From assembly GCA_034027115.1 (NCBI GenBank), contig GCA_034027115.1_4703.1: DNA of 44,537 bases. The stretch is one strand, 5' to 3'. The notes under the pieces are model-generated. The model worked only from the letters and a program-made list of their open reading frames with translations, made no database searches and was not told the DNA's origin. Origin of the DNA: a phage. Below, piece after piece: positions 1 to 44,537 of this stretch; the stretch's first letter is position 1, and every line of letters begins with the position of its first letter. Made by a program: the position numbers and the translations under genes.

Positions 1-1
1 A

Positions 2-1273
2 GGTACAGCCAGTTACAACATAGTCAGTAATGTTATAGGGGCAGATTGCCAGCATGTAACTTACAACGGCACTGAAGGGCCAATAGCTCCTTCTAATAAC
101 CTTATCAAGGGGGTGATGGCTAATAACCCTAAGTATGCAGCGGTTGTTGCAGGCAAAGGAAGTACGAACTTAATCTCAGACGTGCTCGTAGGTTACTCAA
201 CTTCTGATGCTAGTCAGGCTCATGGTGTTACCGTAGAAGGGTCTGATAACGTCATAAATAATGTGCTTATGTCAGGATGTGATGGTACTAACTCTTTAGG
301 ACAAAGGCAGACTGCTACAATTGCACGCTTTATAGGTACAGCTAATAACAACTATGCGTCTGTATTTCCTAGCTACAGTGCTACAGGCGTTATTACTTTC
401 GAATCCGGCTCTACCCGTAACTTCGTAGAGGTAAAGCACCCTGGCAGGAGAAACGACCTTCTCAGTTCTGCTAGTACTATTGACGGTGCATCTACTATTG
501 ACGGCACTAATAATAGTAACGTAGTACACGCACCTGCCTTAGGGCAGTACATAGGTAGTATGTCAGGTAGGTTCGAATGGCGGATTAAGTCCATGTCACC
601 CCCTTCAGGCGTTCTTACTTCTGCTGATAAGTACAGAATGCTTGGGGATGGTGCTGTATCATTAGCTTTAGGTGGGGGTACTTCTTCTCAAGTTCGCCTA
701 TTTACTTCTGATGGTACTTCTCGGACAGTGTCCCTCACCAACGGTAACGTGCGTCTTTCTACCAGTACAGGCTATTTGCAGTTAGGTGCTAATGCAATGA
801 CCCCAGATAGTACTGGTACATACGCATTAGGTTCCGCCAGTCGAGCATGGTCTGGCGGTTATACTCAAGCAGCATTCACTGTTACATCAGATGCTCGGTG
901 TAAAACAGAACCTCTTACTATCTCAGATGCCTTACTGGATGCTTGGTCTGAAGTTGACTTTGTGCAGTTTAAGTATTTGGATCGTGTTGAGGAGAAGGGT
1001 GCAGACTCAGCTAGATGGCACTTTGGCATCATAGCTCAGCGAGCTAAGGAGGCTTTCGAACGCCACGGTATAGATGCACATCGCTATGGCTTCTTGTGTT
1101 TCGACAGTTGGGATGATGTATACGAGGAAGATGCCAATGGCTCTCGTAAACTGATTACACCAGCAGGTTCCCGCTACGGTATTCGTTACGAGGAAGTACT
1201 GATATTAGAGGCTGCGTTGATGCGGCGGACTATTAAGCGTATGCAGGAAGCACTAGCTTCCTTGCCTAAGTAA
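2..1273 (+). CDS. Tailspike/tail fibre protein, C-terminal portion; ORF is open to the window edge, so the 5' end lies outside. Ends in an intramolecular-chaperone (peptidase S74-like) domain.
   Basis: Frame is open from position 2 with no stop until 1271-1273; the first in-frame ATG at 113 is not the true start. Translation has the S-D-x-R-x-K autocleavage-type motif (TSDARCK) followed by ...WHFGIIAQRAKEAFERHGIDAHRYGFLCFDSWDD, typical of endosialidase/tail-fibre C-terminal chaperone domains. Confidence 0.8.
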   Translation, partial: GTASYNIVSNVIGADCQHVTYNGTEGPIAPSNNLIKGVMANNPKYAAVVAGKGSTNLISDVLVGYSTSDASQAHGVTVEGSDNVINNVLMSGCDGTNSLGQRQTATIARFIGTANNNYASVFPSYSATGVITFESGSTRNFVEVKHPGRRNDLLSSASTIDGASTIDGTNNSNVVHAPALGQYIGSMSGRFEWRIKSMSPPSGVLTSADKYRMLGDGAVSLALGGGTSSQVRLFTSDGTSRTVSLTNGNVRLSTSTGYLQLGANAMTPDSTGTYALGSASRAWSGGYTQAAFTVTSDARCKTEPLTISDALLDAWSEVDFVQFKYLDRVEEKGADSARWHFGIIAQRAKEAFERHGIDAHRYGFLCFDSWDDVYEEDANGSRKLITPAGSRYGIRYEEVLILEAALMRRTIKRMQEALASLPK

Positions 1274-1357
1274 GCAACAGGCAGTGCGTAAGCACTGCTT
1301 TCACGCAACTTTTCTTAAAGGTTATCATGGTGGTAGCCTTTCAGAAAAGGAGGTTAC

Positions 1358-3409
1358 ATGCTTCAAAGACTAGGGGCTTCCTTGGTGAAGTTCAAGAGTA
1401 AACTCGCTGGTGCCATCGAACGTATACTCTCAGACAAGTTAATGGACACTGTAAGCGTTAAAGATTTTGGCGCTAAAGGAGATGGTATCTCAGATGATAC
1501 TGCTGCTTTCAAAGCAGCAATAACTTGTGGCGCATCTCGTGTATTAGTACCTGCTGGTAGGTATGTGATTACTGACACCCTTTCTTTGCCATCTGGGGTC
1601 TGGTTATTGGGTGAGGGTGTTGACTATTGGGATACCTATCGTCCAGACGAGGGTAGGCTTATTAAGTCATGGAGTAAAGGAACGCACCTTGTGTTCACTG
1701 GCAGTGGGCCTAAAAACAAGCAATTTCTTAATATCTCTAATGAACGCCCAACAAAGACAATAAATAAAGTAACCTGCTCTTTTACCGACTTCACCAATAG
1801 TGATGCACAAGCAACAAAACCTGCTACACCACGTAGTATGAGTATTGCTGTATCAGTACAGGCAGGCAGTGGCTTACGCGATCTTCGTATTATGGTAAAC
1901 AATGAAGGTATCTCTGGTTACAATGACTTTGTTTCTACAAACAAGCTAGGTGACAACTGGGATATTGGGTTGCATGTATATGACAGCTCAGATGCTGTAA
2001 TTGATAATGTGCAAGTTGTTGGCTATTGGAGGGTTGCAGGTACACTCTTAACGGAGAACGACGGCTCCATCACAATGCGTGGTAATCCAGAGAAGACACT
2101 ATTTAATAAGTTCTACACTCAAGGTATCAGAGGTTTACTTATTAGGAATAGCCCACAAGTAGATGTAGTATCTCAAGAGTCAGCAACCAAGTTAACCATT
2201 AAAGCGAATGCTACGTCCCGTATATTAGCACAAAATGGTTTTCGAGTAGCAGGTAGTACTACGATACATAGATGGACTAGTGTTACAAGACAAGGAGACA
2301 CTTATGTATTAGATGGCATCACACCTGCGTTACCTTCTGCTTCTGACCTCGGGGTTGTTCATTTCCCATCTATGGGTAACAATTGGTCTGGTACAGTGTT
2401 CAACAATACTGTTGCTGTGTCCTTTGAGCACTCATCCGGTAGCACCTCAAGACAACTAGGACTTCCTGTATCTTTTGCTATGGAGATTGATGGCTTCCCT
2501 TGTCGTAACCTCAAGTTCATAAACTTCAAGGCACAGACTTCTTACGATGAAGGAAATACATTGTTTGGTGATATGCGCGATGCCAAGTTTGTGGCTAGTG
2601 AGTTCGAGAATGGTAGGTTGATTGCGTACGATTTGTCTCAGACCCAAGGGTACACTGGGAATATGCGGTCTGCTGTGTCTGACATGCAGTTTCATTCTAC
2701 TAATATTGAGGGCTTCACACCACGTGATTTCTTCTATGACCTAGGACACTTTCCTACTTCTTACACTGATGGTTCTTTTATCATGAAGCATTGGAGAGAA
2801 AAGGATTTACAGGTACAATGGTATAATGGTAAAGCATTCATCCGTCTACATGAAGATGATGGCCGTGTAACACTTACCAGTAAAGATGGTCTAGATTTGT
2901 ATAACTTTAGTTCTACAAAAGACGTGACGTTCAATGGTCGCAATTTTGTATTCAAAAACGATGTAAGTGAAGACGTATTGAAGTGGTTTGGCGGTTCAGG
3001 GGATATCTCTACGAAAGGCAACATCTCGCCTATGGTAGATGGGACTGCCTCTCTGGGTACAAATTTCTATCGCTGGGGCGCAGTGCATTCAGTAAATGGG
3101 ACGTTACAAACCTCTGACGGTAGGCTAAAGGAGATCCATGATATTAAACAAGAAGAACTTGATGCGGGGATTGCATTATCAGCAAGTCTAATCAAGTACC
3201 GTTGGTATGGAGAAGAAAAGTTCCACTTTGGTTGTATTGCCCAAGAGGTAATGTTAATCATGGAGAAACATAATCTAGACCCATTACAGTATGGAATGGT
3301 GCAGTATGATGAAGAGGCAGACATCTTTAGTGTAAACTATGCTGAATTGAACAGCTTCTGCATCGCAGCTCTGTCTAGGAGGTTGAATGCCATTAATCAA
3401 ATCAGTTAA
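1358..3409 (+). CDS. Tailspike protein (683 aa) with pectate-lyase-like right-handed beta-helix and C-terminal intramolecular chaperone domain; probable capsule/LPS depolymerase.
   Basis: SD AAAGGAGG 7 nt upstream of ATG. N-terminal VKDFGAKGDGISDDTAAFKAAI...VPAGRYVI motif typical of pectate-lyase-fold tailspikes. C-terminal TSDGRLKEIHDIK...FHFGCIAQEV chaperone motif. Confidence 0.85.
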   Translation: MLQRLGASLVKFKSKLAGAIERILSDKLMDTVSVKDFGAKGDGISDDTAAFKAAITCGASRVLVPAGRYVITDTLSLPSGVWLLGEGVDYWDTYRPDEGRLIKSWSKGTHLVFTGSGPKNKQFLNISNERPTKTINKVTCSFTDFTNSDAQATKPATPRSMSIAVSVQAGSGLRDLRIMVNNEGISGYNDFVSTNKLGDNWDIGLHVYDSSDAVIDNVQVVGYWRVAGTLLTENDGSITMRGNPEKTLFNKFYTQGIRGLLIRNSPQVDVVSQESATKLTIKANATSRILAQNGFRVAGSTTIHRWTSVTRQGDTYVLDGITPALPSASDLGVVHFPSMGNNWSGTVFNNTVAVSFEHSSGSTSRQLGLPVSFAMEIDGFPCRNLKFINFKAQTSYDEGNTLFGDMRDAKFVASEFENGRLIAYDLSQTQGYTGNMRSAVSDMQFHSTNIEGFTPRDFFYDLGHFPTSYTDGSFIMKHWREKDLQVQWYNGKAFIRLHEDDGRVTLTSKDGLDLYNFSSTKDVTFNGRNFVFKNDVSEDVLKWFGGSGDISTKGNISPMVDGTASLGTNFYRWGAVHSVNGTLQTSDGRLKEIHDIKQEELDAGIALSASLIKYRWYGEEKFHFGCIAQEVMLIMEKHNLDPLQYGMVQYDEEADIFSVNYAELNSFCIAALSRRLNAINQIS

Positions 3410-3536
3410 GCAAAGTGCTGTACGCCAGAACACAGAAGAGCTTATTCAATCAGGACGTGACCCTAAGCAAGCTTATGCCGTTGCCAAGGATGTACAACGT
3501 CGTGCAATGAAGAAACCTTCTGCATCTTCTGCGTAA
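3387..3536 (+). CDS. Possible small basic protein (49 aa) at the genome right end.
   Basis: ATG 4 nt after GGAGG; overlaps the tailspike 3' end; too short for the ORF track; no recognisable motif. Confidence 0.2.
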   Translation: MPLIKSVKQSAVRQNTEELIQSGRDPKQAYAVAKDVQRRAMKKPSASSA

Positions 3537-3953
3537 GCAGGTTAATGTCTTAGTGTACACAAGGGCAGACCTAGGTTTGCTCTTAGTGTATTTACAATGG
3601 AGGTCTTATGTATATACCTATGGAAGCAATAGTAGGTTGCCTATGCTTGTTGATAGGTTTCGTTATAGGCTTAATAGTAGACCCTTAGTCCTGTACAAGG
3701 ATTAACCAAAGTCAAAATTTTGATATGGTCGTGTGTGAGGTGTCTCGCCCTCGCCCTCGCCGGGTTGCCCCCATAGGGTGGCCTGAGGGGATCCGTCTTC
3801 GACGGGCAGGGCTGATGTACTCCTTGTCTAGTACAAGGGAGGCGGAGGGAACGCCTAGGGATGCCTAGGGAATGTCTTAGTGGTGGACAAGGTGATTGCC
3901 TTAGTGAAGTCTCTTAGTGCATTCCTGAGGCCATTCAGGGCGTTTATGAGGGA

Positions 3954-3983
3954 TTGACAGGGTGGATGGGCGTGGGCTATCTA
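3954..3983 (+). promoter_or_regulatory. Possible host sigma70-type early promoter (TTGACA, 18-nt spacer, TATCTA).
   Basis: Perfect -35 hexamer; weak -10; lies in the genome-end region upstream of the early genes. Confidence 0.3.
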
Positions 3984-4371
3984 TTCGTTTCGCTACGCTT
4001 CACTCACTGCTCCTCACTTCGTTCGTCGCTGCGGTAGCCTGATGTGTACCTTAGGTTATTACTTGATGGATAGCTTAGGTTAGCCTTAGTGGATTACCTT
4101 AGTTAAAGCCTTAGTGCTTCACTTAGTATCAGCTTAGTAGTGTACCTTAGTAAGTATTAGTGTCTTCTCTTAGTGATTGCACATGCAAGCATGTAAGATG
4201 CCATTAGGTCGCGGTCGGTAGACCGCTAAAGAAGGAGAATAGTAATAAGATGCAGTAGGAGGAACACCAGAAACCTAGCCAACCTAGCCTATCCTAGCTC
4301 TGTATCTATTGCTTTTCCTTAGTCTAACACGTTAGACAACCTATCTTATTCTTAGTGATGGTAACTTAGTG

Positions 4372-4400
4372 TTGACAAGATAATCTTAGTGTAATACTAT
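4372..4400 (+). promoter_or_regulatory. Candidate host sigma70-type early promoter (TTGACA, 17-nt spacer, TACTAT).
   Basis: Perfect -35, 17-nt spacing, 4/6 -10 match; about 140 nt upstream of the first early ORF. Confidence 0.4.
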
Positions 4401-4543
4401 GCATCACGTAGGCGGTGCTGAGGCACCTAGTAGCCAGCTAGTAAGGCATACGAAGAGACTAGCGCTTACATTGCTCTTTAACAATTTGCTTAGTGTAACC
4501 TATGTATGCCGTGGTTAATTACTTATTGAATGAGGGATTAACT

Positions 4544-4723
4544 ATGACATTAAACAACCGTGAACTATCCGTTCTCTTCACTCTGTTGTGCTACATGATT
4601 CGTAACAACGAATTGCTTACAGATGACGAGTTGGCACTGTATCACCGCTTTCTTAACGAAGGTTGGACCGATACAGTTAATCAATACCGTAACATGATAG
4701 ATGAGTTGAGGGAGGGTAAATAA
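4544..4723 (+). CDS. Early hypothetical protein (about 59 aa).
   Basis: ATG at 4544 preceded by GAGGGA; the ORF track frame starts at 4502; no recognisable motif. Confidence 0.5.
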   Translation: MTLNNRELSVLFTLLCYMIRNNELLTDDELALYHRFLNEGWTDTVNQYRNMIDELREGK

Positions 4724-4947
4724 TGTATCAACATGAGGTATTCTTTGAATCAGCCAGCGAAGCTATTCGCTTCTTTGAAGATATGCTGCGAAATGGTGTA
4801 GGTGTGCATGTACACCATTTCCTATTAGATTATGATACTGAATATCACAAAGTTACCTTGGTATCTGAGTATGACAATCAGGTCATTAATGAGTATCTGG
4901 GTAGTGAAGATTACGATTACGATGAAGTAATCACGACAAATCTCTAA
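4723..4947 (+). CDS. Early hypothetical acidic protein (74 aa), rich in D/E/Y.
   Basis: GGGAGGG SD; ATG overlaps the upstream stop (TAATG); strongly acidic composition. Confidence 0.55.
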   Translation: MYQHEVFFESASEAIRFFEDMLRNGVGVHVHHFLLDYDTEYHKVTLVSEYDNQVINEYLGSEDYDYDEVITTNL

Positions 4948-4955
4948 ATTAACTG

Positions 4956-4984
4956 TTGACAGCCACGGCATACAAGGTTACATT
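4956..4984 (+). promoter_or_regulatory. Candidate host sigma70-type promoter (TTGACA, 17-nt spacer, TACATT) upstream of ocr.
   Basis: Perfect -35, 17-nt spacer, -10 with T1, A2 and T6 conserved. Confidence 0.45.
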
Positions 4985-5126
4985 AAGCATCAAGACGGCG
5001 ACGTCTTTAAACATCCCGCTCTTTAACAATTTGGATGGTAACTTCTTAGTCTGGATAGGTTAAACCTAGGAGATTCTCTTGAGTCTCCTATAATGTAACC
5101 TAACTAACTAAATGAGGATTAATAAC

Positions 5127-5486
5127 ATGGCTATGTCTAATATGACTTACTCTCAGGTTTACAACACCGCTCATGCTGCATTAGTTGAACGTATCTGGAA
5201 TGATGCTATTGATTGTATTGATAACGCACATGATGCAATCCATGATGTGGCGGATAGTGCTGTACCAATCTATTATGCTGACATCTTCTCCGTGATGGCG
5301 AGTGAAGGAATTGATCATTTCTTCGAAGACTCCGGCCTGATGCCAGACACTAAGGATGTAACGGTAGTCTTGCAAGCCCGTATCTATGAGCAACTCACAA
5401 TTGATCTATGGGAACGTGTTCAGTATATGATTGTTGAATACGTCAACTCCGCCGAATATTTAGAAGAAGAAGAAGAGGAAGAATAA
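5127..5486 (+). CDS. ocr: Ocr-like DNA-mimic anti-restriction protein (T7 gp0.3 family).
   Basis: Translation MAMSNMTY...[34 protein letters not shown]...[14 protein letters not shown]... closely matches T7 Ocr as I recall it; poly-Glu C-terminus; GAGGA SD 8 nt upstream of the ATG at 5127 (the ORF track start at 5112 is an upstream in-frame ATG). Confidence 0.9.
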
Positions 5487-5677
5487 GATGGAAAAGCTAT
5501 ACAACTTTATCTTTTCAGACGGTGTAACCCTGAAGTGTTCCCTACGATTCGCACAAATTCGTGAGGAAGTACTAGGCACTACATACAAACTATTTAGCTG
5601 ACACTATAAGAGAAGGCTTAACAAGGCGTTGCTACGGTAGCGCCTGATTAAACTTTCACTTACTAGGAGTTAAGACT

Positions 5678-5905
5678 ATGGATTTAGATAGCATCATTAT
5701 GGCATTTGCTCTTATTGGCTTAAGCTGGTGCTCCTATCACCTTTACCGTGAGTTCTTATTTGATAAAGCTAAACGCAAACTAAGAAAGGAAGGCGGTAAT
5801 TACCTTTGTGTAAGAGGTGGGCTTGTAGAATACATTGCACCTAACGGCACGGAATGCGCCATTAGCAAAGATGCATTTATAGAAACGTGGCATTACATCA
5901 AGTAA
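5678..5905 (+). CDS. Early small protein with hydrophobic N-terminus (75 aa), hypothetical.
   Basis: AGGAG SD; N-terminal hydrophobic stretch IIMAFALIGLSWCSY; a degenerate phage-promoter-like sequence (ATTTAGCTGACACTATAAGAG, about 5592..5612) lies upstream. Confidence 0.55.
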   Translation: MDLDSIIMAFALIGLSWCSYHLYREFLFDKAKRKLRKEGGNYLCVRGGLVEYIAPNGTECAISKDAFIETWHYIK

Positions 5906-5968
5906 CTAGCCTATAGCCTACCTGAGTGGGCTATGTGATATTTACTTACACTATATAAGTTGACTATT

Positions 5969-6892
5969 ATGACTACTGAAAACATCCTCCTGTCTGTCCG
6001 TGAAGCTGCAACCGCTGAGATTAAGCAGCATTTGGATAATATCGGCACTTCTTACATCAAAGTTGGCGCTTGTCTGAATGAATTACGCGGTGATTTCGAA
6101 GGTCAAAAAGACTTTTTAGCTTATGTAGAATCAGAGTTCGGCATCAAGAAAGCACAATGCTACAAGCTGATGAGTGTAGCCCGTGTCTTTGAAGGAGACG
6201 AACGCTTTAAAGGTGTGGCTATGCGTGTAATGCTGGCGCTTGTTCCTTTCGCTGATGAAAATATAATCATGGAGAAGGCAGCAGAACTCGCCGCAGATGG
6301 CAAGCTGGACACTAACGCCGTAAACGCCCTGATTGATCCTAAGAAAGAGACAAAGGCCGAGACGGTACAATCTAAGGTTGAGTCGGTAAAACCGCAGGAG
6401 AACGCGACTGAGGCCGCAGAAACTATGCAAGGACATGCAACCTTTGAGGATTTCATATTAGAGAAGGCGAAAGAGGAATTACAAAGTGTGCCGCCAGCAA
6501 GTGAGTCTGGTAACGACGAATCCGCACCGTGGGAAGACAAAAGCAAGCAGGAAGACACAAAGGCAGCGCCACGGGATAACACGGCTAACACCGAGAGTAC
6601 CGCTATTGCTGGCCTTCTGGCACAAATTAAAGCACTGACCGAGCAATTACAGGCAGCTAATGACCGCATTGCCTCCTTAAGCAGCGCACGCGAAAGCAAG
6701 AAAGCAGCCGCTCCTATGCTGCCGCAATTCAAATCTTCCTGCTTCTATGCTCGCTTAGGTTTAAGCGCTGAGGAGGCAACGAAGAAAACAGCAGTTAACA
6801 AGGCACGCCGCGAACTGGTTAAGCTAGGCTACGGCGAAGGCCATGAAGCATGGCCCTTAATCTCTGAGGCAGTAGAAGAATTAACTAAGTAA
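5969..6892 (+). CDS. Early protein of unknown function (about 307 aa) immediately upstream of the RNAP gene; N-terminal helix-rich domain, acidic low-complexity middle, coiled-coil C-terminal part.
   Basis: Long ORF with consistent coding composition; start ambiguous (TTG 5960 or ATG 5969); no kinase motifs despite occupying the slot of T7 gene 0.7. Confidence 0.65.
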   Translation: MTTENILLSVREAATAEIKQHLDNIGTSYIKVGACLNELRGDFEGQKDFLAYVESEFGIKKAQCYKLMSVARVFEGDERFKGVAMRVMLALVPFADENIIMEKAAELAADGKLDTNAVNALIDPKKETKAETVQSKVESVKPQENATEAAETMQGHATFEDFILEKAKEELQSVPPASESGNDESAPWEDKSKQEDTKAAPRDNTANTESTAIAGLLAQIKALTEQLQAANDRIASLSSARESKKAAAPMLPQFKSSCFYARLGLSAEEATKKTAVNKARRELVKLGYGEGHEAWPLISEAVEELTK

Positions 6893-6955
6893 CCTTATCG
6901 GTGGCATCTTCTTAGGCGTCACCTATTAAGGTTTCTTTCACTAGGAGTAAACAAG

Positions 6956-9583
6956 ATGCAAGACCTACACGCTATTCAACTTCAACTTGAAGAAGAAATG
7001 TTTAACGGCGGTATCCGTCGCTTTGAAGCGGACCAACAACGCCAGATTGCATCCGGTAATGAATCAGACACGGCATGGAATCGCCGCTTATTGTCCGAGT
7101 TAATCGCGCCAATGGCTGAAGGTATTCAGGCATACAAGGAAGAGTATGAAGGTAAAAGAGGCCGTGCACCGCGTGCATTAGCTTTCATTAACTGCGTAGA
7201 AAACGAAGTGGCAGCATATATCACGATGAAAATCGTTATGGATATGCTGAACACGGATGTAACCTTGCAGGCTATAGCCATGAATGTAGCTGACCGCATT
7301 GAGGACCAAGTACGTTTTAGCAAGCTGGAAGGTCACGCCGCCAAATACTTTGAGAAAGTTAAGAAGTCACTTAAGGCAAGTAAGACTAAATCATATCGCC
7401 ATGCGCACAACGTAGCGGTCGTGGCTGAGAAGTCAGTAGCTGACCGTGACGCTGATTTCTCTCGCTGGGAGGCGTGGCCTAAAGGTACCTTGCTACAAAT
7501 TGGTATGACCTTGCTAGAAATACTGGAAAATAGTGTATTCTTCAATGGTCAGCCTGTCTTTCTTCGCACCTTGCGCACTAATGGTGACAAGCATGGCGTT
7601 TACTACTTACAGACTAGCGAACACGTGGGTGAATGGATAACTGCATTTAAAGAGCACGTAGCTCAGCTGAGTCCAGCCTATGCACCTTGCGTTATTCCTC
7701 CGCGTCCGTGGGTTTCTCCGTTTAATGGTGGCTTTCACACCGAGAAGGTGGCAAGTCGCATCCGTCTAGTAAAAGGTAACCGTGAGCACGTCCGTAAGCT
7801 GACTAAAAAGCAAATGCCAGCGGTTTATAAGGCTGTTAATGCATTGCAAGCCACTAAGTGGCAGGTTAACAAGGAAGTATTGCAGGTAGTAGAAGATGTT
7901 ATTCGTCTAGACCTCGGTTATGGTGTACCTTCCTTTAAGCCGCTCATTGACCGCGAGAACAAACCAGCTAACCCTGTTCCTCTTGAGTTCCAACACCTGC
8001 GAGGCCGTGAACTGAAAGAGATGCTAACACCGGAGCAATGGCAGGCCTTCATTAACTGGAAGGGTGAATGTACTAAACTGTATACCGCTGAGACTAAGCG
8101 CGGCAGCAAGTCGGCGGCGACCGTCCGCATGGTAGGACAGGCCCGTAAATACAGCCAGTTTGACGCTATTTATTTTGTATATGCACTGGATAGCCGTTCA
8201 CGCGTTTATGCGCAATCTAGCACGCTCTCGCCGCAATCAAACGACTTAGGCAAGGCATTGCTCCGTTTTACCGAAGGGCAGCGTCTTGATAGCGCTGAGG
8301 CGCTTAAGTGGTTTTTGGTGAACGGGGCGAATAACTGGGGTTGGGATAAGAAAACTTTTGACGTGCGCACCTCTAACGTGCTGGATGGCGAATTTCAAGA
8401 CATGTGCCGCGACATTGCAGCCGATCCGCTGACCTTCACTCAATGGGTAAATGCTGATTCCCCTTACGGCTTCCTTGCATGGTGCTTTGAATATGCGCGT
8501 TATCTGGATGCACTGGATGAAGGCACGCAAGACCAATTCATGACGCACCTACCCGTCCATCAAGACGGTAGTTGCTCTGGTATCCAGCACTATAGCGCGA
8601 TGTTACGCGATGAAGTAGGTGCGAAAGCAGTAAACCTTAAGCCTTCTGACTTCCCTCAAGATATTTATGGCGCGGTTGCGCAGGTTGTTATCCAGAAGAA
8701 TTACGCCTACATGAATGCAGACGATGCAGAGACTTTCACATCTGGAAGCGTCACACTTACAGGTGCAGAACTGCGTAGCATGGCTAGCGCATGGGGTATG
8801 ATAGGTATCACTCGCGGCTTAACCAAAAAGCCGGTAATGACCTTGCCTTACGGCTCCACCCGCTTAACCTGCCGTGAGTCAGTGATTGATTATATCGTTG
8901 ATTTGGAAGAAAAAGAGGCCCAACGAGCTATTGCAGAAGGGCGGACGGCGAATCCTGTTCACCCTTTTGATAATGACCGCAAAGATTACCTGACACCGGG
9001 CGCAGCTTACAACTATATGACTGCTTTAATTTGGCCTTCTATCTCTGAGGTTGTTAAAGCTCCTATAGTGGCGATGAAAATGATTCGCCAGCTTGCACGA
9101 TTCGCAGCTAAAAGAAACGAAGGGTTAGAGTACACCTTACCTACTGGTTTCATCTTGCAACAAAAGATAATGGCTACCGACATGCTACGCGTATCCACTT
9201 GCTTGATGGGTGAAATCAAGATGAGTCTACAGATTGAGACTGATGTAGTGGATGAAACGGCTATGATGGGCGCTGCTGCTCCTAACTTTGTTCACGGGCA
9301 TGATGCTAGTCATCTCATCCTGACTGTATGTGACCTCGTTGACAAGGGCATTACATCCATCGCAGTCATCCATGATTCTTTCGGTACTCACGCAGGCCGT
9401 ACAGCCGATCTACGTGATAGTCTAAGGGCAGAAATGGTGAAGATGTATCAAGGCCGTAATGCCCTGCAAAGCCTGTTAGATGAGCATGAAGAACGCTGGT
9501 TAGTAGACACCGGAATCCAAGTGCCAGAGCAAGGAGAGTTTGACCTTAACGAAATCTTAGTATCTGACTATTGCTTCGCATAA
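6956..9583 (+). CDS. Single-subunit DNA-dependent RNA polymerase, SP6-type (875 aa).
   Basis: N-terminus [32 protein letters not shown]... and long stretches ([81 protein letters not shown]) match SP6 RNAP as I recall it; AGGAG SD. Confidence 0.97.
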
Positions 9584-9591
9584 TATTAATA

Positions 9592-9622
9592 GGCCATTCC
9601 TTCGGGAGTGGCCTTTTCTTTT
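9592..9622 (+). terminator. Rho-independent-type terminator with UUCG tetraloop just downstream of the RNAP gene.
   Basis: GGCCATTCC-TTCG-GGAGTGGCC (9-bp stem, one G-U pair) followed by TTTTCTTTT. Confidence 0.6.
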
Positions 9623-9656
9623 ACCTACTACCGGTAACATTTCATTAACATAAAGT

Positions 9657-9672
9657 GTCTCACATGTGAGAC
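9657..9672. repeat. Copy 1 of conserved 16-bp perfect palindrome GTCTCACATGTGAGAC.
   Basis: Exact sequence read; immediately upstream of a phage promoter. Confidence 0.9.
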
Positions 9673-9674
9673 TT

Positions 9675-9697
9675 ATTTACCGGACACTATAGGATAG
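9675..9697 (+). promoter_or_regulatory. Phage RNAP promoter (ATTTACCGGACACTATAGGATAG).
   Basis: Matches the window's own consensus and the SP6-type CACTATAG core. Confidence 0.6.
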
Positions 9698-9839
9698 CCG
9701 TCGGAGACGGGAAAGAAAAGGGAAGATAAAGGATATAAAAGGAAGTAATAGGTATTAAAGCCTATATAGGTTATCTAGGAATACCTATTACCTTCTTCCT
9801 TCCTCTTATTACTACTTAGAGGAAGGGCAGATCTAGGTT

Positions 9840-9855
9840 GTCTCACATGTGAGAC
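9840..9855. repeat. Copy 2 of palindrome GTCTCACATGTGAGAC.
   Basis: Exact sequence read; again directly upstream of a promoter-like site. Confidence 0.9.
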
Positions 9856-9860
9856 TTCGT

Positions 9861-9883
9861 ATTTACCGGACAGTATAGATAAG
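9861..9883 (+). promoter_or_regulatory. Phage promoter-like site, variant (ATTTACCGGACAGTATAGATAAG).
   Basis: One core mismatch (CAGTATAG instead of CACTATAG); second of two tandem promoters after the RNAP gene. Confidence 0.5.
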
Positions 9884-9908
9884 ACTAACTTACTTTGGAG
9901 ATTTAACC

Positions 9909-10037
9909 ATGCGCAACTTCGAAAAGATGGCCCGTAAAGCTAACCGTTTTGACATGGAAGAAGGGCAGAAGAAAGGCAAGAAGCTGAATAAAACTGTCCG
10001 TGACCGTGCATCTAAACGCGCTGCGTGGGAGTTCTAA
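9909..10037 (+). CDS. Possible small basic protein (42 aa) directly upstream of primase-helicase.
   Basis: GGAGA SD 8 nt upstream of ATG; K/R-rich; stop 3 nt before the primase ATG; below the ORF-track length cutoff. Confidence 0.35.
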   Translation: MRNFEKMARKANRFDMEEGQKKGKKLNKTVRDRASKRAAWEF

Positions 10038-10040
10038 GTT

Positions 10041-12029
10041 ATGGCTATTATTCAGAATGTACCGTGTCCTGCCTGTCAAAAGAATGGACATGATATTACT
10101 GGCAACCATCTTATGATATTTGAGGATGGCGCTGGTTACTGTAACCGTGGTCACTTCCATGATAATGGGAAGCCTTATTACCATAAGCCAGAGGGTGGCA
10201 CCGAGATAACCGAGTTACCTATTACTGGCAATATCAAATATACACCTTCTCAATTCAAAGAAATGGAGAAGGAAGGGAAGATAAGCGACCCTAAGCTACG
10301 CGCCATCGCTCTTGGTGGTATGCGTATGAAAGACCGTTGGGAGGTCATGAATGAGCAAGAAAGGGCAGACCAAGAAGCAGAGTGGAAACTTGATGTTGAA
10401 TGGTTCCTCACGCTTAAGCGTAAGAACCTTGTATCCCGTCACATTCGAGGTGACATCGCAGCAATGTACGATGTGCGCGTTGGACACGATGAAGAGGGAA
10501 GAGTCAACCGTCACTATTATCCACGATATGAAAAGGGTGTGCTTGTTGGAGCAAAATGCCGGACGTTGCCGAAGGATTTTAAGTTCGGACACCTAGGTAA
10601 ACTCTTTGGTATGCAAGATCTTTTCGGTATGAACACTTTGTCTCACGTGTTAGACAAGGGGAGACGAAAGGATTGCTTGCTTATTGTAGGCGGTGAACTT
10701 GATGCACTAGCAGCGCAGCAGATGCTCCTTGATTCTGCCAAGGGTACTAAGTGGGAAGGCCAGCCATACCATGTATGGTCTGTCAACAAAGGCGAGTCTT
10801 GTCTTGAAGAGATAGTGCAAAACCGTGAGCATATCGCCCAATTCAAGAAGATTATATGGGGTTTTGATGGAGATGAGGTAGGGCAGAAGCAGAATCAGCA
10901 AGCGGCTCGCCTGTTTTCTGGCAAATCCTATATCCTTGAATACCCCTCTGGTTGCAAAGATGCTAACAAGGCATTGATGGCTGGCAAGGCCAAAGAGTTT
11001 GTTGATGCATGGTTTAATGCCAAGTCATCTGATGAAGTCTTTGGTAGCCAGATTAAATCTATCGCCTCTCAAAGGGATAAGCTCAAGGCTGCACGTCCAG
11101 AGCAAGGACTATCATGGCCTTGGCCTAAGCTGAACAAGGTAACGCTAGGTATTCGTAAGAACCAACTTATCATTGTAGGCGCAGGCTCTGGTGTAGGTAA
11201 GACTGAGTTCCTTCGTGAAGTAGTTAAGCACCTCATTGAAGAACACGGTGAATCTGTAGGCATCATTTCGACAGAAGACCCGATGGTCAAGGTGTCCCGT
11301 GCTTTTATCGGCAAGTGGATTGATAAGCGTATTGAGTTACCGCCAACCAACGACCCGAAAGAAGATGGATACCGTGAGGTGTTCGACTACACCGAGGAAG
11401 AGGCTAACGCCGCCATTGATTATGTAGCTGATACAGGTAAGCTGTTTGTAGCTGACCTAGAGGGTGACTATTCGATGGAAAAGGTAGAGCAAACTTGCCT
11501 AGAGTTTGAGGCTATGGGCATTTCTAATATCATCATTGATAACTTAACGGGGATTAAATTAGATGAGCGTGCTTTTGGTGGGAAGGTTGGTGCACTTGAT
11601 GAATGCGTCAAGCGGATTGGTACTATCAAAGACCGACACCCGGTTACTATATTCCTTGTATCACACCTTACACGTCCTCCGGCAAACCGTACCCAACACG
11701 AAGAAGGTGGCGAGGTTATCCTTTCTGACTTCCGAGGTTCAGGCGCTATCGGATTCTGGGCATCTTACGCCTTGGGGATTGAGCGTAATACAAGAGCTGA
11801 AACGCTTGATGAACGGACTACCACGTACATCTCATGTGTCAAAGACCGCGACCAAGGTATCTACACTGGAACCAAGGTCATGCTTAAGGGTGACATTCAA
11901 ACCGGACGTTTAATGGAACCACAAGCCCGTACTAAGTCATTTGATACAGGTGAAGCAAGGCAACAAGAAGTGCCGGATTTACCGGACACTATAGAAGAGA
12001 CAACTTTTGACGATGAACAGGAGTTTTAA
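10041..12029 (+). CDS. DNA primase/helicase (T7 gp4-like) with acidic C-terminal tail ending in Phe.
   Basis: N-terminal Cys4 zinc ribbon (CPACQKNGH...GYCNRGH), helicase Walker A (GAGSGVGKTEF), C-terminal ...TTFDDEQEF. Confidence 0.95.
   Translation: MAIIQNVPCPACQKNGHDITGNHLMIFEDGAGYCNRGHFHDNGKPYYHKPEGGTEITELPITGNIKYTPSQFKEMEKEGKISDPKLRAIALGGMRMKDRWEVMNEQERADQEAEWKLDVEWFLTLKRKNLVSRHIRGDIAAMYDVRVGHDEEGRVNRHYYPRYEKGVLVGAKCRTLPKDFKFGHLGKLFGMQDLFGMNTLSHVLDKGRRKDCLLIVGGELDALAAQQMLLDSAKGTKWEGQPYHVWSVNKGESCLEEIVQNREHIAQFKKIIWGFDGDEVGQKQNQQAARLFSGKSYILEYPSGCKDANKALMAGKAKEFVDAWFNAKSSDEVFGSQIKSIASQRDKLKAARPEQGLSWPWPKLNKVTLGIRKNQLIIVGAGSGVGKTEFLREVVKHLIEEHGESVGIISTEDPMVKVSRAFIGKWIDKRIELPPTNDPKEDGYREVFDYTEEEANAAIDYVADTGKLFVADLEGDYSMEKVEQTCLEFEAMGISNIIIDNLTGIKLDERAFGGKVGALDECVKRIGTIKDRHPVTIFLVSHLTRPPANRTQHEEGGEVILSDFRGSGAIGFWASYALGIERNTRAETLDERTTTYISCVKDRDQGIYTGTKVMLKGDIQTGRLMEPQARTKSFDTGEARQQEVPDLPDTIEETTFDDEQEF
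11977..11999 (+). promoter_or_regulatory. Phage promoter (ATTTACCGGACACTATAGAAGAG) embedded in the 3' end of the primase-helicase gene.
   Basis: Full consensus match; lies inside codons for ...VPDLPDTIEE. Confidence 0.6.
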
Positions 12030-12190
12030 TGGAAATTATTAAACCAGTATTGAATATCGGTATTGAGATCCTATTCATGCTTGTGATCGCAGATTATGCT
12101 GCACGATATGGCTTCAAGAAAGCAGTGAAACTTATCGTTGCATCTGGTTTTATGATGTCAATGTTCTTTATTGTAACACGCCTTATCTAG
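12029..12190 (+). CDS. Possible small membrane protein (53 aa).
   Basis: ATG overlaps the primase stop (TAATG); highly hydrophobic translation (ILFMLVIADY...FMMSMFFIV); below ORF-track cutoff. Confidence 0.35.
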   Translation: MEIIKPVLNIGIEILFMLVIADYAARYGFKKAVKLIVASGFMMSMFFIVTRLI

Positions 12191-12203
12191 TGTATTTATC
12201 AGG

Positions 12204-12227
12204 GCTTGTCTCACATGTGAGACAGGC
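12204..12227. repeat. Copy 3 of the palindrome, extended form GCTTGTCTCACATGTGAGACAGGC, followed by CTCTTATT.
   Basis: Exact read; extended stem of about 11 bp with one G-U pair; U-rich 3' flank suggests terminator or processing hairpin. Confidence 0.85.
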
Positions 12228-12256
12228 TCTTATTAAGTACATTAAATAACTGGAGA

Positions 12257-12946
12257 TTGATTATGTATAAATTAGTATTGAATGTAGGTGATTATGTTCG
12301 TAACATCAATGAAGCCTCACGTCGTTATCGTTGCCGTGGTGTAGTGGCTCGTGTAAGTGAGAACATGTATCATGTAGAATATGATGATGGTATTAAGGCT
12401 TCTTATCACAAGAAAACCGCACATAAATATCTTGAAAAGGTTGTAGAGGTAAGCAATCAATGTAAGTGCATACATGATGAGGTTTGCGATAAATGTGCTC
12501 GCCAGATGCTTAAGAATTTCCTAGCCCCTCTTTATTATGGTGCTGGTCCTCAAACACTAGCAGAGTACATGGCAGAAAAGAAAACCACACTCAAGAAAGA
12601 GCGTCGCAATGTAATCACTGGTAAGACTCAGAGTGAGATGATTAAGCAATGTGGCACTGCATTAGGTGTTACACAGTTCAATACTCGTGCATTGGGTAAA
12701 TCCACAGGACAAGCTATGGTGAAAATTGGTGAAGCTATGATGCACCCAAATGTGCCTGTGCGAATCTTGGATGTTGACTATGCAATCACAGAGCATGGCA
12801 CACCACGGCGTGTAGCTAATGATCATTTCGCCGACACTATAGAAGGTATTATTCGTAAGCAAGGGTTGAAGGGTCTTCACATCTTAAATGGTGAAGAATT
12901 ACTGTACCTGCCTATCGTTACTGAAGAAACATACGTGAATATCTAA
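12257..12946 (+). CDS. Hypothetical protein (229 aa).
   Basis: GGAG SD; uninterrupted ORF; no recognisable motif. A promoter-like ATTTCGCCGACACTATAGAAGG sits inside it at 12825..12846. Confidence 0.6.
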   Translation: MIMYKLVLNVGDYVRNINEASRRYRCRGVVARVSENMYHVEYDDGIKASYHKKTAHKYLEKVVEVSNQCKCIHDEVCDKCARQMLKNFLAPLYYGAGPQTLAEYMAEKKTTLKKERRNVITGKTQSEMIKQCGTALGVTQFNTRALGKSTGQAMVKIGEAMMHPNVPVRILDVDYAITEHGTPRRVANDHFADTIEGIIRKQGLKGLHILNGEELLYLPIVTEETYVNI

Positions 12947-12956
12947 GGAGTTAATC

Positions 12957-13175
12957 ATGACTAAGGTATTAATTTATATGCGTGGACCTCATAAATGCTA
13001 TGCAGTTGTAGCACCAAATGGCGTTAAGCCTTATCGTACTTCAAAAAGATTGGCATTAATAGGTGCTAGTAGTAGTGCAAGTTTCCAAATGGAACTTTTT
13101 GGTCATCGGACTGAAAGGCAATTCCGTGAGGATTTTAAAGTCATTGGCAGTTTCATGGTGAAATATGCAGAATAA
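12957..13175 (+). CDS. Hypothetical protein (72 aa).
   Basis: AGGAG SD upstream of ATG. Confidence 0.45.
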   Translation: MTKVLIYMRGPHKCYAVVAPNGVKPYRTSKRLALIGASSSASFQMELFGHRTERQFREDFKVIGSFMVKYAE

Positions 13176-13351
13176 ACATAGTCTTAGAATGTTCGATGGT
13201 CATGAAGACCTGCAAGCCAAGATTACTAACCAAGCCTTCCTGTTCGCACAGTTAACTATGGCTGAGGCCAAGAAGAATAGTCTCACTCGTGAACAGGTTA
13301 TCAAGGAAAGTGAAGTGAAACGTAAGATTCGCAGTCGATAAGTCAAGGGTT

Positions 13352-13367
13352 GTCTCACGTGTGAGAC
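13352..13367. repeat. Copy 4 of the palindrome, variant GTCTCACGTGTGAGAC, with extended stem and U-rich tail.
   Basis: Exact read: ggttGTCTCACGTGTGAGACagcc then ttttatc. Confidence 0.85.
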
Positions 13368-13492
13368 AGCCTTTTATCATGTTGATTGGAGGTGCATTAT
13401 GCCACGTGATTATGATTCTGATTGGGACTACTATGACTCAATGAATCCAAAACCAGAACGTTCAGATGATTACTACGAAACAGAGGCAATGT

Positions 13493-13711
13493 ATGAAAAC
13501 TATTAAAGTCAGTAAGGTTTGCTCTTGCGGTAAAGGTTATCGCAGTCGTATTGATGGTAAGTGTGGACATTGTAGGTCTAAGAAAGAGGCTGCTTTGTTT
13601 GACAAGTACCACAATGAATTAGCCTATAACTACCCACATCTAACACCTAATTCTTTATTAGGGCTTGGTTATAGGGCTAAATACTTTGGAGCAATCTATG
13701 AAATCAATTGA
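13493..13711 (+). CDS. Small Cys-rich (zinc-ribbon-like) protein, hypothetical.
   Basis: C-x-C...C-x-x-C pattern (VCSCGKGY...GKCGHCRSKK); start ambiguous (13466 or 13493). Confidence 0.4.
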   Translation: MKTIKVSKVCSCGKGYRSRIDGKCGHCRSKKEAALFDKYHNELAYNYPHLTPNSLLGLGYRAKYFGAIYEIN

Positions 13712-16244
13712 TTGGAAGAAGGAGGCAGAAGGTCGTATCCTCGTGATGGATGCGGAAGCTAAAGGACTCCTTGACGCTATCCGATATGGACACCGTGAAG
13801 ATGTGCATATCATTTGCTGCATGGATTTGCTTACTACCGAGGAGTTTCTCTTCTTTGACCCGTATGAGATGCGTGACCCTGAAGCAAGAGAACGCCTGAA
13901 GGAATGGGAAGGTCATCAAGACGGAACCTTGGTTGATGGTGTTAACTTCCTGAAGCATTGTGAAGCTATTGTGTCACAGAACTTCCTAGGGTATGACGGA
14001 CTTCTCTTTGAGAAAGCATTCCCTGATATTTGGAAAGGCTTTAACTATACCGAGAAGCGCGGTAAGGGCAGACTCCGTGCTGACCTGTGTCCGGTGCGAG
14101 TCATGGATACGCTGGTGATGAGTCGCCTGTTAAACCCCGATAGACGCCTTCCTCCGCAAGCATATGCCAAAGGTATGGGTAACGTCGCCCCTCACTCAAT
14201 TGAGGCGCACGGCATCCGTATAGGTCGCTATAAACCGGAGAACGAGGACTGGTCTAAACTAACTGACCACATGGTTCACCGTGTACGTGAGGACGTGGCG
14301 ATTGGTCGTGACTTGTTCCTCTGGCTCTTTAACGGGGAATGGATGGAGCACAAACGCCGTGGCGTGAATAAACGCACGGGCCTAGGCATTGAGACAGCCT
14401 TCCACATGGAGTCCATTGTGGCGCTGGAGATGAGCCGTCAGGCCGAGCGCGGGTTCCGTCTGGACATCGACAAGGCTTTGGCCCGATGCGAAGAATTGGA
14501 CGCTAAGATTGATGAGACAGTCGCAGCGTTCCGCCCTCACATGCCTATGCGTATCAAGTCTAAACCTTTTAAACCGGAAGAAAAGAATGAAGTATGCCAA
14601 CGCGCAAATGAGTATGGAGCTAGCAACAATATACCTACTGTCCTTGACCTCTCACACTTTCTTCATGCCGAGAGACGAGGAGATCGCAAGACAGTATGGA
14701 GTGTCACTACTAAGTCTGGTGATTGGTCGGCTAGTGTCAAGAAAGACTTTCCTCACCTTAGAGGAAACCGTAATGACACGCCAAGCATCAAGTGGATTGG
14801 CGCTTACTCGCCTGTTACTTTCGAAGAGATTCCCTTGGGTAACAGGGCTACAGTTAAGCAAGTGCTCTATAAGTATGGATGGAAAGGTGTTGAATTTAAC
14901 GATACCGAGCAAGCCCATCTCGATGAGCACGGAGTGTTACCAGAACCTTGGAGTGGTAAGATAAATGAAAAGTCCCTCACTTTATGGCAAGAAAGAGCCG
15001 CACGTGAAGGTAAAACAGTCCCTGATTGGTGCTTGGGTATCGCTGCATGGTACATACTCGTATCCCGTCGTGGTCAGATACTCAATCGTGGTGACGTTGA
15101 AGCCTTCAACGAGAAGGGAACGTGGCCCTCGCAGGTTGGTGTACGAAAGTGTCGCGGCCTTGTACCTGTAGCATTCAACAAGGAGCTAGGAATTACTGCG
15201 CAGCAATACTACGAGAGGTACGGATGTTGGCCTACGTCTGACAAAGATGACGGAGAGTGGCGTGTTCCAGCTGTTGCTATTAGTATTGGCACTTCTACGT
15301 TCCGTATGCGTCATCGTAACGTGGTTAATATTCCTGCCCGTGGCTTGTATCCTTTACGTGATTTATTCATAGCAGGGAAAGGCAAGCTAATCCTTGGTTG
15401 TGACGGTGCAGGTCTTGAACTGCGTGTCCTGTCTCACTTCATGAATGATCCTGAGTACCAAGAGATTGTACTGCACGGTGATATTCATACGCATAACCAG
15501 ATGAAGGCTGGTCTTCCTAAGCGTGATATGGCGAAGACGTTTATATACGCCTTCCTCTATGGTTCTGGTATAGCCAACCTTGCAGCAGTCTGCGGTGTTA
15601 CTGAGGAAGAAATGAAGGAAGTTGTGGCAAGATTCGAGATTGAACTACCGTCTCTTGCACGTCTTCGTGAGAATGTTATCGCACAAGGTAACAAGTTTGG
15701 CTACCTGCAAGCACCTGATGGGCATTGGGGTCGCATCCGCATGTCTGGTGGTGAACTTAAAGAGCACACGATGCTTAACGTATTACTCCAGATGACTGGC
15801 TCTTTGTGTATGAAATATGCATTAGTCAAGGCATTTGCAGTAATGCGCAAGGAAGGTGTAGCTTTGGATGCTATGGGAAATCCTTGTGGTGTGGCTAACG
15901 TGCATGATGAAATCCAGATGGAAGTTCCTGAAGAGGAGGTCTTGTATCTTAACTACGACCTACCTTTCACCTTAGATGGGTTCGAAACAGAGAAGGCTGC
16001 TGTGAAAGCAGTTTTCGATGCAGAGGAGAAACGTGTTCATGTGGATTCTGAAGGACGTATGTGGTCTGCTGCAAACCTCGTTAGCGTTGATGCTGATGCT
16101 GGTGTATTGCATTGCCAGCGCCGTTATCACCGTGCAGGTCATATCATTGCCGACGCCATGACTTGGGCAGGGCAGTATCTGAAGATGCGTTGCCCGATGG
16201 CAGGAGAATATAAGATTGGCGCAAGCTGGAAGGAAACACACTGA
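13698..16244 (+). CDS. DNA polymerase, family A (T7 gp5-like).
   Basis: Pol I motifs (KTFIYAFLYGSG; VHDEIQMEV); GGAG SD before ATG 13698 (the ORF track start at 13665 overlaps the upstream gene). Confidence 0.95.
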   Translation: MKSIDWKKEAEGRILVMDAEAKGLLDAIRYGHREDVHIICCMDLLTTEEFLFFDPYEMRDPEARERLKEWEGHQDGTLVDGVNFLKHCEAIVSQNFLGYDGLLFEKAFPDIWKGFNYTEKRGKGRLRADLCPVRVMDTLVMSRLLNPDRRLPPQAYAKGMGNVAPHSIEAHGIRIGRYKPENEDWSKLTDHMVHRVREDVAIGRDLFLWLFNGEWMEHKRRGVNKRTGLGIETAFHMESIVALEMSRQAERGFRLDIDKALARCEELDAKIDETVAAFRPHMPMRIKSKPFKPEEKNEVCQRANEYGASNNIPTVLDLSHFLHAERRGDRKTVWSVTTKSGDWSASVKKDFPHLRGNRNDTPSIKWIGAYSPVTFEEIPLGNRATVKQVLYKYGWKGVEFNDTEQAHLDEHGVLPEPWSGKINEKSLTLWQERAAREGKTVPDWCLGIAAWYILVSRRGQILNRGDVEAFNEKGTWPSQVGVRKCRGLVPVAFNKELGITAQQYYERYGCWPTSDKDDGEWRVPAVAISIGTSTFRMRHRNVVNIPARGLYPLRDLFIAGKGKLILGCDGAGLELRVLSHFMNDPEYQEIVLHGDIHTHNQMKAGLPKRDMAKTFIYAFLYGSGIANLAAVCGVTEEEMKEVVARFEIELPSLARLRENVIAQGNKFGYLQAPDGHWGRIRMSGGELKEHTMLNVLLQMTGSLCMKYALVKAFAVMRKEGVALDAMGNPCGVANVHDEIQMEVPEEEVLYLNYDLPFTLDGFETEKAAVKAVFDAEEKRVHVDSEGRMWSAANLVSVDADAGVLHCQRRYHRAGHIIADAMTWAGQYLKMRCPMAGEYKIGASWKETH

Positions 16245-16526
16245 TGGATAGGCTTGACATTATTTGCCTATTCTTCACTCTCTTTCTTACACTCCTTATG
16301 CTTGCTTGTTATGGGAGTATGAGACTAGATATACCTGATGAAGAAGAGGGTTACGACTAATGCAAACTGCTTTTATTATTCTTGGTATCATATTATTTAT
16401 GGTAGTACTCTGGGCCTTCTCTGGCATTGACCCGGATTGTGATGGTAACTACGACTGAGTTATACTCAAGGTCACTTACGAGTGGCCTTTATGGATAACT
16501 TATCCCTACTTATTTTGTCTAACATG

Positions 16527-16548
16527 ATTTACTGGACACTATAGAAGG
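16527..16548 (+). promoter_or_regulatory. Phage promoter, consensus copy (ATTTACTGGACACTATAGAAGG).
   Basis: Exact consensus in an intergenic position. Confidence 0.7.
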
Positions 16549-16613
16549 AAAGCCTAGACAATCTAGGTTTATAAGGTAGTATAGGTAATTAAGTAAATAT
16601 AGGAGATATAAAC

Positions 16614-16991
16614 ATGTCTATGGTAACTACTCTGGTATTTGTAGCTCAATACTTTCGTGGTCTGGCTAATAAGTTCAAGTCCAAGGCTATCAAAGTTATT
16701 GAGTCTCGCATCGAGGCAGTACAGGCAGAGCAAGTTAAAGTTGAAGAACATCGTAGTTCTAAAATGATTGACTGCCATAACCGCTACTATGCATCTCGTG
16801 ATGACCTTAATGCACGCCAAGTCAAAGAGGTTGAAGAGATGCTGGCACGTCACCAGCAAGAGCGCGACAGTCTGAAAGCTGAATTTGAAGAGAACAAGGC
16901 ATCCATCGCCCTTGTACATCAAGCCGCATCTGACAGCCTGAAGAAAGAGATTGTTATGCTGGAAATTGAGTTAGACAACCTGACCAAATAA
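16614..16991 (+). CDS. Hypothetical protein (125 aa), hydrophobic N-terminus plus coiled-coil.
   Basis: SD TAGGAG; heptad-like charged C-terminal region. Confidence 0.55.
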   Translation: MSMVTTLVFVAQYFRGLANKFKSKAIKVIESRIEAVQAEQVKVEEHRSSKMIDCHNRYYASRDDLNARQVKEVEEMLARHQQERDSLKAEFEENKASIALVHQAASDSLKKEIVMLEIELDNLTK

Positions 16992-17010
16992 TTACTGGAC
17001 ACTATAGAAC
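16990..17010 (+). promoter_or_regulatory. Phage promoter variant (AATTACTGGACACTATAGAAC).
   Basis: Near-consensus match immediately after the upstream stop. Confidence 0.55.
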
Positions 17011-17153
17011 AATAGGTCGGCTTAGTTCGGCCTATGATTGTAAAGTGTTGAACCTTATTGTGCATCTTGCACAACCCGATGCTATATCGGGCTTTCTAGC
17101 GAGTACATGCTTGTGCTCAGTACAAAGCTAACTGACAATAGGAGACTAAATAA

Positions 17154-17960
17154 ATGGCACGTGGTGATTTTGATTTTGGTGCTCAGGTTACTAAGGCTGA
17201 AGGTAAAGTATTTAAGAACCCTGAAGTTGGTGATCATGAAGCAGTAATCTCTGGCATCATTCATGTTGGTTCCTTCCAAGATATTTTTAAGAAAGGTAAT
17301 ACCACTGAGGTTAAGAAGCCAGCAAACTTTGTTCTTGTTAAGATTATCCTGATGGGTGACGACGACAAGAATGAAGATGATTCTCGCATGGAACAGTGGA
17401 TGGCTGTGCCTCTGAAGTCTGGTGACAAGGCAACCTTGACTAAGTTCCTGAATGCAGTTGACCCTAAAGAGCTGCTTGGTGGTTTCGATGACTTCATCGG
17501 TGAATGCCTGACTGCAACTATGGTTGGCTCTGGCGACAAGAATGATGATGGTACTTTCAAGTATGTTAACTGGAAAGGCTTTGGCGGTATGCCTGATAAG
17601 TTGAAGAAGCTTGTACTGGCTCAGGTAGAAGAGGAAGGTCTGTCTATGACAGGTCATATCACCTTCGACAAGCTGACCAAAGAAATCCTTGATGACATCC
17701 CAGCTAACTTGGTGCGTCAATACTTCCTTAATGAAACACCTCGTGGTAAGAACCTGTCTGTTGCTGGTTCTCACGTAGAAGCAATCATTAAAGCTGCTCG
17801 TGAAGAAGACCCAGAGTGGAAGAAAGCCAAGAAGAAAGATGACGAGGATGCTACTCCAGCTAATCGTAAATCTCTGGATACTGGTGAGTCTGTTCCACAG
17901 GAAGTACCTGAAGCAGAAGATACTCCTGCACCGGAGATGGATGAGGACGCGGAATATTAA
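17154..17960 (+). CDS. Abundant-looking protein with acidic C-terminal tail ending in Tyr (268 aa); candidate single-stranded DNA-binding protein (function inferred).
   Basis: AGGAG SD; codon usage rich in ctg/cgt/ggt/gct; C-terminus ...EAEDTPAPEMDEDAEY resembles the acidic aromatic tail of T7 gp2.5. Confidence 0.7.
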   Translation: MARGDFDFGAQVTKAEGKVFKNPEVGDHEAVISGIIHVGSFQDIFKKGNTTEVKKPANFVLVKIILMGDDDKNEDDSRMEQWMAVPLKSGDKATLTKFLNAVDPKELLGGFDDFIGECLTATMVGSGDKNDDGTFKYVNWKGFGGMPDKLKKLVLAQVEEEGLSMTGHITFDKLTKEILDDIPANLVRQYFLNETPRGKNLSVAGSHVEAIIKAAREEDPEWKKAKKKDDEDATPANRKSLDTGESVPQEVPEAEDTPAPEMDEDAEY

Positions 17961-17969
17961 GGAGAAAGG

Positions 17970-18188
17970 ATGAAAGTACAAATCGTAACCCTGCACTGCA
18001 AGAAAGGTATCACAACGCTCGGAGGTAGCACTTTCCACTCTTTCTCCGAAGGGGAGATTTATGCTGACCTGCACTACATCTGGCGCGACGGACAGCACGT
18101 GGTGAACTACAGCGACCCAGCTACGGGGAAACGCCACGGCGTATCGCTTCCTGCGCATGACATTGCTCAGGTGAACACAGTTTTATAA
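17970..18188 (+). CDS. Hypothetical protein (72 aa).
   Basis: AAGGAG SD directly upstream of ATG. Confidence 0.55.
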   Translation: MKVQIVTLHCKKGITTLGGSTFHSFSEGEIYADLHYIWRDGQHVVNYSDPATGKRHGVSLPAHDIAQVNTVL

Positions 18189-18189
18189 A

Positions 18190-18205
18190 GTCTCACATGT
18201 GAGAC
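18190..18205. repeat. Copy 5 of palindrome GTCTCACATGTGAGAC.
   Basis: Exact read; 15 nt upstream of a consensus promoter. Confidence 0.9.
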
Positions 18206-18220
18206 AAATCGGTGTCCGGT

Positions 18221-18243
18221 ATTTACTGGACACTATAGAAGAG
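18221..18243 (+). promoter_or_regulatory. Phage promoter, consensus copy (ATTTACTGGACACTATAGAAGAG).
   Basis: Exact consensus. Confidence 0.7.
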
Positions 18244-18292
18244 AAGAATTTTAATCGGCGATAATGCCACAACTAACAAAGGAGAATTTAAT

Positions 18293-18667
18293 ATGTTCAA
18301 GATTGAAACTATCGTAAACCGTGTTGTTAAAGGTGCTGCTCTGGTATCCGTTGAGTCTTTCATTATCGTCGATGAAGCTGATCAACTGGTAGCTGGTACT
18401 AAGGCTTATGATACTCGTGAAGAAGCTCAGGCTAAGATTGACAGCATGGGTAACTTCGCTGCGGGTCTGGAGTTCGCTCGTGCTTGCTTCCCTGAGCAGG
18501 CTGACAAAGCTCAGATTGGTAAGGCTAATATCGTAGCTGAATATCTGGATTGGATTGCTGCTGGTAAGCCGGTGAAAGAAGTTAAAGCTGCGGAAGAAGT
18601 TGAATCTCCGGCAGTAGAAGAAGTAGCTGCACCGGAAGTTCCGGTAAGCGAAGAAGAAGAGTTTTAA
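18293..18667 (+). CDS. Small acidic protein (124 aa) ending ...VSEEEEF; likely highly expressed; function unknown.
   Basis: AAGGAGA SD; optimal-codon-rich; flanked by a consensus promoter upstream and a hairpin plus T-run downstream. Confidence 0.75.
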   Translation: MFKIETIVNRVVKGAALVSVESFIIVDEADQLVAGTKAYDTREEAQAKIDSMGNFAAGLEFARACFPEQADKAQIGKANIVAEYLDWIAAGKPVKEVKAAEEVESPAVEEVAAPEVPVSEEEEF

Positions 18668-18672
18668 TTGAT

Positions 18673-18706
18673 GCCCTGTCTGCCTTAGTGTAGGCAGGGT
18701 CTTTTG
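18673..18706 (+). terminator. Putative rho-independent terminator.
   Basis: GCCCTGTCTGCC-ttagtgta-GGCAGGGTC followed by TTTT. Confidence 0.5.
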
Positions 18707-18934
18707 CGTAATAGTTATTGGAGAATGAATTATGCCGACTATTGAAGAACGTTTCCTGATTCACGTGAGCTTCTCATCCATACATCTTGGTTATCTTATC
18801 ACTATTCTCTTAGGTGAAGAGATTTATCTGCATAACCACTTAATACCAGAGTATGTATGTCACCGAGATAAGATACACCCTGCTAATTGGGCGAAAGAGT
18901 GGCTGCGTGAACATGTGCTGAAGGAGTGGCCTAC

Positions 18935-19963
18935 ATGCGACCAAACTTCGACTTCGGAGCTACAGTATCGGAAGACAATAACCTGTTGCTGTGGCCAACT
19001 GAAGGTAATAGAATCGCTTTAATAGATGCTGACATGTTACCCTACATCGTAGGTTATACAATCAGTGACATGACTTATGTACGAGCCACAACTCGTGTTA
19101 AGTCAGGACAAGTCCCATCAATCAAAGATACACCTGAGTGTAAGCAAGCGTGTGACCGTGTGAACTCCTTGCTTAACTCTTGGGTGTATGCAGCAGAGTG
19201 TGATGCTGCTAAGTTATTCATGACGAAATCAGAAGCTAACTTCCGAGTTCGCCTAGCCTTCACCAAACCTTATAAGGGTCAACGTAAGACCGAGAAGCCT
19301 CCGTTCTTCTATGAATTGCGAGAGCATCTCTTAGAGGTTCATGGTGCAATATTGGCAGATGGAGAAGAGGCTGATGACCTCATGAGCATTGCACAATGGG
19401 ACAGCCACCGCCGCTTCCAGCAAGATACAGGTAACGAGTTCCCTATCGGTAGTCCAGAGCATAAAGCATTCTCTGATACTTGCATCGTTTCCTTAGATAA
19501 GGATTTGATGATTGTTCCCGGTTGGCATCTTCAGCCGGGTCAAGAGAAGAAATGGGTAGAGCCTATGGGTTGGCTTGAGTTACGCCGTAAGGCTAATGGT
19601 CAGGTTAAAGACCTTAAAGGTGCTGGCCTCATGTTTCATTATGCACAGATGATTATCGGTGATGATATTGATAACTATGCTGGCATACCTGGACGTGGTG
19701 CTAAATACGCCTATGATCTTCTCAAAGATTGTAAGACAGAGAAAGAGTTGTACATGGCAGTGCTTGGTGCTTACAAGGCTAAGTTCGGACATGGACAAGT
19801 TAAGATTAAGAATTACCGAGGTGGTTATCGTATCGGCAAGGCTTTTGACCTGATGCTCGAATGTGGTCGCCTAGCTCACATGGCAAGATTCAAAGGTGAT
19901 ATATGGCGAGCCGATAAGAACCCAATCTTGTGGGGAGATGATGCAGAATGGTTAGCAAATTAA
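18935..19963 (+). CDS. 5'-3' exonuclease (T7 gp6-like, FEN family).
   Basis: AAGGAG SD 8 nt before ATG 18935; IALIDADMLPYIVG acidic motif resembles the gp6 N-terminal catalytic region. Confidence 0.85.
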   Translation: MRPNFDFGATVSEDNNLLLWPTEGNRIALIDADMLPYIVGYTISDMTYVRATTRVKSGQVPSIKDTPECKQACDRVNSLLNSWVYAAECDAAKLFMTKSEANFRVRLAFTKPYKGQRKTEKPPFFYELREHLLEVHGAILADGEEADDLMSIAQWDSHRRFQQDTGNEFPIGSPEHKAFSDTCIVSLDKDLMIVPGWHLQPGQEKKWVEPMGWLELRRKANGQVKDLKGAGLMFHYAQMIIGDDIDNYAGIPGRGAKYAYDLLKDCKTEKELYMAVLGAYKAKFGHGQVKIKNYRGGYRIGKAFDLMLECGRLAHMARFKGDIWRADKNPILWGDDAEWLAN

Positions 19964-20358
19964 AATCATCGGAGGTAGCAGCTTATAAGAGGGAACTGCT
20001 AGAGAAGCAAGGATGGAAGTGCCCCCTATGTGGCGGCAGCCTCAAGGCTGTTACTCCTATAAACCGTGTACTTGACCATGACCATGAGACAGGATTCTGC
20101 CGTGCTGTTGTATGCCGAGGCTGCAATGGTGCAGAAGGAAAGATTAAGGGTGTTATCTCTGGTTATGGTAAGGCTGGTAACAACCGTTACTTCCAGCTTC
20201 AATGGTTAGAGCGACTATATGAATACTGGAAGTTACATAGTACGCCTCAGACAGATAAGTTATATCACAAACATCAAACGGAGGCAGAGAAGCGCGAGGT
20301 TAAGAACCGTAAGGCACGCCTTGCTTATGCAAGAAAGAAGGAGGTTAAAGTTGGGTAA
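19948..20358 (+). CDS. Endonuclease VII-type Holliday junction resolvase.
   Basis: CPLCGG...LDHDHETGFCRAVVCRGCNGAEG matches the Endonuclease_7 signature (CxxC, DHDH, CxxCN). Confidence 0.85.
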   Translation: MVSKLKSSEVAAYKRELLEKQGWKCPLCGGSLKAVTPINRVLDHDHETGFCRAVVCRGCNGAEGKIKGVISGYGKAGNNRYFQLQWLERLYEYWKLHSTPQTDKLYHKHQTEAEKREVKNRKARLAYARKKEVKVG

Positions 20359-21358
20359 GCTTCGCAGCTTGTACAAAGACTCCGAGGTACTTGATGCAAT
20401 CGAGCAAGCTACCGACGAGAAAGGTAATGTTAATTACAATGAGATGGCACGTGTATTATCGTGTCACCCTGTGGGTAAGAAGATTACCCGCCAGTTGGCT
20501 CGATACTGGCATGGTCAATTCAAGAAGACCAAGAAGAATGGTGATTATTACCAGACCCTTCTGCAAGAAGATAAGCGTATCAAAGAAGAGCGTAAGCTCA
20601 GGACTCCTGACCGCTACGAGGATTTGGCTATTGTACCATTGCCTGACTCGCCTCATCGAAGTGTATTGGTAATCCCTGATACTCATGCACCTTATGAGCA
20701 TCCAGATACCTTAGAGTTCCTTGCAGCAGTCGCGGCACGTTACCGTCCAGATACAGTGGTTCACTTAGGAGATGAGGCAGATAAACACGCCCTCTCCTTC
20801 CATGACTCTGACCCGAATCTGGATAGTGCTGGCATGGAGCTAGAGAAGGCTCGTGTCTTCATGCACAAGTTGCACAAGATGTTCCCTGTGATGCGCCTGT
20901 GTCATTCTAATCACGGCTCTATGCACTTCCGTAAGGCAAGCGCCAAGGGTATTCCAGTGCAATATCTTCGCACCTACCGTGAAGTCTTCTTCCCAAATGG
21001 AGGTGGCGACCAGTGGGATTGGCAGCATACACATGTTCTTGAGTTGCCGAATGGCGAACAGGTGGCATTCAAGCATCAACCTGCTGGCTCTGTCCTAGCA
21101 GATGCAGCGCATGAGCGTATGAACCTTGTGTGTGGTCACTTGCACGGTAAGATGTCTGTGGAGTACGCACGTAATACACATGAACAGTATTGGGCTGTGC
21201 AAGGTGGCTGCTTAATTGATGAGTCATCCCGTGCATTTGCCTATGGGCGTGAGTCTAAATACAAGCCAGCATTAGGTTGTGTGGTTATTCTGGAGGGTGT
21301 ACCTCATATTGTCCCGATGCAAACCAATAGCGACAACCGTTGGATTGGCAAGATTTAG
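20353..21358 (+). CDS. Calcineurin-like metallophosphoesterase (start uncertain: TTG 20353 after AGGAGG, or a later ATG).
   Basis: Ordered motifs DTHAP, GDEAD, SNHG and GHLHG are the phosphoesterase signature set (DxH, GDxxD, GNH[DE], GHxH). Confidence 0.8.
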
Positions 21359-21373
21359 TTGACACTATAGAAC
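21353..21373 (+). promoter_or_regulatory. Phage promoter variant (ATTTAGTTGACACTATAGAAC).
   Basis: Overlaps the phosphoesterase stop codon; core CACTATAGAA intact. Confidence 0.55.
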
Positions 21374-21458
21374 AAAGGGCTAGGTAAGACTTTATCGGCT
21401 GGCGTATCCAAATGATATTGCACTAGCCCTTGATTGTATAGTGAATGGAGGATTCAAT

Positions 21459-21962
21459 ATGTCACACTATGAATGTAAGAAGTGTCATAAGCGTTATGAT
21501 TACTGTACTTGTGGTCAAGAGAAAACATCTTTTAAAGTTGGAGACAAGGTATTTCGTAATGAAAAAGATTCTATTCCTTGGAATCAATTCTGCAAAGAAG
21601 CTGGTATTGACCCTGATAGCCCTGTAACCATAGATGATATTGATGGCATTAACTTGTGCTTTCGTGAGGTGAGGGGTACAGGTTGGGATTCCAAAAAATT
21701 CAAACTTGCATCTGATAAGTTAGACAACAATATGGTAACTCAGCCTAAGCACTACGAGTTCTTTGATGGTGTAGAGGCAATCACTATCATTGCCCGCAGT
21801 ATGACTGAAAAGCAATTCGCTGGGTACTGCATGGGTAATGCCCTTAAGTATCGCCTGCGTGCAGGTAAGAAGTTCAATACTGAAGAAGACTTGAAGAAGG
21901 CAGACTATTATAAAGAGTTATTCCAGAAGCATCGTCACGAATGTATTGATGAGGATATTTAA
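21459..21962 (+). CDS. DUF3310-like phage protein with N-terminal Cys cluster.
   Basis: GGAGG SD 8 nt before ATG 21459; PKHYEFFDGVEAITII...GYCMGNALKYRLRAGKK...DLKKADYY resembles the DUF3310 signature as I recall it. Confidence 0.7.
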   Translation: MSHYECKKCHKRYDYCTCGQEKTSFKVGDKVFRNEKDSIPWNQFCKEAGIDPDSPVTIDDIDGINLCFREVRGTGWDSKKFKLASDKLDNNMVTQPKHYEFFDGVEAITIIARSMTEKQFAGYCMGNALKYRLRAGKKFNTEEDLKKADYYKELFQKHRHECIDEDI

Positions 21963-21963
21963 T

Positions 21964-22137
21964 ATGGAAGGTAAACTGTATAGAGGGTGCTTCGGTAACT
22001 TATATAAAGTAAGCTCTCGCGGTTTTGTATTGACCTCTGATGATGAAGGTGCAATGTGGCACCTAAGTGCATATGGTTCTAACTTAGCACACTTTAAAGA
22101 GGCAATAGTCAAAGGTGTGATGAAGGAGGTGAAATGA
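21964..22137 (+). CDS. Hypothetical small protein (57 aa).
   Basis: ATG two nt after the upstream stop; ends overlapping the ligase start. Confidence 0.35.
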   Translation: MEGKLYRGCFGNLYKVSSRGFVLTSDDEGAMWHLSAYGSNLAHFKEAIVKGVMKEVK

Positions 22138-23081
22138 ACATCTTCCAATTCCTAGGTCTTCCAGAAGACCACCGCAATCATCCATTCATGCTGGTGAAGC
22201 ATCGCGGTGAAGTTCCTGAGAAGAAACTTACTTTTCCATGTTATGCACAGGTGAAACGAGATGGAATATTCAGTGCTGTTGTGGTGCGCAATGATGGTGC
22301 TGTTGCCATCTTTGGTCGTACTGGTAAGAAGCTCGCAAATGTTGAATCCTTGGAAAAGACGTTTAGTGTATTTCCTGTCGGGTTGTATCTTGGTGAGTTG
22401 CAATCTATGGCTGTTGATGTTTATCTTGAAGCTCTGTCAGGAGTGGTAAACCCTAATCGTACAGAGCCACTTGACTTCATAGGCCAGCAGATTAAAGACA
22501 ACCTGTATATCGACTTCTTCGATATGTTAACTATTAAGGCATTCCATGATGGATTCACTGATGTTTCTTATCTCAAACGTTACGATGCTTTACATCGTCG
22601 CATCGGCGCCCATCTTAGCGGGTACAACGCTATCCTTCCTATTACTCCTTGCCATAATGAGCGAGAAGTTGAAGCGTTTGCGCAAGAGCAGATAGACGCA
22701 GGCCGAGAAGGTGCGGTATTTAAACTTGACGTGGAGTACGAAAGTGGGCACAAGGGCTATCGTCAAACGAAGATCGTTCGTATGGTATCTTATGACCTCA
22801 CCTGCATTGGGTGGGAGGAAGGAAAAGGTAAGTATAAAGGTAAAGTAGCTAATTTAATCTTTAAATGGAAAGGTGGTAAGTCCGTTAAGGCTATGCTGGG
22901 GCGTGGCTGGTCACATGAGGATGCAGCACAGATGTATCACGATATTAAACACGGTGGCGAACTAAACGTCATTGGGAAAATCTTCGCTGTTAAGGCGTTA
23001 CAGGAATCTAGTAAGGGAGTCCTGAGACTTCCCAAGGTTTCTGAACTTAGGTTTGATAAGGAAGTCCCTGATGTCTTCTAA
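22134..23081 (+). CDS. ATP-dependent DNA ligase.
   Basis: Active-site KxDG motif (QVKRDGIFSAV); GAAGGAGG SD. Confidence 0.85.
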   Translation: MNIFQFLGLPEDHRNHPFMLVKHRGEVPEKKLTFPCYAQVKRDGIFSAVVVRNDGAVAIFGRTGKKLANVESLEKTFSVFPVGLYLGELQSMAVDVYLEALSGVVNPNRTEPLDFIGQQIKDNLYIDFFDMLTIKAFHDGFTDVSYLKRYDALHRRIGAHLSGYNAILPITPCHNEREVEAFAQEQIDAGREGAVFKLDVEYESGHKGYRQTKIVRMVSYDLTCIGWEEGKGKYKGKVANLIFKWKGGKSVKAMLGRGWSHEDAAQMYHDIKHGGELNVIGKIFAVKALQESSKGVLRLPKVSELRFDKEVPDVF

Positions 23082-23556
23082 TCCAAATTATCGAAAACCA
23101 CCTCGTACACCGCCAAGACCACTTGCCTACTGTCCTTTTACTGGAAAGCTTTTCCGTAAGTTCAAAGATGGCTGGAGAGAAACAGGACTTAGCAGAAAGA
23201 GTGATGGATATTTACAGTGTAAAGTCGATGGTAAGACTGTAAGTGTTCATGTTTTAGCAATGAATATGATGGGTTATGACACTACCGGCTTTACAGTAGA
23301 TCACATAAATCATATACGCTGGGATAATAGGTTTATTAATCTACGTCTATTATCTCATAAAGATAATTGTTTAAATAGAGAGGCGATACATATAAGTAAG
23401 CTGCCGAGTGGTAACTACAGAGCGCGATGTGGAAATGTTCATCTTGGCGTATTTGAGGATAAGTTACTTGCTCGTGGTGCTATCCTATGGTATCGCCATA
23501 GGGGATTTAATAATGTTAAATTCAATGAAGGCAACGCGTGCCGTAGAAGTAGCTGA
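23071..23556 (+). CDS. HNH homing endonuclease.
   Basis: DHINHIRWDNRFINLRLLSHKDN HNH signature; overlaps the ligase 3' end. Confidence 0.8.
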   Translation: MSSNPNYRKPPRTPPRPLAYCPFTGKLFRKFKDGWRETGLSRKSDGYLQCKVDGKTVSVHVLAMNMMGYDTTGFTVDHINHIRWDNRFINLRLLSHKDNCLNREAIHISKLPSGNYRARCGNVHLGVFEDKLLARGAILWYRHRGFNNVKFNEGNACRRSS

Positions 23557-23707
23557 AGCTATCTTTGAAACTTTATCCTGCGGCATGGAAGTGCCATATA
23601 CTTTACTTGCTGATGCAGAAGAACTTGGTCTTTCTGTAGAAGCTATCCAAGAGAAGGTTGACGAATTATATGGTACAGACGAAGAAGAAACCGACGATTT
23701 CATTTGA
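23513..23707 (+). CDS. Small acidic protein (64 aa), hypothetical.
   Basis: In-frame ATG at 23513; C-terminus ...GTDEEETDDFI. Confidence 0.4.
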   Translation: MLNSMKATRAVEVAEAIFETLSCGMEVPYTLLADAEELGLSVEAIQEKVDELYGTDEEETDDFI

Positions 23708-23836
23708 AGGAATGGAGATGCTTGAGATGATTCTCAAGCCTTCTTCTCCTAAGGTGACTAAGACTCATGAAGAGTTAATCGTTGATGAAGTTAAGCGTTA
23801 CATCATGGATTGTGTCAGAGCACAACTGGTGATCCA

Positions 23837-24298
23837 ATGATACGTCCAGCTTCCTTCCTAGATATTCCTGAGATTATAAACCTTGGGAATAAATATGTGG
23901 AAGAGGAAGTCAAGGTTGTAGCCCACCACTCAGCCTCATGGAATGCAGAACAAAGTGCACATAACCTTTGTGCATCTCTTAGTAGAGAAGATTTATTCCT
24001 ATGGGTTGCTGTAGATGAAGGGCAGATTGTAGGGTTCCTGTGGGCTGGCTATCACGAGTTGGCCCCTTGGACACCTGTAAGAGTTGCCTCTGACATTCTC
24101 TTTTATATTATACCAGAGAGGCGAGGAACACTTCTTGGTATGCGTCTCATCAAAGCCCTAAAGCAATGGGCTAGTGATAATGAATGCTCTGAGGTTCGCC
24201 TGTCTATCGCCTCTGGTATCAATGAAGAACGTGTCGGACGTATGTATAAGCGACTTGGCTTTGAACCGTTTGGCACTGTGTATAACCTGAAGTTCTAA
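23837..24298 (+). CDS. GNAT-family N-acetyltransferase.
   Basis: IVGFLWAGY...RRGTLLGMRLIKALKQWASDNECSEVRLSI...YKRLGF resembles the acetyl-CoA-binding core of GNAT enzymes; start taken at ATG 23837. Confidence 0.7.
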   Translation: MIRPASFLDIPEIINLGNKYVEEEVKVVAHHSASWNAEQSAHNLCASLSREDLFLWVAVDEGQIVGFLWAGYHELAPWTPVRVASDILFYIIPERRGTLLGMRLIKALKQWASDNECSEVRLSIASGINEERVGRMYKRLGFEPFGTVYNLKF

Positions 24299-24307
24299 GG
24301 AGATAAC

Positions 24308-24517
24308 ATGGGTGTTGTAAAGAAAGCATTTAAGGCTATCGGTCTTGCTCAAGATGCACCACGTATTGAAGCGAAAGTGCCAGCACAGCAGCTTGAGCGT
24401 AAGCCAGAGACTGAAGCTGAAGATATTCAGATTGGTGCAGGAGATGATGATGCTACTGCATCTGCAAAAGGCAAGCGTGGCCTTGTCCGTCCGGTAGCTT
24501 CTAGCTTGAAGGTGTAA
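24308..24517 (+). CDS. Small protein upstream of the portal gene (69 aa); possible minor virion protein.
   Basis: AAGGAGA SD; by position only. Confidence 0.5.
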   Translation: MGVVKKAFKAIGLAQDAPRIEAKVPAQQLERKPETEAEDIQIGAGDDDATASAKGKRGLVRPVASSLKV

Positions 24518-24518
24518 T

Positions 24519-26069
24519 ATGAAACAGAGCACAGATTTGGAGTATGGAGGTAAGCGGTCTAAGATACCTAAGCTATGGGAGAAATTCTCCACTAAACGTA
24601 GCTCTTTCCTTGATAGGGCGAAGCATTACTCCAAATTAACCTTGCCCTATCTGATGAATGACAAAGGTGATAACGAGACTTCGCAGAATGGATGGCAAGG
24701 TGTAGGTGCTCAGGCAACCAACCATCTAGCCAACAAGCTAGCGCAAGTACTATTCCCTGCACAGCGTTCCTTCTTCCGTGTAGACTTAACTGCACAAGGT
24801 GAGAAGGTTCTTAATCAGCGTGGCCTGAAGAAGACAGAGCTAGCTACCATCTTCGCTCAAGTGGAAACACGGGCAATGAAAGAGTTAGAGCAACGTCAAT
24901 TCCGGCCTGCTGTAGTAGAAGCATTTAAGCATCTTATTGTTGCTGGCAGCTGTATGCTATACAAGCCGAGCAAAGGTGCAATCAGTGCTATCCCAATGCA
25001 TCACTACGTAGTTAACCGTGATACCAATGGCGACCTGTTAGACATTATCTTGCTACAAGAGAAAGCCTTACGTACCTTTGACCCAGCTACACGTGCTGTA
25101 GTAGAGGTTGGCCTGAAAGGTAAGAAGTGCAAAGAAGATGACAGCGTTAAGCTGTACACACATGCTAAGTATCTTGGTGATGGATTTTGGGAACTCAAGC
25201 AATCTGCTGATGATATCCCTGTGGGTAAGGTGAGTAAAATCAAATCAGAAAAGCTACCTTTCATCCCATTAACTTGGAAGCGAAGCTATGGTGAGGATTG
25301 GGGTCGCCCTCTTGCAGAGGATTACTCCGGTGATTTATTCGTTATCCAATTCTTATCTGAAGCGGTTGCCCGTGGTGCTGCGCTGATGGCAGATATCAAG
25401 TACCTGATTCGTCCGGGTGCTCAAACTGATGTTGACCACTTTGTTAACTCTGGCACTGGTGAGGTTATCACTGGTGTAGAAGAAGACATCCATATTGTAC
25501 AGTTAGGTAAGTATGCAGACCTCACACCTATTAGCGCGGTTCTAGAGGTATACACTCGCCGTATCGGTGTTGTCTTCATGATGGAGACAATGACACGCCG
25601 TGACGCCGAACGTGTTACTGCTGTAGAAATCCAGCGAGATGCGTTAGAGATTGAGCAGAACATGGGTGGTGTATACTCCCTCTTTGCTACTACTATGCAA
25701 TCGCCAGTAGCGATGTGGGGTCTGCTGGAGGCAGGGGAGTCCTTCACTAGTGACCTAGTGGACCCTGTGATTATCACAGGTATTGAAGCTTTAGGACGCA
25801 TGGCTGAGTTGGATAAACTGGCTAACTTTGCTCAGTATATGTCACTGCCATTACAATGGCCTGAGCCTGTCCTAGCTGCTGTGAAATGGCCTGACTATAT
25901 GGATTGGGTGCGTGGTCAAATCTCTGCTGAACTGCCGTTCCTTAAATCGGCTGAAGAGATAGCACAAGAACAGGAAGCACAGATGCAAGCACAGCAAGCA
26001 CAGATGCTTGAAGAAGGTGTGGCTAAGGCCGTGCCGGGTGTAATTCAACAAGAACTTAAGGAGGCGTAA
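24519..26069 (+). CDS. Portal (head-tail connector) protein, T7 gp8-like.
   Basis: Size (516 aa), position before scaffold and capsid, acidic C-terminal region. Confidence 0.9.
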   Translation: MKQSTDLEYGGKRSKIPKLWEKFSTKRSSFLDRAKHYSKLTLPYLMNDKGDNETSQNGWQGVGAQATNHLANKLAQVLFPAQRSFFRVDLTAQGEKVLNQRGLKKTELATIFAQVETRAMKELEQRQFRPAVVEAFKHLIVAGSCMLYKPSKGAISAIPMHHYVVNRDTNGDLLDIILLQEKALRTFDPATRAVVEVGLKGKKCKEDDSVKLYTHAKYLGDGFWELKQSADDIPVGKVSKIKSEKLPFIPLTWKRSYGEDWGRPLAEDYSGDLFVIQFLSEAVARGAALMADIKYLIRPGAQTDVDHFVNSGTGEVITGVEEDIHIVQLGKYADLTPISAVLEVYTRRIGVVFMMETMTRRDAERVTAVEIQRDALEIEQNMGGVYSLFATTMQSPVAMWGLLEAGESFTSDLVDPVIITGIEALGRMAELDKLANFAQYMSLPLQWPEPVLAAVKWPDYMDWVRGQISAELPFLKSAEEIAQEQEAQMQAQQAQMLEEGVAKAVPGVIQQELKEA

Positions 26070-26989
26070 TGTCTTTCTCATTTACTGAACCGTCAACCAC
26101 TCACCCTACTGCTGAAGAGGGTCCGGTAGAAACCAAGGAGGTAACAACTGATGCTGCTACTACTGATGCTACTGCTGACGCTGGCACTGCTGTACAAGAT
26201 GACAATGCTGGTGCACAACCTACTGAAGACACCGGAGGAGGGGCTTCTGGACAGCCTTCAGAAAAAGGAGACAATGGCGGAGAGAATGGTGAATCTAAGC
26301 CAGATGATACCGCGACCGACACTGAGGAAGTGCAATACTTCTTCGGAGAACATGAAGTAACAATAGACATCCCACAGGATGTAACTGACAGCCTTAAAGA
26401 GAAAGGCATTGATGCCAAGCAGGTTGCCAAGGAACTCTATTCCAAAGGTGGCAAGTTTGAACTGTCAGATGCAACCAAGCAGAAATTGTATGATGCTTTT
26501 GGCAAGTTTGCGGTAGATGCTTACCTGTCAGGTCTTAAGGCTCAAAATGAAGCCTTCTTCCTGAAAGAAGCCAGCGCAGCTAAAGAGTTGGAAGCAGCTA
26601 ACACCCAACGCTTCTCTGATGTTTCTAAGGAAATTGGTGGCGAAGAAGGTTGGTCCCGTCTTGAGGAGTGGGCGCTTGAAACGCTATCCGATGACGAACT
26701 CACGGCATTCAATGCTGTGATGGAGTCTGGCAACCAGTACCTCCAGCAGTACGCTGTGCGTGAACTGGAGAGCCGCCGTAAGGCTGCACAGGGTGATGAT
26801 AGGCCATCCCTGATTGAGCCATCAGCACCTGCTAAGGCTAATGAAGAGAATGGCCCACTGACGCGAGATCAGTACGTTCAAGCAATCGCAACTCTTAGCC
26901 AGAAGTACGGCAATGACCGTAAAGCTATGGCAGAAGCTCAGGCTAAACTGGACGCCCGTCGCCGTGCTGGCATGGCTCGCGGTATCTAA
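26069..26989 (+). CDS. Capsid assembly scaffolding protein.
   Basis: Start overlaps the portal stop (TAATG) with AAGGAGG SD; acidic low-complexity N-terminus; position. Confidence 0.85.
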   Translation: MSFSFTEPSTTHPTAEEGPVETKEVTTDAATTDATADAGTAVQDDNAGAQPTEDTGGGASGQPSEKGDNGGENGESKPDDTATDTEEVQYFFGEHEVTIDIPQDVTDSLKEKGIDAKQVAKELYSKGGKFELSDATKQKLYDAFGKFAVDAYLSGLKAQNEAFFLKEASAAKELEAANTQRFSDVSKEIGGEEGWSRLEEWALETLSDDELTAFNAVMESGNQYLQQYAVRELESRRKAAQGDDRPSLIEPSAPAKANEENGPLTRDQYVQAIATLSQKYGNDRKAMAEAQAKLDARRRAGMARGI

Positions 26990-26995
26990 TTCAGT

Positions 26996-27018
26996 ATTTA
27001 CTGGACACTATAGAAGGG
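26996..27018 (+). promoter_or_regulatory. Phage promoter, consensus copy, upstream of the major capsid gene.
   Basis: ATTTACTGGACACTATAGAAGGG. Confidence 0.7.
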
Positions 27019-27068
27019 AGAAAAGTTCTCCCTAGTTATCAATTTGATTTATAAGGAGATTATAAGAC

Positions 27069-28277
27069 ATGTCTACACCGAATACTCTGACTAACGTTGC
27101 TGTATCTGCATCCGGTGAGGTTGACAGCCTTCTCATTGAGAAGTTTAATGGTAAGGTCAATGAGCAGTACCTGAAAGGTGAGAACATTCTGTCCTACTTT
27201 GATGTACAAACTGTTACTGGCACTAACACAGTGAGCAACAAATATTTGGGCGAAACTGAGTTGCAGGTGCTAGCACCGGGTCAGTCTCCTAATGCCACCC
27301 CTACTCAGGCGGATAAAAACCAGTTGGTAATTGATACCACTGTCATTGCTCGTAACACTGTGGCTCACATCCACGATGTACAAGGTGACATCGATAGCCT
27401 GAAACCAAAATTGGCTATGAACCAAGCCAAGCAACTGAAACGTCTGGAAGACCAGATGGCAATTCAGCAGATGCTGTTAGGCGGTATTACTAACACCAAG
27501 GCCAACCGTGACAAGCCGCGTGTTAAAGGGCATGGCTTCTCTATCAACGTTAACGTAATTGAGAGGGAAGCACTGGCTAACCCTCAGTATGTTATGGCTG
27601 CGGTAGAGTATGCTCTGGAGCAACAGCTTGAGCAGGAAGTGGACATCTCTGATGTAGCTATCATGATGCCGTGGAAGTTCTTCAATGCTCTGCGTGATGC
27701 AGACCGAATTGTAGATAAGACTTACACTATCAGCCAGTCTGGTGCAACCGTTAATGGCTTCGTTCTCTCTTCTTATAACTGCCCTGTGATTCCGTCTAAC
27801 CGATTCCCTACCTTCGCTCCGAATCAGGCTCACCACCTGTTGTCTAATGAAGATAACGGCTATCGTTATGACCCTATCGCAGCGATGAATGGTGCAATTG
27901 CTGTTCTGTTCACTGCCGACGCACTGCTGGTGGGTCGTACCATTGAAGTGACTGGTGACATCTTCTATGAGAAGAAAGAGAAGACTTATTACATTGACAC
28001 CTTCATGGCTGAGGGTGCAATCCCTGACCGTTGGGAAGCAGTGTCTGTAGTTACCACTAAACGTAATACAACTACTGGTACTGCTGAAGCTTCTGGTGGG
28101 GATCACGCAACCGTACTGGCTCGTGCACAGCGTAAGGCTGTATATGTCAAAACTGTAGGTGCTGCGGCTGCATCCTCTGCTGCCCCAGCAGGTGTCCAAG
28201 CGGAAGACCTTGTAGCGGCGGTACGTGCTGTAATGGCAAATGACATCAAGCCGACTGCAATGAAACCTGCTGAGTAA
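27069..28277 (+). CDS. Major capsid protein.
   Basis: 402 aa; strong SD TAAGGAGA; highly biased codon usage; position between scaffold and tail tube genes; terminator downstream. Confidence 0.92.
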   Translation: MSTPNTLTNVAVSASGEVDSLLIEKFNGKVNEQYLKGENILSYFDVQTVTGTNTVSNKYLGETELQVLAPGQSPNATPTQADKNQLVIDTTVIARNTVAHIHDVQGDIDSLKPKLAMNQAKQLKRLEDQMAIQQMLLGGITNTKANRDKPRVKGHGFSINVNVIEREALANPQYVMAAVEYALEQQLEQEVDISDVAIMMPWKFFNALRDADRIVDKTYTISQSGATVNGFVLSSYNCPVIPSNRFPTFAPNQAHHLLSNEDNGYRYDPIAAMNGAIAVLFTADALLVGRTIEVTGDIFYEKKEKTYYIDTFMAEGAIPDRWEAVSVVTTKRNTTTGTAEASGGDHATVLARAQRKAVYVKTVGAAAASSAAPAGVQAEDLVAAVRAVMANDIKPTAMKPAE

Positions 28278-28285
28278 TACCTATG

Positions 28286-28318
28286 CCCTATCTACCTTGC
28301 GTAGGTAGGGTTCTTTTT
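28286..28318 (+). terminator. Putative rho-independent terminator after the capsid gene.
   Basis: CCCTATCTACC-ttgcgta-GGTAGGG followed by TTCTTTTT. Confidence 0.55.
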
Positions 28319-28331
28319 GTTAGGAGGATTC

Positions 28332-29069
28332 ATGCCTGTTATTAAACAACAAAGTTACACTGGCTATACTGTCTCAGATGTAGCCTTTCAAGTGATTGAT
28401 AGTAAGCTGGAGGCTGTTAACCTTTGTATGCGAGCCATTGGTCGTGAGGGTGTGGATTCTCTCGACTCAGGCGACCTTGATGCTGAAGATGCTAGCAAAA
28501 TGATTGATATCGTCTCCCAACGTTTCCAATACAACAAAGGCGGTGGCTGGTGGTTCAATCGTGAACCTAACTGGCAGCTTGCACCAGACACGAACGGTGA
28601 GATTAACTTGCCTAATAACTGCCTAGCTGTATTGCAGTGCTACGCATTGGGTGAGAAGAAAGTGCCTATGACTATGCGTGCAGGTAAGCTCTACTCTACT
28701 TGGAGTCACACCTTTGATATGCGTAAGCATGTTAATGCTAATGGTATGATTCGTCTTACCTTACTCACCTTACTACCCTACGAGCATTTACCTACAAGTG
28801 TAATGCAGGCTATTGCCTATCAAGCTGCTGTAGAGTTTATTGTGTCTAAGGATGCAGATCAGACTAAGCTAGCCACTGCGCAGCAGATAGCCACTCAGCT
28901 TCTTATGGATGTACAATCTGAGCAAATGTCACAGAAGCGATTAAACATGCTGGTACATAACCCCACTCAGCGTCAGTTTGGTATCATGGCTGGTGGCTCT
29001 CAGAATGTACCTGCTTACTCTCATTCACCTTATGAGAGTTGGGCGCTCCGTCCGTGGGAGGATCGTTAA
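28332..29069 (+). CDS. Tail tubular protein A (T7 gp11-like).
   Basis: AGGAGG SD before ATG 28332; conserved GGGWWFN motif (T7 gp11 has GWTFN); position. Confidence 0.88.
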   Translation: MPVIKQQSYTGYTVSDVAFQVIDSKLEAVNLCMRAIGREGVDSLDSGDLDAEDASKMIDIVSQRFQYNKGGGWWFNREPNWQLAPDTNGEINLPNNCLAVLQCYALGEKKVPMTMRAGKLYSTWSHTFDMRKHVNANGMIRLTLLTLLPYEHLPTSVMQAIAYQAAVEFIVSKDADQTKLATAQQIATQLLMDVQSEQMSQKRLNMLVHNPTQRQFGIMAGGSQNVPAYSHSPYESWALRPWEDR

Positions 29070-31471
29070 TGGAAGTACAAGGTTCATTAGGTAGACAAAT
29101 CCAAGGGATTAGCCAGCAGCCGCCAGCGGTACGCTTGGATGGTCAGTGCACAGCTATGGTTAATATGATACCTGATGTAGTGAATGGTACTCAATCACGC
29201 ATGGGTACAACTCATATTGCAAAGATACTTGATGCTGGGACTGATGACATGGCTATTCATCATTATCGCAGAGGTGATGGTGATGAAGAGTATTTCTTCA
29301 CGTTGAAGAAAGGACAAGTTCCTGAGATATTTGATAAGTATGGGCGCAAATGTAATGTGACTTCACAAGATGCACCTATGACCTACCTCTCTGAGGTTGT
29401 TAATCCAAGGGAAGATGTACAATTCATGACGATAGCTGATGTTACTTTCATGCTTAATCGTAGGAAAGTAGTTAAAGCTAGTAACAGGAAGTCACCTAAA
29501 GTTGGAAACAAAGCCATTGTGTTTTGTGCGTATGGTCAATATGGTACATCTTATTCCATTGTAATTAATGGGACCAACGCTGCTAGTTTTAAAACACCGG
29601 ATGGTGGAAGTGCAGACCATGTTGAACAAATTCGAACTGAACGTATCACTTCTGAATTGTACTCTAAGTTGCAGCAATGGAGCGGTATGAGTGACTATGA
29701 AATACAAAGAGACGGTACTAGTATATTTATCGAGAGACGGGATGGTGCTAGCTTTACAATAACAACCACCGATGGTGCAAAAGGTAAGGACTTAGTGGCT
29801 ATCAAGAATAAAGTTAGCTCTACTGACCTACTCCCTTCTCGTGCGCCTGCTGGTTATAAAGTACAAGTGTGGCCTACTGGCAGCAAACCTGAGTCTCGTT
29901 ACTGGCTGCAAGCTGAGCCTAAAGAGGGAAACCTTGTATCTTGGAAAGAAACAATAGCTGCCGATGTATTACTTGGGTTTGATAAAGGCACAATGCCTTA
30001 TATCATTGAACGTACAGGTATCTTAGACGGCATAGCTCAATTCAAGATAAGACAAGGCGATTGGGAAGATCGTAAAGTAGGAGATGACCTGACTAACCCT
30101 ATGCCTTCTTTTATTGATGAAGAAGTACCTCAGACAATAGGTGGGATGTTCATGGTGCAGAACCGCCTATGCTTTACAGCAGGTGAAGCTGTTATTGCCT
30201 CTCGTACATCATACTTCTTCGATTTCTTTCGTTATACGGTTATCTCTGCATTGGCGACTGACCCATTTGATATTTTCTCAGATGCTAGTGAAGTCTACCA
30301 GCTAAAACATGCAGTGACCTTAGATGGCGCTACCGTGTTGTTCTCTGATAAGTCACAATTCATACTGCCAGGAGATAAGCCTTTAGAGAAGTCAAATGCA
30401 TTGCTTAAGCCTGTTACAACATTTGAAGTGAACAATAAAGTGAAGCCAGTAGTAACTGGTGAATCGGTAATGTTTGCCACTAATGATGGTTCTTACTCTG
30501 GTGTACGAGAGTTCTATACAGACTCTTATAGTGACACTAAGAAGGCACAAGCAATCACAAGTCATGTGAATAAACTCATCGAAGGTAACATTACCAACAT
30601 GGCAGCAAGCACCAATGTCAACAGGTTACTTGTCACTACCGATAAGTATCGTAACATAATCTACTGCTACGATTGGTTATGGCAAGGAACAGACCGTGTA
30701 CAATCAGCATGGCATGTGTGGAAGTGGCCTATAGGTACAAAGGTGCGAGGTATGTTTTATTCTGGCGAATTACTTTACCTGCTCCTTGAGAGAGGCAATG
30801 GTGTCTATCTGGAGAAGATGGATATGGGTGATGCATTAACCTATGGTTTAAATGATCGCATCCGAATGGATAGACAGGCAGAGTTAATCTTCCAGCATTT
30901 CAAAGCAGAAGATGAATGGGTATCTGAACCACTCCCTTGGGTTCCTACTAACCCAGAACTTTTAGATTGCATCTTAATCGAGGGTTGGGATTCATATATT
31001 GGTGGTTCTTTCCTATTCAAATACAACCCCGGTGATAACACCTTGTCTACAACCTTTGATATGCATGATGATAGCCACGTAAAAGCGAAGGTTATTGTTG
31101 GTCAGATTTACCCTCAAGAGTTTGAACCAACACCTGTAGTTATCAGAGATAGGCAAGACCGTGTATCCTATATTGATGTACCTGTTGTGGGATTAGTTCA
31201 CCTTAATCTTGATATGTATCCTGATTTCTCCGTGGAGGTTAAGAATGTGAAGAGGGGTAAAGTACGCAGGGTGCTAGCGTCAAACCGTATAGGTGGTGCT
31301 CTCAACAATACAGTAGGTTATGTTGAACCAAGAGAAGGTGTCTTCAGATTCCCACTGAGAGCTAAGAGTACGGATGCTGTTTATCGTATTATTGTAGAAT
31401 CACCTCACACATTCCAGCTTCGTGATATTGAGTGGGAAGGGAGCTACAATCCAACCAAAAGGAGGGTCTAA
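29069..31471 (+). CDS. Tail tubular protein B (T7 gp12-like).
   Basis: ATG overlaps the upstream stop (TAATG); N-terminal GISQQPPAVRLDGQ resembles the gp12 N-terminus (GISQQP); about 800 aa. Confidence 0.9.
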   Translation: MEVQGSLGRQIQGISQQPPAVRLDGQCTAMVNMIPDVVNGTQSRMGTTHIAKILDAGTDDMAIHHYRRGDGDEEYFFTLKKGQVPEIFDKYGRKCNVTSQDAPMTYLSEVVNPREDVQFMTIADVTFMLNRRKVVKASNRKSPKVGNKAIVFCAYGQYGTSYSIVINGTNAASFKTPDGGSADHVEQIRTERITSELYSKLQQWSGMSDYEIQRDGTSIFIERRDGASFTITTTDGAKGKDLVAIKNKVSSTDLLPSRAPAGYKVQVWPTGSKPESRYWLQAEPKEGNLVSWKETIAADVLLGFDKGTMPYIIERTGILDGIAQFKIRQGDWEDRKVGDDLTNPMPSFIDEEVPQTIGGMFMVQNRLCFTAGEAVIASRTSYFFDFFRYTVISALATDPFDIFSDASEVYQLKHAVTLDGATVLFSDKSQFILPGDKPLEKSNALLKPVTTFEVNNKVKPVVTGESVMFATNDGSYSGVREFYTDSYSDTKKAQAITSHVNKLIEGNITNMAASTNVNRLLVTTDKYRNIIYCYDWLWQGTDRVQSAWHVWKWPIGTKVRGMFYSGELLYLLLERGNGVYLEKMDMGDALTYGLNDRIRMDRQAELIFQHFKAEDEWVSEPLPWVPTNPELLDCILIEGWDSYIGGSFLFKYNPGDNTLSTTFDMHDDSHVKAKVIVGQIYPQEFEPTPVVIRDRQDRVSYIDVPVVGLVHLNLDMYPDFSVEVKNVKRGKVRRVLASNRIGGALNNTVGYVEPREGVFRFPLRAKSTDAVYRIIVESPHTFQLRDIEWEGSYNPTKRRV

Positions 31472-32196
31472 TGGCTATAGGTTCAGCCGTTATGGCTGGT
31501 ATGTCTTCTATTGGTAGTATGTTTGCAGGTAGCGGTGCAGCAGCCGCAGCAGGAGGGACAGCCGCCGCAGGTGGCGGAGGTTTGCTTGGCTCCCTTGGTA
31601 GTTTCTTAGGAGGTTCTTCTGCTGGCTTCTCTAATGCAGGACTGCTTAGTGCAGGTATGCAAGGTCTTGGTCTTCTAGGCAATCTTTTTGGTGGAAGTGA
31701 TGAAGCCAAAGCTATGAAGAAAGCTCAGGAGGAGCAATGGCGGCAGCAGTTAATTGCTACACAAGAAGCATATAAGACAGTAGCAGATGCAGAACGCTCT
31801 GCTGCTAAACAGTATCATGCAGATGCAATCAGTAATCAGGCTTCACTGCTACAGCAAAGAGCACAGGTTGCATTACTTGCTGGTGCTACTGGTACTGGTG
31901 GTAACTCTGTGTCTTCTATGCTGAATGACTTAGCAGCAGAAGGCGGAAGGAACCAGAGTACAATTATCGATAACTATGAGAATCAGAAGATTAACTTCAC
32001 CAACCAGCTTAAGTCCATCCAACGGGGTGGTCAGATGCAGATGCGTGAGTTTAAGAAACCTTCTGCCGTGAGCACCTTGGTGCAAGGTATACCGAGTCTG
32101 GCATCTGCCTATGTAACAGGTAGTAAGTCCGGCATGGCTTTAGGTAAAGCTTTAACTGATTCTCGTACATATTCATCTGGAACAAGAGGTATTTAA
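31471..32196 (+). CDS. Internal virion protein (Gly/Ala-rich N-terminus, about 241 aa).
   Basis: AAGGAGGG SD; start overlaps tail tube B stop; position equivalent to T7 gp13/gp14. Confidence 0.75.
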   Translation: MAIGSAVMAGMSSIGSMFAGSGAAAAAGGTAAAGGGGLLGSLGSFLGGSSAGFSNAGLLSAGMQGLGLLGNLFGGSDEAKAMKKAQEEQWRQQLIATQEAYKTVADAERSAAKQYHADAISNQASLLQQRAQVALLAGATGTGGNSVSSMLNDLAAEGGRNQSTIIDNYENQKINFTNQLKSIQRGGQMQMREFKKPSAVSTLVQGIPSLASAYVTGSKSGMALGKALTDSRTYSSGTRGI

Positions 32197-35144
32197 TGGC
32201 AATTGAGCGACAAGCAGTACAAGGTCTGCCACAAGTGCAGGCCACTTCTCCTAATGTCATGACCTTTGCACCTCAGCAAGTTGGAGGTGTGGAGGCTGGC
32301 GTAGCTTCTACCTCCGGTAGTCGATTTATCGAAGACCTTATTCGAGCAGCCAGTAGTGTAGCTGATGTTACCACGGGTATCCTTAATCAGAAGATTGAGG
32401 AGGATAAGGTTGTTCAAATGGAACAGGCATATAATGGATTAATGCCCTCTGAGGATGCAACTCGTGGTGGCGCTCGTGCTAACATGCTTGTCAAAGCTCA
32501 ACTGCTAGCTAATGATGAAGCAGCACGAATGAAAGACATGGCTACTCGTTTCCAAGGAACGGATGACGAGTGGACACAACTTATGGTTGACTCTCGTAAT
32601 GAGATGCAGAATAAGCTGTTCCAGCAATACCCTGAGTTGCAAGGTGACAAAGATACTATGCGTATGGTCACTAATGTCTTCCAAGAACAGCAGCCTCAGA
32701 TTTGGGCTACACGAACCCAGCATAAACTTGACCGTGAACAAGCAGACCGTGAGGATACCTTTGACGGGCGAGTGGCTTCTACTTGGGATTCTAATATTGA
32801 CCCTGAAGCCTCTGGCTATGCTTTACAGGAACGAATCCGCGAAGGTCTTACTCAAGGATTACTACCTGAACAGATGCACAAGAAGTTAGTCCAGCGAGCA
32901 ATTTCACTTGCACAAGGCGGTGATGTTAGCATGGCTGAAGCCCTGAAGTATGTGAAGGACGATAAGGGTGTTTCTGTTTATGCTAAGAATCCACAGCTTA
33001 TCACAGCCATCACTAGTGGTAATGCAGTTTGGGCTAGGAATAATGTAGCTGATGTAACTCGTATGTCTTTCGAAGTTAAAGAATCATACCTTGCAGGTGA
33101 TTTAACTGATGAAGAATTGTTGGAACGAGCACAGCACATTAATAATCTGACAGGTAACTCTGTCTTCTCTAACCCAGAACTAGAGGCACTGATGCGCCAA
33201 CGAGCTAAGCAGAATGCAGAGCTAGGTGCAATGCAGGATATGCGCCGTGAGCTTTACTCCGACCGCCTGACTGGCTTCCAAGGTAAGACTGATAAAGAGA
33301 AGAAGGCTTACATTGATGTTATCAAACAAGATAGCCAACTTTATGCAGACCAGCAAATCAAACAACGTGGCTTGGACCCTTACAGTCAAGAGGCTGAAGC
33401 TATTCGTGGTGCAGTGGAAGTGCAGCGCCTACAATTCATGAACTCCAAAGGCTTAGTGGATGATACCTTTGAGTCTCGTATCAAAGCCATGGAATCTATG
33501 CTATCTCCTGAGCACTTTGCCAAGGGCGAACCACAAGAGTTGATGACTATTCGCCAGTTGTGGGAACAGTTGCCAGAAGAGAGCCGAGGTGTCTTTGGTG
33601 ACACGGTGAATGGCTACATGGATAACTACAACACTGCACTACAAATGGGAGAGACACCTTTGCAGGCTGCAAGGTTTGCGCGTGAAGCACAGCAGAAATT
33701 CTCTCGTACTGAGAAGGAAACCAAGAAGTTCAACTCAGCTATTGGAGATGCACTGGATGAGGTATCTGGTGCTGGCTGGTTCGATGGTAAAACCGAAGTG
33801 TCAGACTTAGGTAAAGCTATTGCAGAAGAGGAGTTACGAGCTAAGGCTAATATGCTGTGGTCTAGTGGTATGCGTAACATGGATTCCATCAAGAAGGCTT
33901 TAATTACTTGGGGCAATAAACGCTACACTCAATCAGAGGATGCAAAGACTTCCGGTGGCTATTTCATTAAAGGTGATTACACTTCTGCATCTGATATGCT
34001 TATGTCAGTTGGGAAAGGCGTAAATCCTACTGATGTACCTCTGGCGCTTGGTAGGTATGTAGAAACACAGATGCCAGAATTGAAGAAGGAGCTTCAAGAG
34101 TGGGAAACTAAAGATGATATATACATTGATTACAATGAACAGAAAGGTACTTTCGTGATTCGTGCTGGTGCAGCAGGTCGCCCTCTTTCTGGAGTAATCC
34201 CTGTAACCTCTTTAGATACCACTTCACTACTAGATTCTGCCTATCAGAAGAAAGTAGAGGAACGAGATAAAGGCGAGTATGTTCACCCTTATCGTACAGA
34301 TATTGGTGCACAAGAGCCTATGCCAGCTAAACCAACTGCCAAAGATATTGGTAAATTTGGACTAGCTAACTTCCTCATGTCTTCTGCTTTTGCTTCTGGT
34401 GAGAATCTGCCTTCTAACTTCGAGATTAACTATCGAGGTAATATGCAACAATTCTATGACAAGCTAGCTATGGATGAGAATAAAGATAAAGTTGGCTTTA
34501 ATAAGGCAACTGGAACCTTTACTCCATATAAAGATGCTCACGGTGAGTCTATCGGTTACGGTCATTTCTTAACGGAAGAAGAGAAGCGAAACGGGTATAT
34601 TAAGATTGGTGATGAACTAGTTCCCTATCGAGGGTCTATGTCTCAGCTTACAGAGAGCAAGGCTCGCGCTCTTATGGAGCAAGATGCCAAGAAGCATGTG
34701 CCTCCTACTCGTGACTGGAAGATTCCGTTTGACCAGATGCATCCTGCACAGCAACGTGGCTTGATGGATTTAACCTACAATTTAGGTAAAGGTGGAATCC
34801 AGAACTCACCGCGTGCTCTTGCTGCATTCAAAGCTGGTAAGCTTACGGAAGGCTTTATCGAAATGCTGGGCACTGCATCAAGTGAAGGTAAGCGTATCCC
34901 TGGTCTACTGAAGCGACGCGCTGAGGCATACAATATGGCATCTGCTGGTGGTGTGCCTAAGATTACCGAAGTGGAGACTCGTGAAGATGGCTCCATGTGG
35001 GTTAGGTTTGGTGGACCTATGCCAGCAGGTTCTGTCTCGGCATGGACTCATAAACGTATTGGCGCGGATGGTTGGTATCAGGTTTATGAGGCTGCACCTA
35101 CCAAGTTAGCTAAAGGTTCTAAGGTAGGTAAATTTAAGTTGTAG
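32196..35144 (+). CDS. Internal virion (ejection) protein, 982 aa, with an embedded lysozyme-like (T4-lysozyme/GH24-type) domain in the C-terminal third.
   Basis: KDAHGESIGYGHFLTEEE...MDLTYNLGKGG...GLLKRRAEAYNMA resembles the catalytic N-terminus and C-terminal lobe of phage lysozymes; position equivalent to T7 gp15. Confidence 0.85.
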   Translation: MAIERQAVQGLPQVQATSPNVMTFAPQQVGGVEAGVASTSGSRFIEDLIRAASSVADVTTGILNQKIEEDKVVQMEQAYNGLMPSEDATRGGARANMLVKAQLLANDEAARMKDMATRFQGTDDEWTQLMVDSRNEMQNKLFQQYPELQGDKDTMRMVTNVFQEQQPQIWATRTQHKLDREQADREDTFDGRVASTWDSNIDPEASGYALQERIREGLTQGLLPEQMHKKLVQRAISLAQGGDVSMAEALKYVKDDKGVSVYAKNPQLITAITSGNAVWARNNVADVTRMSFEVKESYLAGDLTDEELLERAQHINNLTGNSVFSNPELEALMRQRAKQNAELGAMQDMRRELYSDRLTGFQGKTDKEKKAYIDVIKQDSQLYADQQIKQRGLDPYSQEAEAIRGAVEVQRLQFMNSKGLVDDTFESRIKAMESMLSPEHFAKGEPQELMTIRQLWEQLPEESRGVFGDTVNGYMDNYNTALQMGETPLQAARFAREAQQKFSRTEKETKKFNSAIGDALDEVSGAGWFDGKTEVSDLGKAIAEEELRAKANMLWSSGMRNMDSIKKALITWGNKRYTQSEDAKTSGGYFIKGDYTSASDMLMSVGKGVNPTDVPLALGRYVETQMPELKKELQEWETKDDIYIDYNEQKGTFVIRAGAAGRPLSGVIPVTSLDTTSLLDSAYQKKVEERDKGEYVHPYRTDIGAQEPMPAKPTAKDIGKFGLANFLMSSAFASGENLPSNFEINYRGNMQQFYDKLAMDENKDKVGFNKATGTFTPYKDAHGESIGYGHFLTEEEKRNGYIKIGDELVPYRGSMSQLTESKARALMEQDAKKHVPPTRDWKIPFDQMHPAQQRGLMDLTYNLGKGGIQNSPRALAAFKAGKLTEGFIEMLGTASSEGKRIPGLLKRRAEAYNMASAGGVPKITEVETREDGSMWVRFGGPMPAGSVSAWTHKRIGADGWYQVYEAAPTKLAKGSKVGKFKL

Positions 35145-35161
35145 TATCTAACTCAAGGCTT

Positions 35162-35177
35162 GTCTCACATGTGAGAC
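35162..35177. repeat. Copy 6 of palindrome GTCTCACATGTGAGAC (extended stem, U-rich tail).
   Basis: Exact read: ggcttGTCTCACATGTGAGACaggtctttatg. Confidence 0.9.
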
Positions 35178-35208
35178 AGGTCTTTATGATAGGCACTATG
35201 GAGGAATT

Positions 35209-38200
35209 ATGGAACAAGACATTAAGACTAATTGGGCTGGATATGTCCAGTCTACTCCTGAGCCGTTTTCTATTGAGGCGGCTCCGGTATCGGCTCCTAC
35301 GATACGCCAGCGTAATGAGTTACAAGAGCAAGTTCTTGAAGCTAAAGCTGATGCTGATATCTTAGGTGCTGTAGGTGCTGCCTTCCAGAATGAGTGGTTG
35401 GCATTCGGAGGCAAGCGGTGGTATGACCGTGCCACTGCTGATTTCACACCTCAACCAGACTTCGAGATACAACCTGAGCAACGTGAAGCACTACGTTTCA
35501 AATATGGTACAGATATGATGCAGACAATCACTGAGGGTGTTCGTTCTGAGGGTGAATTGAACTTCCGTATTCAGAATGCTGATGAAGACCTTGAGCGCAA
35601 TAAGCGCATTGCTCAGGCTGGCTGGGTTGGCTCTGTGGCGACGATTGGCGCTGCTGTGCTTGACCCAGTGGGTTGGGTTGCCTCTATCCCAACTGGCGGT
35701 GCAGCCAAAGTCGGCCTCGTAGGTCGTGCCGTGCGTGGCGCTATCGCCGCTGGCGTGAGCAATGCCGCTATTGAATCCGTATTGGTCCAAGGTGACATGA
35801 CTCGTGATTTAGATGACATTATGGTAGCACTAGGTTCTGGTATGGCTATGGGTGGCGTTATTGGCGCTGTAGCGCGTGGTAGGGCCACTAAGCTCAGTGA
35901 GCAAGGGGATGACAGGGCTGCGAGCATTGTGCGCAGTGCAGACGCAGGGGACCGCTATGTGCGTGCTGTTGCTGATGACAGTATCGGTGCGATGCGTGTT
36001 AAGGGCGAAGAGGTACTCACTGAGGGCGCATTTGATATATCTAGTAAAGGCGAAGACTTGCTGAAAACATTGCAGAGGGAGGGGAACTCTATTGATATGA
36101 CCCCTCGCCGCTGGGCCGGAACCATGTCTGCCCTTGGGACTGTCGTGCACTCCTCTCATGATGCTAGTGTTCGTGGCCTCGGTGCTCGCCTGTTTGAGTC
36201 TCCGCAAGGTTTAGGTATGCAAAAGGCATCTGCCAGTCTTATGCAGAATACCAACTTGAATCGCCTGAAGTCTGCTGATATGAACCGTTTCAATGACGGG
36301 TTTGACTTATGGCTCAAAGAAAATAATATCAATCCAGTTGCAGGCCATACTAACTCTCACTATGTGCAGCAATATAATGAGAAGGTATGGGAAGCTGTAC
36401 GCATCGGTATGGATGAGTCTACGCCTAAGTCTATCCGTATGGCAGCAGAGGGGCAGCAAGCTATGTACCGAGAAGCCTTAGCTTTAAGGAAGCGCTCCGG
36501 TGAAGCTGGCTTTGAAAACATTAAAGCAGATAGTAAGTATATGCCTGATATCTTTGACACTATGAAAGCTCGCCGTCAATTTGATAGGATAGGAAAGGAT
36601 ATAGATAAAGAAGATATCATTGAGTTATTCTCTCGTGCTTATCAGAACGGCGCTCGTAAAATTCCAAAAGAAGTAGCGGATGAAATTGCACGAGCACAAG
36701 TAAACCGTGTTGTGGATGCCACTCTGACAGGACGTATGAGTTTCGAAAAGGCTATGTCTGGTCAGACTAAAGCCGAGTATGAAGCAATAATGCGCAAGGC
36801 AGGCTTCAGTGATGAAGAAATTGAAAAGATGGTAGAAGCTCTGGATAACAAAGAAACCAGAGATAACATCTCTAACCGAGCTAAAATGAGTTTAGGACTA
36901 GATGTTACTCAAGAATACAATGGTATTCGTATGCGTGACTTCATGAATACCAACGTGGAAGAGCTAACAGATAACTATATGAAGGAGGCAGCAGGTGGCG
37001 CTGCATTGGCCCGTCAAGGATTCTCTACCTATCAGGCTGCACTTAATGCAATTGACCTTGTAGAGCGAAATGCACGAAACGCGGCTAAGGATAGCAAGGC
37101 TAGCTTAGCACTAGATGAAGAGATTCGTCAAATGCGAGAAGGGCTTCGCTTGATTATGGGTAAATCTATCGATGTAGACCCACAGGCTTTGTCTACTAAA
37201 ATACTGCGACGTGGTCGTGACATTACAGGTGTACTTCGCTTAGGTCAGATGGGCTTCGCACAGCTAGGCGAACTTGCTAACTTCATGGGTGAGTTTGGTA
37301 TTGCTGCAACCACTATAGCTTTAGGTAAGCAATTCCGCTTTACATCTAAGGCTTTGCGGAGCGGTGATGGCTTCTTTCGAGATAAGAATTTGGCAGAAGT
37401 AGAGAGAATGGTAGGTTACATTGGTGAGGATAACTGGCTAACAACCAAGGGTGCACGTCCAGATGAGTTTGGTGATGTAACCACAGTAAAAGGAATGATG
37501 GCTCACTTTGACCAATCCATGAACTCAATACGTCGTGCTCAGACCAACCTATCACTTTTCCGCATGGCACAGGGTTCTCTGGAGCGAATGACCAATAGGC
37601 AAATAGCTTTGTCTTTCATTGACCACCTTGAAGGCAAGAAGATTATTCCTCAGAAGAAACTGGAGGAACTTGGTCTTACTCAGGAGTTCATGACTAATCT
37701 ACAGAAGCACTATGATGCTAACTCTAAAGGTTCTGGCTTGCTTGGCTTTGATACAATGCCTTATGCCATGGGTGAAACTTTAGCTAATGCTATTCGTCGT
37801 AAGTCAGGTCTAATTATCCAACGTAACTTCATTGGTGATGAAGGTATCTGGATGAACAAAGCACTAGGTAAGACATTTGCACAGCTTAAGTCATTCTCTC
37901 TTGTATCTGGTGAGAAGCAATTTGGTCGAGGGATTCGCCACGATAAAATTGGTCTTGCTAAGAAGACAGCTTACGGGTTTGCTTTGGGTTCAATAGTGTA
38001 TGCGGCAAAAGCCTATGTGAACTCTATTGGGCGAGAAGACCAAGATGAATATTTGGAAGAGAAGTTATCTCCTAAAGGGTTGGCCTTTGGTGCAATGGGT
38101 ATGATGAGTACAACTGCTGTATTTAGTCTAGGTGGAGATTTCTTAGGTGGCCTAGGTGTTCTACCTTCTGAGTTAGTACAATCCCGTTATGAGGCTGGCT

Positions 38201-38406
38201 TTCAGACTAAGGGTTTGATAGACCAAATACCACTAGTAGGTGTTGGTCAAGATGCATATCGTTTAGCAGATTCTATAACTAAATATGCAGAAGGTGATAC
38301 AGAAGGTGTAGATGTGGCACGTAGGGCTTTACGCTTAGTGCCTCTAACTAATGTAATAGGAATCCAGAACGCATTGCGTTATGGCTTAGATGAACTGGAG
38401 GATTGA
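35209..38406 (+). CDS. Large internal virion/ejection protein (1065 aa), T7 gp16-equivalent.
   Basis: GGAGGA SD; size; position between internal virion protein and tail adaptor. Confidence 0.85.
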   Translation: MEQDIKTNWAGYVQSTPEPFSIEAAPVSAPTIRQRNELQEQVLEAKADADILGAVGAAFQNEWLAFGGKRWYDRATADFTPQPDFEIQPEQREALRFKYGTDMMQTITEGVRSEGELNFRIQNADEDLERNKRIAQAGWVGSVATIGAAVLDPVGWVASIPTGGAAKVGLVGRAVRGAIAAGVSNAAIESVLVQGDMTRDLDDIMVALGSGMAMGGVIGAVARGRATKLSEQGDDRAASIVRSADAGDRYVRAVADDSIGAMRVKGEEVLTEGAFDISSKGEDLLKTLQREGNSIDMTPRRWAGTMSALGTVVHSSHDASVRGLGARLFESPQGLGMQKASASLMQNTNLNRLKSADMNRFNDGFDLWLKENNINPVAGHTNSHYVQQYNEKVWEAVRIGMDESTPKSIRMAAEGQQAMYREALALRKRSGEAGFENIKADSKYMPDIFDTMKARRQFDRIGKDIDKEDIIELFSRAYQNGARKIPKEVADEIARAQVNRVVDATLTGRMSFEKAMSGQTKAEYEAIMRKAGFSDEEIEKMVEALDNKETRDNISNRAKMSLGLDVTQEYNGIRMRDFMNTNVEELTDNYMKEAAGGAALARQGFSTYQAALNAIDLVERNARNAAKDSKASLALDEEIRQMREGLRLIMGKSIDVDPQALSTKILRRGRDITGVLRLGQMGFAQLGELANFMGEFGIAATTIALGKQFRFTSKALRSGDGFFRDKNLAEVERMVGYIGEDNWLTTKGARPDEFGDVTTVKGMMAHFDQSMNSIRRAQTNLSLFRMAQGSLERMTNRQIALSFIDHLEGKKIIPQKKLEELGLTQEFMTNLQKHYDANSKGSGLLGFDTMPYAMGETLANAIRRKSGLIIQRNFIGDEGIWMNKALGKTFAQLKSFSLVSGEKQFGRGIRHDKIGLAKKTAYGFALGSIVYAAKAYVNSIGREDQDEYLEEKLSPKGLAFGAMGMMSTTAVFSLGGDFLGGLGVLPSELVQSRYEAGFQTKGLIDQIPLVGVGQDAYRLADSITKYAEGDTEGVDVARRALRLVPLTNVIGIQNALRYGLDELED

Positions 38407-39368
38407 TGAGTTATACTTTCACAGAACATATAGCCAACGGTACGCAAGTAACCTATCCCTTTAGATTTGCTGGCAGGGATAAAGGCTATCTTCGTGCCTC
38501 AGATGTGATAGTGGAATCTCTTCAAGGTAACACTTGGATTGAGGTTACATCTGGCTGGCAACTAACTGGCACGCACCAGATTACTTTTGATGTAGCACCA
38601 GTTGCAGGTTTGAAGTTCCGTATTCGAAGGGAAGTACAAAAGGAGTATCCATACGCTGAGTTTGACCGTGGTGTTACCTTGGATATGAAGTCTTTAAATG
38701 GTTCTTTCATTCATATACTGGAGATTACACAGGAGTTACTTGACGGGTTTTATCCAGAAGGATACTTCATTAAACAGAATGTAAGCTGGGGCGGCAATAA
38801 GATTACTGATTTGGCTGATGGCACAAATCCTGGAGATGCAGTAAATAAAGGGCAGCTTGATGCCATCGACAAGAAGCATACAGATTGGAACGCCAAACAG
38901 GACATTGAGATTGCTGGCCTTAAGGCTGGTATGACTTCTGGTATTGCGCACAGAACTGTTCCTTGGTACACGATAGCCAAAGTTGGTGAGATTTCCGTAA
39001 AACCACCTTATGAATTTCAAGATGCACTAGTTTTCCTTAATGGGGTGTTGCAGCACCAAATTGTAGGCGCATACTCTATAAGCAACAACACTATCACTTT
39101 CGCAGAGCCGCTTGTGGCGGGTACAGAGGTGTATGTGCTGATTGGTAGTCGTGTGGCTACATCTGAACCTAATATTCAGTTAGAGTTGAACTTTGACTTA
39201 GTAGAAGGCCAACAAGTAGTACAGATTGGCTCTGCATTTAAGTACATTGAGGTCTACCTTGATGGATTATTACAACCTAAACTTGCTTATCAGGTAGACG
39301 GTGACATTGTTACTTTCTCAGAAAGAGTACCAGAATGCCGGATGACTGCTAAGATTATCACAGCATAA
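38406..39368 (+). CDS. Tail fibre N-terminal-domain homologue acting as tailspike adaptor.
   Basis: GGAGG SD; ATG overlaps upstream stop (TGATG); about 320 aa, the size of a gp17 N-terminal domain without a receptor-binding part, as in SP6-like phages where separate tailspikes dock on an adaptor. Confidence 0.8.
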   Translation: MSYTFTEHIANGTQVTYPFRFAGRDKGYLRASDVIVESLQGNTWIEVTSGWQLTGTHQITFDVAPVAGLKFRIRREVQKEYPYAEFDRGVTLDMKSLNGSFIHILEITQELLDGFYPEGYFIKQNVSWGGNKITDLADGTNPGDAVNKGQLDAIDKKHTDWNAKQDIEIAGLKAGMTSGIAHRTVPWYTIAKVGEISVKPPYEFQDALVFLNGVLQHQIVGAYSISNNTITFAEPLVAGTEVYVLIGSRVATSEPNIQLELNFDLVEGQQVVQIGSAFKYIEVYLDGLLQPKLAYQVDGDIVTFSERVPECRMTAKIITA

Positions 39369-39377
39369 GGAGGTGGG

Positions 39378-39572
39378 ATGATTAACTCCGAACTGGTAGA
39401 TAGTGGTGTGAAGCTTGCGCCACCTGCACTCGTATCAGGTGGGTACTTCCTCGGTATCAGTTGGGATAATTGGGTGTTAATAGCAACATTCATTTATACC
39501 GTGTTGCAAATTGGGGACTGGTTTTATAATAAGTTCAAGATTTGGAGGGAGAAGCGTGAGCGTACACAATAA
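39378..39572 (+). CDS. Holin (T7 gp17.5-like, class II).
   Basis: AAGGAGG SD; WVLIATFIYTVLQIGDWF resembles the T7 holin core (WFYVAAIAYTVVQIG); basic C-terminus. Confidence 0.75.
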   Translation: MINSELVDSGVKLAPPALVSGGYFLGISWDNWVLIATFIYTVLQIGDWFYNKFKIWREKRERTQ

Positions 39573-39855
39573 ACATGCAGCTACAGAGGACGAGGTTGGC
39601 ATTCTGCATGGTGCTATTACCAAAATCTTCAATAAGAAAGCACAGGCAATACTGGACACTATAGAAGAAGACCCTGATGCAGCATTACATTTAGTGTCTG
39701 GTAAGGATATTGGTGCGATGTGTAAGTGGGTTCTTGATAACGGCATTACCGCCACACCTGCTGCACAGCAGGAAGAGTCCAAGTTATCTAAGCGCCTCAA
39801 GGCTATCCGAGAGGCATCCAGTGGTAAGATTATTCAGTTTACAAAAGAGGAGTGA
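39556..39855 (+). CDS. Putative terminase small subunit (positional call; GTG start after GGAGGG).
   Basis: About 99-aa ORF between holin and large terminase as in T7 gene 18; no motif I can verify. A promoter-like AATACTGGACACTATAGAAGAAG lies inside at 39646..39668. Confidence 0.45.
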   Translation: MSVHNKHAATEDEVGILHGAITKIFNKKAQAILDTIEEDPDAALHLVSGKDIGAMCKWVLDNGITATPAAQQEESKLSKRLKAIREASSGKIIQFTKEE

Positions 39856-39856
39856 T

Positions 39857-40300
39857 ATGCATAGATGGTGTGAATCTCAAGGTTATACCATCTTACCTTC
39901 TGGTGTCATCCTTTCAAAGGGTGGCACCCCTCTCAAACCATTCAAGGCGGGTAGGGGTTATTTAGCAGTTAAAATTAAAAATAAAGAAGGTAAATGGCGT
40001 AATGTCTATGTTCATCAATTAGTGGCTTATAAGTATTTACCTAAAACTAATAATGAAGTAAACCACAAAGACGGCGATAAGCACAACAATGATGTTAGCA
40101 ACTTGGAGTGGGTAACAAGAAGCGAGAATAACTATTTAAAATGCAATGGAAATGATAGGAGTGCCTTAAATAGCTATTTAGCAAGATTAAAAGATTGCTT
40201 CTTGCAAGGTAAGGGTGTAGCAGAAACCGCTAGACTTACTGGTAAAAGTGAACCAAGAGTTTCTTCTCTCTTTAAGGAGTGGCGAAATGGCAAAGGCTAG
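39857..40300 (+). CDS. HNH endonuclease inserted between the terminase subunit genes.
   Basis: AGGAG SD; NHKDGDKHNNDVSNLEWVTRSEN HNH signature; overlaps the large terminase start. Confidence 0.8.
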   Translation: MHRWCESQGYTILPSGVILSKGGTPLKPFKAGRGYLAVKIKNKEGKWRNVYVHQLVAYKYLPKTNNEVNHKDGDKHNNDVSNLEWVTRSENNYLKCNGNDRSALNSYLARLKDCFLQGKGVAETARLTGKSEPRVSSLFKEWRNGKG

Positions 40301-42185
40301 AGAATCACAGGCAGAGGCATTAAAGCGGTGGGAAAACCTTAAAGAACTACAAGACACTTTTAAATATACAGCGGAAGGTTTGCTTCTCTTTGCAGATACA
40401 GTTATCCATAACTTGATTGCAGGCAACCCTCATCTGATTCGTATGCAGGCTGATATCTTGAAGTTCCTATTCTACGGACATAAGTATCGCCTCATCGAAG
40501 CGCCTCGTGGTATCGCTAAGACAACACTATCAGCAATCTATACGGTATTTCGTATTATCCACGAACCTCATAAGCGTATCATGGTTGTATCCCAAAACGC
40601 TAAGCGAGCAGAGGAAATCGCAGGTTGGGTAGTTAAAATCTTCCGTGGCCTAGACTTCCTTGAGTTTATGCTGCCGGATATCTACGCAGGGGACCGTGCA
40701 TCCGTTAAGGCGTTCGAGATTCATTACACCCTACGTGGTAGTGATAAGTCTCCTTCTGTATCCTGTTACTCAATCGAAGCAGGTATGCAAGGTGCTCGTG
40801 CGGATATTATCCTAGCGGATGACGTAGAGTCGATGCAGAATGCTCGTACGGCAGCGGGCCGTGCCTTGCTTGAGGAACTGACTAAGGAGTTTGAATCTAT
40901 CAACCAGTTTGGGGATATCATTTACCTTGGTACGCCTCAGAACGTAAACTCTATCTACAACAACCTACCTGCTCGTGGTTACTCTGTTCGTATCTGGACT
41001 GCGCGTTACCCTTCAGTAGAGCAAGAGCAATGTTATGGCGACTTCCTTGCACCTATGATTGTTCAAGATATGAAGGACAACCCAGCACTTCGCTCAGGGT
41101 ACGGGTTGGATGGTAATAGTGGTGCACCTTGTGCCCCTGAAATGTATGATGATGAAGTCCTGATTGAGAAGGAAATCTCTCAGGGTGCTGCTAAGTTCCA
41201 GCTTCAGTTCATGCTTAACACTCGCATGATGGATGCTGACAGATACCCATTACGCCTGAACAATCTAATCTTCACCTCGTTTGGTACAGAGGAAGTCCCT
41301 GTGATGCCTACGTGGAGTAATGATTCCATAAACATCATTGGTGATGCACCTAAGTATGGTAACAAGCCTACGGATTTCACGTACAGACCTGTAGCTCGCC
41401 CATACGAATGGGGTGCTGTCTCCCGCAAGATTATGTATATTGACCCTGCGGGTGGTGGTAAGAACGGAGACGAGACGGGTGTAGCCATCGTATTCCTGCA
41501 CGGCACATTCATTTATGTGTATCAGTGCTTTGGTGTACCTGGCGGATACCGAGAGTCGTCCCTGAATCGCATTGTGCAGGCCGCAAAGCAGGCGGGTGTT
41601 AAAGAGGTATTCATTGAGAAGAACTTTGGTCATGGCGCGTTTGAGGCGGTAATTAAGCCGTACTTTGAACGAGAGTGGCCTGTAACTCTGGAAGAGGATT
41701 ACGCCACCGGACAGAAAGAGTTGCGTATCATTGAGACGCTGGAGCCGCTCATGGCAGCACATAGGCTTATCTTCAATGCAGAGATGGTGAAGTCAGACTT
41801 TGAGTCGGTACAGCACTATCCGCTTGAACTACGCATGTCCTACAGTCTTTTCAATCAAATGTCGAACATAACGATTGAGAAGAACAGCCTCCGGCACGAT
41901 GACCGCCTAGACGCCCTGTATGGCGCTATACGGCAATTAACTTCTCAGATAGACTATGACGAGGTTACACGGATTAATCGCCTCAGAGCGCAGGAGATGC
42001 GCGATTACATCCATGCTATGAATACACCTCATCTACGCAGGGCAATGCTATATGGAGATTACGGTACTGAGCGAAGAGTGACCAACACTTCCGTAGCGAT
42101 GCAGCAGCGAGTTTACGGGCAGAACTACCGAAATAAATCGGCAAGCAGAAATACACTTTCTGCAAGGATTTCAAGGACTTATTAA
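40287..42185 (+). CDS. Terminase large subunit (T7 gp19-like).
   Basis: Walker A-like PRGIAKTT, ADDVES, YLGTPQ, KFQLQFMLN, IETLEPLMAAHRLIF and HDDRLDAL motifs match the gp19 family; AAGGAG SD before ATG 40287. Confidence 0.95.
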   Translation: MAKARESQAEALKRWENLKELQDTFKYTAEGLLLFADTVIHNLIAGNPHLIRMQADILKFLFYGHKYRLIEAPRGIAKTTLSAIYTVFRIIHEPHKRIMVVSQNAKRAEEIAGWVVKIFRGLDFLEFMLPDIYAGDRASVKAFEIHYTLRGSDKSPSVSCYSIEAGMQGARADIILADDVESMQNARTAAGRALLEELTKEFESINQFGDIIYLGTPQNVNSIYNNLPARGYSVRIWTARYPSVEQEQCYGDFLAPMIVQDMKDNPALRSGYGLDGNSGAPCAPEMYDDEVLIEKEISQGAAKFQLQFMLNTRMMDADRYPLRLNNLIFTSFGTEEVPVMPTWSNDSINIIGDAPKYGNKPTDFTYRPVARPYEWGAVSRKIMYIDPAGGGKNGDETGVAIVFLHGTFIYVYQCFGVPGGYRESSLNRIVQAAKQAGVKEVFIEKNFGHGAFEAVIKPYFEREWPVTLEEDYATGQKELRIIETLEPLMAAHRLIFNAEMVKSDFESVQHYPLELRMSYSLFNQMSNITIEKNSLRHDDRLDALYGAIRQLTSQIDYDEVTRINRLRAQEMRDYIHAMNTPHLRRAMLYGDYGTERRVTNTSVAMQQRVYGQNYRNKSASRNTLSARISRTY

Positions 42186-42205
42186 TTACTGGACACTATA
42201 GAAGG
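42184..42205 (+). promoter_or_regulatory. Phage promoter immediately after the terminase gene (AATTACTGGACACTATAGAAGG).
   Basis: Near-exact consensus; positionally like T7 phiOR. Confidence 0.7.
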
Positions 42206-42346
42206 AAGGCCCAGATAATAAGAGAAAATAATAGGTAATATATAGTTTAACCTAGGTTATATAGGTATGCCTTAGTATGGGTGTACTCCTGTACACCCTA
42301 TTCCTTACTACCTTACTATATTTACATAATAGGAGAGAGAGAGACA

Positions 42347-42625
42347 ATGGCTAAGGATTATAGTAGTCAACCATTAACAGGTAAGTCTAAGAGAGAGCAG
42401 GTACAACCTGTAAGTGAAGAACTAATGCTTCCGGTAATCAAAAAAGAGGAAGCTAGTAAGAAAAGCAATGCTATTAATGATGCCACCAAATCAGGTAAAC
42501 AGAAAGGTGCAATGGTGTGCCTTGAAGGGAAAGATGGTATATTGAAGATTGCTATCGCGGTTGATGGCAAAGAAGATTCAGAGTGGAAGTTAGTAACAGT
42601 GGTATCAACTGTTAAACCATTTTAA
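42347..42625 (+). CDS. Small protein, paralogue A (about 92 aa) with SGKQKGAMV-LEG motif.
   Basis: AGGAGAGAGAGAGA leader then ATG; shares a near-identical 27-nt segment (tcaggtaaacagaaaggtgcaatggt) with the next gene. Confidence 0.6.
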   Translation: MAKDYSSQPLTGKSKREQVQPVSEELMLPVIKKEEASKKSNAINDATKSGKQKGAMVCLEGKDGILKIAIAVDGKEDSEWKLVTVVSTVKPF

Positions 42626-42643
42626 GATAAGGAGGAAGATTAC

Positions 42644-42934
42644 ATGGCTGAATATGGTACTGCAGGTTCTGTTACTGGTCAGGTTTTTCGAGTAAAAGCA
42701 GTACAAACTATTGCAACGGCAATCCCGATGCCTGTTGTTAAAGCAGCAGACCTTAATAAAAAAGATCACCCTATCAACATCAAACATTTATCAGGTAAAC
42801 AGAAAGGTGCAATGGTTGCTCTTGAGACAGATGCCGAAACCTTATGTATTGCTGTTGCACGTGGTAGTGAACCAACAGACCCTTGGGATGTAACTGGCAT
42901 GGAATCGACCGCTGTCATTCCAACAGGTGGATAA
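42644..42934 (+). CDS. Small protein, paralogue B (96 aa) with SGKQKGAMV-LET motif.
   Basis: TAAGGAGG SD; same conserved segment as paralogue A. Confidence 0.6.
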   Translation: MAEYGTAGSVTGQVFRVKAVQTIATAIPMPVVKAADLNKKDHPINIKHLSGKQKGAMVALETDAETLCIAVARGSEPTDPWDVTGMESTAVIPTGG

Positions 42935-42936
42935 TA

Positions 42937-43281
42937 ATGCTTAACAAATACTTCAAGCGCCGTGAGTTCGCTTGCCGTTGTGGGTGCGGTACATCCACTG
43001 TTGATGCTGAATTACTACAAGTAGTCACAGATGTGCGTGAGCACTTTGGTTCTCCTGTAGTTATCACTTCGGGGCACCGCTGTGCTAAGCACAATGCTAA
43101 TGTAGGAGGGGCTAAGAACTCCATGCATCTTACTGGTAAGGCTGCTGACATTAAGGTACGAGGCATCTTACCTTCTGATGTACATAAGTATCTTACTGAT
43201 AAGTACCAAGGCAAGTATGGTATTGGTAAGTATACCTCCTTTACTCATATTGATGTACGTAACGGGTGTGCACGATGGTAG
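42937..43281 (+). CDS. Endolysin, peptidase M15-type zinc peptidase.
   Basis: SGHRCAKHNANVGGAKNSMHLTGKAADIKV matches the M15 signature (His/Asp zinc ligands); start taken at ATG 42937 (ORF track frame begins 42883). Confidence 0.85.
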   Translation: MLNKYFKRREFACRCGCGTSTVDAELLQVVTDVREHFGSPVVITSGHRCAKHNANVGGAKNSMHLTGKAADIKVRGILPSDVHKYLTDKYQGKYGIGKYTSFTHIDVRNGCARW

Positions 43282-43389
43282 GTTGTGTTGCATGGTGTGA
43301 ACGCATGGTTGCTAAGGCTTCAGAGGAAGGCAACTATGAAGATTGGCAGAACTACTCAACTTTATTAGCTCAATGGAAAGAGAGATGCA

Positions 43390-43539
43390 ATGAAAAAGCT
43401 GTTCAAATCTAAGAAGGTTGTAGGTGCACTAGTTGCATTGGCAATTGCTCTTGTTTCTGTAGGTCTTGGTGTAGACCTTGGCTCTGGCACGGAATCCTCT
43501 GTGACAGATGTGGTCTGCCAAGTGATCACCTGTGAATAA
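43390..43539 (+). CDS. Possible small membrane protein (49 aa) in the lysis cluster.
   Basis: Basic N-terminus followed by one hydrophobic helix (VVGALVALAIALVSVGLGV); weak SD; below ORF-track cutoff. Confidence 0.35.
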   Translation: MKKLFKSKKVVGALVALAIALVSVGLGVDLGSGTESSVTDVVCQVITCE

Positions 43540-43753
43540 GTTTCTAGAAGTGCTGGCAGGTCTTATTGGCCTGCTTGTCTCTGCTAAGAAGAAACAAGAA
43601 GAGAAGGAGGCACAAAGTGAAGCGAATCATGTTAGTGACAATCCTGCTGATTGGTTCGCTGACCACTTCCGGGTGTCAGCAGGCGTTACCAGAGAAAGCA
43701 ATGGTGAAACCTCTGAGGCCGACGCTGACGGAAGTTTACGAGGTAGACGATAA
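43532..43753 (+). CDS. Candidate i-spanin (Rz-like); start uncertain (GTG).
   Basis: N-terminal transmembrane segment FLEVLAGLIGLLVSA then a charged region; contains the o-spanin candidate in another frame. Shorter than typical Rz proteins. Confidence 0.45.
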   Translation: MNKFLEVLAGLIGLLVSAKKKQEEKEAQSEANHVSDNPADWFADHFRVSAGVTRESNGETSEADADGSLRGRR

Positions 43754-43823
43754 GGTCTGCTTTAGTAAGCCTGACGCTACAAAAATTAGGTTTGTATATT
43801 CTTTCGCTAGAACGCGGATATAA
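43629..43823 (+). CDS. Candidate o-spanin (Rz1-like outer-membrane lipoprotein) overlapping the i-spanin candidate in a different frame.
   Basis: MLVTILLIGSLTTSGC: short hydrophobic signal with lipobox-like TSGC; Pro-containing mature part. Confidence 0.5.
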   Translation: MLVTILLIGSLTTSGCQQALPEKAMVKPLRPTLTEVYEVDDKVCFSKPDATKIRFVYSFARTRI

Positions 43824-43856
43824 TTAATACATAGCTTTATGTATCAGTGTCTTACG

Positions 43857-43880
43857 ATTTACTGGACACTATAGAAGAGG
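43857..43880 (+). promoter_or_regulatory. Phage promoter, consensus copy, upstream of the tailspike gene.
   Basis: ATTTACTGGACACTATAGAAGAGG. Confidence 0.7.
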
Positions 43881-43958
43881 TAAGATAGCGCCGTTCTTTT
43901 GAGCGGCCTATTACTAGCCAATCTTCATAGGGAGGGTTGGAAAGTAATAGGAGATAGC

Positions 43959-44537
43959 ATGGCTAAATTAACCAAACCTAATACTGAAGGAATCTTGCAT
44001 AAAGGACAATCTTTGTATGAGTACCTTGATGCGAGAGTTTTAACATCAAAGCCGTTTGGTGCTGTAGGTGACGCCACTACTGATGATACGGAGGTTATAG
44101 CTGCTTCATTAAACTCTCAGAAAGCTGTCACAATCTCAGACGGTGTATTCTCTAGCTCTGGTATTAATAGTAATTACTGTAACTTAGACGGTAGAGGTAG
44201 TGGGGTGCTAAGTCACTGTTCCAGTACAGGTAACTACTTAGTATTTAATAATCCACGTACAGGTCGCTTAAGTAATATTACGGTAGAAAGTAATAAGGCG
44301 ACTGATACAACTCAGGGACAGCAGGTATCTCTTGCTGGTGGAAGTGATGTTACTGTAAGTGACGTTAACTTCTCAAACGTTAAAGGTACTGGTTTCAGTT
44401 TAATCGCATACCCTAATGATGCGCCACCTGATGGTCTTATGATTAAAGGCATTCGAGGTAGCTATTCAGGCTATGCTACTAATAAGGCAGCCGGATGCGT
44501 ACTTGCTAACTCCTCAGTTAACTCCCTCATAGATAAC
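43959..44537 (+). CDS. Tailspike protein, N-terminal portion (3' end beyond the window).
   Basis: AGGAG SD before ATG 43959; no stop through the window end; FGAVGDATTDDTEVIAASL matches the N-terminal signature of pectate-lyase-fold tailspikes; not in the ORF track because it has no stop. Confidence 0.8.
   Translation, partial: MAKLTKPNTEGILHKGQSLYEYLDARVLTSKPFGAVGDATTDDTEVIAASLNSQKAVTISDGVFSSSGINSNYCNLDGRGSGVLSHCSSTGNYLVFNNPRTGRLSNITVESNKATDTTQGQQVSLAGGSDVTVSDVNFSNVKGTGFSLIAYPNDAPPDGLMIKGIRGSYSGYATNKAAGCVLANSSVNSLIDN

Follow-up and report, generated by a model that had tools for sequence, protein, structure and literature searches.

Genes 41 and 42 of the K1-5-like phage genome analysed here encode two small paralogous late proteins, which we tentatively interpret as a trimeric or pseudo-trimeric candidate accessory or anchor module of the virion surface. 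This reading is carried by two features of homologous proteins. Elsewhere the same domain is joined to modules of Ig-like, tail-fibre, collagen-like or esterase type, which hints at the virion surface, and the recurrent count of three domains per chain points to a threefold or pseudo-threefold unit. The fusions occur in paralogues and distant relatives, not in gp41 and gp42 themselves, and a trimer would be suggested here by the domain counts alone.

The window, i.e. the whole 44,537-nt stretch of DNA that was analysed, is on sequence grounds a circularly permuted Vectrevirus genome (K1-5-like, SP6 supergroup). Tailspike genes, which form the right genome end of K1-5, are located at the window start (113-1273 and 1358-3409), so the record is permuted and the physical ends are internal. 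The 755 bases around the gene pair match 80 phage records, with 94.8% identity to Vectrevirus LI10P3 and 93.3% to K1-5, and the 83 gp41 homologues mostly lie on contigs of ~44 kb, the size of a phage genome. The pair and its neighbours are arranged as follows:

40287-42185, plus strand: large terminase subunit gene (terL), an ORF aligned codon for codon with K1-5 gene 40
42347-42625, plus strand: paralogue A, the K1-5 gp41 orthologue, 92 aa (MAKDYSS...), pI 9.0
42644-42934, plus strand: paralogue B, the K1-5 gp42 orthologue, 96 aa (MAEYGTA...), pI 6.0
42937-43281, plus strand: Peptidase_M15_3 endolysin (Pfam E 1.1e-32), the downstream neighbour, whose ATG follows the gene 42 stop codon after 2 nt

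K1-5-, K1E- and SP6-type phages serve as models and as therapeutic agents against encapsulated E. coli, Salmonella, Klebsiella and Proteus, and all of them conserve this gene pair, which is uncharacterised and carries a false enzyme name in RefSeq. The orthologues (gp41/gp42 in K1-5 and K1E, gp42/gp43 in SP6) are uncharacterised ORFs in the same position, and we found no published function for them in the literature searched. In K1-5 the region is 93% identical in DNA to the window; in SP6 both lineages are present at ~48% protein identity. Compared with these three phages, the window copies carry many private amino-acid changes and a private 27-nt identity between the two genes. Thus, what was already known are the ORFs themselves, as K1-5 genes 41 and 42 with uncharacterised function. 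In the searched papers and databases we did not find descriptions of the family architecture (bare, triplicated, or as the N-terminal base for adhesin-type domains), of the lack of a solved fold relative or of the strong excess of amino-acid changes.

Paralogy, the 27-nt repeat and the age of the duplication

The initial annotation, made from the sequence alone, had described two tandem paralogous genes between terminase and endolysin that share a short DNA segment. All three parts of this description were confirmed. The two ORFs are true paralogues (BLASTP, 36% identity over 89 residues, E 5e-14), related along their length with 18 invariant columns across both lineages, and the ORF coordinates and the Pfam match of the endolysin agree on their position. 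A six-frame profile search detected these two copies of the domain and no other in the window. The shared segments of the two proteins read KSGKQKGAMVCLE and LSGKQKGAMVALE. At the DNA level, re-inspection revealed a direct repeat (42490-42525 and 42790-42825, spacing 300) with 89% identity over 36 nt, of which the first 27 nt (ATCAGGTAAACAGAAAGGTGCAATGGT) are exact:

42490-42516, plus strand: exact 27-nt core in gene 41, encoding (K)SGKQKGAMV
42790-42816, plus strand: exact 27-nt core in gene 42, encoding (L)SGKQKGAMV

No other exact direct repeat in the 44.5-kb window is as long as this core; the remaining ones are 20-24-nt phage promoters and one hairpin. Given the identical peptide, eight identical codons have a probability of 0.0013 (independent draws, phage codon usage), meaning that the DNA identity exceeds what the shared peptide explains. 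SGKQKGAM is invariant across both paralogue lineages, while its codons vary among relatives (TCA/TCT/TCC/TCG, GGT/GGC, AAA/AAG, CAG/CAA, GGT/GGG/GGA/GGC and GCA/GCC/GCT/GCG). It is therefore the peptide alone that is conserved, and a functional DNA element within the 27-mer was rejected since every synonymous site varies among relatives.

In 16 relatives, gp41 uses GGG or GGA followed by GCC, whereas gp41 of the window has GGT GCA, identical to its own gp42 and unique among the 17 gp41 genes compared. As a consequence, the relatives share only 18 exact nt, and the 27-nt identity is private to the window phage. The view that the identity is a relic of the duplication therefore had to be abandoned. 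It probably reflects a micro gene conversion with a tract of at most 27 nt, as suggested by two adjacent synonymous changes that both go towards the state of the paralogue. General concerted evolution of the paralogues was rejected, because the cores of UAB_Phi78 differ at six synonymous sites; in the K1-5-like relatives examined, the two cores differ at two or three.

A recent local duplication, as initially proposed, is likewise contradicted by the distribution of the two lineages. Both are orthologously conserved in SP6, BP12B and further Proteus, Klebsiella, Citrobacter and Salmonella phages, so the split predates these phage genera and the duplication is ancient. Across related phages, the locus is an array whose size varies between one and four neighbouring genes. 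K1-5 and the window phage carry just two bare copies. CrRp3 has three genes, the third directly after gene 42, and this third paralogue is also present in L010, L017, L019 and L020, with metagenomic Vectrevirus-like contigs among the carriers. In CrRp3 and several of the metagenomic Vectrevirus-like contigs, it consists of the same domain followed by a ~150-aa beta-rich extension, and its place is occupied by the endolysin in the window. SP6 (L022, 3298-3733) has two genes and a decayed third paralogue, in which an 81-aa ORF of the N-terminal domain is followed in another frame by a 77-aa ORF matching the C-terminal end of the intact 232-aa CrRp3 protein (E 7e-7). Klebsiella phage S16c has four copies, and one bare plus one extended copy were found in each of Era103, Vibrio BD1, Marinomonas CPP1m and Aeromonas HJG. 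In Proteus phage Premi, genes 045 and 046 (93 and 94 aa) occupy the corresponding positions directly after terL; the virion proteome of this phage is the only relevant one found (Sci Rep 2025, PMC12615708). In ECBP5 (L032, 2347-2958), a 203-aa protein with a match to the PHROG 'tail needle knob' (E 4e-76) is encoded between the terminase and the family member, representing another gene of the trimeric-appendage type in the same array.

Late expression and fast evolution of the pair

The region upstream of gene 41 contains the following elements:

42183-42207, plus strand: SP6/K1-5-type phage RNA polymerase promoter, core GACACTATAGAAG at 42192-42204
42249-42258, plus strand: palindrome AACCTAGGTT in the gene 41 5' UTR, with TATAGGT repeats on either side (region 42240-42270)
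42279-42298, plus strand: GC-rich hairpin GGGTGTAC-TCCT-GTACACCC in the 5' UTR, from a terminator-like scan and RNA folding
42331-42343, plus strand: gene 41 Shine-Dalgarno region AGGAGAGAGAGAG (AGGAG), with a 4-nt (GA)n expansion versus relatives

Gene 42 has its own ribosome-binding site:

42628-42635, plus strand: strong gene 42 Shine-Dalgarno sequence TAAGGAGG (AAGGAGG), read from the sequence

The promoter drives genes 41 and 42 as well as the lysis genes. Its 13-mer GACACTATAGAAG has eight exact copies, all on the plus strand, and 15 matches at up to two mismatches compared to 1.2 expected; upstream of gene 41 it is conserved in K1-5, CrRp3, UAB_Phi78 and SP6. Together with the strong Shine-Dalgarno sequences, the phage promoter marks genes 41 and 42 as late, probably well-expressed and co-transcribed with the lysis cassette. 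The leader following the promoter spans ~145 nt and contains the conserved palindrome, which is invariant in seven phages including SP6, and the GC hairpin, which is conserved in Vectrevirus and missing in SP6. The latter is a putative weak terminator-like element, or a processing or stabilising element. Folding of the whole 5' UTR was no better than that of shuffled sequence (z 0.37). The ribosome-binding region of gene 41 (42331-42346) reads AGGAGAGAGAGAGACAATG here and AGGAGAGAGACAATG in close relatives; the (GA)n expansion places the start codon at a greater distance, which could affect the expression of gp41.

The pair had been regarded as rapidly evolving, and this proved correct. Using terL as the control gene for the rate comparison (pN/pS 0.08), we obtained the following values for the window versus K1-5:

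gp41: 12 nonsynonymous and 3 synonymous changes, omega 1.07
gp42: 22 nonsynonymous and 5 synonymous changes, omega 1.41
terL: 12 nonsynonymous and 43 synonymous changes, omega 0.08
endolysin: 9.5 nonsynonymous and 24.5 synonymous changes, omega 0.09

Both genes differ significantly from terL (Fisher P 6e-5 for gp41 and 6e-7 for gp42). Compared with LI10P3 and T145P2, gp42 shows 19 nonsynonymous and no synonymous changes, which has a probability of 0.005 even under neutrality. For low-divergence pairs without the window, pN/pS is 0.56-0.76 versus 0.08-0.10 for the controls, and gene-wide values are 0.4-0.8 versus 0.08-0.23 for terL and endolysin, figures that short-patch recombination might inflate. 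Genes 41 and 42 are thus the fastest-evolving coding sequences of the region, at ~10 times the pN/pS of their neighbours; family-wide dN/dS is 0.2-0.3. The changes are concentrated in three places, namely residues ~32-39, the hairpin ~59-68 after the SGKQKGAMV strand and the C-terminal tail. In these variable segments pN/pS is ~1 or higher, and the core is frozen. Fast evolution and the adhesin-, fibre- or esterase-bearing relatives likely mark an interface with the host surface or with host immunity.

A domain family without a solved relative

A profile and structure search had been proposed for both proteins. The profile part placed both in one family, with matches to phrog_2725 that cover the whole proteins (gp41 E 1.3e-35, gp42 E 4.4e-43); the structural part yielded no solved fold relative. 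The profile bears the label 'acetyl-CoA acetyltransferase', which is repeated in RefSeq for K1-5, AAPEc6, VEc3, LL11, UAB_Phi78, ECBP5, phi-A318 and others. Thiolases comprise ~390 aa with N- and C-terminal domains and a catalytic Cys/His. A thiolase function was rejected for these proteins of 92-96 aa, which have no Pfam match at E values up to 1 and nothing above noise in NCBIfam, and we consider the name false and unsupported by the sequence. Its earliest use that we found is a 'putative' entry in the annotation table of UAB_Phi78 (PMC4837284). One GenBank record names a family member 'Sema domain-containing protein'; the underlying Sema/plexin similarity (PDB match, E 0.003 over 45 residues) was treated as chance. 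Family and domain searches indicated no enzyme or membrane role, and the proteins are not acidic. The small terminase (39484-39852) carries the peptide SGKDIGAM, resembling SGKQKGAM, but a family relationship was dismissed since the profile match is not significant (E 0.26) and is regarded as chance.

The domain comprises ~85 residues of alpha/beta structure, in which a compact core is preceded by an N-terminal arm with little order. The arm is conserved (TG-x3-4-R/K, then PVV), and N45, S50, K52 and W81 are invariant in the core in an alignment of 81 domains. The AlphaFold2 model of gp42 built from this alignment has a mean pLDDT of 86, with the core above 95 and arm residues 1-20 poorly ordered. 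It replaced a first model of the family from a shallow alignment, which was too poor (pLDDT 66); a further homologue search based on the deep alignment brought hardly anything new. The model predicts strands at 31-33, 57-61, 67-72 and 81-84 and short helices at 34-37 and 47-50. Searching it against the PDB gave no significant fold match, including to decoration or anchor domains, and sequence or profile searches identified no PDB relatives of gp41 or gp42. PDB sequence searches with three extension-bearing paralogues also returned no matches.

An exhaustive profile search recovered 198 representative homologues, and among the 150 listed, at least 19 proteins have exactly three tandem domains and at least 22 have two. 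The three-domain chains of 260-300 aa align position by position, and each copy keeps the N, SGK, W and terminal TP motifs. Where they could be placed (L038, L039 and L040), the three-domain genes directly follow the large terminase gene, i.e. they occupy the slot of genes 41 and 42; in L040 the small terminase is visible, too. Scans of viral and metagenome contigs for the context of three-domain genes retrieved no relatives. The fused domains d1-d3 show no one-to-one correspondence to paralogues A, B and C, and a defined heterotrimer is therefore not demonstrated.

In fusions, the family domain is always N-terminal. A 178-aa paralogue of Klebsiella phage S16c has Pfam Ig_2/Ig_3 after the domain and matches the PHROGs 'Hoc-like head decoration' and 'major tail protein'. 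The 251-aa protein of Aeromonas HJG continues with tail-fibre-like repeats of the VNGV type (read by eye) and gp48 of Era103 with a probable coiled coil (judged from its sequence). In L038, the gene downstream of the three-domain gene encodes the same N-terminal domain followed by collagen-like and tail-fibre PHROGs. A BFVD search further located the domain in a 558-aa SGNH esterase of Pseudomonas phage BUCT553 and in a Marinomonas CPP1m protein annotated as 'tail fiber protein'. Ig-like, tail-fibre, collagen-like and esterase modules are typically displayed on virions.

Candidate functions and known systems

According to the favoured, still tentative reading, the domain would form the base of an accessory structure with threefold or pseudo-threefold symmetry on the virion surface of SP6-like and allied T7-supergroup phages. 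Three domains would assemble as one unit, here as homo- or hetero-trimers of gp41 and gp42, and the arm and the SGK face would serve as assembly and docking surfaces on the particle, with the capsid threefold position or the gp37 tail adaptor as candidate docking sites. In phages with bare copies only, the unit might act as a cap or cement with its variable loops facing outward, and the extra paralogues of relatives would bring adhesin, fibre or enzyme domains. To our knowledge, the published low-resolution reconstructions of K1E, K1-5 and SP6 report no capsid decorations. If the proteins are virion components, they would add a new fold to the accessory proteins of phage particles and provide a natural scaffold for display or anchoring that comes bare, as a threefold fusion or cargo-bearing, and they would be a candidate determinant of adsorption or stability for the engineering of such phages.

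Systems of bare cement and adhesin-bearing decoration are known from lambda gpD trimers, T4 Soc/Hoc and the head fibres of phi29 (gp8.5). The resemblance lies in small late proteins, a threefold unit (here inferred), a disordered N-terminal arm and, in related copies of the gp41/gp42 family, optional Ig-like or fibre extensions. In contrast to these systems, genes 41 and 42 follow the terminase gene instead of lying beside the capsid gene. With known capsid decoration proteins (gpD/SHP, Soc, Hoc, Dec, pb10, beta-tulip), neither sequence nor fold similarity was detected, and an Ig-like (Hoc-like) domain is absent from gp41 and gp42, occurring only in the S16c paralogue. The N-terminal domain of T7 gp17 and the spike anchor peptides of the K1-5/KP32 type are N-terminal virion anchors as well; unlike these, the family domain stands alone here and is triplicated in one chain elsewhere. 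Pfam Phage_T7_tail is absent from gp41 and gp42 and was found in the adaptor (38403-39368). The initial comparison with the small proteins encoded in this region of T7 holds for the post-terminase location and is otherwise loose, because T7 has no homologue. Among T7-like phages, P2_50 of Vibrio phage Peru-2 is a small (~12 kDa), virion-abundant protein that decorates capsid vertices as pentamers with a seven-strand Ig-like fold (PMC13320782). Compared by description, the gp42 model differs from it, with four strands and short helices instead of seven strands. [quoted passage not shown] Being alpha-helical and of unrelated fold, they were rejected as homologues. Both cases demonstrate that decoration of T7-like capsids by small late proteins is possible; neither is demonstrably related to the pair.

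The initial annotation had called the pattern typical of host-interaction or anti-defence genes; for the anti-defence reading we found no positive evidence. That the pair encodes intracellular counter-defence or host-takeover proteins would fit their small size, the lack of an enzyme fold, a frozen motif beside fast-evolving residues and a copy number that differs between phages. A doubtful version of this reading sees a (pseudo)trimeric sponge that captures an immune signal carrying phosphate in its invariant SGKxxG loop: the motif could bind phosphate, and the three-domain fusions would suit a threefold ligand pocket. However, the genes are expressed late together with the endolysin and not early, and Ig-like, tail-fibre, collagen-like or esterase modules would be hard to explain as fusion partners of an intracellular protein. 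Structures of sponges and other anti-defence proteins exist in the PDB, and the absence of a fold match to a solved PDB chain, as a partial test, also counts against this role, as do the isoelectric points, which are not those of acidic DNA mimics, and the lack of matches to NCBIfam and to PADLOC models at E values up to 0.1. We therefore consider intracellular counter-defence unlikely. Rather improbable, in our view, is an undescribed fold family acting either as a threefold host-range or adsorption determinant on the virion surface or as a threefold sponge against host immune signals. The host-range version could, for example, be the missing recogniser of a secondary, post-capsule receptor in K1-5- and SP6-type phages, and either version, if true, would account for a frozen SGK core that coexists with loops under positive selection.

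Roles in spike assembly, lysis or packaging are less likely than the anti-defence reading. Tailspike assembly or attachment factors, bridging the gp37 adaptor and the spike or acting as chaperones that are absent or substoichiometric in the particle, appear quite improbable, given that UAB_Phi78 combines K1E-type genes 41 and 42 with an SP6-type adaptor and spikes (98% identical to those of SP6) and that no resemblance was found between the pair and the N-termini of the spikes or the adaptor encoded in the window. Chaperones of phage fibres, moreover, usually have their gene behind that of the fibre and lack fusions to receptor-type domains, a background argument against this role. The 2-nt distance between gene 42 and the endolysin ATG and the common promoter speak for a lysis accessory role, in which the proteins would regulate or support the M15 endolysin, translationally coupled to gene 42. 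Yet BD1 and CPP1m have no lysis gene within ~3 kb downstream of the array, phi-A318 has a 558-aa tailspike-like gene between the family gene and the endolysin, and one or two further paralogues precede the endolysin-sized gene in CrRp3 and S16c. With no membrane segment noted and with fibre-like fusion partners, the probability of a lysis role is very small. The same low rank is given to head-completion or packaging proteins acting with the terminase. Their position directly after terL in all loci examined, those of the metagenomic three-domain versions among them, would support such a function, but terL and gene 41 are set apart by a separate promoter and a hairpin, the very fast surface evolution is unlike that of packaging components (as seen for terL), and the fusions to adhesin-type domains argue against it, making this role highly improbable.

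Two further observations concern the genome outside the pair. An ORF of 148 aa with a match to HNH_3 endonucleases (39854-40300, Pfam E 2.6e-11) is inserted between the small (39556-39855) and the large terminase genes and overlaps both at its ends, whereas the terminase genes of K1-5 abut without an HNH_3 gene between them; it is probably a mobile homing endonuclease. Furthermore, a 24-nt palindromic hairpin (GGCTTGTCTCACATGTGAGACAGG) is present in two exact copies (12203-12226 and 35157-35180), both intergenic and just upstream of genes, which could represent RNase III-type processing sites or terminator-like elements.
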